IMG/VR virus record: IMGVR_UViG_3300048995_000010
Location: 1 to 64,000 of that record
Direction: 5' to 3' (one strand)
Origin: a virus
Taxonomy: Duplodnaviria > Caudoviricetes
Length of the DNA: 64,000 nucleotides
Both the position numbers and the translations under genes were made by a program. Under the pieces are notes generated by a model. That model saw nothing but the letters and a program-made list of their open reading frames with translations. It was not told where the DNA came from and ran no database searches. Below, piece by piece: positions 1-64,000 of this stretch. Position 1 is the stretch's first letter; the number at the start of each line of letters is the position of its first letter.

Positions 1-338
1 ATGGAAGATTACCCATCGATATCTCTTGTAAATCTTCTATAAGTGCTAGTATTCCTTACATCAAGTATCTGGAAAAGATGAAAACCGAGTCTCCTAGAAT
101 TGGAGTGGTACTTCATCGGCGCACAAAGAAACCAGCTATCAATAGGAAAACTGGTCTACCTGGTGTCAATTTCGTTGCTAAAGGTGAATATGCTATTATG
201 AACCGTGAAGGGTATGAAGTATTTCTCCAACACATCTATGCCATTCAAAAACTCAGGCAGATAAATCCTCTACTGATAGAAACTCTTGAGAAGGATCTTG
301 GTTTCAAATTACTTGACATTGTAAAACAGGTAAAATGA
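1..338 (+). CDS. 5'-truncated gene, probable PD-(D/E)xK nuclease / Holliday-junction-resolvase-like protein
   Basis: Frame 3 is open from the window start (GRLPIDISCKSS..PYIKYLEKM..VVLHRRTK), so ORF 78..338 is only the C-terminal part. The xCK..PY..VVLH pattern and the position just upstream of an exonuclease resemble crAss-like resolvases. Confidence 0.45.
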   Translation, partial: GRLPIDISCKSSISASIPYIKYLEKMKTESPRIGVVLHRRTKKPAINRKTGLPGVNFVAKGEYAIMNREGYEVFLQHIYAIQKLRQINPLLIETLEKDLGFKLLDIVKQVK

Positions 339-655
339 CAGAGATACCACTAATGACAGACCCCCTGGGAAAGTACTGGGAACAACCTCTAAGAGAGGAA
401 ATCCTGGTAGATGATACTCATGCTATAATGACTAAAAAGAGTTTGTCTCAACTCAAGGATTATAGTCTTTCTCAACCTACAGGTACTTATCAAGGTAAGA
501 TGTGGAAGATAAGGGATTGTATCATCTTTGAGAGAGGTGGAGAGAAGTATAGAAGATGGACTGGAGACTGGATACTATGTTGGTTTGGGCCAGATCCAAA
601 AGATGAACCTGGCTATGTTGGAAACTACTATCGGCAAATATTGATCATTGATTAA
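335..655 (+). CDS. hypothetical phage protein
   Basis: 106-aa ORF with ATGA overlap on the previous stop. Confidence 0.7.
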   Translation: MTEIPLMTDPLGKYWEQPLREEILVDDTHAIMTKKSLSQLKDYSLSQPTGTYQGKMWKIRDCIIFERGGEKYRRWTGDWILCWFGPDPKDEPGYVGNYYRQILIID

Positions 656-664
656 AACGACACT

Positions 665-1459
665 ATGATAGACCTGATTGACGGCGACTCTATAAGTTAT
701 ATCCTCGGTTGGCATCACCGGGAACACCAGAATGTAGAAGAGATGCACCTGGCAGTTGACACATTCCTTGAAAATATTTTTCTAATGACTGGTGCTGACA
801 TGTACTTTGGTGCTCTGGCAGGCAATACCAAGTGCTTCCGGTATGATCGGTACCGGGTAAAAGAATACAAGGGGAACAGACCTACAGAAGTCCAGGAGCA
901 CATGAAATTCTGGAAGCCCATTATCATGGACTACCTGATCGACAAATGGAAGTTTACTAGTGCAGGGTTTGTCCGGACTGAATGGGGATTAGTCACCATT
1001 GAAGCGGATGATACCATTAACACAGCTGCTTTGTTTTTGCAAAAACAAGATCAGGAGTTCATCATCTGTTCTCCAGATAAAGATCTCAAACAGATTACTG
1101 GAAAGCACTATGACTACAAGACTAATGAGTTTGCACAAGTAAATTACTCCCAAGCTCACTATAACTTCTTTCGGTTAATGCTAGAGGGGGATGATGCAGA
1201 TAATGTTGCCGGTATCCCTGGATTCGGCCCTAAGAAAGCTCAGGAAAAGCTGAAGCCGCTGTTAGAAGCTAATACTGACCGCATCACCTATGAGGAGCTG
1301 GTAAAGTCTCTGTATCATCGTCACTTCGGGAAGTACTACGGAGATCTGATTTACAAGGAGACTCATGATACGATCTCCCTAATATGGGATCAGGAGCTGG
1401 ACATCCAGATCCATTCTGTACCCGTGAAGGCACATCCATTTGACGAGGTGAGCGACTAA
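665..1459 (+). CDS. 5'-3' exonuclease / flap endonuclease (T5/T7 exo-like, PIN/FEN fold)
   Basis: Motifs LIDGDS, YKGNR, EADD, SPDKDLKQ and H3TH GDDADNVAGIPGFGPKKA. Confidence 0.93.
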   Translation: MIDLIDGDSISYILGWHHREHQNVEEMHLAVDTFLENIFLMTGADMYFGALAGNTKCFRYDRYRVKEYKGNRPTEVQEHMKFWKPIIMDYLIDKWKFTSAGFVRTEWGLVTIEADDTINTAALFLQKQDQEFIICSPDKDLKQITGKHYDYKTNEFAQVNYSQAHYNFFRLMLEGDDADNVAGIPGFGPKKAQEKLKPLLEANTDRITYEELVKSLYHRHFGKYYGDLIYKETHDTISLIWDQELDIQIHSVPVKAHPFDEVSD

Positions 1460-1470
1460 ACAAAACAGCT

Positions 1471-1992
1471 ATGCTCAAGGAGCTATTAAAGGAGATCAGA
1501 AATACCAATCTGTGTACCTGGTATTTACTCCCAATCATTGGTCTCAACAGGTTTAGTTTCGATGGACTCTTCCTTAACAGTTATCTGGAGAGGCGCCGAA
1601 TGTGGGTCATCGTTCATGTACCTGATATTAATCTGGTTCCACGGCAGTATGTAGGTCATGCGATCCGAACATGGAGTAATATCCGGGGTGGGTACCTGGC
1701 TTACGAACTTGCTGATTACTGGAAAGATGATGTCTATGCTTACATGAGTGGTAAGTACTCCAGATTTTCTGATGAACTGAAGGCTCTTATCATCGAACGG
1801 TCTGGTCTTTCATACCAGGAGCCTACTGAGTCTGGTACTTTCGTAACAGACTTCAGACTTATGGCATTGAAAGGTCATCAGGAACTAAGAACATACCTTT
1901 GTAGTGAACTCAATGTCACCGAAGATTCCCTGCCGGAAGATTTGTTGTCAGTTCCACCACCAGAGTCATTCATGGATGTAACAGAGGTGTAG
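1471..1992 (+). CDS. hypothetical protein (replication-arm gene; F/MxxGKYS motif)
   Basis: 173-aa ORF with AAAACAGCT-ATG leader, followed by a terminator. Confidence 0.75.
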   Translation: MLKELLKEIRNTNLCTWYLLPIIGLNRFSFDGLFLNSYLERRRMWVIVHVPDINLVPRQYVGHAIRTWSNIRGGYLAYELADYWKDDVYAYMSGKYSRFSDELKALIIERSGLSYQEPTESGTFVTDFRLMALKGHQELRTYLCSELNVTEDSLPEDLLSVPPPESFMDVTEV

Positions 1993-2014
1993 CTTCGGCT
2001 ACATCTCTCTTTTT
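1983..2014 (+). terminator. intrinsic terminator
   Basis: AGAGGTGTAGC-TTCG-GCTACATCTCT stem with cUUCGg loop, then CTTTTT. Confidence 0.85.
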
Positions 2015-2032
2015 AATTTCAAAAACAAAGTC

Positions 2033-2434
2033 ATGGAAATTTCAGAATACCAGGAAAGAGTCGATCATTGGATGTGTCAGGTTTTTGGAGAACAAGTTCT
2101 CTTTGACTTAAAGGAGAGATCTCACCGTTTTGCTGAAGAAGCGATTGAACTCTTACAATCAGTTGGATATACAAAAGAGGAAATGAAGACCATGCTCGAT
2201 TATGTATATGATCGGCCTATAGGGCAACTCCGTCAAGAAGCTGGTGGAGTTATGCACTGTCTTGCTGCTCTGTGTAGTGGTAATAAATTATCACTGGAAG
2301 CAGCAACTCTTTCAGTCCTTCAATACTGTGAGGAGAACTCTGCAAAAATCCGCGAGAAACACTCAAACAAGCCAGATTCTATTGCTTCAAACAAAAACTA
2401 TGAAGATGGAAAAGAAACGAATACTATGCCTTGA
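2033..2434 (+). CDS. MazG-like all-alpha NTP pyrophosphohydrolase
   Basis: YQERVDHW...RFAEEAIEL...QEAGGV acidic metal-binding pattern. Confidence 0.7.
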   Translation: MEISEYQERVDHWMCQVFGEQVLFDLKERSHRFAEEAIELLQSVGYTKEEMKTMLDYVYDRPIGQLRQEAGGVMHCLAALCSGNKLSLEAATLSVLQYCEENSAKIREKHSNKPDSIASNKNYEDGKETNTMP

Positions 2435-2906
2435 CCTCGATGGTACTGTCCGTCAGAGTAAGTCAGGCAAAACTTTTATTGAAGGTCCGGATGATGTAGA
2501 ACTCATCCCCGGCATGAAAGAATGGATATTACATTATAGGTCTCTTGGGTATCTTGTTTATGGAATCTCCAATCAGGGTGGTATAGCTCACGGATTTAAA
2601 ACTCATGCCCAGGTTGAAGCAGAAATGAAAGCAACCTTACGGCAACTTGATATGGGTTTCGTTAATCTCCTATATTGTCCATTTGATCAGAAGGGAAAAG
2701 TTGATGGCTACAACTTTAGATCTCTCTCCAGGAAACCTAACTATGGTATGTTGGTACTAGTAGAATTCGATCTACATAGATTACAACATATACCTGATTG
2801 GGATAACAGTCTCTTTGTAGGTGACCGGCCAGAAGATGAGGAATGTGCTAAGTCTGCTGGTATACCATTCATGTGGGCACATGACTTTGTAAAACAACTT
2901 CTATGA
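2400..2906 (+). CDS. HAD-superfamily IIIA phosphatase (polynucleotide 3'-phosphatase/GmhB-like)
   Basis: DLDGT, ISNQGG, RKPNYGM and VGDRPEDEE motifs. The start is likely ATG 2400 rather than 2244. Confidence 0.9.
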   Translation: MKMEKKRILCLDLDGTVRQSKSGKTFIEGPDDVELIPGMKEWILHYRSLGYLVYGISNQGGIAHGFKTHAQVEAEMKATLRQLDMGFVNLLYCPFDQKGKVDGYNFRSLSRKPNYGMLVLVEFDLHRLQHIPDWDNSLFVGDRPEDEECAKSAGIPFMWAHDFVKQLL

Positions 2907-3082
2907 CCAGAGAAGAAGCCTACCGCGAATGTATGGCAGATGGTTACTCACAAGAGCGTATAGACTTTTATGTCAACATCATAAAAGGGGACGCTGAAAT
3001 CAAAGGAATTGAACCATTCAGTGGCCCTGGTTGGAAGGGACTGGATGATTATATCAAACGTAAAACACAAAACAATGGATGA
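2903..3082 (+). CDS. small hypothetical protein (59 aa, MTREEAYRECMADG...)
   Basis: Read manually, below the ORF-track cut-off; ATGA-coupled to the HAD gene. Confidence 0.6.
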   Translation: MTREEAYRECMADGYSQERIDFYVNIIKGDAEIKGIEPFSGPGWKGLDDYIKRKTQNNG

Positions 3083-3230
3083 AAACACTCAACTGTATTA
3101 CGATGTAATTGCAGACCAAATCAGAATGGCTAAAGACAGATTAACTCCAGAGCAGTTTAATACTCTAGTAGAGGAGTTGGAAGATGTACTTAATCCTACT
3201 GAGGAAGTGGAGGAGGATGAAGATGCATAA
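3075..3230 (+). CDS. small acidic hypothetical protein (MDENTQL...)
   Basis: A-rich leader before ATG 3075; acidic C-terminal tail. Confidence 0.6.
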   Translation: MDENTQLYYDVIADQIRMAKDRLTPEQFNTLVEELEDVLNPTEEVEEDEDA

Positions 3231-3495
3231 GTTAGTCATTATGACATGCCTGCTGCTATCAAGTGTAGCAGGTATGTCTCAAAACAAACCTGATACCGTT
3301 AGAGAGGTGATAGTGGTCTATACGAAGATCCCTGGTTTCATGCACACTATCAACGGTTATGCAGTACATCTTGACGGTCACTGTATAGCACATCTTAAGG
3401 ACAATCAAAAACCGGTGAAAGCACCGTTGTATGTATGGGACTGTGAGACAGCCAGGGATTACCGAAGAACTTCATTCATACAAAAACAGGAGTAA
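3223..3495 (+). CDS. secreted hypothetical protein
   Basis: MHKLVIMTCLLLSSVAGMS|Q looks like a Sec signal peptide with Gln at +1. Confidence 0.6.
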   Translation: MHKLVIMTCLLLSSVAGMSQNKPDTVREVIVVYTKIPGFMHTINGYAVHLDGHCIAHLKDNQKPVKAPLYVWDCETARDYRRTSFIQKQE

Positions 3496-3671
3496 TGATC
3501 AAGGTAAGATTCCGAGTAACCATCCCTACTCCAAAACAAGTAGGACATATTAAAGCTGTCAAGGGAGACACTGGCATAATAAAACGGAGAACTACTCCTT
3601 ATCAAAACGTGTATGTATCCTGGAGAAAAACTCCTATCAGAGTCAAGAGTGGGGATATTGAAGAGATATAG
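3495..3671 (+). CDS. small basic hypothetical protein (58 aa, MIKVRFRV...)
   Basis: Read manually; TAATG coupling; ends in the terminator. Confidence 0.55.
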   Translation: MIKVRFRVTIPTPKQVGHIKAVKGDTGIIKRRTTPYQNVYVSWRKTPIRVKSGDIEEI

Positions 3672-3699
3672 GGAGTAGTTTACGCTACTCCCTAAAAAA
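3669..3699. terminator. terminator at the convergence of the + and - gene arms
   Basis: TAGGGAGTAG-TTTACG-CTACTCCCTA perfect 10-bp stem with an adjacent A-run. Confidence 0.75.
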
Positions 3700-3712
3700 T
3701 TTCCTGAAGGCT

Positions 3713-4048
3713 TTATTTCAGGACTGGTTCTTCAACCTGGGTGCCTAGTGTATCAGCTTCCACTGGAATTGAATCCACAATTGTCAACTTGAGTGTCTTT
3801 GCTACTTTGAAGTCTGCTGCTGTAATCACAAGGTTTGATGTACCTACTTCCAACGCTTTTACATCTGCTTGCAGTTTGTTTTCTGCTACACTCATACTAA
3901 GAACAGGATCATTGTTGGTATACCATTCCAGATCGGTATAACTCTGACCTTCCAGATCTAGCCGAAGGTTGAACTCCTGGTTCTTTACAATCATGAGGTC
4001 TTCTACATTGGTAATGCGAGCGTTATTGAGCGTGAGTGTTGTTTTCAT
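3713..4048 (-). CDS. Ig-like (Big_2-like) virion accessory protein
   Basis: Beta-rich; LEWYTNNDPVL...VKALEVGTSNLVITA pattern. Confidence 0.6.
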   Translation of the reverse strand: MKTTLTLNNARITNVEDLMIVKNQEFNLRLDLEGQSYTDLEWYTNNDPVLSMSVAENKLQADVKALEVGTSNLVITAADFKVAKTLKLTIVDSIPVEADTLGTQVEEPVLK

Positions 4049-4068
4049 TGGTCTTGTTTTTGAAAGTT

Positions 4069-4097
4069 AAAAAACCAGCCTTACGGGGCTGGTGGGT
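4069..4097 (-). terminator. intrinsic terminator
   Basis: ACCAGCC-CCGTAA-GGCTGGT followed by a T run on the - strand. Confidence 0.75.
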
Positions 4098-4123
4098 CTA
4101 AAGTGTAAGAGAGAAAGGCGAGC

Positions 4124-4447
4124 TTAATTCTTTGCTACCGGGGGCTCAACTGTTAGGCCAAGTGCAGCAGCTTCTGCGTTGGTATAACTGAAGTTACCGC
4201 CATCTTCAATAGTACGAACACCTTCACCGAGATCTGCATCAGCAGATACTTTCCAGGTGCTGGTACCAATAGTATCTTCTGAGATAAGGAAGGCGCCTAA
4301 ACCATCTTCATCTTCTTCGATAGTAGCATTACCTGAGATAACTTCCCAGGTTGGCTTACCATCAAGAGTAGCGGGATTACCGGCATTAGTTTTCGGAGCA
4401 AGGCGAATGTGGACTTTCTGTTCCACTGTACATGTGATATCCTGCAT
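4124..4447 (-). CDS. Ig-like virion accessory protein
   Basis: Beta-rich, PTWEVISG...GTSTWKVSADAD; C-terminus similar to 3713..4048. Confidence 0.6.
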   Translation of the reverse strand: MQDITCTVEQKVHIRLAPKTNAGNPATLDGKPTWEVISGNATIEEDEDGLGAFLISEDTIGTSTWKVSADADLGEGVRTIEDGGNFSYTNAEAAALGLTVEPPVAKN

Positions 4448-4463
4448 AGGTGTTGATTTTTGA

Positions 4464-4471
4464 TGAAGATA
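4464..4471 (-). promoter_or_regulatory. Bacteroidota-type -7 box (TATCTTCA)
   Basis: Variant of TAnnTTTG recurring upstream of many genes here. Confidence 0.55.
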
Positions 4472-4497
4472 CTAATTTCGTACCAACAATATTGTTA

Positions 4498-5064
4498 TCA
4501 GATTACTACTCTGGAAAGCCATGATGTCATGAACTTCTCCTGTATTGGATTACTACGGGCAATGTCCATGTAACGTGTACCTTGCTGACAATTCAGTAGA
4601 GTGAGTATCTGTTTTGGTCTTGGGTGAGCATTGAGTGCTGCTACTGTTTTTGCCCCCATTTTTCCATCTACTACTACATCTGGGTACTCTTTGCCATTAC
4701 GATTGGTAACATTGAGTGCTTTCTGCAAAAACTCAATAGGAAAGCGAGGATCCATATTCACACCAGTATCATACATTTCATTGGCAATATCCTGATTCTG
4801 TACCTGGTCCAGACACATTACATCCCAGAACTCTTCCTTATAAAACTCTAAGACCAGACGCTGCAAGGTTTGAGAATTTCGCAGATTGGTCTCAAAATTT
4901 TTACTGATAGGTTTAAAGGAGTCGATAATGGACCATCCTGTCCATTTGGGGTGGTAGTTACGAGCAATTCCTCTCCAGGTTTCTCCTCCAGAATCTCCTG
5001 GGGTGTTTGCATATCCTCCTTCAATTTTTGCTGTTCTGTCATAGGCTACTTTGAAATCTGCCAT
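4498..5064 (-). CDS. endolysin, glycoside hydrolase family 108 with C-terminal PG-binding domain
   Basis: IEGGYANTPGDSGGETWRGI catalytic motif; VVDGKMGAKT; QEKFMTSWLSRV. Confidence 0.92.
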   Translation of the reverse strand: MADFKVAYDRTAKIEGGYANTPGDSGGETWRGIARNYHPKWTGWSIIDSFKPISKNFETNLRNSQTLQRLVLEFYKEEFWDVMCLDQVQNQDIANEMYDTGVNMDPRFPIEFLQKALNVTNRNGKEYPDVVVDGKMGAKTVAALNAHPRPKQILTLLNCQQGTRYMDIARSNPIQEKFMTSWLSRVVI

Positions 5065-5066
5065 TG

Positions 5067-5555
5067 TTATAGGGTTTTGATGATAATACTGGTGTTGGAA
5101 CCACTGACTCCCCCAAAGTATATTCGCTGGCCAGAACTTCTCCAGATAGCAACTACTATTGCAGTAGTAATATCTTCAGGAACTGCCATAGCAGGAATGA
5201 AATCTTCTGCTCCATTGGAAGATCCTGCTTTAAAGGCGCCTAATGGGATGTCTGGTGTGACCACAATGGCCATTACCAGATTATTAGTAGGGAATTCGTA
5301 AAAGCCATCTGAACTCAGTGTGACAATTATATCTCCAGTTTTCTTTGGCACCAGCTTATCATCAGTTATTCCCCCTATGTACCAGTACTCAGTAGAACTT
5401 ATCAGTACTGTCAATCCCTGGTACCGATAGGCTGAGTTAATCCCGCTATTAACTTCTACTACTGAAGTCCATGGGATAAGTTCATTTTTGAGATACCGCT
5501 TATCTATGGGTTTTGGGGCTCTTATATCAAATGCATCATTTTGGATTGAAGACAT
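5067..5555 (-). CDS. putative tail-associated structural protein
   Basis: N-terminal FDIRAPKPIDKRY...RYQGLTV...EYWY module typical of Bacteroidota phage tail proteins. Confidence 0.55.
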   Translation of the reverse strand: MSSIQNDAFDIRAPKPIDKRYLKNELIPWTSVVEVNSGINSAYRYQGLTVLISSTEYWYIGGITDDKLVPKKTGDIIVTLSSDGFYEFPTNNLVMAIVVTPDIPLGAFKAGSSNGAEDFIPAMAVPEDITTAIVVAIWRSSGQRIYFGGVSGSNTSIIIKTL

Positions 5556-5557
5556 GA

Positions 5558-6478
5558 CTATACTTTTTTAAGCAGACACAGTGATGAAAATTGTGTTTTA
5601 TAGTTGGAATCCCAGACCAGGTAATCTGTCCCACTAACAGATACTGTTATAGCTGCTCCAAACAGATCACTGGCACTGCCCATATTTCCCTGGTTGATGA
5701 TGTCAACAAACCACTTGTTCTTCTGATAAGCTGTACCCCGGTTAGGAATGGCAACCCAACAGTACTCGGGACCAATAGCTCCCTGGAACCATGGCACAGA
5801 TACATCATTAGCAGCGTTGACCTGAAGAACTAATCCCGCTAAAATATGAGCTTCCTGTCCTGATCCTGGGAATGGACTATTGCTTCTGCTGTAGTATACA
5901 GAGTCTACAGCGCTAGCAATAGTAATGGTCACTGTATCTGAGGCAGATGTCCCCTTACTATCAGTAGCAGTTAGTTGGAACACATAAGTCCCCTGCTGCA
6001 TGTTGGTAACGGAAGTGATTACGCTTGTAGGGGAATTGATTGTTGCGTTCCCTCCAGAGATCTTCGTCCATAGTACCGTGAAAGAATCTCCATCTGGGTC
6101 CATCACTGAGCCAGTAAGGGTAGTAGAGGTCACTGATGAACTCAGACTCTTGTCGTCTCCTGCATCTACTACTGGTGGCAGGTTCGTTATAGTCAGTGAG
6201 GTAGTTTCCTGTATGAGATCGCATGGGTAAGGCATCCTGATAATCCGATCGAACATGTGAGACAGGTCTTCCTCTGTAGACGCATTCGTAACGTTCGGGA
6301 GATTTTCCCACCTCTGGATCAAAAACAGATATAGGATCAGTTGATGTACATGCCATATTGAATCAGTTAGTCCGTACATGCCATAATACTCTCTGTTCCT
6401 GGCTACCAGAGAAGCAGCTGCCAACTTTGACTTGGCACAGCTGATCATGTCCGAGATATATTTTGTAGTGAATTTCAT
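5558..6478 (-). CDS. putative tail-hub protein with PKD/K319L-like Ig domain
   Basis: NLPPVVDAGDD...LWTKISG...GTYVFQLTATD...DTVTITI. The ATG at 6478 overlaps the upstream stop. Confidence 0.65.
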   Translation of the reverse strand: MKFTTKYISDMISCAKSKLAAASLVARNREYYGMYGLTDSIWHVHQLILYLFLIQRWENLPNVTNASTEEDLSHMFDRIIRMPYPCDLIQETTSLTITNLPPVVDAGDDKSLSSSVTSTTLTGSVMDPDGDSFTVLWTKISGGNATINSPTSVITSVTNMQQGTYVFQLTATDSKGTSASDTVTITIASAVDSVYYSRSNSPFPGSGQEAHILAGLVLQVNAANDVSVPWFQGAIGPEYCWVAIPNRGTAYQKNKWFVDIINQGNMGSASDLFGAAITVSVSGTDYLVWDSNYKTQFSSLCLLKKV

Positions 6479-7248
6479 TAACATCCACATTTTGAGGTGT
6501 TATCGCAATAGGATGCCAGTTGTATGATGATATCGTGAGCTGCCTGATAGTTCTGTTTGACATCAAAATGGATATCCGCTCCATTACGCTTACCCATTCT
6601 CAAGAGCATCTCCTGCATCTTAGGATCAAAACAGGAACACTCCTTTACTATAAGACCAGTCTTTATAGCCAGACAGTCATCAGCTGAAGCCGTAATCAGG
6701 AATCTGGTTTCAGCCTCATAGGCTACAGCCAGAAGTCCGGTACCGGCTGAAGGTAATTGTTCTGTAACAGTAGCAGAGTTACTACTGAGGGACTTCAGAA
6801 AATAGAGTTTCGTATCTGATATGTCTTTTATCAGGATAGCCTTCGCGCCGGCCAGTAAGGTGGAAGCGCTGGCGAGTGCAAATGTCTTGGATCCTATAGT
6901 CCACGTGATAGTGGTATCCACATCAGGAGTCACGGGATGGGCTACTACCGGATAATACTTCACTTCCCACACACCGTCTTTGAACTTACTATCTGTAGGA
7001 GCAGCAAAGGACTGTCCTGCTCCCAGGATAGCAGTCAGTGAACTGAGTTTTTGTATGCTGTAATCAGTATCCTCGTAGTTTCTGAAGTAGATAAGTGCCC
7101 AGTCCAGATCGGTAGTGGCATAGTTGGGAGTACCATATCCTCCAGGGTTGGTACTGGCATTATAGGCACCAGTGGTATCCAGTAGGGATATGGAAGTAGC
7201 CCGGATCTTATCAGTCACCGTGGCTGTAATCTTAGGGACCAGAGACAT
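6478..7248 (-). CDS. putative tail-hub protein (Cys-rich helical C-terminus)
   Basis: DTTGAYNA..NPGGYGTPN N-terminus and CSC...CGC end; synteny with crAss-like hub genes. Confidence 0.55.
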   Translation of the reverse strand: MSLVPKITATVTDKIRATSISLLDTTGAYNASTNPGGYGTPNYATTDLDWALIYFRNYEDTDYSIQKLSSLTAILGAGQSFAAPTDSKFKDGVWEVKYYPVVAHPVTPDVDTTITWTIGSKTFALASASTLLAGAKAILIKDISDTKLYFLKSLSSNSATVTEQLPSAGTGLLAVAYEAETRFLITASADDCLAIKTGLIVKECSCFDPKMQEMLLRMGKRNGADIHFDVKQNYQAAHDIIIQLASYCDNTSKCGC

Positions 7249-7289
7249 ATTGTACGAATTTTGATGAGGTAAATGTACTATTTTTGAAA

Positions 7290-7356
7290 GGTCATTACAT
7301 CAGGATTTTTTGTATTTGCTACTTTCCCACCTGTCGCTCGGGTGGGTTTTTTTTTA
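7290..7356 (+). ncRNA. candidate small RNA on the strand opposite the late arm
   Basis: TATTTTTG -7 box at 7279-7286, ORF-less U-rich body, CCCACC/GGTGGG hairpin plus T9. Confidence 0.45.
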
Positions 7357-10300
7357 TTACCTGGATAGATCATCCAAATCTCTCTCTGACATATACTTGA
7401 TCTTATTTACCAGAGTAGCCTGAGGAATTGGTAAACCTGCATGTGTCATTTTAAGAGCCCACCGATCAGCTGTGTAATCATCATCAGTCATGATTTTCCA
7501 GGAAGCATCCAGCGCTTTGGAGTAATCTTTTATCACTCCAAATGATGGTACTGCATTTCTGGTGATAGTATCAAAAACTTCTGGAGAAGAGTAGAAGGTC
7601 AGATCCTGCTTGGTCCTGATGATCATATTAATCAGAATCTGTAGTGCCTGGCTTTCATCATCGTCATCATCGCCCCCAAACATAGAACGTAACATGAAGA
7701 TCGCCCCTAGTACCATCAAGTAGAAATTGATCTCTGCGAAATTCTTACGCATGTTCTCAATATCGGCAATAGAGATGGGTTTACCGTCCATCTTGTGTTG
7801 ACCGGTGAATGGATCTGTTTTTGATACTATTGAAGCAAACTGTTTAAGAAGGACTTTTAAGGAACCCCCTATACCCAGGTCTTTGAGCGTAGTAAATCTA
7901 CCTTTAGTAACCCTTCCAAGTTGAATATCCAGTTTCTCCTCAGCCCATCGGTTATACCAACCTTCTGGTAGCCAGGAAAGACGGAATTGTCCTAAAAGCC
8001 TACCAATGATCCACTTATTAGCCATTTTGGGAGATACCTTATCTACGTTACCCATGATGATCATATTTACTCTGGCTATCTTATCACGGAGTTTATTCCA
8101 TTCAGTTTGATCTTCTACGTTTTCTGAGAAGTATTCTAGTCTCTTACCATATTTGGTTTCATTCCACTCTCCATTACTATCCAGAGCTTCCCACATGGAA
8201 ATCTCCTTTTCTACTCCGTCTTCTGTAACCTTTACTTGTTGTTTTAGAAGAGTAGCTACTGTATTCAGGCCCCGGCAGAAGTAGTCCCCTGATCGGAGCC
8301 AGGTATAAGGGTTGATTGTCTTCTTCCACTTGGGTACCCGCTCCCGGTGTTCCAGTTTGCCATACTGACTTTCCACTACATCCCCCATCACTCCCAGCCG
8401 GTCCATCACATTCATGATCTTGCGAGCAGTTTCAGAATCAGCTCCACCGAAGGTGAGATACTTTCCAGTGGACTTCATCATAGTTCTGAGGGCTCGCATG
8501 AACTCTTTATTACCAAACTCCTGGCGTCCATTTGCAAAAATTGCTGCAGAGACAACTCCAAAGGTGAAGTTGGCCATAGCAGAGAATGGGTTAAAAGAGA
8601 GAGCTTTTGCCTGGGCAATACTGATTAGTTTGTCTCCTACTTTGGATCCGTATACTGGCTTACCATCGTATCTTAATAGTTCTTGGTCAATCTTCTCTGT
8701 CTTATCTTTCCAGTCATCTCCTTCAATATCCCCATCAATAAGTTGTTGATTGAGTTTTTCCTTCTGAATGATCAATTCTTTTACCCGATTAGCTGTCTGA
8801 ACTTGGGTTTTGATGTTAGCTGAATAGATTTTCGTACCGGTGTTACCCTCTAAAGCCTTGGCCTTTTTGAACATCACATACTCCTTCATGTATTGTAGGG
8901 CTTCCATGGCATTCTTTAATCCCTGTGGAGCTGCTATTACCTTTCCATTCTCATCGATAGTCTTTCCATCGCTCATTCTGGTTCTATCAATCTCCCGGAT
9001 AATACTCTGGCCCATATCAATCACATCCTTGGCATTGGCAAAGTGCTTATAGTGAATGGCCATGGCTGCAAAAATCTCAGTGATCTTCACCAGGTCTTTT
9101 GATCTACTGGCTATCTCTGCCGGATCTTTTAGTTTGGAAGTGTCTACATAACTAATAGGTATGCGTTCATTCCCTTTATTCGTCTCTTCCCACTTACTCG
9201 CAGTCAAACTCCTGATGAATCTATCAGGCATTCCTTTGATATATTCTGGTATTCCGGAGATATCACTGATTAAAGATTTGGCTACTACCGGCAGGAAGTT
9301 TTCTCCTAGTTGATACTGTAAAGACTTTGGCAGATACGAGCGTAACTTCATCAATGTACTGTGTAACCTGTTATACAGATCATAGAGTTTCTCATCTTGT
9401 TGAAGAGCAGTAAACTTCTTATCAAAGTACTTGGTATGTTTGGCCTTAGGCATCATCACCACATACTGATCAGTGTTATTTTCATTGAAGACTGAGAAAT
9501 TGTTCTTGAAGTTATCGAAGAAGACATTAGGGGAATACCGACCGGTCCACTCCTGAATCTCCTTATCTGCCTGTTCTCTTGTTTTTGATCCATTAACAAC
9601 GTCAGCTTCCATAGACTCCTGAAATATCTCCTTTAATTCCAGGTACTTCTTGTATTTTTCTCTAGCCTTCTTCACTGCAGCTTCTGCTTGTTCCTGTCCT
9701 ACTTCTGTTACCAGTTCCTGGAAGGCCTTATCAAACTGTTTATGATTTTCTCCAGTCTGATCAAAGAAGAGTCTGGTATCTACAAAGGCACTGGCATTCT
9801 TCATGGTCGTCCAGTAATCTAACCAGGCTATTCTTTTGGCCTGACCTTTCTGCGCCCGGGACATACCCTTATCTCTATTGATCACATCGATCCTATGTTC
9901 TCTGGCTTCTTTAGTGTCTATTAAGAACCTGTACCAGGTAGGACTATGCCTACGTACCAGGCCCCATGCAGTACCTGTTTTATTTTCCTGCATGAGTTTT
10001 TTGTATACCTCAGGAAGATTGGATTTGGATCCTGCATAAGCCAGAAAATCATCTTCCAATTTTTGAGTGGTCTTCAATACTCTAAGAACTTCTTCATTGA
10101 CCATTCTACCAGCCTGCTCCATATAAGTGGTAACATACTGAAGTACTTTTGATTTTGCAGCAGATGATAGACCCCGAACTCTAACTTGAATCCATGAAGG
10201 ATCTTCTAGTTCTTTCACAGAAAAATCTCTTCGTGATAGTAGTCCCCCACTTGCATAGATCAAAGCATCAATGGAGAGATTCGTAAGTTGTTGGCGTTTT

Positions 10301-13300
10301 ATCTGCGCTTCAGAAGCTATATCTGCCCACTCTTTATCTACTCTCGCCAGATTGTTATTATCTCCATACATTACTGTGATTAGGTTTGTCCATAACTCCA
10401 GTATTCTATCTGCTACAACAATGTCATTGATACTTGGATTCTTCCGTGTCATGATATCATTCACCCATTTAAGCTGAGTCTTGCCAACACTTGCTATAAG
10501 GGAAAGATCCTGCTCGTCTTTTAGTTTGAGGATCTCATTGTCCAGATCATCCAGGAGTTTACGTTTACGTACAGCCTGTTCTTGAGTGATGGTACCAGTA
10601 AATGTCTGCTTGATCTCTCTTTTCTGATCTTCCAGGCGAGCAATAATTGTCTCCAACTTTCTGGCTTCAGTACTACCAATATTCATAGAGGCCATACTTG
10701 AATTTTTGAAAACATCCGGATTGACCTCAGCTATACCTTTTGGTGTAATGGTAGACACAGCCTTATCCATGTACATGACATTCATAGCAGCTTTTACACC
10801 TTCTTCTAACAAAGAACCTTGTTGAACTCCTATTCCGATAAATTCTGCAATAGAATTCATAATGGCAGATATAGCATCCATTACCTTATCCCAGAAAGAT
10901 TTCTCTATACTAGCCTGTCGGTTATTCAACCACTTCATCACATCTTTATCTGTGAAGATGTGAGCCAAAAATTCAGCATTGGAAGTTAAAGCATACTCCA
11001 ACTTCTCTTTCATACCCTCAGCTATAGTCAACTCCTTCACTTCCTTTTTGAACTGTTGATATGCCTGTTCACGGACGGTATTGAGTGCTTTCACATTCTT
11101 ATAGATCTCCGGATTTTCAGCAATAAGTTGTCTGGAGATCTTCAGCCACTTCTGATAATTTTCTTCTCCCAGTTTCCTTTTGTAGTATTCCTCGTTATCA
11201 ACTATATCAAAAAGAGTAACAGTCCCAGCTGTATGGTAGTGAATCAACTCGTGGATAAGTGTCTTATTGAAATCCTTATACTGTAAGGCTGTACTGAATT
11301 GCAAAAGATTACTATCAGAACTCATTTTTGCATCTTCTCCAGTCTTCTGCAGGACTGTAGTAAACTCATACCGGAAAGCAGAACGATCCCCCAGGGTCTG
11401 GGTAAGTAAACTATTCTCTACTGCTACCTGAGGTTTATTAAGCATCTCAGCCAGCTGCTGGTAGAGAACAGGTACGGTAGGAGTAGAAGTCATCTGATCC
11501 AGTACATTACTAATGAATCCCCATCCGCCTACAGTGGGGATACCATATATCTCTTGTGCATGACTAGACTGAGTCTCTTTTGTTTTTGAAAGTTGATAGG
11601 CTTTATTCTCTGGAATAATCGATTCACCAAATGAAGGAGAGTATTCATCGATCTGATTGTTTCCCAGGTAGTCTATACGCTCATAGTTAAGGTAAGAAGT
11701 CTGCTGATAGATAACCCACTTGTTGGTTTCAGTATCCCGGAGAGTCAAAAATTGAGGATATACTTCTAATCCATCCTTCCTTACCCATAATTTTCTGGCA
11801 GGGTGTTCAGGATCTTCCTGGTTTATTACCGGAACTGTAAATGACTCAGGATACTGTTCATAAGGAGTACCTGTCTCCTTGAGGTCTGGTGAGATCTGTT
11901 TACCATACTGAGGATAGTGCTGCAAAAATTGAGTGATGAAGATCTCCGGGATAGCTTCTCCAGTCTGTAACTCCTCAGTAGCCTCTAGTAAAGAGGTACC
12001 CAGGATATAACTGACAGGGATATGTCTTGCCAGTGTGGAAGTATTACCAGTGAGAATCGCATATCTTACCAGATCTTCTCCTAATTGACGCCGGGACTCA
12101 TCCTCAGATGAGAGAATATCATTCCAACTTCTAGCTACCTCTGCAGCATCAAAACCAGTAGAGATTCCTAATGAGTAAGTCACAAAATCTGGACCTGCAC
12201 CAATAGTAGTCAGGTTAGATTCCAATCGCTGAAGCAAGTAGTTATTTCTACCCCAGGAGATTTTTGCATCCTGTACTCTCTTTGCCAGAGATGGTCCATG
12301 ATTACCAGAATAGAAGAGTCTCACTCTATCCTGTAGAATAGCTTCATCCTTACCCCATATTGGAGCTGAAGTCCATTGATAAGCCAGGAACCCTTCCGTA
12401 AGAGCCTGCTGTACTTTTGGAGAAATGAAAGTGGCACCAGTAGTCTCCTTGAATTTATCCAATACCGGAGTTAGTTTATCATAGGGGAATACTTCCAGAG
12501 CGATACTATTGATAGCCTTCATCAAGTTTTCTCGGATATACCCCTGCTCTGTAGAGTCCATTTGATCTAAACCTTGAATCTCTATTCCCCCGGAGATAGG
12601 ATTGGCAACCTGAGTATCAGTAATGGCATTTTCTTTACTAAGGGCAGTCACAATCGAAGCACCTGGTCCCCCTACATCCCAGTTGTATGCACTCTGTACA
12701 TCGGCCAGTTGTCTTCCCATCTTCCAGAGAATATCAAATAATTGTAGTACTGCCAGTTGTCTCTCATAGAAAGGTTTCGAATCTTTTGCTGTCCAGTCAT
12801 TTCGAAGATCTGTAAGATTGATCTGAGCAGGATTACTGGAGTTATGCCCGGCTAGTTGTGCATATTTCATTCCCAGGTCCTCTATCACTTTACCATATAG
12901 ATCAGACTGGAATGAATCAGAAAGACTGTCATTGGCCTGAGACATTTTCTGAGCAAACTCCATGATTATAGGTTGACGTAGTAATGCAGCCAGTTCTGGG
13001 ATACCTGCAGCTACTCCTTCTTTTGATTGCAGTCGAAGCAGAGCAGCTGCAGCATTGAAGGTGTACAGATTCAGATTGATCTGGGGAGTCACTGGGTCTT
13101 TGGCGTGATCCAAAAATCCAGACAAGAGAGTTACAATATTATCATGCTTAGTTCGACGGGCACCACCCAGGTCATGGTTGGTACTTTCTCCATACCCAGA
13201 TAACTGACTGAGTTGATGTACCTGCCCATTAGGATCTACCATTTCAAGACTAAAGGGAACAATTTCAGGTTTACCAGTCTCCTCATTTATAACCTTGCGA

Positions 13301-16300
13301 CCAAGTGTGACATTCAAAGATTCAAATACTGAGTTATTAGTCAGGGTAAGAGCGGTGTACCCTACCAATTGCTTGGCAAACTTCTGTGATTGAAAAGATT
13401 GTAGCTGTTCGATTACATCGAAGTAGTCAGTATCTGCCGGCAGAGGAACCTTATCAGCTTCCATCTTCAGGTCTGGTTTATCCAGAGGAGACAGGATTCT
13501 TTTAGTCATCTGTGAGTTCATCAGAATAGACCAGTGGATATCAAAATATGCGTTCAGGAGCTTGTCCTCATAGTCTTCTGAAGAGAGCAAGTTGCCAGCT
13601 GAATGTATATAAGGTCTCTGGTATGTGAATAGCTTATCCACATCAAAGTCAGACCCCATCTGTTTGGTGATCGCGGCCGGCACTATAATGGTGTCAGCCA
13701 TTTCATCTGGTAGGAATCCTACAATCTCTATAGGAAGCATGGAAGAGTGTCCCTGATTGGGAATACGAGCCCCCACAAGTTGCAAGAACTCTGGTGAAAT
13801 TTTTGAAGAGTCAATTACCTGATAACCATTCTCATCTGTGGTTATAAACTGTTTTATGTCCAACTTTTTGGACCCTGCAAAAAAGGAGAATGGTACCAGT
13901 ACCTGAGCGGGTTTGACTTCCCCTGTTTTTAGATCATGACGGAGTGTTTGTAATTGGCCTCCACGATAATCTCCGGCAAAAACAACACGCTTCTTCTGTT
14001 CATCTGTCATCTCAGTACTGAGATTCTGGATACCGGCAGAAGATGCCTGTACAAAGGAGTGACCATACATCTTCATCTCTGTCATGGATCCAATCTTGTT
14101 CATTAGCAGGGACTCGAATCTGGTCCGGGATGGTGAGAAGATCATGGGCATCAGGGGCTTACCATCCGTATCACGGTACAGCAGGAGCTCCAGATCATTG
14201 ATGGTATAGCCTGGTCGATTGGAAGCTTCTTTTAGGAGTGAGTCATATAACTTGTTGAAATTCTTCACTCTACCTTCCTCTACTCCTAGTTCCCGTTCAA
14301 CTTCTGACCGTTTGAGGTTAAACATTTCCTTGCGAATCTCACTACGAGCATTCATTAGAGCCTCGGGAGTTACCAGATTTCCTTGGTACTGGAAAGGTGT
14401 TGTAATAGTCGCTATACCCTGAGTGATCAGTTTATTCATCTGAGTCACAATGCCAATCTTACGTTTGTTGGCATCATGAGGGATCTCCTGCTGGATACGG
14501 AATCCCTTCCTATCCAGAGTCTGCCGGGCGGAAGGTACTGGCTGACCATTTTCTATACCGGTAAACGCTGCAGACTGCAGCACTTTTGTATCCATGGAAC
14601 CATCCTTATTGAACAGATTCAACTTTACAGCTGGCCGGCCCATCTTGGCAGCACTCTTAAAATTTACACGAGCTACACCGGTCTTCTCCATGGCACCACG
14701 TAGAGCATCCAGTTGTTTACCTATAGTGAAGGCCGGCAATAAGGGATATGCAGAAGATTTGATGTAGTGGGTTAGGATTACTCCATCTTGTAAAGCTCCT
14801 TCTCCAACGTATACTGGTTTCTGAGGGACCATAGCCAGTTTGTGTTCTGGCTTGATGAACTCATAATATTCTCCATTGGCATTCTTGATGATCTTACTCA
14901 TCTCATCATATACCTGCTTTGTTACCTGACCAACTGCAAGTTTACCATCCAGATATTCCTGAACAGTGATCAGTTCCTGAGCATCGGTAGCATTTACTTC
15001 TTCACCGTAAGCTGACACCAGGGACTCTACCTCTGAAGCTGGTCCTTCCCAGTCTTCCACTGTGATAGAGGTATACTGCGGACTATGAGACCACTCTCCG
15101 TCTTTACCCGGGGCGATGTCCTTGGCCAGACGCTTCTGGTATTCTACCAGAGTAGCAGGAATGCTTTTCTTCCACACTTCTGCAGGATCACCAAAAACAA
15201 GACGAGAAACAGAGGCATTGAAGATGAAGTGGTTTATAGAATAGTCCCGGGCAGCAAGCATACTGGCAATTCTTACTGACTCTTCTTTTGAGATCAGCTG
15301 ACCATCCCGGGTGTTGTATACATAATTTCCAGGAGAAGTCTCTACCGCTATAATACCAACTCCAGCCATCAACCTGTTCATATACTTTACGGAGAAAGGA
15401 ACAGTGTCCTTGGTAACTAATCCTTCATTCACCCAGGAATCATGGGTACGTTTCCAGAGAGTCTCTATCCTCTTATTGAACAGCTTTAGGATTGTACGTT
15501 TTGCCTCAGAAGTCTCTATAGGCTTGATGGCACCCAGATCAGTCCAGAGCCCATTGAACTCCTCCTTAGTGATCTCCCCTTTCTCCAGTAGAGACTTCAT
15601 GCTGTCCAGATTAAACTCAGGCATGGTGAAGAAGAACTTCTTTCCCTTGTCGAACTGGTCAGAGTTATAAGATTCAGTGGTCTTTGTTACTCGATTATAC
15701 TCATCCAGAAATACATTCCAGAGGGCTTGATATGTTTCGTTGGTGATAGCTTGTGTGGCTTGGGTTCCATCGGGACCTTGGGTAATACGCAACCCAGTAA
15801 CCAATTTAATTCTGGGGCCATTTTCAAAAATTGGAGTGGTAGTCTTATCTGAGTGAGTGAGAGATACATAGTCGGCATACTTCTGGTTACCTTTCTTCTC
15901 GAATAGAGCAAGACTTTCCAATAACTGTTCTCTGAATGACATGTCACTACGCGACGTGCCAGAGGTGCCCTTGGTGTACTCTGGTTTAATCCCATCCATA
16001 TAGACAAGTCCAAAACGATCTCTGAGCTCCGGGTCATTCTGCAATGCCTGTAAGAGGATGTTGTGTTCATTGATATGTGTCTGTTGTTTTTGGTTGCGGT
16101 AGTTCTCATCAGTCTTCAGGCGCCGGATCTTGTGGGAAGTGCTGGTATGCAGACCATGATCATAGATACTCTTTCCTTCAGAAGATTTGTGAGAGTTACT
16201 ATTCACCATAGGCTCAAACTGCAGAGCAGCTCTGGCCAGTACATTCATGGCAGTACCTTCTGTGTACATGGGATTATTTACCTGGAAGGAATTATCAGCT

Positions 16301-18720
16301 TCCTCGTCCTGAGCCAGTGTTCCCGCCAGACGAGCGATGAGAGCGGAGATCACACCGGCAGGAGTACCATCTTTGTTGAATTGAAACTGTCTCTCGAACG
16401 TACCCTGTAGTCTGGTACCCTTAGTGAGGTTGAGTGCATTCTTCACAAAGTTGTCGTAGAAAGCTGGAACCATCTTTAGCCCATTGGCTTCCATCAACTC
16501 CTTGAAGAGTTCTCTACCAGCCGTGTCCCAGCTGGCTGAGTCATTCACTACAGTCAGCTTCATGACCAGATTTGAGGCCAGATCCTTATTGATGACAGTA
16601 TTACCAGTAGCACCCTTGACAGCTATTGGAGCTTGTTTTTGGAATTGTTCCCAGTTCCTGAGAAGCACATTCAACTGACTACTGTAGTTGGCCTTGAAAG
16701 CTCTGGTCTGAGTGGTAGTTATACCGTCACTATTGAGAGATTGGTTGAACAAGGTCACCAAAAATTCCTGATACTGATTAGACATGACCGATACAAACTC
16801 ATTCTTTACTTCAACACTTTCCCGGTCGAGTTTCTCAGCTACCCGGCGAATAATAGGGTCTGGAGATTTCCACAACAGGGACATGAAGTTATTCAGTGAA
16901 GGATCCTGATCAGCCAGAGTAGCCATGAGCTTTTGGAAGGTATCCTCAAAGTTGATGAGCTTTGGCATACCCAGGTAGTTCTTCTGGATAGCCAGTGTAC
17001 TCTCGTCAGTCACTAGTGAAAGAGAGTAAGCTACCATTCCTGGCTTCAATTCTATCCCTTCTGAAGCTGCAGTATCTGCAAAAACGTCTAGTTGAGACTC
17101 TGTAATAGGTCCCAGAGACATCACCTTCACTATACGGCCGTCAATCTTGGTAACTGCTGTCTCACCCTTTTTAAGTCCCAGATCCTCAGCTACCTCAGGC
17201 GTCCGGATGGTAGTAGTCTTCTTTCCAGAAAGAATATCTTCTCTCACCAGAGCAGAGGTAAAGGCCATACGTATTATACGTCGATCATCACTGTCTTCTA
17301 TAGAGGACAGAAATAGTTTGATCCTTGAGGAAGCTGTATCCTTACGGTCCAGTTCAAAGGAACTATCCCGGTAGCTTCGAATCATATCACCATCATTCTG
17401 ATCTATGAGATTATCCTGGTTAGGATCATTTGTATCTTCTGTACTGTCCAAGCCGTAGATATTCAGACCGTACATCTTCAGCCGGCTGACTGCAAAACTC
17501 CACAGGTTATTGGGGTCTCCTTTTATATGAAAAACATTGAGGATATCTTGTAGATCTTTTACCCGTTGTTCTGCTATTGATTTGGTGACATCCTCAAAGC
17601 CTTTGAACTTCTTTCCCTTGACAATATCCAGGTGTCTGGTCAACCCGGCTTTCAGAACCTGCTCGGTAGCATTTTTGATATCCTGTACACTCTTCATCCC
17701 CTTTATATAGCGGCTGTAGATGATATATACCAAGGAGTCGATAGCTTCTTGTTGTTTCTCATAGGAGAACCAACCACCGGTAGGTGTACCAAATTCATCC
17801 CTCATCTTCAGGAAGTTATTCTCTTTACTCTGTGCCAGGATTTTTGCATCTACTGGTATAAGTGTGGGGGGAGTTACCTGAATATCATTGAGGATTCTGG
17901 TAGGGGTCACTGTCATGAGACCCTCAAAAGTAGGGTCAAACTTCACATTTTCAGGGACTGGATACTGCCCGAATAACTCCGCCATACGGGTCATGGTGAT
18001 TCGCGGTCCCCCGGTTTGCTTCACACCAGGGGTATTCCTCTTGTAAGGTACCGGATATACCTTGTCTGGATTTTTGGCTGCAGTATCATATAAGGCTTTG
18101 ATTCGCGTGGAGATCTGAGATTCAGAGGTACCATCCTTGGTGAACATCTCTGGAGTGATCTCAACTTCTGGTTGAGTAGGCTTGGTATCTGACGGAGGCT
18201 TCATGCCATTAGTTAGAACATTTCCTACCCACTCTGCTTGAGGCTCTCCGTTGGCATCCAATGGTATGACTGACTTTCTGGTTTTTGCTAGTTCCTCTGG
18301 CACAAAGAACTCTTTTGAAGCTAAACCTGGAGCGGAGAATTGTCCTCCCGGAGTATTGCTGGCTCTATATGTTTCAAGATCTGCTGCAGGGATGTCAATA
18401 TAGGTTACATTATTATCACCTTCCCCGAAAGTCTTGTTATAGTACTGAGCTTCTTCGTAAGTATCTGTAAAGAATGAACCTGTAGGACGATCCTTTATAG
18501 TGTCTTTAACCCAGTCTGGAGCTGGTGTATCCTTTGGGGAAACAGTCTCTCCTCTATATAATCTGACCATACCTTCAGATGGCGCAAAGCGAAACTTGAA
18601 TTGTTCTGATTTGGTTTCATACCAGTATTGTTCAGCTTTCTCAGGACCATACTTCATCTCTAAAGTGGTATACAACAAAGAAGGCTCCCCATTGGGAGCC
18701 CGGAAATTACAGTTCGACAT
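7357..18720 (-). CDS. virion-packaged DNA-dependent RNA polymerase (crAss-like, phi14:2 gp66-type) polyprotein with accessory domains
   Basis: Catalytic GSDFDVDK (~13633-13659) preceded by RIPNQG; ~3,790 aa; start MSNCNF at 18720; HELIH zincin motif. Confidence 0.92.
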   Translation of the reverse strand: MSNCNFRAPNGEPSLLYTTLEMKYGPEKAEQYWYETKSEQFKFRFAPSEGMVRLYRGETVSPKDTPAPDWVKDTIKDRPTGSFFTDTYEEAQYYNKTFGEGDNNVTYIDIPAADLETYRASNTPGGQFSAPGLASKEFFVPEELAKTRKSVIPLDANGEPQAEWVGNVLTNGMKPPSDTKPTQPEVEITPEMFTKDGTSESQISTRIKALYDTAAKNPDKVYPVPYKRNTPGVKQTGGPRITMTRMAELFGQYPVPENVKFDPTFEGLMTVTPTRILNDIQVTPPTLIPVDAKILAQSKENNFLKMRDEFGTPTGGWFSYEKQQEAIDSLVYIIYSRYIKGMKSVQDIKNATEQVLKAGLTRHLDIVKGKKFKGFEDVTKSIAEQRVKDLQDILNVFHIKGDPNNLWSFAVSRLKMYGLNIYGLDSTEDTNDPNQDNLIDQNDGDMIRSYRDSSFELDRKDTASSRIKLFLSSIEDSDDRRIIRMAFTSALVREDILSGKKTTTIRTPEVAEDLGLKKGETAVTKIDGRIVKVMSLGPITESQLDVFADTAASEGIELKPGMVAYSLSLVTDESTLAIQKNYLGMPKLINFEDTFQKLMATLADQDPSLNNFMSLLWKSPDPIIRRVAEKLDRESVEVKNEFVSVMSNQYQEFLVTLFNQSLNSDGITTTQTRAFKANYSSQLNVLLRNWEQFQKQAPIAVKGATGNTVINKDLASNLVMKLTVVNDSASWDTAGRELFKELMEANGLKMVPAFYDNFVKNALNLTKGTRLQGTFERQFQFNKDGTPAGVISALIARLAGTLAQDEEADNSFQVNNPMYTEGTAMNVLARAALQFEPMVNSNSHKSSEGKSIYDHGLHTSTSHKIRRLKTDENYRNQKQQTHINEHNILLQALQNDPELRDRFGLVYMDGIKPEYTKGTSGTSRSDMSFREQLLESLALFEKKGNQKYADYVSLTHSDKTTTPIFENGPRIKLVTGLRITQGPDGTQATQAITNETYQALWNVFLDEYNRVTKTTESYNSDQFDKGKKFFFTMPEFNLDSMKSLLEKGEITKEEFNGLWTDLGAIKPIETSEAKRTILKLFNKRIETLWKRTHDSWVNEGLVTKDTVPFSVKYMNRLMAGVGIIAVETSPGNYVYNTRDGQLISKEESVRIASMLAARDYSINHFIFNASVSRLVFGDPAEVWKKSIPATLVEYQKRLAKDIAPGKDGEWSHSPQYTSITVEDWEGPASEVESLVSAYGEEVNATDAQELITVQEYLDGKLAVGQVTKQVYDEMSKIIKNANGEYYEFIKPEHKLAMVPQKPVYVGEGALQDGVILTHYIKSSAYPLLPAFTIGKQLDALRGAMEKTGVARVNFKSAAKMGRPAVKLNLFNKDGSMDTKVLQSAAFTGIENGQPVPSARQTLDRKGFRIQQEIPHDANKRKIGIVTQMNKLITQGIATITTPFQYQGNLVTPEALMNARSEIRKEMFNLKRSEVERELGVEEGRVKNFNKLYDSLLKEASNRPGYTINDLELLLYRDTDGKPLMPMIFSPSRTRFESLLMNKIGSMTEMKMYGHSFVQASSAGIQNLSTEMTDEQKKRVVFAGDYRGGQLQTLRHDLKTGEVKPAQVLVPFSFFAGSKKLDIKQFITTDENGYQVIDSSKISPEFLQLVGARIPNQGHSSMLPIEIVGFLPDEMADTIIVPAAITKQMGSDFDVDKLFTYQRPYIHSAGNLLSSEDYEDKLLNAYFDIHWSILMNSQMTKRILSPLDKPDLKMEADKVPLPADTDYFDVIEQLQSFQSQKFAKQLVGYTALTLTNNSVFESLNVTLGRKVINEETGKPEIVPFSLEMVDPNGQVHQLSQLSGYGESTNHDLGGARRTKHDNIVTLLSGFLDHAKDPVTPQINLNLYTFNAAAALLRLQSKEGVAAGIPELAALLRQPIIMEFAQKMSQANDSLSDSFQSDLYGKVIEDLGMKYAQLAGHNSSNPAQINLTDLRNDWTAKDSKPFYERQLAVLQLFDILWKMGRQLADVQSAYNWDVGGPGASIVTALSKENAITDTQVANPISGGIEIQGLDQMDSTEQGYIRENLMKAINSIALEVFPYDKLTPVLDKFKETTGATFISPKVQQALTEGFLAYQWTSAPIWGKDEAILQDRVRLFYSGNHGPSLAKRVQDAKISWGRNNYLLQRLESNLTTIGAGPDFVTYSLGISTGFDAAEVARSWNDILSSEDESRRQLGEDLVRYAILTGNTSTLARHIPVSYILGTSLLEATEELQTGEAIPEIFITQFLQHYPQYGKQISPDLKETGTPYEQYPESFTVPVINQEDPEHPARKLWVRKDGLEVYPQFLTLRDTETNKWVIYQQTSYLNYERIDYLGNNQIDEYSPSFGESIIPENKAYQLSKTKETQSSHAQEIYGIPTVGGWGFISNVLDQMTSTPTVPVLYQQLAEMLNKPQVAVENSLLTQTLGDRSAFRYEFTTVLQKTGEDAKMSSDSNLLQFSTALQYKDFNKTLIHELIHYHTAGTVTLFDIVDNEEYYKRKLGEENYQKWLKISRQLIAENPEIYKNVKALNTVREQAYQQFKKEVKELTIAEGMKEKLEYALTSNAEFLAHIFTDKDVMKWLNNRQASIEKSFWDKVMDAISAIMNSIAEFIGIGVQQGSLLEEGVKAAMNVMYMDKAVSTITPKGIAEVNPDVFKNSSMASMNIGSTEARKLETIIARLEDQKREIKQTFTGTITQEQAVRKRKLLDDLDNEILKLKDEQDLSLIASVGKTQLKWVNDIMTRKNPSINDIVVADRILELWTNLITVMYGDNNNLARVDKEWADIASEAQIKRQQLTNLSIDALIYASGGLLSRRDFSVKELEDPSWIQVRVRGLSSAAKSKVLQYVTTYMEQAGRMVNEEVLRVLKTTQKLEDDFLAYAGSKSNLPEVYKKLMQENKTGTAWGLVRRHSPTWYRFLIDTKEAREHRIDVINRDKGMSRAQKGQAKRIAWLDYWTTMKNASAFVDTRLFFDQTGENHKQFDKAFQELVTEVGQEQAEAAVKKAREKYKKYLELKEIFQESMEADVVNGSKTREQADKEIQEWTGRYSPNVFFDNFKNNFSVFNENNTDQYVVMMPKAKHTKYFDKKFTALQQDEKLYDLYNRLHSTLMKLRSYLPKSLQYQLGENFLPVVAKSLISDISGIPEYIKGMPDRFIRSLTASKWEETNKGNERIPISYVDTSKLKDPAEIASRSKDLVKITEIFAAMAIHYKHFANAKDVIDMGQSIIREIDRTRMSDGKTIDENGKVIAAPQGLKNAMEALQYMKEYVMFKKAKALEGNTGTKIYSANIKTQVQTANRVKELIIQKEKLNQQLIDGDIEGDDWKDKTEKIDQELLRYDGKPVYGSKVGDKLISIAQAKALSFNPFSAMANFTFGVVSAAIFANGRQEFGNKEFMRALRTMMKSTGKYLTFGGADSETARKIMNVMDRLGVMGDVVESQYGKLEHRERVPKWKKTINPYTWLRSGDYFCRGLNTVATLLKQQVKVTEDGVEKEISMWEALDSNGEWNETKYGKRLEYFSENVEDQTEWNKLRDKIARVNMIIMGNVDKVSPKMANKWIIGRLLGQFRLSWLPEGWYNRWAEEKLDIQLGRVTKGRFTTLKDLGIGGSLKVLLKQFASIVSKTDPFTGQHKMDGKPISIADIENMRKNFAEINFYLMVLGAIFMLRSMFGGDDDDDESQALQILINMIIRTKQDLTFYSSPEVFDTITRNAVPSFGVIKDYSKALDASWKIMTDDDYTADRWALKMTHAGLPIPQATLVNKIKYMSERDLDDLSR

Positions 18721-18739
18721 AGAGTATTTTTGGATGTAA

Positions 18740-21700
18740 CTAACAGGTATAGAATGGGTTGTGCCCATCAGCAAGAACCGTAACACCTCTTTCTAACAAC
18801 TCCCTCAATACCTGCTCAGGGGTTTTTTGGTTCCTGTGGGCTTCAGGGGTCAAATTACGAAGATCTTGTAACAACTCCAGAGAAACCTTCTCACCCTCAG
18901 TTGGAATTGCCAGGGGTTCTACTGATCCAGGAGATGGAGATAGAATTCCATTACCAAAAAGATCAGCCAATTCATCCGGTTCTTCCAGCTCCTGTTCTTC
19001 AGAAATGTGTGGAGTAACGCTTTCTGGTAATGAAGTATTCACGGCTGGTGGTGCTGACTTCAGAGCATTCTCATAATCCAATTGAACTACTGGATTGGCC
19101 ATGTACACATACTGGTTGCCAACCTTATTGAGCCCGTAAGCAAAGGTGATAGAGTTTGCTTTCACAAATTCATTATAACTGTTGTAGGTATTTACCTGGA
19201 CTGTCCCATCTTTTTTGATGATTGGCGCCTTAAACTCCCCCTGACTATTAATACCTCTCAAACTCTTGCCGGCAAAAACAACATTCTTGAATCTATTGGA
19301 TAAACCCAGACGGAGAGCATCCTCAAAATCCGGATGAAGTTCTCCGTTTATCAACTGAGCATATATTGGCTTCTCCCCTGAGAAACTAGTACCCACCTTA
19401 ATAAAAGACGTCTTCTCTCCAGGTACCAAATCAGGTATATCCAGCATGAACTCTGAAGTAGCTTTACCAGAGACTTCAGAAGGCATAATTACAGTATTCT
19501 TCTCTCCAAATTTCTGTGTATATGTAAAGTATTGTTGAGTGAAATTCCTGAGACCCTCTGGAGTTCTTATATCAAAACCTGTAGATTCCTGAATCTTGGT
19601 AATAGCCTTTGCATCTGTAGCTTTAGGCTGACCAGTACTACTTCTGAGGTATAAGACTATTGCCCCAACTACTGTGTTCAACTGACTCGGGTTATCTCCC
19701 AGTCGATGTGTATATAAAGGAGTGGGAACATGGGTACCATCCGGAGAGGGAAGCATAGCCACTGGGAGAGAAGTAGCGTTGCGCATATAGGGGGGAAGAT
19801 TAGCTGTTATCTGTTTTTGAGAAGCTATACCACTACCTACATATGCAGTACCCTGTTTGAGAATAGCTATCTCCAGGGAAGGATCTGGTAACATGTTTTT
19901 TGCAGAGCGCTGTACCAGTTTGGTTCTACCAGTGTTAGGGTTTACTTCCCTGTTGAGCATAACATGACCAGTACCTCTCTTTGAAACCTTTGAAGAGAGT
20001 TTCAAGGTCTTATCTGTATTCCAGGCTCTTACAATAGCTTCTCTTAGCTTCATCACCTTTCCATATTGCCGTGCAACATTATCTGTTACTTCATACTCAC
20101 CATCCTGGTATTGGTCTGTTACATTACGGTAGTTATCAGTGTCTGGATACTTCGCTAAAACCCAATCAGCTCTGGGTAGATAGCCAATGGTTTCTCCAGT
20201 CTTATTGTGAATGATTTTGATTGGAACATTAGCATGAGCCCCCTTTGGATGTTGTGCATTACTAGACATTCCAATTTTGTCTGGGGATTCTAGATAGTTC
20301 TGAAACATATCAGACCTTCTGAGTTGATCTCCATACTCGTCCTGTACCATTTCACTGTCATAGTTAATCTGACCAGACCAATCTTCATCCACTTGGAATG
20401 TAACATTATCGTTAGAAACAACTTTACCAGGTATGAGTAAGTCAGTATTGAGACCAGGATCCAGCTGTGTGTAGTCTGCTATGATCTTAACCTGAGATCC
20501 ATTATCAAATTCTTTATATGGGTGAGTATTGAAGTTTGCTTTCACTGCTTCAATATTCTGGGCACCGACAAATACTTTATTCTGCTGGGACACCTGTTCC
20601 AGATCCATAGAAGCATTGGTGAAAACAGTTGGTTCACTATCCGGTGCTGGTGGAATGTAAGTAGTAGGACCCTCTGGAACTGGAGTCTTTTCAACTTCTG
20701 GAGAACTCTGTACTTCAGCCCCTAATAGGAAATCCTTCAGGGATAAATTGAGAGTACCATTCTGTATTCCTTTCGCATACTCATACAGCTTGTTATTTAG
20801 ATTTGTACCACTTTTATCATTTTCATCGAGTAAAGTATATCCATTTTCTGTTTCTGTAGCACTTCCGGATCTACTGGCGTTCATAGCAATACTTCTCTTC
20901 AGGCTATTAGTGTCATAGTCTGGTTCCAACTTCACAGAACGTAGAGCCTTTTCTATCTGTGATAGATGTTTATCTTCTACTGGTATATTCCCAATAATGT
21001 CCTTACCAGTTTGATCAGCACCTTGATACTGTTGTATAGTTAACTTCAATGGACCTTGAGGTACAACTTGTTCTACTTCCTTGTTCTCTTGTTGCTCGAT
21101 CACTGGATCTTCTTTCTCTTCCAGGTAAGACTTCATTCTAGTCATAATGACACCTAGTATGTGCTTACTCAAGTTTCCTTCTTTAACCTGCTGATTCAAT
21201 ACCTGCAAGGCTCGGTCATAGGAGAATCCAGTTTTTCTAAACTCTTCTTCCAAGTTATCCAGGATATTAAGGACTCCAGGTTTGAGCATCCTCTTGAGAT
21301 CCTCATAATCTTGTGTAGTAGTTGATGTCTGACTTAAATACTGATTCCTCAGGTTTGTCACATAGGGTTCAATGAACTTATCAAAAACATCTTGAGAGGG
21401 CATCTCCTGGTTAGTCTTCTGAAGCATAGTCCGAATACCTACAAGTATAGTACTGACACTTTGTTCTTTTTTAAGTTGAATGAACTGTCGAATAGTATTG
21501 CCGGCTTCATTACTCCCCATGATCTTATCAAAAACAGAATCACCTTCTTTTACTGTGGTAAAGACTGGAGTTACCTCTTCAGAGAAGTCAAAATCAGGTA
21601 GCTCTTCACTGAACTCCACAGATGCATTTTCAGCAGGTGTAGATCCTGGACTGGGTGTAGTTACAGGCTGACTTACAGGTGGGGGTGTACGACTAACACT

Positions 21701-24520
21701 TTCTTTTTGAGTGGTAGCCTTACTGGCCTGTTCTGTCATCGCTACTCTTCTTGTCTGCAAATCCATAAGACGCATCTGTTGTTGTAGTATGATTTCCTGA
21801 AGTCCTGAGATCTCTTTATTAATATTCTGTCTCTTCAGATAGTTCTTGAATCCTGGACTATTCTTCAGCTGATTTTTGTATCCAGTAATTTCCTGATTGG
21901 ACGTTTTTATAATCTCCTGTGCCTGTAGAATCTCATCATCGAGTTTTGAGACCATTGCTGTCTTCTGTTTGGCATCCATGTTAGCTGCTATCTCCCGGTC
22001 TAGTTGTTGATTGTAGGCTTCAATATGATCTTTCTTCTGTTTCTCCTTAGTATCTGCTGGTTTATTTTCCTTGAGGTATCTTCTAACTCCGGCTTCTGTA
22101 CTATCCTTTCCTAACTGTTCCTTAGCAGTTTCGTATTCGGTTATGGCTTGTTGATGGTATGCTTTATTCTGATTGTAGATATCTTCCAGTACAGGTTTCT
22201 CAGCAGCTCTTTGGATAATATCTGCCGGGTCACTATTTGGATTGGTCTGCTTCCACAGTTCAATAGTCTCACTAAAAGCTGTACTGGATTGTATGGCTCT
22301 ATTCTCCAGTTCCTGCTTACGTTTGGACAGAATATCCACTAGTTTTTTACCTGCATCTGATGTGGCTGGGATTTTATACTTGTCGAGGATCTTATTTAAT
22401 ACCGCTGTGTTCTTGTTTTTCACAGCTTCATTGACTCTGGTTATATCCTGATTTAGTTTCTTGACTGTACCATCCAGAACTTCTCTATCCCCCAGGTGCT
22501 CCTTGGCTTGTTTTATCAATAAATCGTCAGATGAAGAAAGAGTCATATCATCTACTCTACTTCTTAAATGGATTAAGTCATGCTCCATCTGATCAAGTTG
22601 TTGTTTCTGCAGGTATAGATTGGCCTGCCGGTAGAACATGTGATCTGCCAGGTCTGAGGAATCCATTTCAGGAGTACCACTATACTTGTCATGCATATCC
22701 TCATAGAGTTTGGTCAGGTAATCCAGATCCTGACTTGCCTTGAGGGCTTTCTCCCGATAGGAATTATCAGCTTTATTCTGGGCAAAACCTTTCTGAATAG
22801 CTTCAGTAGTATCCTGTAGGTCCGCTTGTTGTTTTTGCAACTCATATCTCTGAGCTGATTTTTGATTCATAGCCTCTGTATCACCACTCCCACGATCTTC
22901 CTCTATTTGTTTGTCAAGCTCTGCTATCTGTTGATCCAGATTATCTCCCAGAGAAGTTGTATTATCCAGACTGGCTATATCCTGGTATTGTTGCTTCCAT
23001 ACATCTCCCAGACCCATCGAGATAGCTCTTAGATTATGAACAGAAAGCAAGTCAGCTTTAATACGAGCTACAGTTGCCAGGTCTTTTTTCTGCATGGCTT
23101 CATCCAGTTCTTTATTCTTTGAGGAGAACCATTCCATATCCTTGGTAAGAGACTCCCGGATATTATCGAAGTACTGTCGGTTCATTCTCTCATTTAAGGT
23201 ATGAGCACTCACTCTCTCTGTCTGGTAGGAATTCTCCTGACCTTCTACCTGCAGAGGTTTTCCATCTGATCCATACTTTACTACTTTATGAACAGGTATA
23301 TGTTCCAAAAGTACTGTCTGGGCAACACCCCCAAGTGCCCCTAAGGCCATATTAAGGGCGCCTTCCTGGTTTAGCACTTCAGAGAAATACCGGTCTATAT
23401 CCGCAAATCTACCAGCTACATCCTTCTTCTCCTTTCCTTCTCCTATACTCTTGCCCACATGCTCTGCATACTGAGTATTTACTTCCTCTATACCTTCCTG
23501 TAGAGCTTCTAATCCCAGCTTAGTCGGACCACTGGCACTCATGCCCAGTAATTTCTTTAATGGCATACCTTCTGGAACGGCTTGAGCAATACGCTGTGTC
23601 CACTGCTCGGTAGTCTCTCCCGGCAGTGTCTTCCCATTCTTTTTCCACCAACTGATTATAGCCTGATCAGGTTCTCTGAAGAGTGGAGTTAGCGCAGTCA
23701 GATTTAAGGCCAGGTTCATTGCTGTATGGAGTTGAACGGTAGCCGCTGCAGCCTGAGAGGCTATATGTTTTGCCTGCATATCAGCATCATTGGGATTCAT
23801 CCCCTGCTGATAGAGTTTCATGTAGTTGTTATTATAAGCTGTCTCATATACCTGTGCTCCAGACATAGCACCTTCCATATAGGTCAGAGTAGCTGCAGAA
23901 AGTCCCTGTGCAGCTTTTGCTCCCAGTTTGGCTGCACGAGTTGACCAGGCAGCAGTCTTGGCAAGCGTTCCAAAAATCTTGGAAATACCAGCTCCCTCGA
24001 TGGCAAAGGAACCTGCAGACTCAGCCAGACTCCCCAGGTTGTTTAACCACCAGGCACTATCTCCCATATCGATTGTACGATCAGGATGCTCCAGATAAAC
24101 TTCTCCTGTAGGGTTTTTTAGTTTCTCCAACTCTGTAGTGAGTGCATTACTGTAATCTCTATCATCTCCTACTTCAAGCATAGTCCCCAGATATCCTACT
24201 CCCTGAATAACATCCAGTGGGATATTGGCTGCAGTATTGGCCAGAGTCTTACCCAGAGACTCCCAGAATCCTTGGTCCTGTGCCCTTAGCAGATAGTTAT
24301 CCGCATTTGTTTTTGGCTGAAACCGGAAATCATTGAAGTTGGTATTCGGGTCTATTGTACCTGCAATCAGGTTTCTGCCACCTGTAGCCGCGTTGGGATA
24401 ATCTCCACCTTGAGCAGCTTGTTTTACTATAGAAGGATCAAACCCCGGTGAGGGCTTTTGTCCTTTACCAGGGTCTGTTACGCCAGCGGCGCCTAGTACA
24501 TCTTCTGGATCAAATGCCAT
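18740..24520 (-). CDS. large ejected virion (cargo) protein
   Basis: 1926 aa; Gly/Ala-rich hydrophobic N-terminal helices and coiled coils; adjacent to the RNAP as in crAss-like phages. Confidence 0.7.
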   Translation of the reverse strand: MAFDPEDVLGAAGVTDPGKGQKPSPGFDPSIVKQAAQGGDYPNAATGGRNLIAGTIDPNTNFNDFRFQPKTNADNYLLRAQDQGFWESLGKTLANTAANIPLDVIQGVGYLGTMLEVGDDRDYSNALTTELEKLKNPTGEVYLEHPDRTIDMGDSAWWLNNLGSLAESAGSFAIEGAGISKIFGTLAKTAAWSTRAAKLGAKAAQGLSAATLTYMEGAMSGAQVYETAYNNNYMKLYQQGMNPNDADMQAKHIASQAAAATVQLHTAMNLALNLTALTPLFREPDQAIISWWKKNGKTLPGETTEQWTQRIAQAVPEGMPLKKLLGMSASGPTKLGLEALQEGIEEVNTQYAEHVGKSIGEGKEKKDVAGRFADIDRYFSEVLNQEGALNMALGALGGVAQTVLLEHIPVHKVVKYGSDGKPLQVEGQENSYQTERVSAHTLNERMNRQYFDNIRESLTKDMEWFSSKNKELDEAMQKKDLATVARIKADLLSVHNLRAISMGLGDVWKQQYQDIASLDNTTSLGDNLDQQIAELDKQIEEDRGSGDTEAMNQKSAQRYELQKQQADLQDTTEAIQKGFAQNKADNSYREKALKASQDLDYLTKLYEDMHDKYSGTPEMDSSDLADHMFYRQANLYLQKQQLDQMEHDLIHLRSRVDDMTLSSSDDLLIKQAKEHLGDREVLDGTVKKLNQDITRVNEAVKNKNTAVLNKILDKYKIPATSDAGKKLVDILSKRKQELENRAIQSSTAFSETIELWKQTNPNSDPADIIQRAAEKPVLEDIYNQNKAYHQQAITEYETAKEQLGKDSTEAGVRRYLKENKPADTKEKQKKDHIEAYNQQLDREIAANMDAKQKTAMVSKLDDEILQAQEIIKTSNQEITGYKNQLKNSPGFKNYLKRQNINKEISGLQEIILQQQMRLMDLQTRRVAMTEQASKATTQKESVSRTPPPVSQPVTTPSPGSTPAENASVEFSEELPDFDFSEEVTPVFTTVKEGDSVFDKIMGSNEAGNTIRQFIQLKKEQSVSTILVGIRTMLQKTNQEMPSQDVFDKFIEPYVTNLRNQYLSQTSTTTQDYEDLKRMLKPGVLNILDNLEEEFRKTGFSYDRALQVLNQQVKEGNLSKHILGVIMTRMKSYLEEKEDPVIEQQENKEVEQVVPQGPLKLTIQQYQGADQTGKDIIGNIPVEDKHLSQIEKALRSVKLEPDYDTNSLKRSIAMNASRSGSATETENGYTLLDENDKSGTNLNNKLYEYAKGIQNGTLNLSLKDFLLGAEVQSSPEVEKTPVPEGPTTYIPPAPDSEPTVFTNASMDLEQVSQQNKVFVGAQNIEAVKANFNTHPYKEFDNGSQVKIIADYTQLDPGLNTDLLIPGKVVSNDNVTFQVDEDWSGQINYDSEMVQDEYGDQLRRSDMFQNYLESPDKIGMSSNAQHPKGAHANVPIKIIHNKTGETIGYLPRADWVLAKYPDTDNYRNVTDQYQDGEYEVTDNVARQYGKVMKLREAIVRAWNTDKTLKLSSKVSKRGTGHVMLNREVNPNTGRTKLVQRSAKNMLPDPSLEIAILKQGTAYVGSGIASQKQITANLPPYMRNATSLPVAMLPSPDGTHVPTPLYTHRLGDNPSQLNTVVGAIVLYLRSSTGQPKATDAKAITKIQESTGFDIRTPEGLRNFTQQYFTYTQKFGEKNTVIMPSEVSGKATSEFMLDIPDLVPGEKTSFIKVGTSFSGEKPIYAQLINGELHPDFEDALRLGLSNRFKNVVFAGKSLRGINSQGEFKAPIIKKDGTVQVNTYNSYNEFVKANSITFAYGLNKVGNQYVYMANPVVQLDYENALKSAPPAVNTSLPESVTPHISEEQELEEPDELADLFGNGILSPSPGSVEPLAIPTEGEKVSLELLQDLRNLTPEAHRNQKTPEQVLRELLERGVTVLADGHNPFYTC

Positions 24521-24525
24521 GTCTG

Positions 24526-26664
24526 TTATTTTTTAGTCGTCTTCTGCATACTTGCCTGCATAGCACGAGTGATTATGTTGATTGCATCTCCTACAGAAGA
24601 TGCTTTCACTTCTGTATACTTTCCATTAGGAGCAGGAAACCTCAAGTTAATACCTGCACTGGTTTCCTGGTTACCAATTTCGGCTTTATCGATACGATCG
24701 ACAAATATCTTATGTCCCCCACCAATATCCATATATCCCTGACCGGAAGGAGTATTGATTGTCTGGTTGATGGATTGGCCAAGTCCCAGCTGGGCCAGAT
24801 CAGTTTGTTTATGCTTCAGAAGCATCTCTGTTGTACCAGGTAAGGCCGGCATCTTCACCAGGGCCTGTTCACCTACCAGTTTGCCCTTGGCATTCTGTTT
24901 TACAGCTCCTACCTTATAGTAGAACTTCAACTGGCCATCAGTATCCATTCCATATCCTGCAAAAACAGCATCAGCGGCAACCTTCTTATAGTCAGTATCA
25001 CTCAAATCATCACCAGCAGCATCACCAGATGCCCATTTCAGCCCGGTTGGGCCAGCATCGAGTCCCTGGGCATCGAGGTTCAATACTAAGTTTTTGAACA
25101 AATTGGTAGCCTGCTCATTCCCAGACTTGGTATTGAAGTTCTGAACATTTATTAATTGAGCTCCCTTGGCCGTCATGTCTTTTAACACCTTATCGTATTG
25201 GGCATAACCAGTAGAATGTGTTCTGAGGTACTGAGTTTTTGCAGCTTCTCTAATACTCTTAGCTTCATCTGGCTCCAAAACTTCTCCTGCATAAGCTCCC
25301 AATGCTCGCTCACTTGCCTTTTCAGCTTCCTGAATAAGAGTTGGAGTAATATTCTTTCCTGGATCATATCCAGTCCTGCGACGAGCTTCATCTTCCAGAG
25401 CCCGTAGGTTCTGCAAACCATGTTGAGCTTGCTCATATACTTGTTTTTGCTCCAGATACTTCATGGTCTTATCATTCCCGTTAACATCTAACCACTGTCC
25501 CTTTCCATTAGTGTGAAGTTGATTGTCATGGATCCAGTCAAAGAAGTGTTTCCTGGTTGCTTGAACAGAAGTAGTAGACTGACTAATCTTACTTCTCAAA
25601 TCTTCGGCTCCTTGAACTTCTGCTCTGACTTCTGGTTGAAGAATAGGCATGGAGAGTACTAACTGTTCATCTTCTAATTTCTTCTTGTGGCGCTCTAAGT
25701 TGTACGGATCAGCACCAGTAGGACCATAAGCAGTCTCTGCATCATCACGAATATACTTGTTGGCATACTGCTGCATGTTATGGTAGACATCTTGTTCCCT
25801 GGATGATCCTGCTATTTGTCGGATAGCATTTGCTGGACTATTACTTTGAGCCATCGAGGCCATGATTGCTTGCTTTACAGGACCATCTTCCATTCCTTCT
25901 ATAGACTTTGCTGTCACATTGGAATAATCCACTCCTGCCAGTTGCTTTTCCTGATCCATCCAGGCATTGAACTCTGGATCCAGACGCCGGCCAGCTGTAA
26001 TCACAGTCTGAATTTCTTTTGGTGTTAGAGTAGTCCACTTACCCTCTTTCTCTTGCATCCATACACCATCTGAGAATCTTGTCTTTCTACCAAGTACAGT
26101 AGGTGCTACATCCTTCATCCACTTATCCACTTTCTCAGTAGGATCAATATCTTTTACAGGTGTCATACCCTGGAAGTGATTAGAGTACTGACCAGTTACT
26201 GGATCATATCCTAATCCCTGATAGGACTGAGTTGCCAGACTCAGGAGTCTACGAGCTTTATCTGGAGATTTGATATCCCCCTTGACTACCGCTTGCTGTA
26301 GAGATCCCTTATAGTCTTCTAATCTCTTCGCATTTTCAGCCAGAGGTTGATACCGATCTATGAATGATTTGGAATCGAGCATGGTATCTCTCATCATATT
26401 TTCATAGTCACCTCGTTTACTCCTTTCCCCTATACGTTTACGGTATTCATTCTTGAGATCAAAGAGGAGTTTCTGATCCTGATCAAAAGGTGCTGCTTGT
26501 GCTGCTCCCATTGCCCTGCCTAGAAGATCTTCCTGATTCAAAGCAGTATCATATCTCTCCTGTAGAGTATTAGCTACTGAAGTGAGTTCGGGCAGAGCAG
26601 AACCCGCGAAGGGTTTTATCTGTTTGCTATTGGCAAGGCTGTATGCTCCGTATTGTATTGGCAT
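24526..26664 (-). CDS. ejected virion (cargo) protein
   Basis: 712 aa, helical, in the cargo-gene block. Confidence 0.6.
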   Translation of the reverse strand: MPIQYGAYSLANSKQIKPFAGSALPELTSVANTLQERYDTALNQEDLLGRAMGAAQAAPFDQDQKLLFDLKNEYRKRIGERSKRGDYENMMRDTMLDSKSFIDRYQPLAENAKRLEDYKGSLQQAVVKGDIKSPDKARRLLSLATQSYQGLGYDPVTGQYSNHFQGMTPVKDIDPTEKVDKWMKDVAPTVLGRKTRFSDGVWMQEKEGKWTTLTPKEIQTVITAGRRLDPEFNAWMDQEKQLAGVDYSNVTAKSIEGMEDGPVKQAIMASMAQSNSPANAIRQIAGSSREQDVYHNMQQYANKYIRDDAETAYGPTGADPYNLERHKKKLEDEQLVLSMPILQPEVRAEVQGAEDLRSKISQSTTSVQATRKHFFDWIHDNQLHTNGKGQWLDVNGNDKTMKYLEQKQVYEQAQHGLQNLRALEDEARRRTGYDPGKNITPTLIQEAEKASERALGAYAGEVLEPDEAKSIREAAKTQYLRTHSTGYAQYDKVLKDMTAKGAQLINVQNFNTKSGNEQATNLFKNLVLNLDAQGLDAGPTGLKWASGDAAGDDLSDTDYKKVAADAVFAGYGMDTDGQLKFYYKVGAVKQNAKGKLVGEQALVKMPALPGTTEMLLKHKQTDLAQLGLGQSINQTINTPSGQGYMDIGGGHKIFVDRIDKAEIGNQETSAGINLRFPAPNGKYTEVKASSVGDAINIITRAMQASMQKTTKK

Positions 26665-27266
26665 TATGCGAATGGTTTTATAGTCCTGCTATTAAATGTT
26701 CTGGTTCTGGTAGGACCGGTATTCATTATCTTCTCAACCTCAGAAACCAGCTGTGGATTCTTCTTTAGTACATTCTCCCGGATATCAATGATACGTTTTC
26801 CATACAGTGGATTCTTTCTTAAATTCAATCCTGTTTTTGGTATCTTCTGTCCATAGATACTAGTAGCACCTTCCAAATCCGCATGTCCCTGGGTTATAGT
26901 TCCATATCCGTTATACCCCTGGAGTGTATAGTCTTCCCCTTGTGGAATTGTACCCTTTGACTGTAACCGATTTGCATAAGCAAGTTGTTTCTGTATACTT
27001 TCTACTCCACTGGAAGCACTACCAAAGGATTGCCCAAAGTAGTCAGGATTGAGATGATAGGGATTGTTACTATCTAGTCCAGATTCCTGATAGCCTATGG
27101 ACAATGCCGTATAAGGATCGATACCTCGTGTTCTGGCGTTAGTAGCAATCTGCCTGATAGTAGAAGGGTCCACGTTATACGTACTATTGTTGTACGTTAC
27201 AGGGATTCCACTTTGAGGTTTCCTTCCACCCCATGGCATCTTTCTATATCGTTGTGTTAGTGTCAT
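26664..27266 (-). CDS. lysozyme/lytic-transglycosylase-like virion protein
   Basis: GIDPYTALSIGYQESGL (catalytic E-S) and YNGYG motif. Confidence 0.65.
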   Translation of the reverse strand: MTLTQRYRKMPWGGRKPQSGIPVTYNNSTYNVDPSTIRQIATNARTRGIDPYTALSIGYQESGLDSNNPYHLNPDYFGQSFGSASSGVESIQKQLAYANRLQSKGTIPQGEDYTLQGYNGYGTITQGHADLEGATSIYGQKIPKTGLNLRKNPLYGKRIIDIRENVLKKNPQLVSEVEKIMNTGPTRTRTFNSRTIKPFA

Positions 27267-28582
27267 TAGCAGAAGGGTTTAATCATTTTACCCCCATAAC
27301 CACGTTTCACTGCGGGGACATATGTAGAAGGTTGATTTCTTCTAAACTCAGCTGGTCCGTAGCCAAATCTTTTCATATTGTCCTTCATCGATTGTAATTC
27401 AGGATCACTGGAAGGTATATTATAGAATGTCTGAATCCTTTGGTCTGCGTTCATACCCTTTAAGTCTGGACGCTGATTGAATTGGTATAGGTACTGGTAC
27501 ATTTTTGGGTTCAAGGTCTGTCTGTTAGCTACATCAGTTGGTAGCTGATTTGGAAGAAGTCCGGAACCCACAATATTATGAATTATATCAATTCCACTAG
27601 CAGTCCTATTAGTAGGATAATCCATTGCATACGTCTTATCATCGAAGGCATTTGTACCAGCTATTAATGAATGTCTCTTAAATTGAGTTGGAGATTGCAC
27701 TGGATCTACCAATACAGGTTTGCGTTCTCCACCACCCCCACCTTCTCCGGCTGATCCAAAAACTTTTAACATTCCACCTGCGGCATAGGTCTTTCTCTGT
27801 TTGATATAACTTTTGAGAGCTGAAAGTTCTTTTGGTTGCATATCTGTCATATTTGTGTTACCAGTACTTAGGGGTGTAGAAGATTGTGGTGTATAGGCTG
27901 GCAGGTCCATATTTCTAAATTTGTCAAATGGGCTGGCATGAGGTGCTTCGTATCCATATTTGGAAGTGTCCACCCCAGTCTTACCTAAACGCCCCATGAG
28001 TCTATCATACACTCCACCACTATAGGCTTGTGCTCCTATTCTGGCTTTCTCTTTTTCTAGATCTACCTGGTCCTTTACAGTCTGCTGCATCATATACTTA
28101 TCAGCGGCATTGGAAACATTCTCAGATTGTTGACGTTGGCCTGCGATCTGGGCATTGACTACATCATCATGGTAGGCATTGGTAATACCAGTATTCTGAG
28201 CATCGATACTGGCATTAATCTGATTGGTTTGATTCCCTATCATGGCATTCATGTAACCCTCTTTTGAATTTATATCTGATAGGGCTCTGAATTTATTTGC
28301 CATGTTGCCTACTCTAAGAGCAGCACCAGTCTGTGAATCAAAACCTTTAGTAGACAGATCAGCAACTCTGCTGTCATTTTCTACCTGAGACTTTGCCTGG
28401 TCCAGAGAAACCCGGTTGACCGATATTGGATCTACCAGCTTAGGAGCTATTGGTTGAGGAACCTTCTTAAACATGTTAGTCAGGTTCGATATATAGGGTA
28501 CAAAGTCTGAGACAGAAGCTCCACTTTTCTGTTGCTCAGATGGCCATTTGTACTTTTTCTTTCCTGGAAATGGTGTTGCCAT
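27266..28582 (-). CDS. internal virion cargo protein
   Basis: Q/N/A-rich helical region; YAAGG motif. Confidence 0.55.
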   Translation of the reverse strand: MATPFPGKKKYKWPSEQQKSGASVSDFVPYISNLTNMFKKVPQPIAPKLVDPISVNRVSLDQAKSQVENDSRVADLSTKGFDSQTGAALRVGNMANKFRALSDINSKEGYMNAMIGNQTNQINASIDAQNTGITNAYHDDVVNAQIAGQRQQSENVSNAADKYMMQQTVKDQVDLEKEKARIGAQAYSGGVYDRLMGRLGKTGVDTSKYGYEAPHASPFDKFRNMDLPAYTPQSSTPLSTGNTNMTDMQPKELSALKSYIKQRKTYAAGGMLKVFGSAGEGGGGGERKPVLVDPVQSPTQFKRHSLIAGTNAFDDKTYAMDYPTNRTASGIDIIHNIVGSGLLPNQLPTDVANRQTLNPKMYQYLYQFNQRPDLKGMNADQRIQTFYNIPSSDPELQSMKDNMKRFGYGPAEFRRNQPSTYVPAVKRGYGGKMIKPFC

Positions 28583-29343
28583 TATTGTAGATTGTATTGT
28601 TCACGAACTGCTTCCTGTTGTGCTTTCAGCCCCTCTACAGCCTGTCTCATCTTTCGAAGGGAGTTTATTCTGTCAGGAGTTGCTGGTTTGTTTTCTGTCT
28701 TACCGATTGCTCTTGCCAGTTTCTTATGTTGCTGGGCAAATCCTAACCGATCGGAGAACACGTAATCCCCTTGTAATGTTTCTCCGCCTTCTACTTCACT
28801 ACCATATTGAGGTAGATCTACTCCCCCTTGTTCATGTGAAGGTCCTTGAACTTCTGCACTATCTGTAGATAGAGAGTTTAGCTTTCCACCTACTGCCTTG
28901 ACAGAATCATAGAACTTTCCTTTCAAAAATCCACCAGTAGCATAGAATTCTGCTCCTTTACGCCCGGTTACCAAGGCGGGATCAGCACTTAGGATAGCAC
29001 CTGAGCGGTTGAGTTGGTATTGTTGTTCTGCCAGTTTCTGATTAGCCTGCATATTTCTCTCAGTATCCCTTGACTTATTACCATTGATAAATCCCATGGT
29101 ACCCCCTATTACAGCTCCGGCTGCAGTCCCCCATCCTGGTAGAATTTTTGATCCAAGAGCAGCACCGGAAGCTGCTCCCTTTAAGGTCTGAGTAGCAGTA
29201 GTTTGTCTACCATACTGATCAGGAGAATCCAGTGCATCAACACTGGTACCAAGCGTTGATAAAATATCAGGCTTCTGAATACTGCTCAACAGAGTTCCGC
29301 CTATGTCATACTTTCTATAGTATTTTCTCTTGAGTGTGCTCAT
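28582..29343 (-). CDS. internal virion cargo protein (glycine-zipper TM)
   Basis: GAASGAALG...GAVIGG glycine zipper; GPSHEQGGV...EVEGGE...VFSDRL motif of crAss-like cargo proteins. Confidence 0.7.
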   Translation of the reverse strand: MSTLKRKYYRKYDIGGTLLSSIQKPDILSTLGTSVDALDSPDQYGRQTTATQTLKGAASGAALGSKILPGWGTAAGAVIGGTMGFINGNKSRDTERNMQANQKLAEQQYQLNRSGAILSADPALVTGRKGAEFYATGGFLKGKFYDSVKAVGGKLNSLSTDSAEVQGPSHEQGGVDLPQYGSEVEGGETLQGDYVFSDRLGFAQQHKKLARAIGKTENKPATPDRINSLRKMRQAVEGLKAQQEAVREQYNLQ

Positions 29344-30095
29344 CTATTTGATGGGTTTTCATTTATGTCGGCCTCGTGTAAAATTACTGTGTTCCCTTCA
29401 GAGTTGTCGTACTCTAATCTGACGATGAAGTATTTATCTTCCATCAGCATCTCATCATACCACATTTTATTATCGGAAAGCTTACCCGCTTTCACAGAGA
29501 AATTCTTGAAGAGATCTTCCAGGAAGTCTCCATCACGGGCAATGACCATATCTCTGAAGTTCTCAAAAGACCAGTATCCTTGTATCTTTGATCTGTTCAC
29601 ATACTGTAGAATGTCCAGTGCATCTGACAACGCAATTCTGCCCGTACATTGCTGGTTATTCCAAACTGTAATATGAGTGAAAGTCTTGAACTCCTGTTCA
29701 TGTGAAAGAGAGTTCAAGTTCTCCGAAATCCAGACTACTGTATTAAGGATCATCTCCTTTTCATCTCTAAAAACAAGATCCATGAAAAATGGGGATACTT
29801 CAGGGTTATAGAATTTACCTGGTGCTCCTTCATTATGTCTGTAGATCCTTTTGTTTTTGATGGAAAACAGTTGTTTTCTCATCCTAAAATAGAAATCTGG
29901 CACATAGTCATGGTAGAAAACCCAGGTATTATCGTCAATAGACCAGGAAAGTGTGAAGCTCTCATCCCTCGCTGCTGGTTCTGTTTGGAAAGCATAGCAG
30001 GTCCCATTGATCTTATATAGAAAGATGCAGCTACCATCATCTTCAGTAGCCGCTCCATTATAATTGACTGCATATGGGTTAGTACATCCTCTCAT
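29340..30095 (-). CDS. C-terminal part of tail muzzle/stabilization protein
   Basis: FTLSWS...WVFYHDYVPDFY...IYRHN...YFIVRLEYDN resembles the muzzle C-terminus; N-terminal GCTNPYAVNYN...DDGSC repeat. Confidence 0.65.
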   Translation of the reverse strand: MRGCTNPYAVNYNGAATEDDGSCIFLYKINGTCYAFQTEPAARDESFTLSWSIDDNTWVFYHDYVPDFYFRMRKQLFSIKNKRIYRHNEGAPGKFYNPEVSPFFMDLVFRDEKEMILNTVVWISENLNSLSHEQEFKTFTHITVWNNQQCTGRIALSDALDILQYVNRSKIQGYWSFENFRDMVIARDGDFLEDLFKNFSVKAGKLSDNKMWYDEMLMEDKYFIVRLEYDNSEGNTVILHEADINENPSNR

Positions 30096-30096
30096 A

Positions 30097-33000
30097 TTAC
30101 TCTCTGTTTATACAGAAGCCGTTGTCATTGGCATACTGTTGTTTATTTGTATTTACATCTGCTATTGCCTGATTATCAGCATCCACTTGAGATTCCAGTG
30201 AAGTATACATTCCCCCTGGTACTGCATACTTGACTACTGATCCTACACCTTCTGTACAATCACTTTTAGTCACACTGGCAGCTTTTGGTATACTGTAATA
30301 TACCGTTTTTGTACCACCGCAGGCTACATGATCCGGTATAGGTGGAAAGTAAGGCACAGGCAATCCCTGATAAGATTGCCCAGGAAGGTTTGGTAGTGTC
30401 GTTAATACCTGCCCCAGTCTCAGGCTATATACTTGAGTAGCTGACCAAATACGTGTAGTCGAAGGTAACCTCTCTACCAGAACGCAAGTTGGGGTAGGTA
30501 TAGCTGTTCCATCCAGAGCGTATCCAATTGGACATGAATAACCCCCTGAGATTCCACTACTAAAAGTGCCCCCTCTGGTAGACCTGGTTGTAAATAACAG
30601 ATCAAGGTCATTGTAGTAGTTTTGATCGAGAGGAAATCCATCTGGATCTGAGACGTAAGCAGATTTAAGTGTAGCATTCTGGAGTTCAGTTACTGTGTTT
30701 TTGTAGATCTCGGCTCCAAAGCCTGCAGCACTCCCAAAGTTGATTCCTTCCAGACCAATGTAATGACTACCCGCTTGTATTCTGAATGGATATACATGCC
30801 AGAATTTAAATGCTAAGGCTATTCCCTGTCCTGCAAATAGGGGAAGTTGTGCTTCCAGGCTATCTCCTATTTCAACTGGATCCTGATCTACCAGAGTTAC
30901 TCCATCTATAGCAATGCGGCATTTATTATCTCCAGCTATGGCAATAAATACATCGGTAGTCTCTGTAAAAACAACAGGAATAGAAAACCCGATTTGCTCG
31001 TTATCTGGTACTGGGGAACTACTCCATACACCGCTTCTGTTCAGGGGACCAAGCTCCAGGCTATTTGTGAAATTTCTCCAGATATCCTGTTGTAACCAGT
31101 TCTGGATAGTTCCTACTCCATGACCATTGTAACCTGGTTGATATACAATAGCACCAAAGTTTGAGTATGCTCCATTCTTTGCAGGAGCAACTCCAAAGGG
31201 ATCACCACTAGTTGGGGGTGTCGCTGCTATCACTGTCAATTTCTCACAGTACAGTCCGTCATCTGTCTGGTCATAACCTTCCGGACATCCCCCAGAACAG
31301 GAAGAAGAAGATGGTCTGAAATCCAGTGTCTCCGGATCTGATAGTACATTGATAGTAAGTGTACCCTCATCCGAGTTCTGATTAGGATCTTTTACTCTCA
31401 CTGTTAGTGTGTACTGAGGTGTAGTTCCTGGATTCAGATAACTATTATTTACCAGCTTCACTTCTCCAGTAACAGTATCAAGGGTGAAGACTCCGGGAGT
31501 AGAAGCATTTACAATTTCAAAAACAAGATCAGTAGCTCCTTCTGGGTCTTCAGTGATGAACTGGTATACTATAGTGCCAGTCGGTGTGGTATCATAGATA
31601 GTGATAGTATCATCATTCAATGGTGGGGGTTCATCTATGTTGGTGATATTAATAGTGACAGGCGCTTGTGCGCTACTGACCCCATTTGATACATTCACTT
31701 GTAACAGATATAAAGGTGTAAGTTCAAAGTTCAGTGTTGAGTTATCTGCTACCGTGATTTGCCCTGTCACACTACTAATAGTGAATACACCAGCATCATT
31801 ACCCTCTATTATACTGTAGCTCAAAGATCCCTGACCTTGCGCCGGCACAGATCCTACTATAGTACTATTGGGACTGTTCTCTGGAATAGTAAACTGTTGT
31901 GGCCCGGTAGTGGGGGGTTCCTGTACATTGGTGATATTGATTGTGATAGTGAATGTATCAGACAGGGTGTTGGTACTTATTGCTTTTGCTTGTATCACCA
32001 ATTGATGTCTGATTTCATAGTCTATACCAGCCTGATTTGATATCTTGATCTTTCCAGTAGCTGCCTCTATGGAGATTGCATTATCCAGATTACCAGAAAT
32101 GGCATAATAACTGAGCTGTATACCAGAGATTGGAACAATAGTATGTATGACTGTACCAACTGAAGTATTTTCTGGGATGGTTAGTATGATATCTCCCACA
32201 ATTACCGGTACCAGCTCTGTACATTGATAGTCTGCAGATACCCCCAAAAATCTCATCAATCTATTACTATCTGTTACCAGACTCTCACCAGGCGTTAGAG
32301 AATCGATGAAACTCTGTGTTTTCTCCAAAGGTTTTACTCCTGCAGGTAGTATCAGATTTTTGCAGGTAAGTATAATTCGTTTGAATTCCTGGTCATATCC
32401 AATAGTGATCCCATTACCAATAAAAGGGTTATTCTCCTTCACAGTCAAGTGATCCCTTAGGAATATATCTATCCCCTCTGTCATCAACTTGAGTTGGTTT
32501 TTGAAAAGGTAGATCTCTCCATGTGTCACATCTGTAAAGATGTAACCTGCAGGAGTTCTATAGCAAGCCAGATTGTGTTGAGTGCCGGCATACCCAAGTT
32601 TGTCGGAGTAGGGTTCCTGTGGTTCAAAGTCAAATATATCCCCATTACCTATTACTACTGCCAGAGAACCCTGTTCCAGGTTGAGTTTTGGATGGGTGTA
32701 GAATAGTGCATTTGTACAATGAATCAATAAGCGGTCATCCATTCCCTCAATATGCTCGATTACTCCCATGTTTTTCTGGAGTTCATAGTAATCCAGAGGA
32801 AGGAAACTTCTCCAGGACCGGATCTTCAATTGTCTGTTCAATTTACCTGAGCGGTGTATACGAAAAGGGAATACCCTGAGGTCTTCTGCCAGAGGGTCAA
32901 ACATGGTAACTGCAATGATATCATTGAGAGCATTGGAATCCTTGGTGTAGCCAAACTGGTTAGGCTCTATTCTTCGGTCAAACAGGTTCAAGTATTGATT

Positions 33001-35418
33001 AGCATCGTCTTTTTCCAGAGGAGAGTTGGGATACCACTTGGAATAGATATTACCTACAATCTCAAATCTGTTATATATATTGGAAGCACTTTCACAGAGT
33101 ATCCTTCTTGCTGTTTTTATACCCATGAATGGATCTCGGGTAGGATCTTCAGAGTAGGTACTATTCTGGTAATCATGCCAGCCATACGTATTGAAGCTAT
33201 AATCACAAATGAAAACATCCCCACCGAACATAGGAGTATTACCGGTTTGTCTTGGGGCTACCCTGACTACCGATTGAGCATTGAAAGGAAGGTAGATGTC
33301 TGAGGGTAAATTCATCAGGTTAGATAGATAGCAGGTCTCAAATTGAGCTGCTTCATTTGGCTTCTCAGCATTCGGGCCAGTCCATAGATTGCTATAAGCA
33401 ATATCACTACCATCAAGCATCTCCGGTCCCAGTAGTTTGCCGGCATAAACCTTTTCAGCCATTACATTGTACCATTTGCCACTTACCAGATTGTTAGGGA
33501 CATACTGGGGAAGATCACCAGCTGTATCAGCAATTCTTCTGATTACAGTTCCAGCTTCTGGTGCAATTGGTGGAGATCCATCCTTGACATAATCTATCAG
33601 GTAGGAGATTGGTCCATTACGTTTTCCACCAGTAATGGTAAAGTCCTCAATCATAGGCATATTGGAACGATGTAGTAGGAGTTCCTGAGCAACAAACTTT
33701 GGTGCTATGGCTGGTTGATTGAACAGTAAGTCAAAGGCGTGAAAACGAAAGAGTTTAAGATCAATAACCAATGGCTTCTCTCTTGTACCTCCATCCCAAT
33801 CTACTTGTGCATGCCAGTTTCCACCAGTAGTTTTATAGTCTGTATCCGGTCCGGTAATCACCCGGGTACCTGAGCCAGTTCCATGTCTTGCTGCATACAG
33901 TAAAGCAGACTGCGCTACTACAGTAGAGTTACTAATTGACCTCTTTGCGTAGTAGATTTCATATCCCCCATCGAGTCTATTCTGAAATTGAGCAGGTATG
34001 ATGATATTGGATACCTGTATTCCTAGTAAATCCAGTTGAGATTTCCCATAGTTACTGTTGTTAGCATATAAGTTCTGCTTACACCAACGGATAGAAGGCA
34101 TCCGGTGGTGTTGTACTACTCTATTGCGTAAATTTATTCCCCCTATAGTTGATGCATCATAGTCATCTGTATCCGGATATGTTTCATTGGCATTGACCCA
34201 TACTCCACAGATTCCTGTTTTTGCGCTTGCATTAAAGGTCCTGATGGTATCAGAAGTCTGGTATACTGTTGCCGGTAATCCACCCCCATAGAGAGCTTCA
34301 GATTCCTGGTCAAAATCTGATGTAAGAGGCTCAGGTCCTGGAATTGTAAATAGTGGAGTCCATCCTGATCCCCCTGCCTTGGATAACCTGATATAGAAAG
34401 CATATACTTCTCTGTGCATGAAACTCTTCTTCTTTCCAGAAACATGGTCTTCGTTTCTAGGTAACACACTGATCAACTCACTCACGAATTCCAGTTTTGC
34501 CAACAGCATGTACTTCTGTAACAAGATCTCTTCTTCTCTCTCCAGGTTTCCCAGATAAAGAGCATCGTTCAACTGCCCGATGGTCTTTACCTTACTGTAT
34601 TCTGCCGGTTGCACCAGTAATTCTTCCAGAGTAGCAGTTGTAGTAAGGTTGGCACCTGTATAAATGATAGATACTCTGTTCCCAGTTCCTATTCTGACTG
34701 GCTCTAATGTAACTGCAGAGGTTACTCCGTTTATCTTGCTGATGATGGCTACCTGCAGAAAATTGTAGTTAGGATCCAGGTTAGTGAATACTGCCTGGAT
34801 GCTCTTTCCTGAATTAGTATTTGTAGCACCAGGTATAATCAGGGCATCTGAAGTTACTAAATACTGAGTCTCTGTACCATCATTCTTAATACACTTGCCC
34901 AGGATATAATAACCCCCCGGTGCAAGAGTACCACCATCAATGATATTAGTAGTCAGATCCGGAGTAGAAGCTCTGGGAAATAATCTCCAATCATCCAGAG
35001 CATTAATCACTGGTACATCACAATTCAAAAACTTAGGAAAGGTGTTAAAGTCAGTGAAGACAATAATAATCTCTCCTTTATAGTTTCTCTGTGATTGTCC
35101 ATTAACCGGGAAGTTGGTACTGAGTCCTAATTTATAGGTATAGGTGGCATCATTTGCTATGGGGGTATACCTGTCGTTATCGGCATCATAATACCCTACT
35201 GCAGTATTGGTGTTATCAGTAGATATTATGACAGGGAATTTATCAGTCTCTATTACACCGATTGGCGTGTATGGAATAATTGCTGCTGAGAGGATAAATC
35301 CCGGCTCATTTCTTGGAACACCATCCAGTATAATCCCATTCTTGGAGAAAGGTACCGTACTCTCAGGTTGTTCATGAGGTCGGGTATTAGATGAGAGTCC
35401 TTTGTTGAATTTCTTCAT
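30097..35418 (-). CDS. tail muzzle/stabilization protein (N-terminal part) with three cadherin-like repeats and a DUF5977-like C-terminus
   Basis: FNKGL start, LYLGNL, SFMHREVYAFYI, FGGDVFI; cadherin motifs IPEN..VGT, IDYE, NIDEPP; YTSLESQVDADNQA..ANDNGFC. Confidence 0.78.
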   Translation of the reverse strand: MKKFNKGLSSNTRPHEQPESTVPFSKNGIILDGVPRNEPGFILSAAIIPYTPIGVIETDKFPVIISTDNTNTAVGYYDADNDRYTPIANDATYTYKLGLSTNFPVNGQSQRNYKGEIIIVFTDFNTFPKFLNCDVPVINALDDWRLFPRASTPDLTTNIIDGGTLAPGGYYILGKCIKNDGTETQYLVTSDALIIPGATNTNSGKSIQAVFTNLDPNYNFLQVAIISKINGVTSAVTLEPVRIGTGNRVSIIYTGANLTTTATLEELLVQPAEYSKVKTIGQLNDALYLGNLEREEEILLQKYMLLAKLEFVSELISVLPRNEDHVSGKKKSFMHREVYAFYIRLSKAGGSGWTPLFTIPGPEPLTSDFDQESEALYGGGLPATVYQTSDTIRTFNASAKTGICGVWVNANETYPDTDDYDASTIGGINLRNRVVQHHRMPSIRWCKQNLYANNSNYGKSQLDLLGIQVSNIIIPAQFQNRLDGGYEIYYAKRSISNSTVVAQSALLYAARHGTGSGTRVITGPDTDYKTTGGNWHAQVDWDGGTREKPLVIDLKLFRFHAFDLLFNQPAIAPKFVAQELLLHRSNMPMIEDFTITGGKRNGPISYLIDYVKDGSPPIAPEAGTVIRRIADTAGDLPQYVPNNLVSGKWYNVMAEKVYAGKLLGPEMLDGSDIAYSNLWTGPNAEKPNEAAQFETCYLSNLMNLPSDIYLPFNAQSVVRVAPRQTGNTPMFGGDVFICDYSFNTYGWHDYQNSTYSEDPTRDPFMGIKTARRILCESASNIYNRFEIVGNIYSKWYPNSPLEKDDANQYLNLFDRRIEPNQFGYTKDSNALNDIIAVTMFDPLAEDLRVFPFRIHRSGKLNRQLKIRSWRSFLPLDYYELQKNMGVIEHIEGMDDRLLIHCTNALFYTHPKLNLEQGSLAVVIGNGDIFDFEPQEPYSDKLGYAGTQHNLACYRTPAGYIFTDVTHGEIYLFKNQLKLMTEGIDIFLRDHLTVKENNPFIGNGITIGYDQEFKRIILTCKNLILPAGVKPLEKTQSFIDSLTPGESLVTDSNRLMRFLGVSADYQCTELVPVIVGDIILTIPENTSVGTVIHTIVPISGIQLSYYAISGNLDNAISIEAATGKIKISNQAGIDYEIRHQLVIQAKAISTNTLSDTFTITINITNVQEPPTTGPQQFTIPENSPNSTIVGSVPAQGQGSLSYSIIEGNDAGVFTISSVTGQITVADNSTLNFELTPLYLLQVNVSNGVSSAQAPVTINITNIDEPPPLNDDTITIYDTTPTGTIVYQFITEDPEGATDLVFEIVNASTPGVFTLDTVTGEVKLVNNSYLNPGTTPQYTLTVRVKDPNQNSDEGTLTINVLSDPETLDFRPSSSSCSGGCPEGYDQTDDGLYCEKLTVIAATPPTSGDPFGVAPAKNGAYSNFGAIVYQPGYNGHGVGTIQNWLQQDIWRNFTNSLELGPLNRSGVWSSSPVPDNEQIGFSIPVVFTETTDVFIAIAGDNKCRIAIDGVTLVDQDPVEIGDSLEAQLPLFAGQGIALAFKFWHVYPFRIQAGSHYIGLEGINFGSAAGFGAEIYKNTVTELQNATLKSAYVSDPDGFPLDQNYYNDLDLLFTTRSTRGGTFSSGISGGYSCPIGYALDGTAIPTPTCVLVERLPSTTRIWSATQVYSLRLGQVLTTLPNLPGQSYQGLPVPYFPPIPDHVACGGTKTVYYSIPKAASVTKSDCTEGVGSVVKYAVPGGMYTSLESQVDADNQAIADVNTNKQQYANDNGFCINRE

Positions 35419-35427
35419 GGGTATAAA

Positions 35428-36192
35428 TTAAATTCTACCGGTGAACATGGAATAGTAGTAGTTGTCATTTGGGAGAAGCTGTATGAGTTGTTGTGTAGTG
35501 GCTTCTATCTTCTCTACAGATGGCATGGTGATACTCTCTGCAGCTCTTCCGGCAAACCTTTCGAACATCTGATCCATCTGGGCTCCAGTATATCCATGGG
35601 TGGGATATCCTCTTCCATCCAGACGAGCTAGCAAGAACCAGGTGATAGCTTCCTTATAGGGGCCATTATTGGGGATCATCAAAAATCCATCCCTGTCTAC
35701 TGGTACTTTTCCAAAGAACACAGTTACTGAGCCCTCTGAAAAAGAAGTCAAAATGTAAGGTCCTTCCTCTTTATACCATTCACCACAATGCCAATCCATC
35801 TGAGTTACCTTCTGAAACTCACTGGTATAAAGGAAATTCCCGGAAGGGGTATTCTCTTTGGTAGTAGAGGATACAAAAACAGCATCAAATACATCATGAG
35901 AAACAGAGGGGATCCAGGGTACTCTGGGATCTCTTACCGTATTGTTTTGTCCCAACCGGTAACCACAGTACTCTATAGCGTAGACCTCTGCACATCCACA
36001 AGGTTTTTTGGCTTTATGGAATCGAGAGTCTATAGTTTCGAATGTATGTTCCAGTGTAAGTGTCATCTGCATGAGCTCCATGGCTTCTGCAGTCCACTCA
36101 TTGAGATCAGGGATTAAGCTGGTATCCTTTAATCCGTTACGACGTAATGCACGTCCTATAACCTGTCCCATACTAGTCCAAGAGGAGCTCAT
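35428..36192 (-). CDS. tail ring/tubular protein
   Basis: Start MSSSWTS at 36192; PVDRDGFLMIP..YKEAITW motif; synteny. Confidence 0.65.
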   Translation of the reverse strand: MSSSWTSMGQVIGRALRRNGLKDTSLIPDLNEWTAEAMELMQMTLTLEHTFETIDSRFHKAKKPCGCAEVYAIEYCGYRLGQNNTVRDPRVPWIPSVSHDVFDAVFVSSTTKENTPSGNFLYTSEFQKVTQMDWHCGEWYKEEGPYILTSFSEGSVTVFFGKVPVDRDGFLMIPNNGPYKEAITWFLLARLDGRGYPTHGYTGAQMDQMFERFAGRAAESITMPSVEKIEATTQQLIQLLPNDNYYYSMFTGRI

Positions 36193-36760
36193 GTGTGAAT
36201 TGTTTATAACGTGTTTCCAATAGTGGATCTGCTCTAAGTGCAGCTTTGAATTCCTGTTTGAACCCCCCGCGACTATTAGTACCCTGAGAAGGAATGAACT
36301 TATATATCCTCTCATTGGGGAGTTGTCTGGCTTTCTCCCAGGCTATCCTGGAGTAGGTATCAGAGTTAAAGTATATGACCCTTTCTCTCTTCATCTTTCC
36401 GGTGACCGGGTCTTCTATAAGCGGTTGCTTCTTTGTCTCATGGAAGTTTACCTGTTTGTTTTTGAAATTCCTGGCAACTGTTCTGGCTCTTAAGGATCCT
36501 AGTCTGTGTCCCAGCTTGAGTGTCTCCCCCTGTATCACATGTCTTCTGGCTAGTAGATAATACATCTTTACAATCTTTGCCCACCTGTCCAGACTGATCA
36601 CCTCTATTACTGTTTTGTTTTTGCCTAACCTACAGATAGAACCCATCTTGTGCTTTTTCCTTCGATCATACTTTGCCCAGTAGCCTTCATACTGCAAGAG
36701 TTTTCTAGCATAACTTTCGTAGACATCTTTTGAATTGTGTGTAGCTGTTGATTTATTCAT
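36173..36760 (-). CDS. HU/IHF-like DNA-binding protein of the structural module
   Basis: Basic; IQGETLKLGHRLGSL, VNFHETKK, YKFIPS; conserved position in crAss-like phages. Confidence 0.6.
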   Translation of the reverse strand: MNKSTATHNSKDVYESYARKLLQYEGYWAKYDRRKKHKMGSICRLGKNKTVIEVISLDRWAKIVKMYYLLARRHVIQGETLKLGHRLGSLRARTVARNFKNKQVNFHETKKQPLIEDPVTGKMKRERVIYFNSDTYSRIAWEKARQLPNERIYKFIPSQGTNSRGGFKQEFKAALRADPLLETRYKQFTHELLLD

Positions 36761-36768
36761 AGTAATTG

Positions 36769-37401
36769 TTATTCATCCTGATCCTGATGGGTTGGCAAAG
36801 TCTCTTTTGGTTGGCCAAGTTCTTGCCATAGAGATGTTTTTACCATCTGAGCAATATCTCCGGTGATTGGATATTCTGCATTCCACCAATCACATCCTGT
36901 CTGTGTGTTTTTGCACTGCCACTCCATTACCTTTTCAGGTTCATCAAAAATTCCAGCACCAGTCACAGATCCTATCCTCTCACCAGGGATGATCAGTACG
37001 TTATTGTCCAGACGGTAGTTGATAAACAAGTGAGCTGTCATACCCTCCTTGATCCAAGGTTCAGTACCAATATCTGTATGACGATAAGGAGAGCTGGCAT
37101 CGCCAGCCCCCAGGTATTCAAAAGGAGTATCTCCTATTCTGAGAAGTTTTGGGAGAGGTTGAGAGTAGGATCCTTGACACTGGAAACTCCCACAGGAGTA
37201 GTCACCGTAGCTTAGTGGGATATAGATCTTCTGCAGGAACTGACTCTTCTCGTTAGGATGCTTCTCCAGGGAGTTCCTGATGAGCCGGGAACGCCATTGA
37301 TTGATCTGAGGTACCAAACCCTGTCGGTACTGCATGTCTAGTTCCTTACCGAATCGCTGGGCTATCTCTGTGGTGAATTCATTGAGTGTCATAAGGTACA
37401 A
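36769..37401 (-). CDS. tail ring protein
   Basis: MTLNE start region, GIFDEPE, EYPITGD; synteny. Confidence 0.6.
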   Translation of the reverse strand: MYLMTLNEFTTEIAQRFGKELDMQYRQGLVPQINQWRSRLIRNSLEKHPNEKSQFLQKIYIPLSYGDYSCGSFQCQGSYSQPLPKLLRIGDTPFEYLGAGDASSPYRHTDIGTEPWIKEGMTAHLFINYRLDNNVLIIPGERIGSVTGAGIFDEPEKVMEWQCKNTQTGCDWWNAEYPITGDIAQMVKTSLWQELGQPKETLPTHQDQDE

Positions 37402-37414
37402 TTCTACTGTAAAT

Positions 37415-37447
37415 TAAGAAAGGAGTAGGATTTCTCCCACTCCTTTC
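37415..37447 (-). terminator. intrinsic terminator
   Basis: GAAAGGAGTGGGA/TCCTACTCCTTTC stem then TT. Confidence 0.65.
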
Positions 37448-37470
37448 GGTTGAATGACTGATATGATCTA

Positions 37471-38715
37471 TTAAAGCCCGAGAATAGTGTCAATTGATGA
37501 ACTTGGGTTAGTACCATTTGAAGGTACTGCAACGCTGAAAAACGTTGTACCTGGTGTCCAGGTATTATGTGGTGTACGAGAGGCTTCTACCGGTATTTTT
37601 GTCCATTGATACATGTTGTAGGTATTAGCTGCCAGTACAAGAGAAGCTGGTTTACCGAATTCCTCTGGAGTAGCATGATTCTCTGGATAGTTGGTAGTTA
37701 CACCTGCAAATATATCGCCGGCCTGTTCCAGCATTTGAACTTGTTGATAGTAACCAGAACCAATCTTAGCCTTGATAGCATCTACTACTGTAGCAATCTC
37801 TCCTAATTTCTCACGAATTAGGACTTTGAAGAAAGTACCATAATTCTTTGCTTTGAGATTGAGTTTGTCATCACTGGTTGCTGTAGCATCTACAATCAGA
37901 TCTCTATCCCGGTTAGCGAAGGAAGTAGTACTATTTACGAGTGCGGCCAGTGCTGCATTAACTGTAATGAGTGTATCACCCGCTTTTGCCACGTATTCAT
38001 ACATGCAAGTTGGAAAGGGTTGAGCTCCTGTAGTCAGGTCTATGATCTCCAGTTGATAAATATTACCAACTGCAGGAGCTGTACCTTCTGCACCACCTGC
38101 CAAGCTTGCTACTGAAGCAGCAGCCTGTACAGTTGACATGGTACCAGTACCATCTACAGTTACCAGAGCCATGGCTGCAGCAGAAGCTCTGAGAGCAGCC
38201 AGTACCTGAGCACCGGTTGAGGTAGGAGCTGAAGCACCATCTGTAGCCAGGTTCACTGTGATTGCAAGACTTGATACACCAATCGACAGGGCTACGTTGT
38301 TACTGGCTGAGTCAACTACAGTTATAGTGATTGAGTTACCAGCTGTACCACCTGTACGGGCAGTATATACGATGTTACCGACTGTCAGAGTAGCACGGGT
38401 ACCATAGGCTATATCACTTTCAGCTTTCACAGGAGCTGAATAAGCTGTTTTTGTTTTAGTTACCTCACCCCCCAGAGAAGGAGTAGTCTTCATTATACGG
38501 CCATCGCGTTTAAGAGCCGCAAAAAATTTGGTAGTTGAGCCAATAGCTCCAGTGATAACAGCACCAGTAGCTGCATTGAAAAAACCAATCTCACCTTCAA
38601 CTGCCTCTGTAAGGAAGCCTTCATAGGTGGTAGAGTCTGTGTAAGCTACTGCAGATCCTACCAGGACCTGTATTCTTTTTTGTCCAAGGGTTTTCCAGAA
38701 ATCATTACCGAACAT
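37471..38715 (-). CDS. auxiliary capsid protein (crAss gene-73-like) with inserted beta domain
   Basis: Third gene after MCP; A/T/G-rich; GSGYYQQVQMLE motif. Confidence 0.6.
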   Translation of the reverse strand: MFGNDFWKTLGQKRIQVLVGSAVAYTDSTTYEGFLTEAVEGEIGFFNAATGAVITGAIGSTTKFFAALKRDGRIMKTTPSLGGEVTKTKTAYSAPVKAESDIAYGTRATLTVGNIVYTARTGGTAGNSITITVVDSASNNVALSIGVSSLAITVNLATDGASAPTSTGAQVLAALRASAAAMALVTVDGTGTMSTVQAAASVASLAGGAEGTAPAVGNIYQLEIIDLTTGAQPFPTCMYEYVAKAGDTLITVNAALAALVNSTTSFANRDRDLIVDATATSDDKLNLKAKNYGTFFKVLIREKLGEIATVVDAIKAKIGSGYYQQVQMLEQAGDIFAGVTTNYPENHATPEEFGKPASLVLAANTYNMYQWTKIPVEASRTPHNTWTPGTTFFSVAVPSNGTNPSSSIDTILGL

Positions 38716-38726
38716 AGAGTGTTAGA

Positions 38727-39776
38727 TTATTGTGAGTTGATCGTGTTTTGTTGAGTTACATCTTTCCAGCTCTCATCCTTAATCAGGTTCAGTATCATCT
38801 CTACAGTTTTATTACACAGCTGTTGATGAATACTGGAAGATAAAGAGCAGTTTGTCCCCAAACTTAATGAGATAGTTGGCGGTTTCCTAATGTAGTTTAT
38901 GAGTGTCTCATATACTATGAAGCTATTATCCACAGTTGTATTGATAATTCCAGCCTTCTGAGAGGTGATGGGAGAGATATAGGAAGTCTTGGAATAGGGT
39001 GTAGTACCTGTACTAAACTCCTTATCATGGGTGATCATGGTGTTTGGAGAAAGTATTGTACTACGACTGCTACTATGAACCTCTTGCGTAAGATCCTCTA
39101 CAATTCCCGGATAGGACTGTCCATCCAGGGTGAGTTCTATTGGGACTTCCTGACTGGCATTTACAAAAACAAAGTGATATGGATACTCCAGGTTGTTGAA
39201 CTTCTCCCAGTATACCTGCAAACCCTTTTTGGAAAGCTCCTCTATAATAAGATCTTTTATGTAGAAGTGAGCATCGCTTGAGGGAAATCCATCCCAGGCT
39301 TTCTGCCGGTTTGTAAGCAGGGTGTTCAGATTGAAAATACTGGAATTATTGTAGGCTATATCTACATTCCCATAGCATTCGATGGATAATGGAGATAGTG
39401 GAAACGGTACTCGTGTTATCTTAAGGATAGTGTGATTCACTGTTTTTGTATCTCCTGTGCATAGTTGAGCTACTCTTGAAGCATCATCGAGTAAATACCA
39501 AAAATCACAGGGAAGGAAAGATACATATTGATCCGTGATCCAGCCAGCTTTCAGAGATTTTCTATTGACGATAAGAGAGGATATCCAATCTTGCTTTTTC
39601 TCTTTGATCTGATATCTCCCTGATCCTTGTATAGGAGTAACTGCTGATTCTACCATCAGCTGCTGCCCCCTGGTCAAAGCCCAATCTAACTGGTTTGGCT
39701 GAAATTTCCTGGATCGGTTGGCAGAGAGTTGCTGTACCTGGTCAATAACATCGAGGTGCATTTCCTTTACAGTCAT
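38727..39776 (-). CDS. head-tail ring protein (crAss gene-74-like)
   Basis: MTVKEMH, LPCDFWYLL, YIRKP, IHQQLCNKTV motifs; synteny. Confidence 0.7.
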   Translation of the reverse strand: MTVKEMHLDVIDQVQQLSANRSRKFQPNQLDWALTRGQQLMVESAVTPIQGSGRYQIKEKKQDWISSLIVNRKSLKAGWITDQYVSFLPCDFWYLLDDASRVAQLCTGDTKTVNHTILKITRVPFPLSPLSIECYGNVDIAYNNSSIFNLNTLLTNRQKAWDGFPSSDAHFYIKDLIIEELSKKGLQVYWEKFNNLEYPYHFVFVNASQEVPIELTLDGQSYPGIVEDLTQEVHSSSRSTILSPNTMITHDKEFSTGTTPYSKTSYISPITSQKAGIINTTVDNSFIVYETLINYIRKPPTISLSLGTNCSLSSSIHQQLCNKTVEMILNLIKDESWKDVTQQNTINSQ

Positions 39777-39780
39777 AGCG

Positions 39781-40719
39781 TTAAACTTTTGGTTTATCTC
39801 TAGTCGCTCTTGCTTTTTTCATAATATCCTGTGTTGTCCCTTTGAGGTAATCCACAGTATCTGAATTCTCCTTGTTCTCCAGGTAGAGTAATGCCTCTAA
39901 TTCAGAGGATCCCATTTTTGTTTTTGTCTCTCTCACGACAAAACTGGTACCAACAGGTTCTACTACTCTGGCTTGGATCATAGCCTTTAACCAGTAACGA
40001 AGTTCAAATCTATCTTCCTGATATACTTTCAGGAAATCAGTAGCATTCTTTCTCACTATATCTCCCAGAGCAGTTTGCTTACGTTGTTCTTCGTTACGTC
40101 CCAGGAAGTCACGGGAATCTTTACCCAGCATAGTAAGGAGCATATTGACCTTACTTGGTTGTCCTTTGATTTTTAACCAGATTGCTTCAGCTTTATCCTG
40201 TACAACTATCCGATCATTATTGAGTTTATCTGCTTGTTCTGAATCGTAAATGTAGAAGTACTTTAGTTGATTTCCATCGGCACCAATCTTATCAGAAGCT
40301 ACCCATGGATGGCTTTTGGCATGTCTGTAGCGAATGAAGTCTTCTATCTTGATAGGGAGATTCTCAGTACTGAGTGGTTCTTCATTACTTTTCTCAAGTC
40401 CAATCTCCAGGTCTTTACCGGTACCATATGGGACTTTTGTCTTCAGGTTATTGAAGAAGTCATAGACTTTTGAGCGGAACTCCTTTTCATCAGATTCTAC
40501 ATTAATGATATAAGGCATCAACAGCTTCTCTTCTGCTCTACTTAAACCACTCCCTATCAGGCGGTTCGAAAAAGACTCAAAATAGGGACCTATCCCTATC
40601 TCTGTCATAGACATATAGCTACTGATCTGTTCATTTTCTGTGGGATTCTGTGCTCGTTGTATGAAGTTATCAGCACGAAATAATGTGATCTTACGACTGT
40701 TTGCATGAGTACTGGACAT
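39781..40719 (-). CDS. conserved protein downstream of MCP (crAss gene-75-like)
   Basis: Synteny; PIKIEDFIRYRHAKSHPWVA motif. Confidence 0.65.
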   Translation of the reverse strand: MSSTHANSRKITLFRADNFIQRAQNPTENEQISSYMSMTEIGIGPYFESFSNRLIGSGLSRAEEKLLMPYIINVESDEKEFRSKVYDFFNNLKTKVPYGTGKDLEIGLEKSNEEPLSTENLPIKIEDFIRYRHAKSHPWVASDKIGADGNQLKYFYIYDSEQADKLNNDRIVVQDKAEAIWLKIKGQPSKVNMLLTMLGKDSRDFLGRNEEQRKQTALGDIVRKNATDFLKVYQEDRFELRYWLKAMIQARVVEPVGTSFVVRETKTKMGSSELEALLYLENKENSDTVDYLKGTTQDIMKKARATRDKPKV

Positions 40720-40741
40720 GTGGTATAGTGTTGTTTTGTAA

Positions 40742-40749
40742 CAAATATA
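40742..40749 (-). promoter_or_regulatory. canonical Bacteroidota -7 box TATATTTG
   Basis: Exact TAnnTTTG 22 nt upstream of the ATG at 40719. Confidence 0.65.
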
Positions 40750-40765
40750 AGCATCTGTGTCTAAA

Positions 40766-40795
40766 TGAAGAAAGTCTCCCTGGTGAGGGAGACTC
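40766..40795 (-). terminator. MCP terminator
   Basis: GAGTCTCCCT-CACC-AGGGAGACTT then TCTTC. Confidence 0.8.
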
Positions 40796-40819
40796 TACGA
40801 ACAAATAACAACAGCTATA

Positions 40820-42355
40820 CTATCCAGCCGTACAGATCAGGTCAAAGCACCTGTTTGCACGAAGAATTTGAATACCCTGTGAACGGAAGCGGGTGTACGA
40901 AGCCTGGTCAACATCTGTTGCAAGCATGTTCGATACGTTTGTACCATTGCCCAGTAACAGTTCCAGTGATCTCGGCATGTCTGTCAGACCTTTCACTACA
41001 CCATGTAGATAAGCACGTTTCTTCTGACATACGTGTTGGATATTTGGCTGACCGTCGTAATCACTTGAGTCAATGAAGCTCATCCGGTAAGATTCCAGGG
41101 GGAAGCCAGTTTCTGGATGAACTACACCACCGGCCTGCTGGTTTACAGCTACACGGCCGTGATCATAAACAGGGTTGTATTTTACACGGATGGTATATCC
41201 GTCAATGTGATAGAAACCAGAGAAGAAACCACCCAGCATCAGGTCATGCTGACGGCCACCAGTACCAGATACGAATTTATCTGATACCATACCCCAATCG
41301 CTGAGGAAACCTTTTCCTTCTGTTTTCATAGCACGATCCATTTCTCTGAGACCACCTTTACCGGTCCACAGGTCAATGACCATGTTATCAGTATCTGACT
41401 GACCATACAGGGAATCTCCTACGAAATTCATCAGGTTGTTGTAGGTCAGGGAAGCGTAAGAAGATTTGTTCTGGATCTGTTCTAGTACACCAGAAGCAGT
41501 AGGAATCACTTTACCAGTGATCAGATCTTTCAAAGGAATAGTACCATCAGCACGACGGTTGTAGCGGCTATACCAGTAGGCATTTTCACAGATATCCAAC
41601 CACTCCTGTTCGAACTGGTACATGAACCAGTCCATCCACATTTCAGTCTCTACACCATTATTGGACTTCAGCTTAAACTTCATCACCTTGTTGGCAGAGT
41701 TACCAGCCCATGACATACCATGACGATGGAAACCCATTTGGTTTTTCCACAGACCTGGCATCACCATGTTTGAGTCAGTAGAACGAGACTGACTTTCAGG
41801 TACGTTGGTGGTCATACCGATCCAGGTAGCCCCATAATCCAACTCTGTGAAAGGACAGTAGTCAGTATCTGCAGCAGGGTTTAATTGACACTTGTACTTA
41901 AAGGTACCATCGGGCTGACGCTCGGGATCTTCCAGTACGTAGGCAGTGATGCCACGGGCAGACTGAATTGTCCAGTACCTTTTAATCCAGTTGTCAAAGA
42001 AGTAGAGGAAAAACTCAGTGTGACCTATACCGGCTTTATCAATAGAAGTATAGTCAGTTTTTGCAACCTGTGAAGGCTTGAACCGGCGACCCATTACCGG
42101 GTAGGTAAACTGAACATCATCCAACTCTTTAGCAGAGGATTCGAAGTTGTCCTTATTATAACCAATACCACCCAGTGTCATGGTAGACAAGGGATATTGT
42201 TTATTCATGTCACCCAACATATAGGTGAGCTTACGAGTGAGTTCAGAAGGTGCGCCTTGACGCTGATGGTAGAAGTTGTTTTCATCCAGGAGACTCACAG
42301 CATCATAGATCATCTCTTGGACCTGATATTTTAATGCGGGTTGAAATTGGCTCAT
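40820..42355 (-). CDS. major capsid protein (HK97 fold, crAss-like)
   Basis: 511 aa after portal and scaffold; GVLEQI, LWTGKGG, GGFFSGFYHIDG, ESYRM motifs; followed by a terminator. Confidence 0.88.
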   Translation of the reverse strand: MSQFQPALKYQVQEMIYDAVSLLDENNFYHQRQGAPSELTRKLTYMLGDMNKQYPLSTMTLGGIGYNKDNFESSAKELDDVQFTYPVMGRRFKPSQVAKTDYTSIDKAGIGHTEFFLYFFDNWIKRYWTIQSARGITAYVLEDPERQPDGTFKYKCQLNPAADTDYCPFTELDYGATWIGMTTNVPESQSRSTDSNMVMPGLWKNQMGFHRHGMSWAGNSANKVMKFKLKSNNGVETEMWMDWFMYQFEQEWLDICENAYWYSRYNRRADGTIPLKDLITGKVIPTASGVLEQIQNKSSYASLTYNNLMNFVGDSLYGQSDTDNMVIDLWTGKGGLREMDRAMKTEGKGFLSDWGMVSDKFVSGTGGRQHDLMLGGFFSGFYHIDGYTIRVKYNPVYDHGRVAVNQQAGGVVHPETGFPLESYRMSFIDSSDYDGQPNIQHVCQKKRAYLHGVVKGLTDMPRSLELLLGNGTNVSNMLATDVDQASYTRFRSQGIQILRANRCFDLICTAG

Positions 42356-42372
42356 ACAGGTACGTTTATAAG

Positions 42373-43446
42373 TTATAATTCAGATACAGCTGGGTGAATG
42401 CCAGTCTTGTTATTTCTTTGTTGATTAGGATCTTCTGATGTTTTTGGTTTCTTCTTCTCAGTACCCATTTGAAACTTCAACCGTTTCACCACACCTTCAT
42501 TCACTTTGTTTTTAATGATGTCTGAGAGATTACCATTTACATTCAAATAGTATAATGACTCTATCAAGTTTCCCATATTGGTGTCATTGACTTCCTGATT
42601 GACATACCAGCGGCCGGTTTCCCGGTCCAGTACCATCATACTACTAACGAACTGCAAAAATTCAGCACGACGAGCATCTGGAATGGTAATCCCAAGATTC
42701 TTATTCTCCAGGATTCTTTCCCTGAGCGTTACACTCATTTTGTTGATGGTCTGTTCTTCCCTTTTTTGACGCTGTGCATCAAGTTCCAGCAGATCTTCCA
42801 TCTGCTTCTTCTCCTTGAACTGTCGATCCTTATATTCAGTTTCAACCAGCCCTGGAAGTTTGTTCTTTTCGATTGCGTCCTTTATAATAAGGTCAGCCTG
42901 ATCGGGAAGTATACCTTTGCTTGTCAGAGATCTTTTATAAAATGCTTGTTGTAAATCTACAGACTCTTTAAGGACTTCCCACTCTGGAAGAACCTCACTT
43001 TTGTTCTTAAAAAAGTCTTCATCTGAGCCCCCGTTAGCCCTATGCAACATGTACGAGTACGCTCGTGGGTCACCTTCCTGAATATCTTTCTCAAATTTGT
43101 CTATTGCATGATCCTCTATCTGTTGCATAGCTGAGTGCAAACCAGCAGGAGTAGTAGGATCAATGCCTTCACCAAACTTGAATTGGAAGTCATCCCCACG
43201 AAGTCTGGACACTTCCTTGTAGATTTCAATGGGATCTGCTTCTGTTTCTTCTACTGAAGTTTCGTTTGTCTGTTCTTCAGTTCCTTCTCCCTCTTGTTTC
43301 TGCTCTTCTCCTTCAGTCTCTTCAGTTTTCTCTTCTATAGTTTCCTCAGTAGGAGTGGCTTGTTGTTGTTGTTGAACAGGGGGTTTATCCAGATCAGCTA
43401 GTGATGGCAGGATTCCTGGTTTTTGCTGTTGTTGATTTGTGTCCAT
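42373..43446 (-). CDS. putative capsid scaffolding protein (crAss gene-77-like)
   Basis: Acidic Q/E-rich N-terminus and coiled coil; lies between portal and MCP. Confidence 0.7.
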   Translation of the reverse strand: MDTNQQQQKPGILPSLADLDKPPVQQQQQATPTEETIEEKTEETEGEEQKQEGEGTEEQTNETSVEETEADPIEIYKEVSRLRGDDFQFKFGEGIDPTTPAGLHSAMQQIEDHAIDKFEKDIQEGDPRAYSYMLHRANGGSDEDFFKNKSEVLPEWEVLKESVDLQQAFYKRSLTSKGILPDQADLIIKDAIEKNKLPGLVETEYKDRQFKEKKQMEDLLELDAQRQKREEQTINKMSVTLRERILENKNLGITIPDARRAEFLQFVSSMMVLDRETGRWYVNQEVNDTNMGNLIESLYYLNVNGNLSDIIKNKVNEGVVKRLKFQMGTEKKKPKTSEDPNQQRNNKTGIHPAVSEL

Positions 43447-43467
43447 ATGTTTGATTTATGAATGTGA

Positions 43468-45855
43468 TTATTTTTCGCCTACTACTTTATTTCGCAAGGC
43501 TACCTTGGCCTTCTTATCCTCTATACGTTCCTTACTCTTCATCTCCTTATTTCTCTGTGTCAATTCACGTAGCTGCATTCTATCCTGTTGGGCCATTTCC
43601 ATTGTCTTTAGTCTACTCTGTTGAGTTAGTTCCAGTGTTTTCATGTATTTATCATAGATGGCTGAAGCATCTGGGACATCACTTACAGTTTCATCTCTTG
43701 AAAGTAGAGCAGCCGAATCCATATCCATCTGTCCTTCCAGTAGAGCAAGTCTTTCTTTCCACTGGTATTCATGTTCCTGTAACTGAATCTTCAGGTCGGT
43801 CTTCATAGCCTCGATAGCTGCTAGTCTTTTATCAGCATGTTCCTCAGCCTGTGCTTCAGACTCTTGTTGTTGTTGGGCCTGACGGGCCTGTATATCTTCT
43901 AATTTCAGAAGTTTCGAGCGAATCTCTGCCATGTTCGAGGCTTCGATGATTTCTACTGTCATAGAAGGGCTGAGACCATTCTGTACCATAGGCTGTAGTA
44001 ACTGCTTGAGGGTATTTACCTTGTCCTGTTCCTGAGGGGACCTGGACAGTAGAATACCCATGTCAGCATTACAATAAGCTACCGGGTCAATATCCAGGAG
44101 CTCATGGTCGTAAGTCGAGCCGTTGTATAAACCTTTCACTCCATCTACATTAAGAAACTTAGACAGGTCAATGAGCCCCTGCATGTCAGTTTCCAGAAAG
44201 TCTTCAAATCCCAAGAACACAAGGTCAGTAACCAGGTTAGACTGGAAGATGGCTTGTGATGTGGCCCCAGGCTGTGAACTGGCTGAGGTTTCTCCCCTTC
44301 TCTGTGGAGTAAAACCGGTAGTAAGATCCCACTGCTGTCTGCAGTAGTCTAATATCTCAATGAGTTCTTTGATATCTTTGAAAGTGGACATATCCAGTAC
44401 TGTATACTGGTTCCAGGATTTATCTACGCCAGCCTGGTTTCTATTTAGCAGACCATATCCTTGGGCCTCAGCGTAGTAGAAGAACTTCTCTTCATCCCAG
44501 CCCTTAGAGTTGGGAATAGCATTCTTATCAATCAGGAGTATCTTTCCTTTATTTTTGGCGATGGTCTTCTCTAGTTGGTAATTGACGATCATGAACAAGG
44601 TCTGGAATGGTACACCTTGTTTTAGCAGAGAGAATATATGGTTGGATGTAGGAGAGAACTTAGCACCATTGTAAGACAGCTTACAGGAAGAGAAGTTGTT
44701 CATGGCATTTCTCTGTACCGGTACAGCTCTTGGATTTACATAGATGTCATTGCCTATCCTCCAGACTTCATATGACTCATTACCCCAAAATGTCTCTGAC
44801 TTTTCTCCTTCCTGTACTACATAATCCTCATCTACCTGTTCTTCTGATAGATCTCCATTCTCATCAACAGACATAATTGTCTTCATCTTCTTTCTGGCCT
44901 TGAACTGGCAATGATAGACAGGAATCTTCCCTTGAGTGACATCACCATACACAGTATTAAGGTGAGCTCCGAAGGTATCTGCAGAATACATGAGAGGACG
45001 TTTGTCCATATCCAGGAGATCCTGTGTCTTAATATCCTCATAGAACTTATCTACTATGTCTGACATTGTATACCACTGACGACGGACTATCCACTCTCCA
45101 TCTTCAATAAATTCTATATGAGGACTCTTATCATAGCGGATCTCTCTTGGGTCTACTCTCTCATAAACCAGGTCTCCATGTTCAATATTTTTGTAGGAGA
45201 ATACACCCCCAGCAACCAGCCAGTCCAAAAACATGATCCTACGCTTACGATGTATCCGGTATTCATCCAATGCCCGATTAAGCCATTTCTGCCCATCAAC
45301 TGCCAAGGAATCTTTGTAAGAAAGTTTGTGCTTCTCCTGCACTTCCCATGGCATCTCAATCTCTTCTGGTTGAGGGATTTCATTCATAGGAATCCCTTTT
45401 TCCAGCGCACTCTGCTGGATCATTTGAATGAAATGCTCTGTCATATTCTGAGCAAGTTTCTCCTGCAGTTGTGAAGTATACCGGATGTATCCGTCTTCTC
45501 CTCTATTGACTACCTGATAGATAAAGGGCCGGCGATAGTATTCTCCTACCAACTGATCAATATTGGTCCTGAGAATGTTGGTAGCTCTGATCTTTGCCGG
45601 GAATCGTTTGTGCTGTGGATTCTTTGCAGCCAGGGGATTGGTTATGTGACTAAACCAGCTGGATGGAAATTCATTGTTGTAGATATCATAGAGTTGATTC
45701 AATTCTCCATCCGGTTCATTTGTATACCGGAATAGACCAGACTGTGAAATATAGTAATCAGCAGTTCTTTTGAACCACTCATAATTCTTGGCAATCTTCT
45801 CACTCCAGGATACTTGTTGTAAGGGACGATTGAACGTGTTTACGTATGAACTCAT
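43468..45855 (-). CDS. portal protein
   Basis: 795 aa directly after TerL; LVGEYYRRPF, GFTPQRRG motifs; coiled-coil C-terminus. Confidence 0.88.
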   Translation of the reverse strand: MSSYVNTFNRPLQQVSWSEKIAKNYEWFKRTADYYISQSGLFRYTNEPDGELNQLYDIYNNEFPSSWFSHITNPLAAKNPQHKRFPAKIRATNILRTNIDQLVGEYYRRPFIYQVVNRGEDGYIRYTSQLQEKLAQNMTEHFIQMIQQSALEKGIPMNEIPQPEEIEMPWEVQEKHKLSYKDSLAVDGQKWLNRALDEYRIHRKRRIMFLDWLVAGGVFSYKNIEHGDLVYERVDPREIRYDKSPHIEFIEDGEWIVRRQWYTMSDIVDKFYEDIKTQDLLDMDKRPLMYSADTFGAHLNTVYGDVTQGKIPVYHCQFKARKKMKTIMSVDENGDLSEEQVDEDYVVQEGEKSETFWGNESYEVWRIGNDIYVNPRAVPVQRNAMNNFSSCKLSYNGAKFSPTSNHIFSLLKQGVPFQTLFMIVNYQLEKTIAKNKGKILLIDKNAIPNSKGWDEEKFFYYAEAQGYGLLNRNQAGVDKSWNQYTVLDMSTFKDIKELIEILDYCRQQWDLTTGFTPQRRGETSASSQPGATSQAIFQSNLVTDLVFLGFEDFLETDMQGLIDLSKFLNVDGVKGLYNGSTYDHELLDIDPVAYCNADMGILLSRSPQEQDKVNTLKQLLQPMVQNGLSPSMTVEIIEASNMAEIRSKLLKLEDIQARQAQQQQESEAQAEEHADKRLAAIEAMKTDLKIQLQEHEYQWKERLALLEGQMDMDSAALLSRDETVSDVPDASAIYDKYMKTLELTQQSRLKTMEMAQQDRMQLRELTQRNKEMKSKERIEDKKAKVALRNKVVGEK

Positions 45856-45875
45856 AGGGACTGTGTTTTCAGGTA

Positions 45876-47996
45876 CTACCCCAAACTTACGACTTCTTCC
45901 TCGCTTTGCTCATGCTCGTCATAGAAGTCCCTGTTGAAGTAGTCATCCTTGTTCTCTGAATCTCCACCCCCTGTAGACTCCTGGAAGGCATTTTCCTTTA
46001 GCATGATAACCCCAATAATCAGACAGGATAATGTATCAGCATTTCTCTTTCCATTATACTTGGCCAGCTCCATCATGCCCACTATGTCATACCATCGGTG
46101 GAGTCTCATCACTTTTTCTCCAGTTTCAGTAATAGCCCGGGTTTCCTGGTGCCAATCTCTCACGTAGGTAATACCTATACGTTTTTTCTCTGTAGGCATG
46201 GCCATGAGGTAAGATCCTACTCTGCCTTTAGACATGTACTCCTTATTATGTGCCATCTCAGGTTCTTTTTCCAACAGGTGTAATTTATGCGCTGCCCTGG
46301 CATAGTTTACCAGGGTTTGACCCCCACCCCCAATTTCCCCTTGGATAGTGGTGTTATACATCTCCGCAAGCATGATATTGATCTCATGGATATCATCCAG
46401 GTTATCACGGCGCCCACGGAACCAGGCTACTGGTAATCCTTCATTGATGGTATCGATATTATTGTAGTTCTTTAGGACCTGAATAGAGTATAGGGACTCA
46501 TTGGTACCACTCTCTTCTTTCTCTGAAGTTTGCTCAATGGCAAAGGCATCAAAAATCACCTGGTATAACTTATAAGGTACCTGTCCCCGTTCATTCTTGT
46601 AAGGTTCTTCTACTATTGTAACACATCCTTCCAGGTTATCTCCTCTCTTGTGTGGGTAGGACTCTATCGGTCGGGCTTCAGCTTTTGTTTGTATGATAAA
46701 TTTGGGATGACCAGTCTTACGGTCCCGCTCCAGGTATCCATGTCTAAGCAGAGACTGGATCATGGGGGAATTTTTAACAAACCTGATCTGCTTGTTAAGT
46801 TCTGAAACCTTGAATGGGTTGTTATTGATCCGCTTGAGTGCTTCCTGAGGAGTCCAGGGATACTCGGCAATATAGTCGTCATAATCCTTGGGATCCTTGG
46901 ACTTCTTCTTTCTTGCCCGGGCCTTCTTTTCCAGTTCTATTGCTAACTCTACATCCGCATTACCATCAGCATCTATGGCAGCATTGTTCACCCGATAAGC
47001 AGGACAGAAGTACCCACAGGTTGTTTCTGCCAGTTCTCCTTCTTCCAGAGCATTAGGGAACTCCAGCATGTCAAAAACTTCAGGAGAATCAAAAACATCC
47101 TCAAGACCCTCGATACCAGGACCTTCTTCACCACCAGTTCCCAGTACTGTCTGCTGTCCTACGTAGATGTCACCATCCTTAATAGAACCCAGAGAAATAT
47201 TGAGAGCCTTCTTCAGATCCTTAAATGATCCCCCTTCTTCGAAAAGAATCTTACGACCACGTTTACCCCGGGTCTTGTTGGGGTCATTTACAATTACCCC
47301 TATAATCTCCGACATGTCTCCCTGCTCTACACCGAAAGCATCATAGTAGGATGCCTTCCTGTGCATGTCAGTATTATGTCTTTGCCGGTTCTGCTTCCAT
47401 TCCTGAGAGTGCTGGTTAATCCAGTCCAGCATCGGTTGTACCTTATTAAGTACACCATCAGTAGTAAGATACTCTTCAATGCCCGCAAAGTAATAAGATT
47501 TGGAACCGGGAATGAAGTTATAGTTATATACACCATCCCACGCTTCCATGTACGAGAATCCACCCCCACGAGCCTTGAGACATCCAATGTGCTTACCCCC
47601 AGGTGAGTTAATTCCCATGAATGTCCCGCCATGCCAGGCAATATGCTTGAACATGAACCACTCATACTGTATCTCCCAGAACCTGGGAAACTCGAATGTC
47701 TTCTCAGCTGTTTTTATAGAGATACGGCCTTTACCATCTTTTCTTTCATTATAAGCTTTAAGAGCAATGTCATCTGGTACCTTCCACATCACAGAGTGAT
47801 TCAGGTATCCGTAGTACCTACCAGGGATCCAGAGTCCCGCTACTGTATAACCTTCTCTACATCTACGTTCTTCTTCTTCCCAAAAATCAATGTATTCCCG
47901 GGAACCTACAGGCGCCTTGGTGTACTGTCCCCCATTCTTTAAGAAATCTCTGGCGGTATAGGAGAACTGAGCTGTATTGGTGAGATTATGAAACAT
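45876..47996 (-). CDS. terL: terminase large subunit
   Basis: Walker A LKARGGGFSY, Walker B ILFEEGG, GTGG coupling motif, RNase-H-like C-terminus (IFDAF...NADTL). Confidence 0.92.
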   Translation of the reverse strand: MFHNLTNTAQFSYTARDFLKNGGQYTKAPVGSREYIDFWEEEERRCREGYTVAGLWIPGRYYGYLNHSVMWKVPDDIALKAYNERKDGKGRISIKTAEKTFEFPRFWEIQYEWFMFKHIAWHGGTFMGINSPGGKHIGCLKARGGGFSYMEAWDGVYNYNFIPGSKSYYFAGIEEYLTTDGVLNKVQPMLDWINQHSQEWKQNRQRHNTDMHRKASYYDAFGVEQGDMSEIIGVIVNDPNKTRGKRGRKILFEEGGSFKDLKKALNISLGSIKDGDIYVGQQTVLGTGGEEGPGIEGLEDVFDSPEVFDMLEFPNALEEGELAETTCGYFCPAYRVNNAAIDADGNADVELAIELEKKARARKKKSKDPKDYDDYIAEYPWTPQEALKRINNNPFKVSELNKQIRFVKNSPMIQSLLRHGYLERDRKTGHPKFIIQTKAEARPIESYPHKRGDNLEGCVTIVEEPYKNERGQVPYKLYQVIFDAFAIEQTSEKEESGTNESLYSIQVLKNYNNIDTINEGLPVAWFRGRRDNLDDIHEINIMLAEMYNTTIQGEIGGGGQTLVNYARAAHKLHLLEKEPEMAHNKEYMSKGRVGSYLMAMPTEKKRIGITYVRDWHQETRAITETGEKVMRLHRWYDIVGMMELAKYNGKRNADTLSCLIIGVIMLKENAFQESTGGGDSENKDDYFNRDFYDEHEQSEEEVVSLG

Positions 47997-48742
47997 TAGT
48001 CTTCTTCCTCCTCACTGGTAAGTTTTTTCAAATATGCTCCCATCTTCCTGAAGTCTACTTTATCTTCTACAAGGACTATATTCTCATCTTCTAATGCTTC
48101 ATCAATTGAGTTCTGTACCTCAGTCGAAACAGGACCAGTACCTTCCATCCAATCTTTCTTTCGTTTACCTTCTTTAGCCCCCAGAGTAGCTGTACCACGG
48201 ATAGTATTTCCACCTTCCTGCTTGAGTGATTCCATTACCCGGCGCTCCATAGTATTGATCGCATCATAAGCCGCATTGATGTTCTTGGCATACATGGTAA
48301 TGGAATTGGGAGTATACTTTGGTTTACCTTGTTTGTCTGCTTCATTAAAATTTATTGTCTCCAGAAACTCATTCATCTTATCCATGGCGGCATATAATCC
48401 CCGGAGAGCTTTGAGTGCCGGTACACTCTCATGTTGCATTTCCTCATACTTTTTGATAGCATCCTGTACTTTCTGTTCCTGGATATCTCCTTCTTTAAGC
48501 TGCATAGCCTTCAAGGCTTCATTATGCCGGGCTTCTTTTGTCCAGGTAAAGTGTGGAGAAGCAAAGTCTGTAGTGAGATAGATGTATCCAAAAATTCTGT
48601 GCTGCATCAGTTTCTTTCTGCCATCAGCGTCTCCTTCACACTTCCATACTCTATGAAGGATCAATGAAAACTCAGGGATGAGGTGAAGCCATTCTTTATT
48701 AAGGTCAATCTCATTATTGACCATCACAAATAGTCTTTTCAT
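47996..48742 (-). CDS. conserved protein upstream of TerL (possible terminase small subunit)
   Basis: Helical; DKQGKPKY, IRG motifs; translationally coupled to terL. Confidence 0.5.
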   Translation of the reverse strand: MKRLFVMVNNEIDLNKEWLHLIPEFSLILHRVWKCEGDADGRKKLMQHRIFGYIYLTTDFASPHFTWTKEARHNEALKAMQLKEGDIQEQKVQDAIKKYEEMQHESVPALKALRGLYAAMDKMNEFLETINFNEADKQGKPKYTPNSITMYAKNINAAYDAINTMERRVMESLKQEGGNTIRGTATLGAKEGKRKKDWMEGTGPVSTEVQNSIDEALEDENIVLVEDKVDFRKMGAYLKKLTSEEEED

Positions 48743-48981
48743 GTGGTAGGTTTTTGAGGTTTAACCACCTTGGTCTTTGGTGAAGATTTACCATAGGTTT
48801 CATATTTCAACTTCTTTAGGTTCACCTTAAAAATCCCCAGTAGTGGTATTCTCACGTTTTCCAGTCTTCCACTCTCTATTGTCTGGTCAATGTACTGCTC
48901 GTAATGGTTGATAGTTTGAGACACCGTGAAATAACTTTCTCCGGTCATCTGTGCTACAAGTTTGATCAGTTCTTTCTCCAT
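48739..48981 (-). CDS. HU/IHF-like DNA-binding protein
   Basis: ELIKLVAQMTG...IESG..ENVRIPLLGIFKV, an HU fold signature. Confidence 0.7.
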   Translation of the reverse strand: MEKELIKLVAQMTGESYFTVSQTINHYEQYIDQTIESGRLENVRIPLLGIFKVNLKKLKYETYGKSSPKTKVVKPQKPTT

Positions 48982-48993
48982 AGGGTACAAATT

Positions 48994-49027
48994 AAGAAGG
49001 CCCCCAAAGTGGGAGCCCCTTACTTTT
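48994..49027. terminator. bidirectional terminator
   Basis: AAGGCCCCCA/TGGGAGCCCCTT stem with T-rich tails on both strands. Confidence 0.6.
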
Positions 49028-49102
49028 TAAAATCAGGTCTCATAGGCGGAATGGATCTTCATAGGGGCCTACTTAGAGGCTGTTGTTATATGTGCGGATG
49101 GG

Positions 49103-49384
49103 TTAGTCCTGGAAATGTGCTGTCAATCCTTTAATAGTAAAGACACATGCTTTCTCTAAAGCAGCTTGAGCTACTGCAAATTCTCTGGCAGTTCTGTTCT
49201 TCCAATCAGTGTCTTTTTCAATTCTGGCGAGTTCCTTGTTCTTGAGAAGTTCTATTTGATCCCACATATCTGCATATCGTTGCTTGGCCTCATCTACCAT
49301 TGGATCTTTGCTAGGATTGAAACTTGCTCGCATTACTTTCTGACCATTTGAGAGAACTGGCTTTGTTTGTATACTGGCTTCCAT
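49103..49384 (-). CDS. Acb2/Tad1-like anti-defence signal-sponge protein
   Basis: FNPS..VDEAKQRYADMWDQIE...REFAVAQAALEKACVFTIKGLT helical hairpin. It has its own promoter (TTTG-N19-TATATTCG at 49402-49432). Confidence 0.6.
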   Translation of the reverse strand: MEASIQTKPVLSNGQKVMRASFNPSKDPMVDEAKQRYADMWDQIELLKNKELARIEKDTDWKNRTAREFAVAQAALEKACVFTIKGLTAHFQD

Positions 49385-49429
49385 AATAGCTGTTGTTTTA
49401 ACGAATATAGGGTGTTTGTACATACTAAC

Positions 49430-49459
49430 AAAAATCCCAGTGTGAAAACACCGGGATTT
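49430..49459 (-). terminator. terminator with GTTTTCAC loop
   Basis: AAATCCCGGT-GTTTTCAC-ACTGGGATTT followed by TTG. Confidence 0.75.
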
Positions 49460-49480
49460 CTATGAAAACTAATAGTCGTA

Positions 49481-49897
49481 CTACTTGCAGAACAGATATA
49501 TGAATGATGTGATTATTGATAGATGCTTCAGTACTGCGCTCAGTAGTCTTGGTTCTATATGCAGTATGCCGGCCACTTTACGCTGCAGTATATCCCACTG
49601 AGCTGTAAATCCAATGTAGAACCACTCCCGTTTTAGTACCCAGGTGTTAACTGCTCCATCCAGAAAGTACCAGATGAGTGCCCAAGTGAGCAGGCCGTAA
49701 GCAGCTCCCCACAACAGTGAAATGGACACTCCCATCCATATGTGTATGAAACCCCCAGCCGCGTGCCACCATTTCTTCTGCAAATTGTCCTGCACAGTAT
49801 TGTTTGGCGTAATTGTGTCCTTTAGGAAGAATACCATCTGTAAGATAAGTGAAGCCACTCCTGTAAGTATCCACAGGAAGATGAGAATTTCTTTCAT
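49481..49897 (-). CDS. multi-pass membrane protein
   Basis: Several hydrophobic segments; WWH..GGFIH, YIGFTAQWD motifs. Confidence 0.65.
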   Translation of the reverse strand: MKEILIFLWILTGVASLILQMVFFLKDTITPNNTVQDNLQKKWWHAAGGFIHIWMGVSISLLWGAAYGLLTWALIWYFLDGAVNTWVLKREWFYIGFTAQWDILQRKVAGILHIEPRLLSAVLKHLSIITSFIYLFCK

Positions 49898-50285
49898 AAG
49901 AAGATTTTTTAGGTAGGGTAGCACCCCCGTCAGATTTAGCTTCTGTACCCCTGAGCCATGGAAGACATAACACAGTAATAGCCAAAGCTACAAATAGAAT
50001 ACTCAGGCCTAACTCCCCTCTCCAGTTTTTACCAAACCAGGCGCCAGTTTCGTTGACATAAGCCAGGAGCAAAAACAAGAGACAAAGGATGATCCCTACC
50101 CATACCAGGAGCCAGAAGTGAGGTACAAGCGCTACTGCTTCCCAGCCGGTAATGGTATACGTTTTAGTGTAAGAGGAGTAGGTACTTGAGGTGTTCAGGA
50201 ATCGGTTTGCTGCATAGATTAGCATCGCCAGGATTACTGGAAGTAATAGCCAGGCCGGATTGATCTTTTTGCTTTTTGTTGTCAT
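49647..50285 (-). CDS. membrane protein (3 TM); the C-terminal tail overlaps the next gene
   Basis: Hydrophobic N-terminal ~120 aa; CAACAGC-ATG leader. Confidence 0.55.
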   Translation of the reverse strand: MTTKSKKINPAWLLLPVILAMLIYAANRFLNTSSTYSSYTKTYTITGWEAVALVPHFWLLVWVGIILCLLFLLLAYVNETGAWFGKNWRGELGLSILFVALAITVLCLPWLRGTEAKSDGGATLPKKSSYERNSHLPVDTYRSGFTYLTDGILPKGHNYAKQYCAGQFAEEMVARGWGFHTHMDGSVHFTVVGSCLRPAHLGTHLVLSGWSS

Positions 50286-50307
50286 GCTGTTGATTTTTGA
50301 TGATAAA

Positions 50308-50934
50308 TTATTTGATTCTCCAGAGTGGTTGATAGAATGTTACCCCTTTATGCCACTGCCCATTCATACGAAGAATGTCTACTTTAAAGTGTTGTCCCTT
50401 CCTGTTAATGTATCCCAGGTCCAGGTGTCCCCCTGAGAACAGGATAGTCTTGGAATTATAGAATCCACCACCAAAGTAGACCATGGCAGGTGCTACTGTT
50501 TTTGTAACAGTCTCACTATAAACCTGTACATCCCATTGCCTGCCTATAATGTCATTATTATATACAGAGTCTGTCAAATTAATTCTAGCCCCCCGGGTAA
50601 TGAAACTGTCCTTCTTTATTCTCAGGGAGTAGTAATCCCGGATAATAGCCTCTGTATCCACTTTGACTGGGATATCCTTGACTGTTTCCCACTTACTCCC
50701 ATCTACCTCAAAAGCCTTGGGTAAGTCTGGATAGATGACTGCACCAGGCCTGTATACTGTATCTGTTCCCGGGTGAGTTACTACCTGATACTTCTTTAGA
50801 ATAGCCTGGGTATCTACACTCAATACTGCTGGATTGTCTGATTGCTTTGGTTGTTTGGTGCACTGCTGCAAGTAGAGAATGTAGATAACCAAGCCTACGA
50901 TGATAGCACCTGCTGTTGGTATTTTGTAATTCAT
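50308..50934 (-). CDS. putative spanin-like / outer-membrane lysis protein
   Basis: N-terminal TM ending LQQC, DT-rich stalk, amphipathic beta-strand C-terminus; next to holin-like genes. Confidence 0.45.
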   Translation of the reverse strand: MNYKIPTAGAIIVGLVIYILYLQQCTKQPKQSDNPAVLSVDTQAILKKYQVVTHPGTDTVYRPGAVIYPDLPKAFEVDGSKWETVKDIPVKVDTEAIIRDYYSLRIKKDSFITRGARINLTDSVYNNDIIGRQWDVQVYSETVTKTVAPAMVYFGGGFYNSKTILFSGGHLDLGYINRKGQHFKVDILRMNGQWHKGVTFYQPLWRIK

Positions 50935-51314
50935 AGATCTGTTTCCTGTTTTCCGTCTGCAATATTAGTTTTCTTGTCGACGATATGGAGTATTGCCTTA
51001 CGATACTTACTGAGCCTGGTAGCAATACCAGATCCAATGAATCCTACTCCACAGGCTCCCCATCTGATCTTTTCAATCCAGGTAGGTTTCCAGTTAAGTA
51101 TCTCTGGAAGTCCTATCAGAATGATAATACCAATGAGTTGTACTGTAATAAAGATGTTCCAGTCCCGATTCCACCATCTTCTTAAGGAGAAATCTTCATT
51201 GGATTTTTGATAGAGTTCTCTGAGGGCAGGTACATCAATGGCAAAGAAACATACTGCTTGTCCTAGTAAAAACATGAGGACAATCCAAATGTAAAGTTCT
51301 GTTGTAATTGTCAT
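50931..51314 (-). CDS. putative holin
   Basis: 127 aa, ~3 TM segments, basic/charged C-terminus. Confidence 0.55.
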   Translation of the reverse strand: MTITTELYIWIVLMFLLGQAVCFFAIDVPALRELYQKSNEDFSLRRWWNRDWNIFITVQLIGIIILIGLPEILNWKPTWIEKIRWGACGVGFIGSGIATRLSKYRKAILHIVDKKTNIADGKQETDL

Positions 51315-51319
51315 AGGGA

Positions 51320-51628
51320 TTATTTTGAGAGTGATTGATCTAATTTTTGTTGAGCTTCTATCCTAATGGTTCTTTCTCTAACATCTCTCATATCCAGTTG
51401 TATCTGGTTTATATAGAGTTTGTTGTCATTCATATAATTCGTCTGTTGTAGGTCATGTTCCTGGAGTTTAGTAACATCATTATTGATCTTGAAGAGGAAT
51501 CCAGCACAGGCGATTATTCCCCCGGAAGCTATTGATAGTAGAAAGCTATGCCAGTCTATCCTCTTTGTTTCCTGTGATGATCCGTTTGCTGATGCCATGA
51601 GTGCGATTTTTGGTTGTGTTGATTGCAT
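51320..51628 (-). CDS. single-TM coiled-coil protein (holin/antiholin-like)
   Basis: One TM then a coiled coil ending ERTIRIE. Confidence 0.5.
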   Translation of the reverse strand: MQSTQPKIALMASANGSSQETKRIDWHSFLLSIASGGIIACAGFLFKINNDVTKLQEHDLQQTNYMNDNKLYINQIQLDMRDVRERTIRIEAQQKLDQSLSK

Positions 51629-51648
51629 ATGACGATTTAGGTTTTAGC

Positions 51649-54600
51649 TCAACGAACTCTACGGGCTCTTATAGAACCAACGAACTGTGGATTTCCTACA
51701 GTAAATGACGACTGTGTATTCAGGTAGTACGTAGTCGTACCACTTAATGAAACTCTATAAGATGGTATTGCATCAGAAAATTTCGATGTACCCAGTAAGG
51801 CCGCTTGTGGAACATAACTTATATTCTGACCTTCAGTAGCACCTGACGCACTTGCAGTCGTTGTACTTACAACAAAGATGGCATTTGAAGCTGCTGTTAT
51901 TGTCGCTGAATTTGAATTGTAAGTAAAGAATGCAGACAGATCCCAATCACCAGCTGTCAGTGTGATGGATGTTATGTTCTGATACGTAGCAGTTGTAGTG
52001 TAGTTGGTATATGTACTGATAGTGGAATTTACTTCTTCCCCAATGTTTCCTACTACTGCATTGTTATTGGTTGCTGTTCCTACAATTGAATTAGTGGTTC
52101 CGAATGTTGCATTACCATTCCCGTCTAAGGTCATTATAGTAGCTAAAGACCCACTGTTTACTCCTGTGATATAGAATTGAGAAGTCCTGGTAGCATGTGT
52201 AGCATCAGTCCATTTCCATATTAACTGACCAGCAGTAGGTGTAAAATGACCATCATCTTCTATTACTAAATCAAGTGATCCACCAATACCATTCGCAGCA
52301 GTACCCGTACTAGATCTATCTAGCTGTAATACTTCCTGAATAGTATTTGTTGATGAGGGTGTTGAATATATCTTTGCCCCTCTCATACTATTACTGCTTA
52401 TTACTGCCCCTTCACTGTTTTGCCCTGTGGCTATTAGTCCAGTGCTTGTCCCGAATGCTCTTAGACCTATATTGGTAGATTGTGCGTCAACGCCAATTAG
52501 TGATCCAATTGAATACAACCCAGTACTGGTTGTACCACTATTGACTATAGAGACAAGTGTATCTGAATTATTAGTACCATCAAACCTGAGTGTAAATCCA
52601 CCACTTGATACATTTCTATCTGCCACCAGTGTCCCATTACCATTATATATCGTAGTGGTAGTTCCTGCTGCAACTGTGTCTCTAAGAGATAACAAACCAT
52701 TTGCATCCGCAACTATCATCTTTATGGTACCGGAGGTAGTCGGTGGGGTGCTGCCGGTTGCAAGTCCGGGAATGAATATCTTTCCCAAATCTGTATTATC
52801 TATTCTGAAAGTCCTAGTGAAAGTAGTGCTATCTGTATTGTCGATGAATCCAAAATCAAAAGTTCTTCCGGTAAATCCATCCGTAAAGAATCTCAGTGCG
52901 CCTGTTCCTGACCCGGAGAAACCCATCCCAAACCTTAGATGTAAGCCCCCGCCGTCACCCCTATATATCAGCCATTTCTGATCATCAATCACATTATCTC
53001 CTTTTATAGTAAGGCCACTGTTCATCGAGACAGTATTATTAAAATCAGACGTAGGCGTCACTTTTAAATGTGTTAATATCTCCGTATTTATATTATCAAC
53101 ATGAAATATATGTGTCGCTATAGTGCTATCTGAATTATCTATTTTGTCCACAGTGAACCCGGTACCATTAAATCCATCGACAAATGCTCTTAGCGTTCCA
53201 CCGCTACCGTAAGTTCCCAAATCGAATCCGTAATGCTGTGTGAGTCCACCGCCACTACCTCTATACAAAGTCCATTTAAAAGGTGTAAGGTCAGCGTCTC
53301 CTCTTATTATTAACCCCTTTCGTATAGTGGTAGCATTTAAGATATCACCAACAAGATTCAATGTCCCGCCTATATATTGTGTCCCATGAGTTGAGTCATC
53401 ACCTAAGTTATCAACCCCGCGCAGATATGTTCTACCAAAGTTTGTGATTGCCTTGAACACATGCAGCACATTGGCTTTTACATACTGTACGGAATCAAGT
53501 ACTGTTGAATTTAATAATCCTGTTGCTAGACTTAGTTGTCCTTTTATACTTAGATGCACACTATCATTGATTAGATTGTCATGATCCGCGTCCAGATGTG
53601 TGAAGGAATCAAAGCACTTTACTCCCTTTTCTGCACATACATGCATTGTTGCAAGTCTTAAATTTCTATCACATGCAATATTTGATGGATTGGGCGTACC
53701 GGTTAGAACAACTATTTTCTCTAAAGGATATGACCTGTTAATATGCAATGAATCTATCATCGCAATAAGGTGTGTACGCCAGGTAGTGCTATCTGTGTTG
53801 AATATTGAACATTCGTTGACTTGATAGTTACCTATAAGTAGATATCTGGTTGACTGATCATATACAGGAATAGTGGGTAGCTTGGCTTCCATTGATGAAT
53901 CACATGTAAGTCCACATCCCCCATGATTGATGAGGGTGGTGCCACTTGTCGCTCTGTTGTTGTTATACAAACCCAAACTGGCAGCAACTTGTTCAACCCA
54001 TATAGCCTTTTGAATAGGATCACCAGGAATAACTCCGGCATCAATACTAACTCCAAATGTTAGCATTGATTCAGTCCACCCAACCCGGGCAGTGTCCTTA
54101 TTACTGAACTGACCATTGGTAGCTAAAACATAATGACCTTGAAAGATGGTGTCATGTTTTGTCTGTACTGATCCCTGATCAAAAGTTTGCTGCAGTGTTT
54201 GACTACCCCCACTCCCGGCAGGCGTTGTAAAAGTACCATCTTCAGAAAGATACTTTGTAGATGAGGGAGATCCGGATGCTGCAGGTACAAGTCCCTTTAA
54301 ACTAGCGCCGAATGTATTAAGTTCTGCAGTCAACTGTGTAGCAGTAAGATCAATTGCATTAGCAGTGGAACCTGTGTTATTCCCCTTGAATGTATGAGCT
54401 GCCATCTGTGCAGTCTTTGCATTAGTAACAGCATTACTACTTATGGTTGCAGCAACTGAGCCTGGCCCAGTGAATACAACATCTCCTGTTCCGGCTGTAA
54501 CATAGTTACCTGTTGGTTGCTTACCATTTATCTGAGTCTGAAGTGCAGAAGTTACCCCTGATGAATAAGATAGTTCAGTAGCTGTTACTATAGAATGAAT

Positions 54601-55650
54601 TGGGATACCATTGGCATCTGAAATGAGTGCCCTGGCTGCTGTGATAGCGGCAGCTTCTACAATGGCGCCACCTGAGGATTGCATCACCCTATTATTGGAA
54701 AGTGCAGTAGAAGAATTAGTACCCCCCAGAGAGATAGGTACTGTAGTAATTGAAATAGCACCGGTAGATGAGTTATATGATATAGGAGAGATTCCCGAGA
54801 GAAGTCCTCTGGTGAATGACTGATTGAGAAACAGCGAATCTCCTGAAAAAGAAATACCACCACCTGCTTTATTAAATGTTCCCGATCCACCCCCGGAAGA
54901 CGCCGGCCGTACTTCAAGCATACCTGTAGACCTGTTCAAAAACAAAGTGGAATCAGCCGTGGTAGCATTAGCTGGAATGAAGGGGAGTATCAGTTGTCTC
55001 AGTAGGATGGTATCATTGAGATCTATTGCCGGATTACCGGATACTCCTGTAGGATTGACAATCGAGATATTCGTAGAACCTGCAATGAACTGCCGGGAAG
55101 CAGTGGTACCCAGGGCAGTCCTGACTACTAAACCATTCGATCCCGGGTCAGGTAACTTGGCATTAAAAATCACCCAGTCTGCCTGTGACAGGTAACCTGA
55201 GACTGTACCGGTAGCAACTGGGATAGATATAACTCCAGTGACACCGTTATATAATAAAGGAGTGGATGCACTGAACTGTGATCTTACTTTGAGTCCGAAG
55301 TTGGATATAGAAGAAGTATCGAAAGTTTGAACAGAGGACTGTGCAAGAGTCTTCCATACTTGAGCTGGATTGCCAATTTCCAGTGCAAGGGAATCTGTGT
55401 TATATCTGAGGATGTACTTACTCGCAGGAACAGTGGGCCGTTGAGCGGTGGTCCCGGGTGGAGTAGTAAGGTCATACCCGGAAGTTGTGATGTTTGTAAG
55501 TGCATTGTAGATGGAATAGTTTGGGAGTTGTTTGAACCGGTAATCCTTGGAGAATACCGAATCTGTAATGACTTTTTGAAAAACTCCTATCTGAGCATGG
55601 CTGATCAAAAACAACACCATACTCAAAAGAAATAGTACGCTACGTTTCAT
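51649..55650 (-). CDS. tail-fibre/spike-like protein with Sec signal peptide and SGNH esterase domain
   Basis: Start MKRSVLFLLSMVLFLISHA|Q; S/T/G-rich fibre repeats; SGNH blocks FGVSI, ATSGTT, QVNE, DSVH; ends SIRARRVR. Confidence 0.72.
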   Translation of the reverse strand: MKRSVLFLLSMVLFLISHAQIGVFQKVITDSVFSKDYRFKQLPNYSIYNALTNITTSGYDLTTPPGTTAQRPTVPASKYILRYNTDSLALEIGNPAQVWKTLAQSSVQTFDTSSISNFGLKVRSQFSASTPLLYNGVTGVISIPVATGTVSGYLSQADWVIFNAKLPDPGSNGLVVRTALGTTASRQFIAGSTNISIVNPTGVSGNPAIDLNDTILLRQLILPFIPANATTADSTLFLNRSTGMLEVRPASSGGGSGTFNKAGGGISFSGDSLFLNQSFTRGLLSGISPISYNSSTGAISITTVPISLGGTNSSTALSNNRVMQSSGGAIVEAAAITAARALISDANGIPIHSIVTATELSYSSGVTSALQTQINGKQPTGNYVTAGTGDVVFTGPGSVAATISSNAVTNAKTAQMAAHTFKGNNTGSTANAIDLTATQLTAELNTFGASLKGLVPAASGSPSSTKYLSEDGTFTTPAGSGGSQTLQQTFDQGSVQTKHDTIFQGHYVLATNGQFSNKDTARVGWTESMLTFGVSIDAGVIPGDPIQKAIWVEQVAASLGLYNNNRATSGTTLINHGGCGLTCDSSMEAKLPTIPVYDQSTRYLLIGNYQVNECSIFNTDSTTWRTHLIAMIDSLHINRSYPLEKIVVLTGTPNPSNIACDRNLRLATMHVCAEKGVKCFDSFTHLDADHDNLINDSVHLSIKGQLSLATGLLNSTVLDSVQYVKANVLHVFKAITNFGRTYLRGVDNLGDDSTHGTQYIGGTLNLVGDILNATTIRKGLIIRGDADLTPFKWTLYRGSGGGLTQHYGFDLGTYGSGGTLRAFVDGFNGTGFTVDKIDNSDSTIATHIFHVDNINTEILTHLKVTPTSDFNNTVSMNSGLTIKGDNVIDDQKWLIYRGDGGGLHLRFGMGFSGSGTGALRFFTDGFTGRTFDFGFIDNTDSTTFTRTFRIDNTDLGKIFIPGLATGSTPPTTSGTIKMIVADANGLLSLRDTVAAGTTTTIYNGNGTLVADRNVSSGGFTLRFDGTNNSDTLVSIVNSGTTSTGLYSIGSLIGVDAQSTNIGLRAFGTSTGLIATGQNSEGAVISSNSMRGAKIYSTPSSTNTIQEVLQLDRSSTGTAANGIGGSLDLVIEDDGHFTPTAGQLIWKWTDATHATRTSQFYITGVNSGSLATIMTLDGNGNATFGTTNSIVGTATNNNAVVGNIGEEVNSTISTYTNYTTTATYQNITSITLTAGDWDLSAFFTYNSNSATITAASNAIFVVSTTTASASGATEGQNISYVPQAALLGTSKFSDAIPSYRVSLSGTTTYYLNTQSSFTVGNPQFVGSIRARRVR

Positions 55651-55667
55651 CTGGGTGAGATTTTGTT

Positions 55668-55675
55668 CAAATGTA
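55668..55675 (-). promoter_or_regulatory. canonical -7 box TACATTTG
   Basis: Exact TAnnTTTG 17 nt upstream of ATG 55650, which supports that start. Confidence 0.6.
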
Positions 55676-55685
55676 CCCATTATAT

Positions 55686-55735
55686 AAAAACCCTCATACA
55701 AAGTACTGGAAATGCCGTACTAATGAATGAGGGTT
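55686..55735 (-). terminator. terminator
   Basis: AACCCTCAT...ATGAGGGTT stem followed by T run. Confidence 0.6.
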
Positions 55736-55762
55736 GTGACGTATATATGTTCTATAGCCTTG

Positions 55763-56056
55763 TTACTGCTTCGGTTTAGTCTGACGAAGCTGACTATTCA
55801 ATGTGGAATCATTTGCCTGATTGACCAGGAAGTCTGCCATCTCATTAGCAGTTTTTGCATCTACCATCTGTGTATAACGGATCAGGTATACCAGGGTGTT
55901 GAAGTTGGGAACCGGTATCCTGAGATTTACCATGGGCTGAAGTGGCTGTGCTTGAGTTGTTGGTTGAGGGATTTCCTTCTTCTCTTTGTTTTTGGTCTGA
56001 GCCTGTAGGGATAATGCAAAAACAAAGGAAAGGGATAGTACTGTGATGCGTTTCAT
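55763..56056 (-). CDS. secreted small protein
   Basis: MKRITVLSLSFVFALSLQA|Q signal peptide; TATCTTCA box at 56071-56078. Confidence 0.7.
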   Translation of the reverse strand: MKRITVLSLSFVFALSLQAQTKNKEKKEIPQPTTQAQPLQPMVNLRIPVPNFNTLVYLIRYTQMVDAKTANEMADFLVNQANDSTLNSQLRQTKPKQ

Positions 56057-56078
56057 AGCTGTTGTTTTGATGAAGATA

Positions 56079-56816
56079 TTATGAATTGATCAATTGTGGT
56101 AATCCTGCCATGTATGTCTTTAGCATTCTGTGTAATTTATGATTCCATCTGGCATCAGCCAAGGCATGGTGCTCATTATCTCCAGGTACATTATCATCCT
56201 TCCATTGTTTAGTGAGAGATAGTTCATCCATCATCTGCTTGAGATCTCGGCAGTACATCGGATAACCTTTAGGGAGATCCAGCATTCTATCAAAGAGTGA
56301 ACAGAATAAGACCCAGTCATAGTCTGCGTAGTAACCATAGAACACAGGAGTATCTATTGGATCAGGATTTTCCTTGAGCAGTCCTCGGAATTTAACCTGA
56401 CTAGTGAAATCCTCAATTTCTTTTGCTATCTGTTTGTTGCTTTTACCAAATTGTGCAATCAGTTGTTTCAAGTGAGAATAGGTGAATGTCTCCCAGCATG
56501 AGGTATACTCTTTCTGTGCTCCAGTGATCTGCTTTCTGAGATGTAACCATAGGGGCTTGAGTACATTCTCCCGTAGCCAATACACTTTTACAGGAGGATC
56601 TCCCATCTCCAGTTGTGACTTCAAATCATACTTATTCCATACATGCTTCAAGTCAAACTCATTGGACACCGCGTAGTAGTCTCTACCATCTTCAGCTACG
56701 ATACCAATAGAGATTAGATCAATGTAGTGTCTGGGCTTCTCCCGTTTAAAGTCAGGAATAACCAGACAACTATTTGTAAAGTCTTCAATAAATTCCGTGT
56801 CAAGATAGTAATTCAT
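56079..56816 (-). CDS. DEDDh 3'-5' exoribonuclease (Rv2179c-like)
   Basis: YYLDTEF, LISIGIVAEDGR, YADYDWV, HHALADARWN. Confidence 0.88.
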   Translation of the reverse strand: MNYYLDTEFIEDFTNSCLVIPDFKREKPRHYIDLISIGIVAEDGRDYYAVSNEFDLKHVWNKYDLKSQLEMGDPPVKVYWLRENVLKPLWLHLRKQITGAQKEYTSCWETFTYSHLKQLIAQFGKSNKQIAKEIEDFTSQVKFRGLLKENPDPIDTPVFYGYYADYDWVLFCSLFDRMLDLPKGYPMYCRDLKQMMDELSLTKQWKDDNVPGDNEHHALADARWNHKLHRMLKTYMAGLPQLINS

Positions 56817-56832
56817 AGGGCTGTTGTTTCAC

Positions 56833-56863
56833 CGAAGATATAGGATTGCTCTACAAAAACAAA
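56833..56863 (-). promoter_or_regulatory. promoter TTTG-N19-TATCTTCG
   Basis: Bacteroidota -33/-7 architecture upstream of ATG 56816. Confidence 0.6.
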
Positions 56864-56887
56864 ACCCAGGGTGGATACCCCGGGTTT
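56860..56887 (-). terminator. terminator with GTATCCAC loop
   Basis: AAACCCGGG-GTATCCAC-CCTGGGTTT followed by TG. Confidence 0.7.
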
Positions 56888-56978
56888 ATACCCTTTGATA
56901 TACGTTCTTATGAAACAAGAGTTAGCCCCGTTACTGCCGGGGCCTGGTGAGTTTACACCGCTGTACCCTCACCCATTA

Positions 56979-57158
56979 TCAGTATGGTGTTTCCACCTTC
57001 TTTTTCTTGAATGTTATGGTGATGAACAACTGATAGGTTACTACCAGTAGAGTACCGAGACTCCCTGTTCCCAGTGCTTCATCAAAAATTAGAGGAGGGA
57101 GTCCACACAGTAGTGCTTGCTTCTCTCCTGGTACCTTATGCTTTTGGTAGAACTCCAT
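56979..57158 (-). CDS. small membrane protein (59 aa, MEFYQKHK...)
   Basis: Read manually; hydrophobic segment then KKKK. Confidence 0.45.
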   Translation of the reverse strand: MEFYQKHKVPGEKQALLCGLPPLIFDEALGTGSLGTLLVVTYQLFITITFKKKKVETPY

Positions 57159-57507
57159 CTTGCTTTTGTTTTTGATTGACTCTGCAGAGCCTGATGCCGG
57201 CTTCTTCTAATAAAGGAAGTAGTATATCTCTCACATAATGCCTGGAACCCCCACCGGTAAGTTCATGTTTTGCATCTGCTCGTCTTACTACCTCAGTAAC
57301 GGCATCATATGTCTCAGCCTTTGAATTATCCAGAAGTTGTATAGCAGGATCTATTCCAAGAATATGTCTAGCAGCTTTTTTACTATATTCCACTCTTTTT
57401 GGATCATTCTCTTGGAGTTGTTCATATAGTCCCTTTTCAAAGGACTTCTTTAATGCTGGGTCATTATTACCAGTAGGACCATCTGTGAGGGAGTTCCTTT
57501 TATCCAT
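57136..57507 (-). CDS. hypothetical protein (MDKRNSLTDG...)
   Basis: AACAACAGCT-ATG leader and TATCTTCG box (57522-57529) fix the start at 57507, not 57648. Confidence 0.7.
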   Translation of the reverse strand: MDKRNSLTDGPTGNNDPALKKSFEKGLYEQLQENDPKRVEYSKKAARHILGIDPAIQLLDNSKAETYDAVTEVVRRADAKHELTGGGSRHYVRDILLPLLEEAGIRLCRVNQKQKQDGVLPKA

Positions 57508-57530
57508 AGCTGTTGTTTGTTCGAAGATAC

Positions 57531-57615
57531 AAAAACTCCCCAAGTAGAAACAAGGGGAGTAAATCCAATATCCTATAGTGTGATCGCTCACACTTGAAAT
57601 ACCGTAGAAAAACCG
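57531..57615 (-). ncRNA. candidate small RNA
   Basis: Promoter TTTG-N19-TATCTTGT, GNRA hairpin AGTGTGA-GCGA-TCACACT, terminator with GTTTCTAC loop plus T5; no ORF. Confidence 0.5.
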
Positions 57616-57627
57616 GGTACAAGATAC

Positions 57628-57723
57628 AAAAACAAAGAGATCCACCAAATTCCTGATGGATCTCCCCCTTTGCTAAAAATCTTTTATATCATCTCCCTCA
57701 AATGAGAACAAATGTGGTTGACA
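57628..57723 (-). ncRNA. candidate small RNA
   Basis: Promoter TTTG-N20-TATCTTTA, ORF-less body, terminator GAGATCCA..TGGATCTC plus T-rich tail. Confidence 0.5.
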
Positions 57724-57833
57724 CAAGTAAAGATACTACTGTTCTATAGCTTCTTCAAAAACAAGATAGTAGTTCTTGAGAGGCTCAAAGAAATCAGCTG
57801 CAGCAGTATGCTTGTCAATGTGTTTCAATTCCT

Positions 57834-58151
57834 CTATGGTGCGATTATAACCTGTTTAGTCTCCAGTAATTTCTTGAACTCCTGCTTTGATACAAAAACA
57901 AAGTCAGAGGGCACAATCACCCCATTATACACCTTCTGGAATAATCTCTCCAGTTCCTGCTGTCTCAACTGCTTACGTAGTAGGTGACATGCCTCTGCAG
58001 CCTTAGCCTGACAGATCTGTCTGAACTGCTCGCGTTTTTGTTGAGCCTCATACTCCTTCGAACCCATGTATAGAGTACGTTGGTTCCTGTCCTGTGCATA
58101 CATGGAGTCTGCAGCTTCTTTCATGTTGTCTATTAGTGATGGGTTACTCAT
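57834..58151 (-). CDS. hypothetical protein (MSNPSLIDN...)
   Basis: Start overlaps the upstream stop; helical. Confidence 0.6.
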   Translation of the reverse strand: MSNPSLIDNMKEAADSMYAQDRNQRTLYMGSKEYEAQQKREQFRQICQAKAAEACHLLRKQLRQQELERLFQKVYNGVIVPSDFVFVSKQEFKKLLETKQVIIAP

Positions 58152-58308
58152 TGTCTGTGTTTTTATTGTACCGGTTAACCATTTCATCAATGATAGGATC
58201 TGTACCTTCTTCCACCATAGTAATAAAGAATGCGGTTTTATTCCACCAACCATCTTCAAATTTCATGGTGAAGGTTTGTCCTCCTATACCTGGTCTATCA
58301 TCTTCCAT
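58144..58308 (-). CDS. small hypothetical protein (MEDDRPG...)
   Basis: Overlap-coupled chain of small ORFs. Confidence 0.55.
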   Translation of the reverse strand: MEDDRPGIGGQTFTMKFEDGWWNKTAFFITMVEEGTDPIIDEMVNRYNKNTDNE

Positions 58309-58456
58309 GTTCTTCTGTTTTTGGTTTGATATCCTGTTCTTCCTTAAGTATTCTGTCAAACATATCAGCAAAAGCCTCTGCTGCAGTCTTAAAAGTGGGT
58401 AGCTGTTCCATCTGTTCCCATATCCCTATTGGTATGTTTTTATCAGGTAGTGGCAT
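58298..58456 (-). CDS. small hypothetical protein (52 aa, MPLPDKNIP...)
   Basis: Read manually; overlaps both neighbours. Confidence 0.5.
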   Translation of the reverse strand: MPLPDKNIPIGIWEQMEQLPTFKTAAEAFADMFDRILKEEQDIKPKTEEHGR

Positions 58457-58619
58457 GTGTCATTTTTGGTTTGATATCCCACAAAAATCCCCTCAAGGTA
58501 GGGAACATCCTGGCTATCTGTTGTAGCTGGAACTGTTCCTGCATTTTCCACTCTACATAATCCATCCAGACTGGAGGAATCTCTTGTTCTACTGGATTAC
58601 CATGTTGATCGAGTATCAT
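58443..58619 (-). CDS. small hypothetical protein (58 aa, MILDQHGNP...)
   Basis: Read manually; ATGA coupling to the upstream gene. Confidence 0.55.
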   Translation of the reverse strand: MILDQHGNPVEQEIPPVWMDYVEWKMQEQFQLQQIARMFPTLRGFLWDIKPKMTHATT

Positions 58620-58858
58620 CCTTGAGCTCTTTTACTTGGAGGTAATGGGACTATTGGCAATCTAATCTCTGTGCCATCTACAGAAACCATTGCCTGGTGA
58701 GTGGATACACCTACTGGTATTCCCAAAAATTGGAATGGGGTACCACACTGCTCACAAAAACACCTGACATCAGCCATATACTGATTTACCTGTCCGGTAT
58801 CATTAGTAAGACGGTGAACTGTACCCTGAATTTGAAAGATCTCGTGTTGACAATCCAT
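58616..58858 (-). CDS. small Zn-binding protein (MDCQH...CEQCG)
   Basis: CxH and CxxC pairs; AATAACAACAGT-ATG leader and TATCTTCA box (58875-58882). Confidence 0.65.
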   Translation of the reverse strand: MDCQHEIFQIQGTVHRLTNDTGQVNQYMADVRCFCEQCGTPFQFLGIPVGVSTHQAMVSVDGTEIRLPIVPLPPSKRAQG

Positions 58859-58931
58859 ACTGTTGTTATTTGTATGAAGATACAGAAATCTTACATCTCT
58901 CACTGGGGAAACGTACGTCTGTACTGGAGAT

Positions 58932-59474
58932 TTAAACACAAAGTCTTTTATACAGTAGGTGTATCTTCTCCAGGAAATCTTCATAACTCATATCCAGTTT
59001 CATTGAATTACAGTGGGAGCAACATGGAAGACAGTTCCCAGAAAGGTAACCCTGATCGTTGTGTTTTCTATCAAGACCACTATATTGGATAGACTCTTTC
59101 TTGGATTTAAACAGGTTAGATGGAGGCTTATCACAATAGTGACAGTTTTGTAGTACCAAGGCTGAAAACTCTTCAAGTGTAAGACTGAATTGGAGTTCTC
59201 TCCTATTAGCCTCATATCTCTTCCATACATAGAGTCTTCCTTCTATTGTTTTCATCCTCCTGCACCCACAAGACATGGGAGGATTCTTAGAACGCAGCTT
59301 ATCCACCTTCAATAATATCTCTTTCCCACACTTACACCTGCATATCCATCTTGTTTTAGTATGTCCCCCGGAAGTTCTATACTCAGCCCCCTGTTTTATG
59401 ATAGTGAGATCCCCTACGATCAAGCCAGTCATGTCAACTAACGGTCTTCCTAAAGTACTTATGATCTGTGTCAT
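58932..59474 (-). CDS. free-standing HNH homing endonuclease
   Basis: RWICRCKCG..SCGC N-domain; CHYC..GLDRKHNDQGYLSGNCLPCCSHCNSMK; TATCTTCG box at 59479-59486. Confidence 0.85.
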   Translation of the reverse strand: MTQIISTLGRPLVDMTGLIVGDLTIIKQGAEYRTSGGHTKTRWICRCKCGKEILLKVDKLRSKNPPMSCGCRRMKTIEGRLYVWKRYEANRRELQFSLTLEEFSALVLQNCHYCDKPPSNLFKSKKESIQYSGLDRKHNDQGYLSGNCLPCCSHCNSMKLDMSYEDFLEKIHLLYKRLCV

Positions 59475-59494
59475 GGGACGAAGATAAGGTTTAG

Positions 59495-59645
59495 GGGTGA
59501 AATAGCCCGGTACCCCTCGAATAAAAAGGATACCCCCCGGTAACTTCATGTGTATCAGAGGGGCCACTGCCTACCTCAGTTGACAGTCCCCGGCTATGTT
59601 TTGGGATTGAACTATCCCCGGCATTGCAATAGGGCACTGCCATAC
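59495..59645. other. GC-rich divergent strand-switch region with repeated CCC(C)GG (candidate genome terminus or early promoter region)
   Basis: Four CCC(C)GG motifs in ~120 non-coding nt where coding flips from - to +. Confidence 0.4.
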
Positions 59646-59663
59646 ATTCAAACTAAACACAAA

Positions 59664-60278
59664 ATGTCTACAAATTCAACAACACTCGTGCTCTCTGCAG
59701 CAAAGGTTCGTTCTATCATTGCATCTCGCTCTATCGTAAAGACTGTGCAAGTTGGTGATACTGTTCGCTTTCACATTCAAGGTAATGGTGTTACCATACC
59801 TGTGAAGACTAGTGCTGGTGCTATAGTCATGGCTAATGGTACAAACATACCACTCACCAAGACCATCTATGGTACTAAGGTCAACTCACAGGTTGCCATG
59901 ATGAATGAGCGCAACAGGCAACTGTTGAAAGACGCTGTTGCAGCTGAAGCTGCTGGTGCTGATGACTTCGAGGTTACCAAAGCGTTCAACACCTATCTGA
60001 ATAAGATTCAGGTGTCGTTCAGCATCCTTCACAATCCTGGTCGTAAGATCGAGACTTTCTACAACAAGCAACTTGTTGAAGCTGAAGTCGAGCTGATCAC
60101 TACGGATAATGGACAACTTCTGACGTTCACCAACGTTAGACCTGTGAAGACCGAGAAGCTGGGATCTACACCAGAGTTCACACTGGAAGATCTCATGGGA
60201 TTATCTGCTGATGGTCCTAAAGCCGAGGATGTGTTTACACCTGCTGAGGGTGTAGAGGCTGATGCTGAGAAAGCATAA
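59664..60278 (+). CDS. first early-arm gene; beta-rich protein with acidic tail (SSB-like)
   Basis: ATG 59664 after an A-rich leader; acidic C-terminus. Confidence 0.6.
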   Translation: MSTNSTTLVLSAAKVRSIIASRSIVKTVQVGDTVRFHIQGNGVTIPVKTSAGAIVMANGTNIPLTKTIYGTKVNSQVAMMNERNRQLLKDAVAAEAAGADDFEVTKAFNTYLNKIQVSFSILHNPGRKIETFYNKQLVEAEVELITTDNGQLLTFTNVRPVKTEKLGSTPEFTLEDLMGLSADGPKAEDVFTPAEGVEADAEKA

Positions 60279-60299
60279 GTACAACACATCATGTGAACA

Positions 60300-60467
60300 A
60301 ACTGTAGAGGCCGTAACTCCAGCGGAGGTGTGAAAGTCACTTCATCAGTGGTATTCTGCATAAGTGTGGAATACTGGGATGAGAAGCAATACACGCACGG
60401 CACAACAAGAATGGAGAACTACAGCTCACTCATGCCAACTCAGGGGTAACACCTTGAGTTGGTTTTT
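60300..60467 (+). ncRNA. candidate pseudoknotted structured RNA ending in an intrinsic terminator
   Basis: CTGTAG/CTACAG closing stem; crossing GCCGT/ACGGC and CTCCA/TGGAG helices; internal hairpins; terminator 60435-60467. Confidence 0.5.
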
Positions 60468-60493
60468 AATTCATCACCTTTCAACTCATTCAT

Positions 60494-60604
60494 ATGCATC
60501 ATAACAACTATGATCAAGAGACTATCTGGGATCACCTCATGCCTTACCTGGTCATCGGTGGTCTGATTGGGTTGGTTGCCATATTTGCAGCCAACTTGGG
60601 ATAA
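60494..60604 (+). CDS. 36-aa single-TM peptide (MHHNNYDQETIWDHLMPYLVIGGLIGLVAIFAANLG)
   Basis: Read manually; flanked by terminators. Confidence 0.55.
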   Translation: MHHNNYDQETIWDHLMPYLVIGGLIGLVAIFAANLG

Positions 60605-60627
60605 CTCATTATTGGGACAGGTTCATT

Positions 60628-60663
60628 GGTCAGCATCTCCATGGGGAGTGCTGGCCTCTTTTT
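60628..60663 (+). terminator. intrinsic terminator
   Basis: GGTCAGCA..CTCC/GGAGTGCTGGCC stem followed by TCTTTTT. Confidence 0.7.
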
Positions 60664-60708
60664 GGCGGGCACAGTTTGCCAGTAGCTAAATTCCTGTTAC
60701 CTTCAAGA

Positions 60709-60778
60709 CGCTGGAAACAGCATTCTTTCACATACAATAGAGCGACCCGCTGTGTCTACAGTGGGTCTATTCTTTCAA
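60709..60778 (+). ncRNA. candidate small RNA
   Basis: Promoter TTTG-N19-TACCTTCA (60675-60705), 5' GNRA hairpin GCTG-GAAA-CAGC, terminator with GTGTCTAC loop; no ORF. Confidence 0.5.
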
Positions 60779-60829
60779 GCTCACAGTTCGTGAGTAGCTA
60801 ACATTCACTAACACTCTAAACTCACAGTC

Positions 60830-61024
60830 ATGGATACACAAATGATAGCTGCAGTCAATGCAGCACTGGAGGCAGTAGCCCATAAACTCAGGCACTATCA
60901 TCCAGATGTACTCACCAAGTTCCAGGAGGAAGTCAACAAACTCGTGGATGCAATGAAGGTAGAGCGCATAGCAGGAGAAAATGTCGATAGAATTATCTCA
61001 CAAGTGGTTGATAATCAAGGTTGA
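60830..61024 (+). CDS. small helical early protein
   Basis: 64-aa ORF with A/C-rich leader. Confidence 0.65.
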   Translation: MDTQMIAAVNAALEAVAHKLRHYHPDVLTKFQEEVNKLVDAMKVERIAGENVDRIISQVVDNQG

Positions 61025-61192
61025 TGGAGCGGTGCTCCTGTCACCCCCTGTTCCTCTTTTCCCTATTTCCCTTGTTCCACATTATGTCCATCTTGTCCCA
61101 CATATAAGCTATACGACCTGTATTCCCCCCTATATGTCCTACAACCCTTGTATTTTCAACCCATTTTGTATCTTCCAGCCTACATTCACCAC

Positions 61193-61411
61193 ATGAACAA
61201 GAACATCAATTCTACATCCAAACCATCTTCAAGAGCTACTTGGAATAGGCTCATAGCCATCCATTATAACACTTCTCTTGACCATCAGACTCGTGTTCAA
61301 GCTCATGTATTGCTCAACCAACTCAATACAGCTGGAGGTAAAGAACTCATGGAACACGAAGCCATTTCATTCTGTAATAGAATAGAACAAACCTTCCAAC
61401 CTACATTATGA
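61193..61411 (+). CDS. early hypothetical protein (MNKNINS...)
   Basis: TATCTTCC box at 61169-61176 upstream. Confidence 0.6.
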   Translation: MNKNINSTSKPSSRATWNRLIAIHYNTSLDHQTRVQAHVLLNQLNTAGGKELMEHEAISFCNRIEQTFQPTL

Positions 61412-61653
61412 CACACTCAGAACACACCAATTCTACATGGCAACTACTCTCTACAGCACCCCTCGATGGTACTATCATACGTGGCAAGTGGGCTAACCAA
61501 GAGACTGAACTCGTCAGATATTCTCAAAAGAGATACACCTGGGATATAGCTGCACCAACTGAGTTCATATCTATGGGACCTGGATGGGTATCAGCTAATC
61601 CAAACTACAAGGATGCATGTATTGATCCACCACACGAGTGGAAACCACTATAA
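61408..61653 (+). CDS. DUF551-like phage protein
   Basis: WQLLSTAPLDGT...PPHEWKPL pattern. Confidence 0.6.
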   Translation: MTHSEHTNSTWQLLSTAPLDGTIIRGKWANQETELVRYSQKRYTWDIAAPTEFISMGPGWVSANPNYKDACIDPPHEWKPL

Positions 61654-61663
61654 ACTCAGTCAC

Positions 61664-61819
61664 ATGCCACTATTACTACATCTGAAGAAGATCATCGGTT
61701 ACCTATGGTGCGTATTCATCCATCAATGGGGTTGGTGGAAAATGAAAGAACCGTATGGTCCCTATCATTGCAACAAATGTGGCAGAGTCCACAAATGGTT
61801 GGATAGTCACTTCAAATAA
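61664..61819 (+). CDS. small Zn-ribbon protein
   Basis: LWCVFIHQW...HCNKCG. Confidence 0.55.
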   Translation: MPLLLHLKKIIGYLWCVFIHQWGWWKMKEPYGPYHCNKCGRVHKWLDSHFK

Positions 61820-61861
61820 CGAAAAGCCACTGTCACACGGTGGATAAACTATGTGAACACT

Positions 61862-62197
61862 ATGTCTATCACAGCTGGTACTACAACTGAGAAGGATTTA
61901 CATCCAAATACTGGCAAGGATCAGCCAGCCAAGCCATTTGATTTTGCCAAGACTATTCAGTACTCACAGCCAAAGCGATCTTCTATGCAGAGTGAGCATA
62001 CTATCCTCTTCAACAAAGGAAGATACTTTGAGACCTCTATCTATAGTCCCCAGATATTAACCGAGTTGTGTGAGCTTACTGGCTTCAAGCACCAGGATTC
62101 TAATATGATAGTACAACCATGGACAGACCTGGAAGACTTTGTAATAGCCATGAACATCCTTGGTATCTACGTTGACATCACAGTAGATTGGATATAA
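61862..62197 (+). CDS. early hypothetical protein
   Basis: ORF in the early chain. Confidence 0.6.
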   Translation: MSITAGTTTEKDLHPNTGKDQPAKPFDFAKTIQYSQPKRSSMQSEHTILFNKGRYFETSIYSPQILTELCELTGFKHQDSNMIVQPWTDLEDFVIAMNILGIYVDITVDWI

Positions 62198-62206
62198 AAA
62201 CATTGT

Positions 62207-62290
62207 GACTACTCAGCTCTGTATATAAACACCTCAAAACTCACCGCTTAAAAGTGGGAATATTACGGTTGAGTACAGAGCTGAGTAGTC
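62207..62290. repeat. perfect 17-bp inverted repeat enclosing 50 nt
   Basis: GACTACTCAGCTCTGTA (62207-62223) and TACAGAGCTGAGTAGTC (62274-62290). Confidence 0.9.
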
Positions 62291-62321
62291 TAATTTCATT
62301 GCTAATCAAAAACATCACCAC

Positions 62322-62732
62322 ATGATCATACAATTACGTGATGGCGAGACTTTACGAGCCACACAAATTCTGTTTAATTCCGGAGAAGACTTTATCAGTC
62401 ACATCAATGAGGGACCAGAGTCATACACTACAGATATTGAAGACATATACAGTGTATCAGATAACCCTGTACCCACGTCTGTTAACCTCTACCAACAGGT
62501 TAAGAACTACATACTCTCAAGCTGGTCTAAGCATTGTATTACCAGGGATGATGGAGTACGACTGGAAGCAACCAATGGGAATAGAGCGATAATTTTCCTT
62601 CGACATTATGGAAGTACACCATTTCTATGGATTACTTCTAAAGGTAGTGTACTTAGATTCAAGGGGTATATCCGTAACATAGAGGACTTCAAGCTATTAT
62701 TTGAACTAACCAGTACACTGACTCCTTTTTAA
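62322..62732 (+). CDS. early hypothetical protein
   Basis: 136-aa ORF; FKGYIRNIEDFKLL C-terminal motif. Confidence 0.7.
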   Translation: MIIQLRDGETLRATQILFNSGEDFISHINEGPESYTTDIEDIYSVSDNPVPTSVNLYQQVKNYILSSWSKHCITRDDGVRLEATNGNRAIIFLRHYGSTPFLWITSKGSVLRFKGYIRNIEDFKLLFELTSTLTPF

Positions 62733-62741
62733 AGCAACACT

Positions 62742-63194
62742 ATGAACTGTATGAAGAAGTGCTTTGATAGTAAAGAGCTTGCACTCAGTGCAATGAACTA
62801 TCATAATGCTCAGGCTGATAAACACGGTTGGAAGATTATGAAATCAGTATACTTCTGCCCTAACCACCAGGCATGGCATCTCACTGCTATGAGTGATGGA
62901 GATGTCCGTAATGTACTGAGATTCGAAAAGAGTTTAGAGAAAAGTGGGAGTAAGATTCTACAGCGTATACAGGCACGATTTGATCACCACATGGAGATCT
63001 GCAAAAACAAACTCCTGTTGCCTGATGGTACTTACAGACAACCGGACGCCGAGAGTCATAAAGAACTCATGATTTCTCTGGTAGGCTTTAAGAAATGGCC
63101 AGTCAAATTCAAGTACGTAGAAATGTGGTGGTCGAGATTACCAGAACATCAAAAACACAAACCAAGTGAAACAACAACCATTACTCACACATGA
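62742..63194 (+). CDS. early hypothetical protein with Zn-binding motif
   Basis: C.KKCF...VYFCPNHQAWHLT. Confidence 0.65.
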   Translation: MNCMKKCFDSKELALSAMNYHNAQADKHGWKIMKSVYFCPNHQAWHLTAMSDGDVRNVLRFEKSLEKSGSKILQRIQARFDHHMEICKNKLLLPDGTYRQPDAESHKELMISLVGFKKWPVKFKYVEMWWSRLPEHQKHKPSETTTITHT

Positions 63195-63414
63195 CCAGTT
63201 AGTTGACTGGCTCATCTACCACTGTCCTTTAAAGGATAGCAATATATCATATGTCCCATTTCTGGTAGAGTACTTCTCACCTGACACCTTGATTACTGTA
63301 AGAAACTCTGGGGATATTCCTTCACAAACATATAATCAGGTTGCTCTCGAAATACAGAGGTACTACAAAATACACCGGGAGATCACTGACCTATATTGGT
63401 ACTGGACAATTTAA
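63166..63414 (+). CDS. early hypothetical protein
   Basis: Overlapping ORF in the chain. Confidence 0.5.
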   Translation: MKQQPLLTHDQLVDWLIYHCPLKDSNISYVPFLVEYFSPDTLITVRNSGDIPSQTYNQVALEIQRYYKIHREITDLYWYWTI

Positions 63415-63427
63415 ACTCATCATCATC

Positions 63428-63562
63428 ATGACAAAAACAGAATACAAAAACTTGAACACGGAGTTTACAGGATATACTGGAAAGAAGAAGATAATTTCAC
63501 CGTGGGAGCTATCGGTAGTCTCTCAAACGGAGACAGATGGATCATGTCAGCGAACTGGATAA
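63428..63562 (+). CDS. small hypothetical protein (MTKTEYK...)
   Basis: Fills the gap in the gene chain. Confidence 0.45.
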   Translation: MTKTEYKNLNTEFTGYTGKKKIISPWELSVVSQTETDGSCQRTG

Positions 63563-64000
63563 ATACCAGTGTAGCAGGCCCTGAGAGTTCTGTCTGGGAG
63601 CTAATAGAAAGGATGGAACTTATTGAAAAGATGGACTATTATCAGAAACCGGAAGGAGAACATACTGCTCCACTTCTTCCCTACAGAATACAGATTAAAG
63701 ATCAGCAGTTAGCAATCTCAAAGAGACCTAGTATTGTGATAACTGAATGGGGTGTAAGAATGTCTCTTCCTCACCTACTTGCTGCTCTTAAAGAGCGTGG
63801 CTACCAGATTACTGAGCCACCATCTAAAGCATTTACTGAAGTGAAAGAGTTCCTGGATACCCATGACTATTTTTCACGGGTTGACAGTATTGGTGATAGT
63901 ATCTTCATCTATACTCACAGTGTGAAGGAAAGAAAGATATCTATATCCAGAACAGACTCACGGACTCAGATATCAGTTTTCATAAGGAACACTAATGATC
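63544..64000 (+). CDS. 3'-truncated hypothetical protein (MSANWINTS...)
   Basis: Frame open to the window end; absent from the ORF track. Confidence 0.6.
   Translation, partial: MSANWINTSVAGPESSVWELIERMELIEKMDYYQKPEGEHTAPLLPYRIQIKDQQLAISKRPSIVITEWGVRMSLPHLLAALKERGYQITEPPSKAFTEVKEFLDTHDYFSRVDSIGDSIFIYTHSVKERKISISRTDSRTQISVFIRNTND

What the first reader, a model, noticed from the sequence alone, without database searches (positions are those of the whole stretch)
40766..40822. Major-capsid 3'UTR carries the antisense of a leader shared by many phage genes: candidate late-phase translational switch
Seen: between the MCP stop and its terminator, the mRNA reads UAUAGCUGUUGUUAUUUGUUCG (40798-40819). 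This is the reverse complement of a leader placed right before the start codon of several genes. AACAACAGCUAU (12 nt) precedes ATG 57507, 56056 and 49384 (Acb2-like). ACAAAUAACAACAG (14 nt) precedes 58858, AACAACAGC precedes 56816 and AACAGCUAU precedes 1471. For 57507 the pairing extends a further 6-7 nt past a bulge. Established: Bacteroidota initiate translation on A-rich leaders without a Shine-Dalgarno, and 3'UTR-derived sRNAs repress by covering the initiation region. Inference: an abundant late transcript, or a 3' fragment cut from it, could silence a regulon of accessory genes, which would couple capsid output to their shut-off. I do not know of this being described for crAss-like phages.
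Basis: partly seen in the sequence, partly recalled or inferred. Interest (0 to 1): 0.85.

Follow-up and report, generated by a model that had tools for sequence, protein, structure and literature searches.

The report
Anti-start-site arm in capsid mRNA tail
The tail of this crAss-like phage's major-capsid mRNA carries a 22-base stretch complementary to the start regions of the next gene and several other phage genes; it keeps its position and co-varies with those starts in about 30 related soil and freshwater phages, so it probably throttles their translation, though no experiment shows this yet.

Summary
The 22-nt stretch at 40798-40819, between the MCP stop codon and its terminator, is the reverse complement of a leader word that sits directly before at least six start codons.

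The word is not a private leader. It is this phage's general start-region motif: AACAG lies before 21 of 111 genes, against 3.3 expected.

New here:
- The same arm also forms a 25-bp helix in cis with the leader and AUG of the next gene (39781-40719). That helix encloses the terminator and the next gene's own promoter box.
- In about 30 related metagenomic phages (MCP 47-63% identical), a pre-terminator arm at the same place is complementary to each genome's own start regions. The usual partners are the genes flanking MCP, and in some lineages a small gene homologous to 49103-49384. The arm sequence differs between lineages.
- Own-versus-swapped tests give p<2e-5 and p=1.8e-4. Other terminator-bearing intergenic regions show no such signal.
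- MCP's own start region is spared.

Best reading: a conserved RNA anti-start-region arm on the capsid mRNA that acts in cis and probably in trans. No RNA data exist for this phage, and the duplexes show no wobble asymmetry that would prove the RNA strand. An overlapping first-stage read of this same stretch reached a similar idea.

The parts
40820..42355 (-). Major capsid protein CDS; stop codon UAG at 40820-40822
   Evidence: ORF list; PHROG phrog_11589 major head protein, E 1.4e-65; 25-32% identity to the listed annotated crAss-like MCPs
40798..40819 (-). Anti-leader arm in the MCP 3'UTR (mRNA: UAUAGCUGUUGUUAUUUGUUCG)
   Evidence: Sequence; 12-mer statistics; duplexes with start regions
40801..40828 (-). 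5' strand of the predicted 25-bp cis helix: the arm plus the last MCP codons and the stop codon
   Evidence: RNAfold of 40705-40830(-): MFE -42.8 kcal/mol, z -5.6 against 200 shuffles; 23.8 expected arm-TIR base pairs in the ensemble
40771..40796 (-). Intrinsic terminator hairpin of the MCP transcript, followed by a U-rich but interrupted tail (about 40761-40770)
   Evidence: Terminator scan, inverted repeat I2, hairpin search; a hairpin at the same place in every relative examined
40742..40749 (-). TATATTTG, a Bacteroidota-type -7 promoter box (TAnnTTTG) for gene +1. It lies between the two strands of the cis helix
   Evidence: Coordinates. TAnnTTTG-like boxes sit at the same relative place in most relatives that carry the arm (sequences). 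The consensus itself is from established knowledge; no TSS was mapped.
40711..40739 (-). 3' strand of the cis helix: leader, AUG (40717-40719) and codons 2-3 of gene +1
   Evidence: Mean unpaired probability of -12..+6 is 0.23 on read-through RNA against 0.63 on an RNA starting after the terminator
39781..40719 (-). Gene +1 (312 aa, function unknown); the cis partner of the arm
   Evidence: ORF; no Pfam, PHROG or PDB sequence hit; AF2 pLDDT 93; only a C-terminal part of about 61 aa resembles the RecA C-terminal domain
57505..57523 (-). Leader and AUG of the 123-aa gene 57136-57507; the best trans match (19 bp, -24.1 kcal/mol). Preceded by a TATCTTCG box at 57522-57529
56054..56066 (-). Leader and AUG of the 97-aa gene 55763-56056 (13 bp, -18.1 kcal/mol)
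49382..49397 (-). Leader and AUG of the 93-aa gene 49103-49384 (14 bp, -17.4 kcal/mol). Homologues in relatives keep complementarity to their own arm in 4 of 7 lineages
58856..58873 (-). Leader and AUG of the 80-aa gene 58616-58858 (15 bp, -19.9 kcal/mol)
56820..56828 (-). Leader word before the 245-aa gene 56079-56816 (Rv2179c-like 3'-5' exoribonuclease domain); a weaker match (-13.3 kcal/mol)
1463..1473 (+). Leader and AUG of the 173-aa gene 1471-1992 on the other transcription block (21 bp with bulges, -22.9 kcal/mol)

Best explanation
The stretch between the MCP stop codon and its terminator is a conserved RNA 'anti-start-region' arm. It base-pairs with translation initiation regions that carry this phage lineage's leader word.

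Bacteroidota-type initiation has no Shine-Dalgarno pairing and depends on an open, A-rich leader. Pairing with the arm should therefore block ribosome loading.

Two modes are predicted in this genome:
- In cis. On RNA that reads through the MCP terminator, the arm and the last MCP codons close a 25-bp helix over the leader and AUG of the next gene (39781-40719). Transcripts that start at that gene's own TATATTTG promoter, which lies inside the loop, lack the arm and stay open.
- In trans. On terminated MCP mRNA, or a 3' fragment of it, the same arm can meet the 13-21-bp matching leaders of 57507, 58858, 56056, 49384, 1471 and others.

MCP's own start region lacks the word and is spared. The predicted net effect is that high capsid-mRNA levels hold down translation of the neighbouring and like-leadered genes.

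Shown: the sequence complementarity, its conservation in position, its co-variation, and the predicted folds. Inferred: that the pairing happens in RNA, that it represses, and how the effect divides between cis and trans.
For: (1) The exact 12-mer occurs 3 times before start codons and once inverted in the MCP 3'UTR. 0.49 copies are expected, and 0 of 100 shuffles reached 4.

(2) The cis fold has MFE -42.8 kcal/mol and z -5.6, with the U and G of the AUG paired. The gene +1 start region is 0.23 unpaired on read-through RNA against 0.63 on an RNA starting after the terminator. Across 40 loci the same comparison gives Wilcoxon p=1.5e-5.

(3) In relatives with MCP 47-63% identical, the segment between the stop codon and the terminator is complementary to start regions of the same genome. 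Mean z is -2.2 for gene +1 (54% below -2) and -3.0 for gene -1 (67% below -2). For MCP's own start region it is -0.5.

(4) The arm sequence differs completely between lineages and the start regions differ with it. Examples are CUACUGUAUAG, ACUGUUUGGGU, CAUAGUUUAGUUUAGUU and CUCUGUAGUUUGGUUUC. With one representative per cluster, own versus swapped energies are -11.95 versus -6.65 for gene -1 (p<2e-5) and -8.66 versus -6.02 for gene +1 (p=1.8e-4).

(5) The signal is specific to the MCP intergenic region. Mean z is -2.9 for MCP regions (n=14) and -0.07 for other terminator-bearing intergenic regions of the same loci (n=22); Mann-Whitney p=2.6e-4. In this genome it ranks first of 8.

(6) Further same-strand start regions match the arm in 18 of 155 cases (z<-2.5). 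They include homologues of the window's 49103-49384 gene, which match in 4 of 7 lineages with 3 different words; swap p=0.006.

(7) In one large subclade the arm sits in the loop and upper 5' stem of a hairpin just before the terminator. The stem co-varies, has G.U pairs in the mRNA sense, and the loop ACUGU is invariant in 13 sequences.

(8) A quick MCP tree places the arm in almost all major branches. It is missing from one nested AT-rich clade, which suggests old origin and later loss.

(9) Established background: SD-less initiation in Flavobacterium is tuned by mRNA structure (PMC6847099). The MCP transcript is the most abundant in the crAss-like phage phi14:2.
Against: - The arm/start-region duplexes show no excess of G.U pairs in the mRNA sense. 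Antisense-strand energies are equal or slightly better. The complementarity is essentially Watson-Crick, so it does not by itself show that RNA of this strand is the active form.
- In a 190-nt model of the terminated transcript the arm is only 0.31 unpaired, because it pairs with upstream coding sequence in silico.
- The leader word is generic in this genome (AAACA before 33 of 111 genes, AACAG before 21 of 111). Many trans matches could therefore follow from one selected partner.
- In this window the gene -1 start region, the commonest partner in relatives, does not match (z +0.4).
- In the hairpin-bearing subclade the cis pairing to gene +1 is predicted to be weak, at 0-6 bp.
- The cultured relative phi14:2 and an AT-rich subclade have short 3'UTRs and no arm. 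The element is therefore dispensable for crAss-like phages in general.
- Gene starts were called heuristically, and the shuffles were mononucleotide.
Confidence: 0.48

Rival explanations
1. Cis-only insulator. The arm serves only to sequester the start region of the next gene on RNA that reads through the MCP terminator. That gene is then translated only from its own promoter, and leakage from the very abundant MCP transcript does not inflate its output. The trans matches are by-products of a shared generic leader word.
For: - The 25-bp cis helix includes the AUG (z -5.6) and encloses the terminator and a TAnnTTTG box.
- It gives the largest drop in start-region accessibility of any locus except L069.
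- The same picture appears in L069, L080, L021/L054, L003 and L062.
- The terminator's U-tract is interrupted, so read-through is plausible.
- Intramolecular pairing is kinetically favoured (inference).
Against: - In relatives the best partner is usually gene -1, about 2.7 kb upstream of the arm. Read-through cannot bring it to the arm.
- In L067 and L007 the arm matches gene -1 but not gene +1.
- In the large hairpin-bearing subclade the cis helix is predicted to be weak.
- Homologues of 49103-49384, 9-10 kb upstream, keep matching their own arm in 4 of 7 lineages.
Confidence: 0.2
2. RNA-end or processing element. The arm pairs with a start region on the same long transcript to build a duplex that is cut by RNase III or shields the RNA ends. 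This sets the stability of the MCP mRNA. Any translational effect on partner genes is secondary.
For: - The long, nearly perfect duplexes (17-25 bp in WIN, L069 and L080) are of the size RNase III accepts (established knowledge).
- In the 47-49% clade gene -1 has its own TAnnTTTG box. Its whole 5'UTR could then pair with the 3' arm of the same gene -1-MCP mRNA (sequences).
- Precedents: the icaR and hbs 5'/3'-UTR interactions (PMC3868564, PMC5737220).
Against: - In this window no start region upstream on the MCP transcript matches the arm.
- In the 60% clade gene -1 follows portal after about 40 nt with no recognisable promoter, so its leader is not an RNA end.
- No cleavage data exist.
Confidence: 0.12
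3. DNA-level element. The leader word and its inverted copy are binding sites for a phage DNA-binding protein, or substrates of recombination between terminator-promoter cassettes. The inverted copy after MCP then has no RNA role.
For: - The duplexes are Watson-Crick, with no mRNA-sense wobble bias.
- The genome carries another strongly over-represented, orientation-independent DNA word, CAAAAACA, in 103 copies.
- The copy after MCP resembles the 57507 cassette beyond the core: a hairpin, then TCT-CGAACAAA.
Against: - Only the 10-20-nt core is shared in relatives and the flanks are unrelated, so recent duplication does not explain the similarity.
- The copy is always in the inverted orientation and always between the MCP stop and the terminator.
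- Tracking a changing word across at least 6 lineages is easy for RNA pairing. It is hard for a protein plus many sites (inference).
- The flanking hairpin stem co-varies with G.U pairs in the mRNA sense.
Confidence: 0.1
4. No function. The match is a chance or decaying by-product of low-complexity leaders (A/C-rich) and 3'UTRs (U/G-rich).
For: The leaders are compositionally biased. Flexible duplex searches always find some pairing.
Against: - Shuffle z-scores, the swap tests and the control intergenic regions all reject a purely compositional origin.
- Matches of 17 of 17 nt (L069) and 20 bp (L080) occur.
- The position is conserved across MCP divergence down to 47% identity.
Confidence: 0.1

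Closest known systems
S. aureus icaR mRNA: a 3'UTR motif pairs with its own 5'UTR ribosome-binding region (PMC3868564); B. subtilis hbs 5'/3'-UTR interaction (PMC5737220)
   Same: A short motif in the 3'UTR of a protein-coding mRNA is complementary to a translation initiation region. Pairing is proposed to block ribosome loading and invite RNase III.
   Different: - In icaR the target is the same gene's Shine-Dalgarno. Here MCP's own start is spared, and the partners are other genes (neighbours and like-leadered genes).
- The host type lacks SD pairing.
- The arm co-varies with several partners across a phage clade.
- No experimental data exist here.
3'UTR-derived trans-acting sRNAs of enterobacteria (CpxQ, SroC, DapZ, MicL; named from my own knowledge, MicL also listed)
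   Same: The seed lies just 5' of the parental mRNA's terminator. It is complementary to start regions of several mRNAs, so output of the parent gene would be coupled to repression of others.
   Different: - No evidence that a small RNA is released.
- Bacteroidota lack Hfq (own knowledge).
- The parent is a phage capsid gene and the targets are phage genes.
- One partner lies on the same read-through transcript.
Phage T4 genes e, soc and 49: the start region is sequestered in a hairpin on long upstream transcripts and open on transcripts from a promoter inside the hairpin (own knowledge, not checked in the library)
   Same: The upstream strand of the helix is present only on read-through RNA. 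A promoter between the strands gives translatable RNA. This is the geometry predicted for gene +1.
   Different: - A terminator sits inside the loop.
- The upstream strand is the 3'UTR plus the last codons of the capsid gene.
- Both genes are probably late, so the logic would be stoichiometry rather than timing.
- The same arm also matches distant genes.
P1/P7 c4 antisense RNA (own knowledge)
   Same: A phage RNA, made from the same operon as its target, presents loops complementary to a ribosome-binding region. The hairpin-loop display in the CUACUGUAUAG subclade looks similar.
   Different: c4 lies upstream of its target and is a processed, dedicated RNA. Here the element is the untranslated tail of a structural-gene mRNA.
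RNA phage MS2 Min Jou long-distance interaction (own knowledge)
   Same: Capsid-gene sequence pairs at long range with the start of the next gene and gates its translation.
   Different: MS2 couples positively, because coat translation opens the helix. Here only the last three MCP codons lie in the helix, and in relatives the arm lies well past the stop codon.

Membership tests
3'UTR-derived trans-acting sRNA | Seed complementary to target start regions and conserved or co-varying with them | tested here: met
3'UTR-derived trans-acting sRNA | Shares the intrinsic terminator of the parental mRNA, with the seed just 5' of it | tested here: met
   Terminator at 40771-40796, arm at 40798-40819; the same layout in relatives
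3'UTR-derived trans-acting sRNA | A discrete, stable small RNA accumulates, by processing or from an internal promoter | not testable with these tools
   Needs RNA data from an infection
3'UTR-derived trans-acting sRNA | Targets change in level or translation when the seed is mutated | not testable with these tools
   Needs an experiment
Intramolecular 3'UTR-to-start-region pairing (icaR type) | The 3'UTR motif is complementary to a start region carried on the same transcript | tested here: inconclusive
   Window: met only for gene +1 on read-through RNA; MCP's own and gene -1's start regions do not match. Relatives: gene -1 matches, but transcript boundaries are unknown
Intramolecular 3'UTR-to-start-region pairing (icaR type) | The duplex is cleaved by RNase III and lowers translation | not testable with these tools
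   Needs an experiment
T4 e/soc-type transcript-specific start-site occlusion | The start region is paired with upstream sequence on the long transcript | tested here: met
   Prediction only: MFE -42.8 kcal/mol, z -5.6; unpaired probability 0.23 against 0.63
T4 e/soc-type transcript-specific start-site occlusion | A promoter lies between the two strands, so the short transcript lacks the upstream strand | tested here: inconclusive
   TATATTTG box at 40742-40749, and TAnnTTTG-like boxes at the same place in most arm-bearing relatives. No TSS was mapped
Any described RNA family (Rfam 15) | Covariance-model match at or near the gathering score | tested here: not met
   Best hits were 15.2 bits (gathering score 49) and 12.5 bits (gathering score 40)

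The most novel reading that the evidence does not exclude
The 3' end of the capsid mRNA is the master riboregulator of a crAss-like phage clade. It is a trans-acting anti-start-region RNA whose sequence defines each lineage's shared leader word. Scaffold-like gene -1, gene +1/+2, a conserved small gene upstream of the packaging module, and other like-leadered genes co-evolve with it. Their translation is shut down in proportion to capsid mRNA abundance. This would be an SD-independent form of global late translational control.
Probability: 0.3. Interest if true: 0.8.

Novelty: new variant of a known kind. Interest (0 to 1): 0.62.

Why it matters
If the arm works as predicted, it would be the first regulatory RNA element described for crAss-like phages. 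It would also be a clear case of post-transcriptional control in hosts that initiate translation without Shine-Dalgarno pairing, where simply closing an A-rich leader should be enough to repress.

It would explain why several genes in each phage lineage share a 10-14-nt leader word that differs between lineages. It would also give a simple way to set capsid-to-scaffold-to-accessory stoichiometry from one abundant mRNA.

The comparative signal makes the idea directly testable with reporter constructs and compensatory mutations. That signal comprises arm position, co-variation, control intergenic regions, and MCP's own start being spared.

Tried and rejected
- RNA evidence: the look-up of sequencing runs listed no RNA holder. 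Only soil-metagenome DNA runs from one study were listed, and one of them is probably the source sample.
- Close relatives: none exist in the phage records. DNA matches cover only 71-84 nt (about 5% of the query), and MCP identity to the listed records is 25-32%. A first IMG/VR scan gave 2 loci; alignment-based scans gave 78 more.
- The genome search cannot open the metagenome contigs behind the loci, so only 7.5-21.5 kb per relative was analysed.
- Rfam: nothing near threshold.
- Literature: no paper found describing such an element in crAss-like phages.
- Wobble test for the RNA strand: no mRNA-sense bias, so it is uninformative or mildly contrary.
- phi14:2: same gene order, but a short 3'UTR without an arm. 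Its published RNA-seq therefore cannot be used as a proxy.
- + strand promoter or gene reading of the arm: no TAnnTTTG box upstream, and ATA where the leaders have ATG. The + strand ORF 40765-41076 lies antisense within MCP with no support. Rejected.
- Bidirectional-terminator reading: the + strand has no T-run after the hairpin. Rejected.
- Function of the partners: Pfam, PHROG and PDB sequence searches were negative for gene -1, gene +1 and the small targets. Foldseek against PDB found no match for gene +1. The VIA wide search matched only a RecA-C-terminal-like module.
- The careful MCP tree did not finish; the quick tree was used.
Full report
**What is there.** The window is the first 64 kb of a 99,350-bp crAss-like phage genome from a soil metagenome. 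Terminase, portal, a 357-aa gene ('gene -1'), MCP (40820-42355), a 312-aa gene ('gene +1', 39781-40719) and further structural genes lie on the - strand. This is the same order as in Cellulophaga phage phi14:2.

The MCP mRNA ends UAG-UAUAGCUGUUGUUAUUUGUUCG (40798-40819). Three nucleotides later comes a GC-rich hairpin (40771-40796) with a U-rich tail.
- The exact 12-mer AACAACAGCTAT occurs four times. Three copies sit directly before ATG 57507, 56056 and 49384, and one is inverted in the MCP 3'UTR. With up to 1 mismatch 0.49 are expected, and 0 of 100 shuffles reach 4.
- The 14-mer precedes 58858.
- Shorter versions precede 56816 and 1471.
- Duplex energies with the 3'UTR arm run from -24.1 kcal/mol (57507, 19 bp) to -13 kcal/mol.

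**What the leader is.** Several of these small genes carry a cassette: a terminator, a TATCTTC(G/A) box (a variant of the Bacteroidota -7 element TAnnTTTG), about 10 nt, then CAACAGCTATG. The word is not private to them. AAACA lies within 22 nt of 33 of 111 start codons (3.4 expected), AACAG of 21 (3.3 expected) and CAAAAACA of 12 (0.9 expected). The arm is therefore antisense to the phage's general start-region word and fits best the genes that keep the full word.

Gene +1 has a member of the same leader family, ACAAAACAACACUAUACCACAUG, only about 60 nt beyond the terminator. Folding 40705-40830 as one RNA gives a 25-bp interrupted helix. One strand is the arm plus the last MCP codons (40801-40828). 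The other is the leader, the U and G of the AUG, and codons 2-3 of gene +1 (40711-40739). The MFE is -42.8 kcal/mol, with z -5.6.

The helix encloses the terminator and a TATATTTG box (40742-40749). An RNA starting at that promoter would carry the 3' strand but not the arm. In the ensemble, the gene +1 start region is 0.23 unpaired on read-through RNA and 0.63 on an RNA starting after the terminator.

**Relatives.** No close relative exists. MCP identity to the listed phage records is 25-32%. Alignment-guided scans recovered 80 loci from IMG/VR and JGI metagenomes with MCP 47-63% identical, 49 of them non-redundant. A terminator hairpin after MCP was found in every locus where it was searched.

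In most of them the segment between stop codon and hairpin is complementary to start regions of the same genome, and its sequence has turned over completely between lineages:
- UAUAGCUGUUGUU in this window
- CUACUGUAUAG against CUAUACAGUAUG in eight loci
- ACUGUUUGGGU against ACCCAUAACAGU
- CAUAGUUUAGUUUAGUU against AACUAAACUAAACUAUG (17 of 17)
- CUCUGUAGUUUGGUUUC against a 20-bp partner

Against shuffled arms the mean z is:

| Start region | Mean z | Share below -2 | n |
|---|---|---|---|
| Gene +1 | -2.2 | 54% | 35 |
| Gene -1 | -3.0 | 67% | 30 |
| MCP's own | -0.5 | 11% | 36 |

With one representative per arm cluster, a genome's own pairings beat swapped ones: -11.95 versus -6.65 kcal/mol for gene -1 (p<2e-5) and -8.66 versus -6.02 for gene +1 (p=1.8e-4) (an earlier version is).

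The signal is specific to the MCP intergenic region. Other terminator-bearing intergenic regions in the same loci give mean z -0.07 (n=22), against -2.9 for MCP regions (n=14); Mann-Whitney p=2.6e-4. In this genome the MCP region ranks first of eight.

A quick MCP tree shows the arm in nearly all major branches. It is absent from one nested AT-rich clade with short 3'UTRs and from the outgroup phi14:2. The simplest reading is an old element that was lost once or a few times.

**More than one partner.** Gene -1 starts about 2.7 kb upstream of the arm, so read-through cannot explain its match. In L067 and L007 it is the only neighbour that matches. Excluding both neighbours, 18 of 155 other same-strand start regions still match their arm at z<-2.5. 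These include a small gene just after gene +1, and small genes 9-10 kb upstream.

The latter are homologous to the window's 93-aa protein 49103-49384 (blastp E 1e-7 to 1e-10). Their start regions match their own arm in 4 of 7 lineages with three different words; swap p=0.006.

**RNA structure.** In the CUACUGUAUAG subclade and several others, the arm occupies the loop and upper 5' stem of a hairpin immediately before the terminator. RNAalifold on 13 sequences recovers this stem. It shows compensatory changes and G.U pairs in the mRNA sense, and the loop ACUGU is invariant. This resembles the loop display of antisense RNAs. It also lowers the predicted cis pairing to gene +1 in that subclade.

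**Cautions.**
- The arm/start-region duplexes show no wobble bias toward the mRNA strand, so a DNA-level explanation is not excluded by that test.
- In a 190-nt model of the terminated transcript the arm is partly paired with upstream coding sequence (0.31 unpaired). Translating ribosomes would be expected to keep that region open (inference).
- In this window gene -1 does not match.
- Gene starts were called heuristically and the shuffles were mononucleotide.

**Mechanism.** I commit to an RNA anti-start-region arm (0.48). On read-through RNA it closes the gene +1 start in cis. On terminated MCP mRNA, or a fragment of it, it can pair in trans with like-leadered starts. MCP's own start is exempt. 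SD-less initiation in Bacteroidota is tuned by mRNA structure (PMC6847099), and the MCP transcript is the most abundant in phi14:2 (10.1101/2020.03.07.982082). The expected effect is therefore late repression of the partners in proportion to capsid mRNA.

The rivals are cis-only insulation (0.20), an RNA-stability or RNase III element (0.12), a DNA-level site or recombination product (0.10), and no function (0.10).

**Comparison with known systems.**
- In mode of action it is closest to the icaR 3'UTR/5'UTR anti-SD interaction (PMC3868564) and to 3'UTR-derived sRNAs.
- In geometry it is closest to the T4 e/soc/49 start-site hairpins with an internal promoter.
- In loop display it is closest to P1 c4.

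The T4 and P1 comparisons rest on my own knowledge. It is not a member of any Rfam family. Membership in the 3'UTR-derived sRNA class cannot be decided without RNA data.

**Novelty.** I rate it a new variant of a known kind: a phage structural-gene 3'UTR, in an SD-less host context, whose arm co-varies with several start regions across a clade.

Noticed in passing
whole genome (G000), e.g. window 3672-3690, 4449-4470: The 8-mer CAAAAACA/TGTTTTTG occurs 103 times (58 + and 45 -), against 2-3 expected per strand. It is found in both orientations and inside genes. Only 12 copies lie in start regions. Its reverse complement TGTTTTTG resembles the -7 box TAnnTTTG.
   Followed up: partly
genome coordinates 75013, 75243, 76263 and 78551 (+ strand, outside the window); window 3495: A handful of genes carry Shine-Dalgarno-like AGGAGG or AGGAG 6-9 nt before the ATG, in a genome whose other leaders are A/C-rich and SD-less.
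   Followed up: no
window 39781-40719 (-): Gene +1 gives a confident AF2 model (pLDDT 93) with no Foldseek match in PDB. Only residues 237-301 resemble the RecA C-terminal domain (VIA Z 9.8, rmsd 1.4, 61 aa). This gene is conserved next to MCP in all relatives and in phi14:2 (g090).
   Followed up: partly
window 42373-43446 (-): Gene -1 has a long acidic, Q/E-rich N-terminus and no family hit. From its position between portal and MCP it may be the scaffold.
   Followed up: partly
window 56079-56816 (-): A 245-aa protein with an Rv2179c-like 3'-5' exoribonuclease domain (Pfam E 1.5e-9). It has its own TATCTTCG cassette and a weaker copy of the leader word. The intergenic region upstream of it is the second-best arm-like case in this genome (z -2.3).
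   Followed up: partly
window 49079-49089 (-): A sense copy of the leader word (AUAACAACAGC) lies in the 3'UTR of the 93-aa gene and is not directly followed by a long ORF.
   Followed up: no
L052:about 11500-11800: In one relative the MCP-gene +1 intergenic region is 294 nt long and contains a tRNA-like segment (GGTTCAAATCCCAC T-arm) between the terminator and gene +1.
   Followed up: no
L069:12673, L075:12701, L080:12645: A small gene just after gene +1 in the 47-49% clade looks GroES-like by eye (..GGI.(I/L)P..; not tested). It has the strongest arm match of all: L080, 20 bp, -24.3 kcal/mol, z -9.4.
   Followed up: partly

Follow-up and report, generated by a model that had tools for sequence, protein, structure and literature searches.

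Hairpins in the window and their genomic context

The window, 64,000 nt in length, comprises bases 1-64000 of the 99-kb genome of a crAss-like phage (G000). Four hairpins had been claimed here by a sequence-only reading, and all four were found at the places and on the strands it gave. Hairpin A (49428-49463, minus strand) has a stem of up to 16 pairs, including an A/U extension, with the tip G-U[UUUC]A-C and a U-tract next to it. The stem begins 17 nt past the stop codon (49481-49483) of ORF 49481-49897/49924, and the computed fold has an energy of -21.3 kcal/mol (z -5.4). Hairpin B (56862-56887, minus strand) consists of an 11-bp stem with one G.U pair, the tip G-U[AUCC]A-C and the tail UGUUUUUG. 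Hairpin C (57535-57560, minus strand) has the outer stem ACUCCCC/GGGGAGU, two U.U mismatches, the tip G-U[UUCU]A-C and the tail UUUUUG. Hairpin D (60744-60767, plus strand) has a 10-bp stem with one G.U pair, the tip C-U-G-U[GUCU]A-C-A-G and the tail UAUUCUUUC; the first small early-type ORF (ATG 60830) begins 63 nt downstream. At B, C and D, conserved sites stand out from intergenic DNA that has otherwise diverged.

The octamers at the tips of A-D are GTTTTCAC, GTATCCAC, GTTTCTAC and GTGTCTAC, respectively. The shared octamer is thus real, but it does not form the 8-nt loop that had been described: each tip is a tetraloop (UUUC, AUCC, UUCU and GUCU in A-D) closed by a U-A and a G-C pair, and in C the two U.U mismatches lie beneath these closing pairs. 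Orthologues of A carry the tetraloops UUCU (contigs L024 and L025), GUCU (L027), UUCC (L028) and AUCU (L029). The L024 orthologue of B has the tip GUGUCUAC on an altered stem, and that of C is paired at every position, likewise with the tip GUGUCUAC. Orthologues of D are present in L024, L027, L028 and L029.

A family of covarying hairpins with a nearly invariant apex

G000 contains six members of the family, A-F, three of which carry the identical 12-mer CUGUGUCUACAG. The 12-mer of hairpin D, CTGTGTCTACAG, occurs twice more on the same strand (78821 and 80670), each time on a different perfect stem of 10-11 bp, while about 0.006 copies per strand would be expected by chance. Related phages retain the apex at orthologous sites and change the stems. 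Recurrence of the 12-mer and retention of the apex in relatives place the similarity of the loops far above chance. Ten related contigs yielded 24 tabulated members, and six more were found in L266-L268; these counts overstate the number of events, because members at orthologous sites of different phages are not independent. Among the 24, the apex positions read G (24), U (24), N (G 11, U 8, A 5, C 0), U (24), C (23), U (21), A (24) and C (23).

Nine of the 11 stem pairs had changed on both sides, with 95% of cells paired, and the covariation score was 0.715, whereas shuffles reached 0.19 and slid controls no more than 0.15; as the members were chosen by a hairpin criterion, these figures partly reflect selection. 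G.U pairs (about 34) lie only in the sense strand, and the antisense model scores much lower. All six units of G000 fold into the expected hairpin with z values between -3.6 and -5.8. On the strength of these patterns, hairpins A-D are assigned to a clade-specific family with variable, covarying stems of 9-12 bp and an essentially invariant apex, G-U-[N-U-C-U]-A-C.

Distribution of the family

A covariance model built from the family (R1) gave six matches of at least 32 bits in the 99-kb genome of G000 and few elsewhere. Hairpin A scored 34.2 bits on the minus strand compared to 21.4 bits on the plus strand; B and C scored 35.3 and 32 bits. Other viral contigs totalling 307 kb, made up of distant crAss-like loci and unrelated motif hits, gave one match, and the same single match was recovered in about 400 kb from five distant records, amounting to one or two matches in about 0.5 Mb of distant crAss-like DNA overall. 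In 2.0 Mb from five Bacteroidota genomes, which may not include the host of the phage, one match of at least 28 bits was found. A census of terminator-like hairpins gave a similar picture: 3 of 457 were family-like in the 2.0 Mb of Bacteroidota DNA, compared to about 6 of 30 in the phage. The terminator that follows the Acb2-like gene, which is orthologous in five phages and lies outside the family, served as an internal control: its loops read ctt, ctcta, ccagt, taa and atgc. A whole-genome search against Rfam returned no match at the gathering score; around E and F, at E values up to 1, only the two tRNAs appeared, and around B-D nothing credible.

Predicted terminators and members adjoining tRNA genes

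A U-tract was scored by script in 19 of the 24 members, and in about 22 once three stems that had been cut at an internal mismatch were corrected. In G000 it lies directly 3' of the stem in A-E and is absent in F (80664-80687), as it is in L032:4808. Among the members found later, L268:5793 has no U-tract and that of L266:8284 is weak. Members that abut a tRNA or lack a tail comprise E and F of G000, L032:4808, L268:1439 and L268:5793, and L266:6867; at least three adjoin tRNA 5' ends with no U-tract in between. Because U-tracts occur together with positions that end genes or short promoter-proximal non-coding units, most members are likely Rho-independent terminators, and those with a U-tract are predicted as such. 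The proposed family of terminators with a conserved tip on variable stems thus stands, with the stems shown to covary; the CAU seeds that had been attached to it do not (see below).

We know of no particular loop sequence required by ordinary terminators. The apex is missing from most of the remaining terminators in these phages and in Bacteroidota, and several members abut tRNAs without a U-tract or, as F, lack one. For these reasons the apex appears dispensable for termination; its role is more likely one in recognition, with selection for something beyond termination. We therefore consider it probable that the hairpins form a terminator-type, sense-strand family whose apex serves as a handle for a trans-acting partner. 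Whether through termination or RNase P cleavage, the hairpin would come to stand at the 3' terminus of an RNA, and its apex would be retained by selection for something besides termination. The handle might be read by an RNA-binding protein of phage or host or by a complementary RNA loop, and for a subset of phage transcripts the partner would then control read-through, 3'-end processing or stability. The sequence-only reading had taken a conserved loop on variable stems as a sign of protein recognition; the pattern supports recognition by a trans-acting partner, which may be either a protein or an RNA. No candidate RNA-binding protein was found among the precomputed Pfam labels of neighbouring genes.

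A tRNA-like gene with a loop complementary to the apex

A candidate for a partner RNA lies next to hairpin E. A non-canonical tRNA-like gene called as tRNA-Ser(aga) (G000 78852-78927) begins 13 nt past this hairpin; it has the loop GUAGACA, with G32 and C37, and the long variable arm is absent. GUAGACA is the reverse complement of UGUCUAC, positions 2-8 of the apex in D, E and F. The orthologue in L266 keeps the loop while its T-stem covaries. In L030, a separate lineage, the only tRNA-like gene has the 6-nt loop AGAAAC (reverse complement GUUUCU), and GUUUCUAC is found on the main hairpin. Loop and apex are hence complementary over 7 of 7 nt in G000 and L266 and 6 of 6 nt in L030, for which random 7-mer loops gave probabilities of 0.0005 (7 nt) and 0.0055 (6 nt or more). 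The base opposite N tracks N (C with G, A with U), since the loops of G000/L266 and of L030 differ accordingly.

These matches raise the possibility, to which we give only limited credence, that a tRNA-shaped RNA of the phage pairs loop-to-loop with hairpins of the CUGUGUCUACAG type, much as in a kissing complex or at a T-box specifier. Such an interaction might tune termination or processing, or recruit tRNA enzymes to the hairpin RNAs. It is favoured by the exact loop complement in both G000/L266 and L030 and by the opposite base following N. However, the lead emerged post hoc from a set of 16 predicted tRNAs and concerns two independent lineages only: in L031, L032, L267 and L268 family hairpins are present and no predicted tRNA loop is complementary. 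The registers differ between the two lineages, A, B and C of G000 pair over at most 5 nt, and both closing pairs of the tetraloop must open. As a tentative extension, unlikely as a whole, a subset of crAss-like phages might mark the 3'-terminal hairpins of selected sRNAs and mRNAs with a GU-NUCU-AC handle read by a dedicated partner, with the tRNA-shaped RNA as one candidate. If true, termination or RNA processing would be under the control of a tRNA-like regulator acting in trans; we know of no phage description of a regulator of this type.

Host terminators with the same tip

The tip might instead suit the RNA polymerase or NusA of the particular Bacteroidota host, folding or terminating especially well; the phage would then employ it frequently as efficient insulation, and there would be no specific reader. 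In line with this, 151 Bacteroidota genomes contain 20 ordinary terminators with the tip, all downstream of ORFs and with A- and U-tracts, and 3 of 140 tetraloop terminators had family-like tips where about 0.35 were expected. Nevertheless, we regard such tuning to the host as improbable. The density in the sampled Bacteroidota is about 100-fold lower than in the phage, at least 15 other strong terminators of the same phage use unrelated loops, and the tip is absent from more distant crAss-like phages. Moreover, members without a U-tract, including the tRNA neighbours, are not terminators. To our knowledge, GU-NUCU-AC is also not among the specially stable tetraloops of the nearest-neighbour tables, which counts against this explanation as well.

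Putative promoters, leaders and short non-coding units

Hairpins A, B and C are each trailed by TTTG/TATNTTCG-N3-AAACAACAGC-ATG. After A (49382-49431, minus strand), the U-tract ends in TTTG, after which come 19 nt, TATATTCG (49402-49409), N3, AAAACAACAGC and ATG 49384, the start of an Acb2/Tad1-like gene; the layout is repeated in L024. We take this to be a promoter from the Bacteroidota -33/-7 consensus. After B (56814-56861, minus strand), a TTTG overlapping the U-tract is followed by 19 nt, TATCTTCG (56833-56840), N3, AAACAACAGC and ATG 56816, the start of an RNase T-like gene. After C (57505-57534, minus strand), the order is UUUUUG, TATCTTCG (57521-57528), AAC, AAACAACAGC, U and ATG 57507. 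In A and B the TTTG at the U-tract end thus stands 19 nt upstream of a TAnnTTCG box, as a -33 element would, whereas C does not have this spacing. The promoter and leader repeat was also found after non-family hairpins (40749 and 81354), and the gene content between hairpin-promoter cassettes varies among relatives.

C, D and E are also preceded, at a distance of 40-90 nt, by promoter-like -33/-7 boxes conserved in L024; none precedes A, and B follows a 250-nt 3' UTR. Hairpin C ends a putative promoter and non-coding body of about 60 nt (57561-57626, minus strand) with TATCTTGT at 57619-57626. In the alignment with L024, this body is conserved over ~20 nt at its start and ~11 nt at its end, with a variable middle. 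Hairpin D ends a body of about 35 nt behind a putative host-type promoter (60675-60743, plus strand) with TTTG at 60675-60678, 19 nt and TACCTTCA at 60698-60705; the promoter is 93% identical to that of L024 and the body cannot be aligned. Judged by these elements, units C, D and E, three of the six in G000, look like transcripts made up of a promoter, a body of 40-90 nt and the hairpin, with promoter and hairpin conserved and the body variable.

The composite of hairpin, promoter and leader repeated between small accessory genes, as in PeSLs (PMC2839356), could also point to an element acting in DNA. Either the hairpin would extrude in single-stranded DNA, or tip and promoter would form a PeSL-like recombination linker, serving replication priming, recombination or module shuffling. 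The orientation of the hairpins follows the gene blocks flanking the divergence point near 59.6 kb, which would correspond to the lagging-strand template if replication starts there, and DNA hairpins tolerate G.T pairs. However, linkers need long shared sequence, while different stems here have only 8-12 nt in common; the gene-end sites and consistent U-tracts agree with RNA termination; the distance to any downstream DNA motif is not fixed; and six sites per 99 kb are too few for lagging-strand priming. We consider a role in DNA quite improbable.

Hairpin promoters of the N4 type, used by a virion RNA polymerase, have a template-strand hairpin with a 3-nt loop. The present hairpins have a 4-nt loop, the stable hairpin is on the non-template strand, and most copies are at gene ends and not just upstream of early starts; this class was rejected. 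In phage phi14:2, no common motif was found upstream of early transcripts (bioRxiv 10.1101/2020.03.07.982082).

Segments upstream of the hairpins

The hairpins had further been proposed to belong to programmable antisense sRNAs, in which variable CAU seeds pair with start regions and the conserved loop loads a chaperone or effector. The quoted upstream strings are present and do match the ATGs at 49897 and 56056, but as a set they do not rise above chance. The claimed seed of A, TTTTCATAG/UUUUCAUAG (49460-49468, minus strand), matches the start at 56056 over 8 nt, equalled by 183 of 200 shuffles; that of D, TTCACATAC/UUCACAUAC (60727-60735, plus strand), has a best start-region complement of 8 nt, equalled by 144 of 200. 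The seed of B, TTTCATAAGAA (about 56906-56916) or GUUUCAUAAGAA (56905-56916, minus strand), is complementary to the ATG region at 49897 over 11 nt. In five of the six units the longest matches were no longer than those of shuffled seeds. The sole exception was the 11-mer of unit B, which exceeded 197 of 200 shuffles (3/200, or about 0.09 corrected for six tests). In the closest relative, L024, both this seed and its target start have changed, without compensation.

CAT was not enriched upstream of the hairpins, with 19 occurrences seen and 14 expected in 18 members, and CAT-bearing windows were no commoner in the family (8/12) than among non-family terminators (22/41; p = 0.52). Unit A is simply the 3' end of an mRNA, and part of its seed is paired: in the extended stem, AUAG at the 3' side of the seed is opposite the U-tract. 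The body of the short units does differ between relatives while promoter and hairpin are retained; the variable bodies sit in DNA that is diverged throughout, so this variability needs no special explanation. Thus, despite the sRNA-like layout of units C, D and E, the 11-nt complement and the precedent of the Bacteroides sRNAs GibS and FopS, which pair with translation initiation regions (PMC7366714, PMC11697453), the antisense model is largely refuted on these sequence grounds and we hold it to be very improbable.

Comparison with known systems

GibS and FopS (PMC7366714, PMC11697453) share with the short units a host-type promoter (putative in the phage), a single-stranded 5' part, an intrinsic terminator and an organization in multicopy families. 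In these sRNAs, however, the 5' seed is conserved and pairs with start regions, whereas here the 5' part is unconserved and shows no pairing above chance, and it is the tip of the terminator that is conserved.

The PeSL cassettes of T4-type phages, which are conserved over about 100 bp and were proposed to drive recombination (Arbiol et al. 2010, PMC2839356), likewise repeat a terminator stem-loop, a strong host-type promoter and a leader between small accessory genes, and in both cases the stem-loop may overlap promoter elements. In contrast, the PeSL stem is rich in G/C tracts and its loop is undefined, while here TATCTTCG-N3-AAACAACAGC is a separate repeat and the 8-nt tip appears to be the feature under selection.

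With intrinsic terminators in general, the family has in common a GC-rich stem-loop followed by a U-tract, sense orientation, location at the ends of genes or short RNAs, and covarying stems. It differs in holding seven of eight tip positions invariant over at least 30 copies in 13 contigs, and in including copies without a U-tract placed against tRNA 5' ends.

T-box specifiers and the RNA I-RNA II kissing loops resemble the possible pairing of an anticodon loop with a displayed hairpin sequence over the full 7-nt loop. Here, the complementarity extends to two lineages only and the tip is a closed tetraloop instead of an open 7-nt loop. We noticed no Stem I platform, T-box sequence or antiterminator alternative, and the Rfam T-box model gave no match in the regions searched.

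The proposed handle may also be compared with the boxB element bound by lambda N and the histone stem-loop bound by SLBP and 3'hExo. No sequence identity to either was seen, nor any homologue of N or SLBP. BoxB acts in anti-termination from a site downstream of promoters, and the histone mRNA element is a 3'-terminal, pyrimidine-rich tetraloop closed by a U-A pair. In both, as in the present family, a short hairpin conserved in its loop and closing pair, but not in the sequence of its stem, marks a set of transcripts, a resemblance that we take to be one of logic only.

Hairpins with a conserved tip on variable stems

The four hairpins described in the sequence-only reading, A (49428-49463, minus strand), B (56862-56887, minus), C (57535-57560, minus) and D (60744-60767, plus), all proved real, with fold z scores of -3.6 to -5.8. 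Their shared octamer had been taken for an open loop; it forms a tetraloop closed by U-A and G-C pairs (GU-NUCU-AC), beneath which unit C has two U.U mismatches. The degenerate octamer occurs 89 times in the whole genome, and on long stems in only six copies, the other two being hairpins E (78814-78839, plus) and F (80664-80687, plus), which lie outside the window. D, E and F have an exact 12-mer, CUGUGUCUACAG, in common on three different stems.

Closer relatives, present as partial contigs in metagenome assemblies, were reached via the proteins flanking the units (52-77% identity for the RNase T-like protein). Orthologous hairpin sites precede the Acb2-like gene, the RNase T-like gene and the early genes, and one more lies in the non-coding cassette. 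At these sites the stems are altered by compensatory substitutions, while the tips read GUGUCUAC, GUUUCUAC, GUAUCUAC or GUUUCCAC. More members were obtained from tRNA-cluster loci of further relatives. Among 24 tabulated members, which were selected by a hairpin criterion and include orthologous copies that are not independent, the tip counts were G24, U24, N (G11, U8, A5, C0), U24, C23, U21, A24 and C23. Double changes were observed in 9 of 11 stem pairs, with 95% of cells paired. Gene conversion as the source of tip identity was ruled out, as the stems differ and N differs among tips of one genome. About 34 G.U pairs fall on the sense strand and the antisense model scores low; the pattern points to a family that is RNA-level and directional. 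The hairpins match no Rfam family, and no description of the tip motif was found in the literature searched.

Specificity of the family

A covariance model was built from 17 members. It recovered each of the six copies in the 99-kb genome with a score of at least 32 bits. The model gave one match in 307 kb of other viral contigs (distant crAss-like loci and unrelated motif matches), the same single match in five distant whole records (~400 kb), and one 28-bit match in 2.0 Mb sampled from five Bacteroidota genomes. A search of 151 Bacteroidota genomes yielded 20 matches; ten were inspected and proved to be ordinary chromosomal terminators in which the tip occurs by coincidence. Family-like tips were found on 3 of 457 terminator-like hairpins in the Bacteroidota census versus about 6 of 30 in the phage. 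The family was absent from IMG/VR relatives found via the RNase T-like protein at 45% identity or less, which were thus taken as negative controls. The 14-mer GCTGTGTCTACAGC matched more than 116 IMG/VR contigs; since only 3 of 80 form an extended hairpin, these matches are mostly due to chance. At the orthologous site of a non-family terminator after the Acb2-like gene, five phages carry five unrelated loops, indicating that loops normally drift freely at such evolutionary distance. The model is usable to annotate such elements together with the short non-coding units they close.

Genomic setting

The record is 99,350 bp long, of which the window covers bases 1-64000. PHROG matches (major head protein, portal, large terminase) and giant ORFs of 3809, 1926 and 1773 aa suggest that the phage is crAss-like. 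Phages of this type are among the most abundant Bacteroidota viruses; to our knowledge, their transcription control beyond the early phase is barely understood, and we know of no Hfq or ProQ in Bacteroidota. Genes lie on the minus strand from ~3.7 to 59.5 kb; the remainder of the genome, from 59.6 kb around to 3.7 kb, has its genes on the plus strand. The hairpin units are located on both sides of the divergence point amid small accessory and early-type genes, among them genes for Acb2/Tad1-like and RNase T-like exonuclease proteins and, in relatives, for Tad2-like and BubE proteins. Pfam and PHROG scans of neighbouring ORFs returned structural genes and the RNase T-like exonuclease only, with no RNA-binding candidate. 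Megablast of the 49-58 kb region against GenBank phages gave no match, and a search of bacterial genomes with the major capsid protein found no prophage relative and hence no host clue.

Two further features of the layout were observed. The ORFs at 49481-49924 and 49647-50285 (minus strand) share ~250 nt, read in different frames. Each of them matches five relatives over its full length by tblastn, and in L029 one frame of the pair is a single 276-aa gene; either the genes overlap or a membrane protein may be made by programmed frameshifting. The related contig L024, otherwise ~85-100% identical on either side, lacks the 130-nt stretch at 60300-60430 (plus strand), which follows gene 59664-60278 and precedes the terminator at 60434-60463; this is an indel of a non-coding module.

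The hairpins as probable terminators and RNA 3' ends

A U-tract is present in about four in five members. Hairpin A lies 17 nt after a stop codon and B closes a 250-nt 3' UTR; upstream of C, D and E, with no ORF in between, a promoter-like TTTG-N19-TAnnTTnn box lies 40-90 nt away. At A and B, the TTTG ending the U-tract is located 19 nt upstream of the next TAnnTTCG box, a -33-like spacing that C lacks, and the predicted promoter following A and B leads into the repeated leader AAACAACAGC directly before ATG. By all sequence criteria testable here, the units are intrinsic terminators. Between this genome and L024, the conserved islands are promoters, hairpins and tails. The bodies of C and D could not be aligned, which needs no special explanation since the surrounding early region has diverged throughout.

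Not all members can be terminators, since F lacks a U-tract and the 5' end of a tRNA or tRNA-like gene follows 1-13 nt after E, L266:6867, L032:4808, L268:1439 and L268:5793. The hairpin would form an RNA 3' end in every position, through either termination or RNase P cleavage. The tip, not the stem, is probably under strong selection across diverged phages, which would mean that a factor controls termination, the RNA 3' end or RNA stability. The wild-type hairpin and a tip mutant would provide a short, testable bait for the factor.

A complementary tRNA-like loop

One possible reader of the tip is a tRNA-like loop complementary to it. The gene called tRNA-Ser(aga) by ARAGORN (78852-78927) begins 13 nt after hairpin E, lacks the long variable arm and has a non-canonical anticodon loop, GUAGACA (G32, C37), the exact reverse complement of UGUCUAC in the tip of D, E and F. 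In the L266 orthologue the loop is kept and the T-stem covaries. In the separate lineage of L030, the loop of the sole tRNA-like gene is 6 nt long and reads AGAAAC, which is complementary to GUUUCU; the main hairpin of L030 bears GUUUCUAC. For random 7-mer loops, P was 0.0005 for 7 nt and 0.0055 for 6 nt or more; two independent matches among ~15 loops are thus unlikely (roughly 1 in 1000), in a test that was post hoc. Exact complementarity in two independent lineages speaks for such a reader, but four other loci of the clade (L031, L032, L267 and L268) have no complementary loop and the registers differ between the two lineages. We consider this reader unlikely; if real, it would provide a function for many odd non-decoding phage 'tRNAs'. 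A scan for any hairpin loop with AGANA was dropped as far too permissive (333 matches).

In several tRNA-shaped genes of the clade, the anticodon loop has 6 or 8 nt or the anticodon stem is weak (L030:4255-4328; L031:4533-4621, 4689-4760 and 4835-4906; L267:4660-4733; L266:6908-6980), and the gene at L266:6908 has GUCUAC within the anticodon arm. These genes are unlikely to be ordinary decoders.

Upstream CAU strings and other candidates

According to the sequence-only reading, CAU-bearing strings upstream of the hairpins would be antisense guides to start codons. These strings do occur, as do the matches claimed for them at the start codons at 49897 and 56056. The enrichment expected of such seeds was not observed: the 40-nt segments upstream of 18 members contained 19 occurrences of CAT versus 14 expected, and CAT was present in 8 of 12 family windows versus 22 of 41 non-family terminator windows (p=0.52). 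TTCAT was nominally enriched (3 of 12 versus 1 of 41) in one of four tests, two of the three being orthologues of each other, from site A here and in L024. The longest complement of the upstream segments to 121 start regions was at shuffle level except for B, for whose 11-mer 3 of 200 shuffles were as good. This pairing is not kept, as in L024 both the seed and the orthologous start have changed and the match is lost. The seed of A, supposedly single-stranded, is partly paired. We conclude that the putative seeds are chance matches.

RbpB, the Bacteroides global RNA binder, was set aside as reader of the tip because it binds single-stranded regions, not hairpin loops. A promoter role of the tip, as a -33 or UP-type element, was also rejected: downstream promoters lie at varying distances from it, and D, E and F have no promoter of that kind.

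Other repeated and structured elements

A promoter-plus-leader repeat, TAT(C/A)TTC(G/A), N3, AAACAACAGC, 1-4 nt, ATG, occurs on the minus strand at 49382-49409, 56054-56081, 56814-56840, 57505-57528 and about 58850-58880. The pattern TAT(C/A)TTC(G/A)-N3-AAACAACAGC is also present in the whole record at 81354-81386 (plus) and 40720-40756 (minus). The repeat stands before several accessory genes, with a looser version before the major head gene, and L024 keeps it. It probably combines a host-type -7 box with the translation leader of a Shine-Dalgarno-less Bacteroidota phage. IMG/VR yielded only single matches to the pattern, probably by chance.

The region 57634-57760 (minus) comprises a promoter-like box, TATCTTTA, a non-coding body and a 15-bp non-family terminator. 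About 45 nt of the body (UGUGUCAACCACAUUUGUUCUCAUUUGAGGGAGAUGAUAUAA) are 100% identical in L024, compared to about 75-85% for nearby coding DNA, making the region a strong small-RNA candidate with conserved sequence. A two-hairpin element at 56924-56985 (minus) consists of GGGUGAGGGUACAGSGGUGUAAACUCACC and a GC-rich hairpin. It is part of the 3' UTR that separates gene 57136-57507 from hairpin B, is almost unchanged in L024 and matches no Rfam family. The motif (GA)GAGTAGCTAA/GAGAGTAGC is located before and after D (60682-60690 and 60792-60801, plus) and recurs in early regions of L024, L027, L028 and L029. We regard it as a candidate site for an early promoter or a regulator, and it may have a bearing on the virion RNA polymerase.

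The strong terminator at 60434-60463 (plus), after gene 59664-60278, has orthologues in L024, L025, L027 and L029. Its 12-bp stem is largely replaced and an A-rich hexaloop is kept (GUAACA, GUAGAA, GUAAAA, AUAAUA, AUAACA), a second instance of a conserved loop, here specific to one site. Another hairpin family with a conserved loop combines a variable 5-6-bp stem with the heptaloop CAGAAAA and is located directly 3' of tRNA genes in five phages: 78928-78946 of this record (L015:14928-14946, the numbering beyond the window), L030 about 4331-4349, L031 4622-4638 and 4761-4779, L032 4737-4755, and L266 7155-7173. Its AGAAA is complementary to UUUCU of the first family, over 5 nt only. About 150 nt after F, at 80700-80830 (L015:16700-16830), a T-arm-like GGGTTCGACTCCCA lies in a 1.2-kb stretch without a convincing ORF and may belong to another tRNA-like or structured RNA missed by ARAGORN and Rfam.

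Comparison with known systems

N4-type hairpin promoters were rejected as a model for the family hairpins. The units are also not GibS/FopS-type small RNAs, since the tests for seeds failed. In its logic of a conserved tip on a variable stem, the family resembles boxB and the histone stem-loop. A published analysis of phi14:2 found no common motif upstream of early transcripts and two highly transcribed intergenic regions (bioRxiv 10.1101/2020.03.07.982082), which is compatible with abundant short non-coding units such as those described here. The hairpin-promoter-leader composite, in turn, would work like the PeSL cassettes of T4-type phages (PMC2839356).
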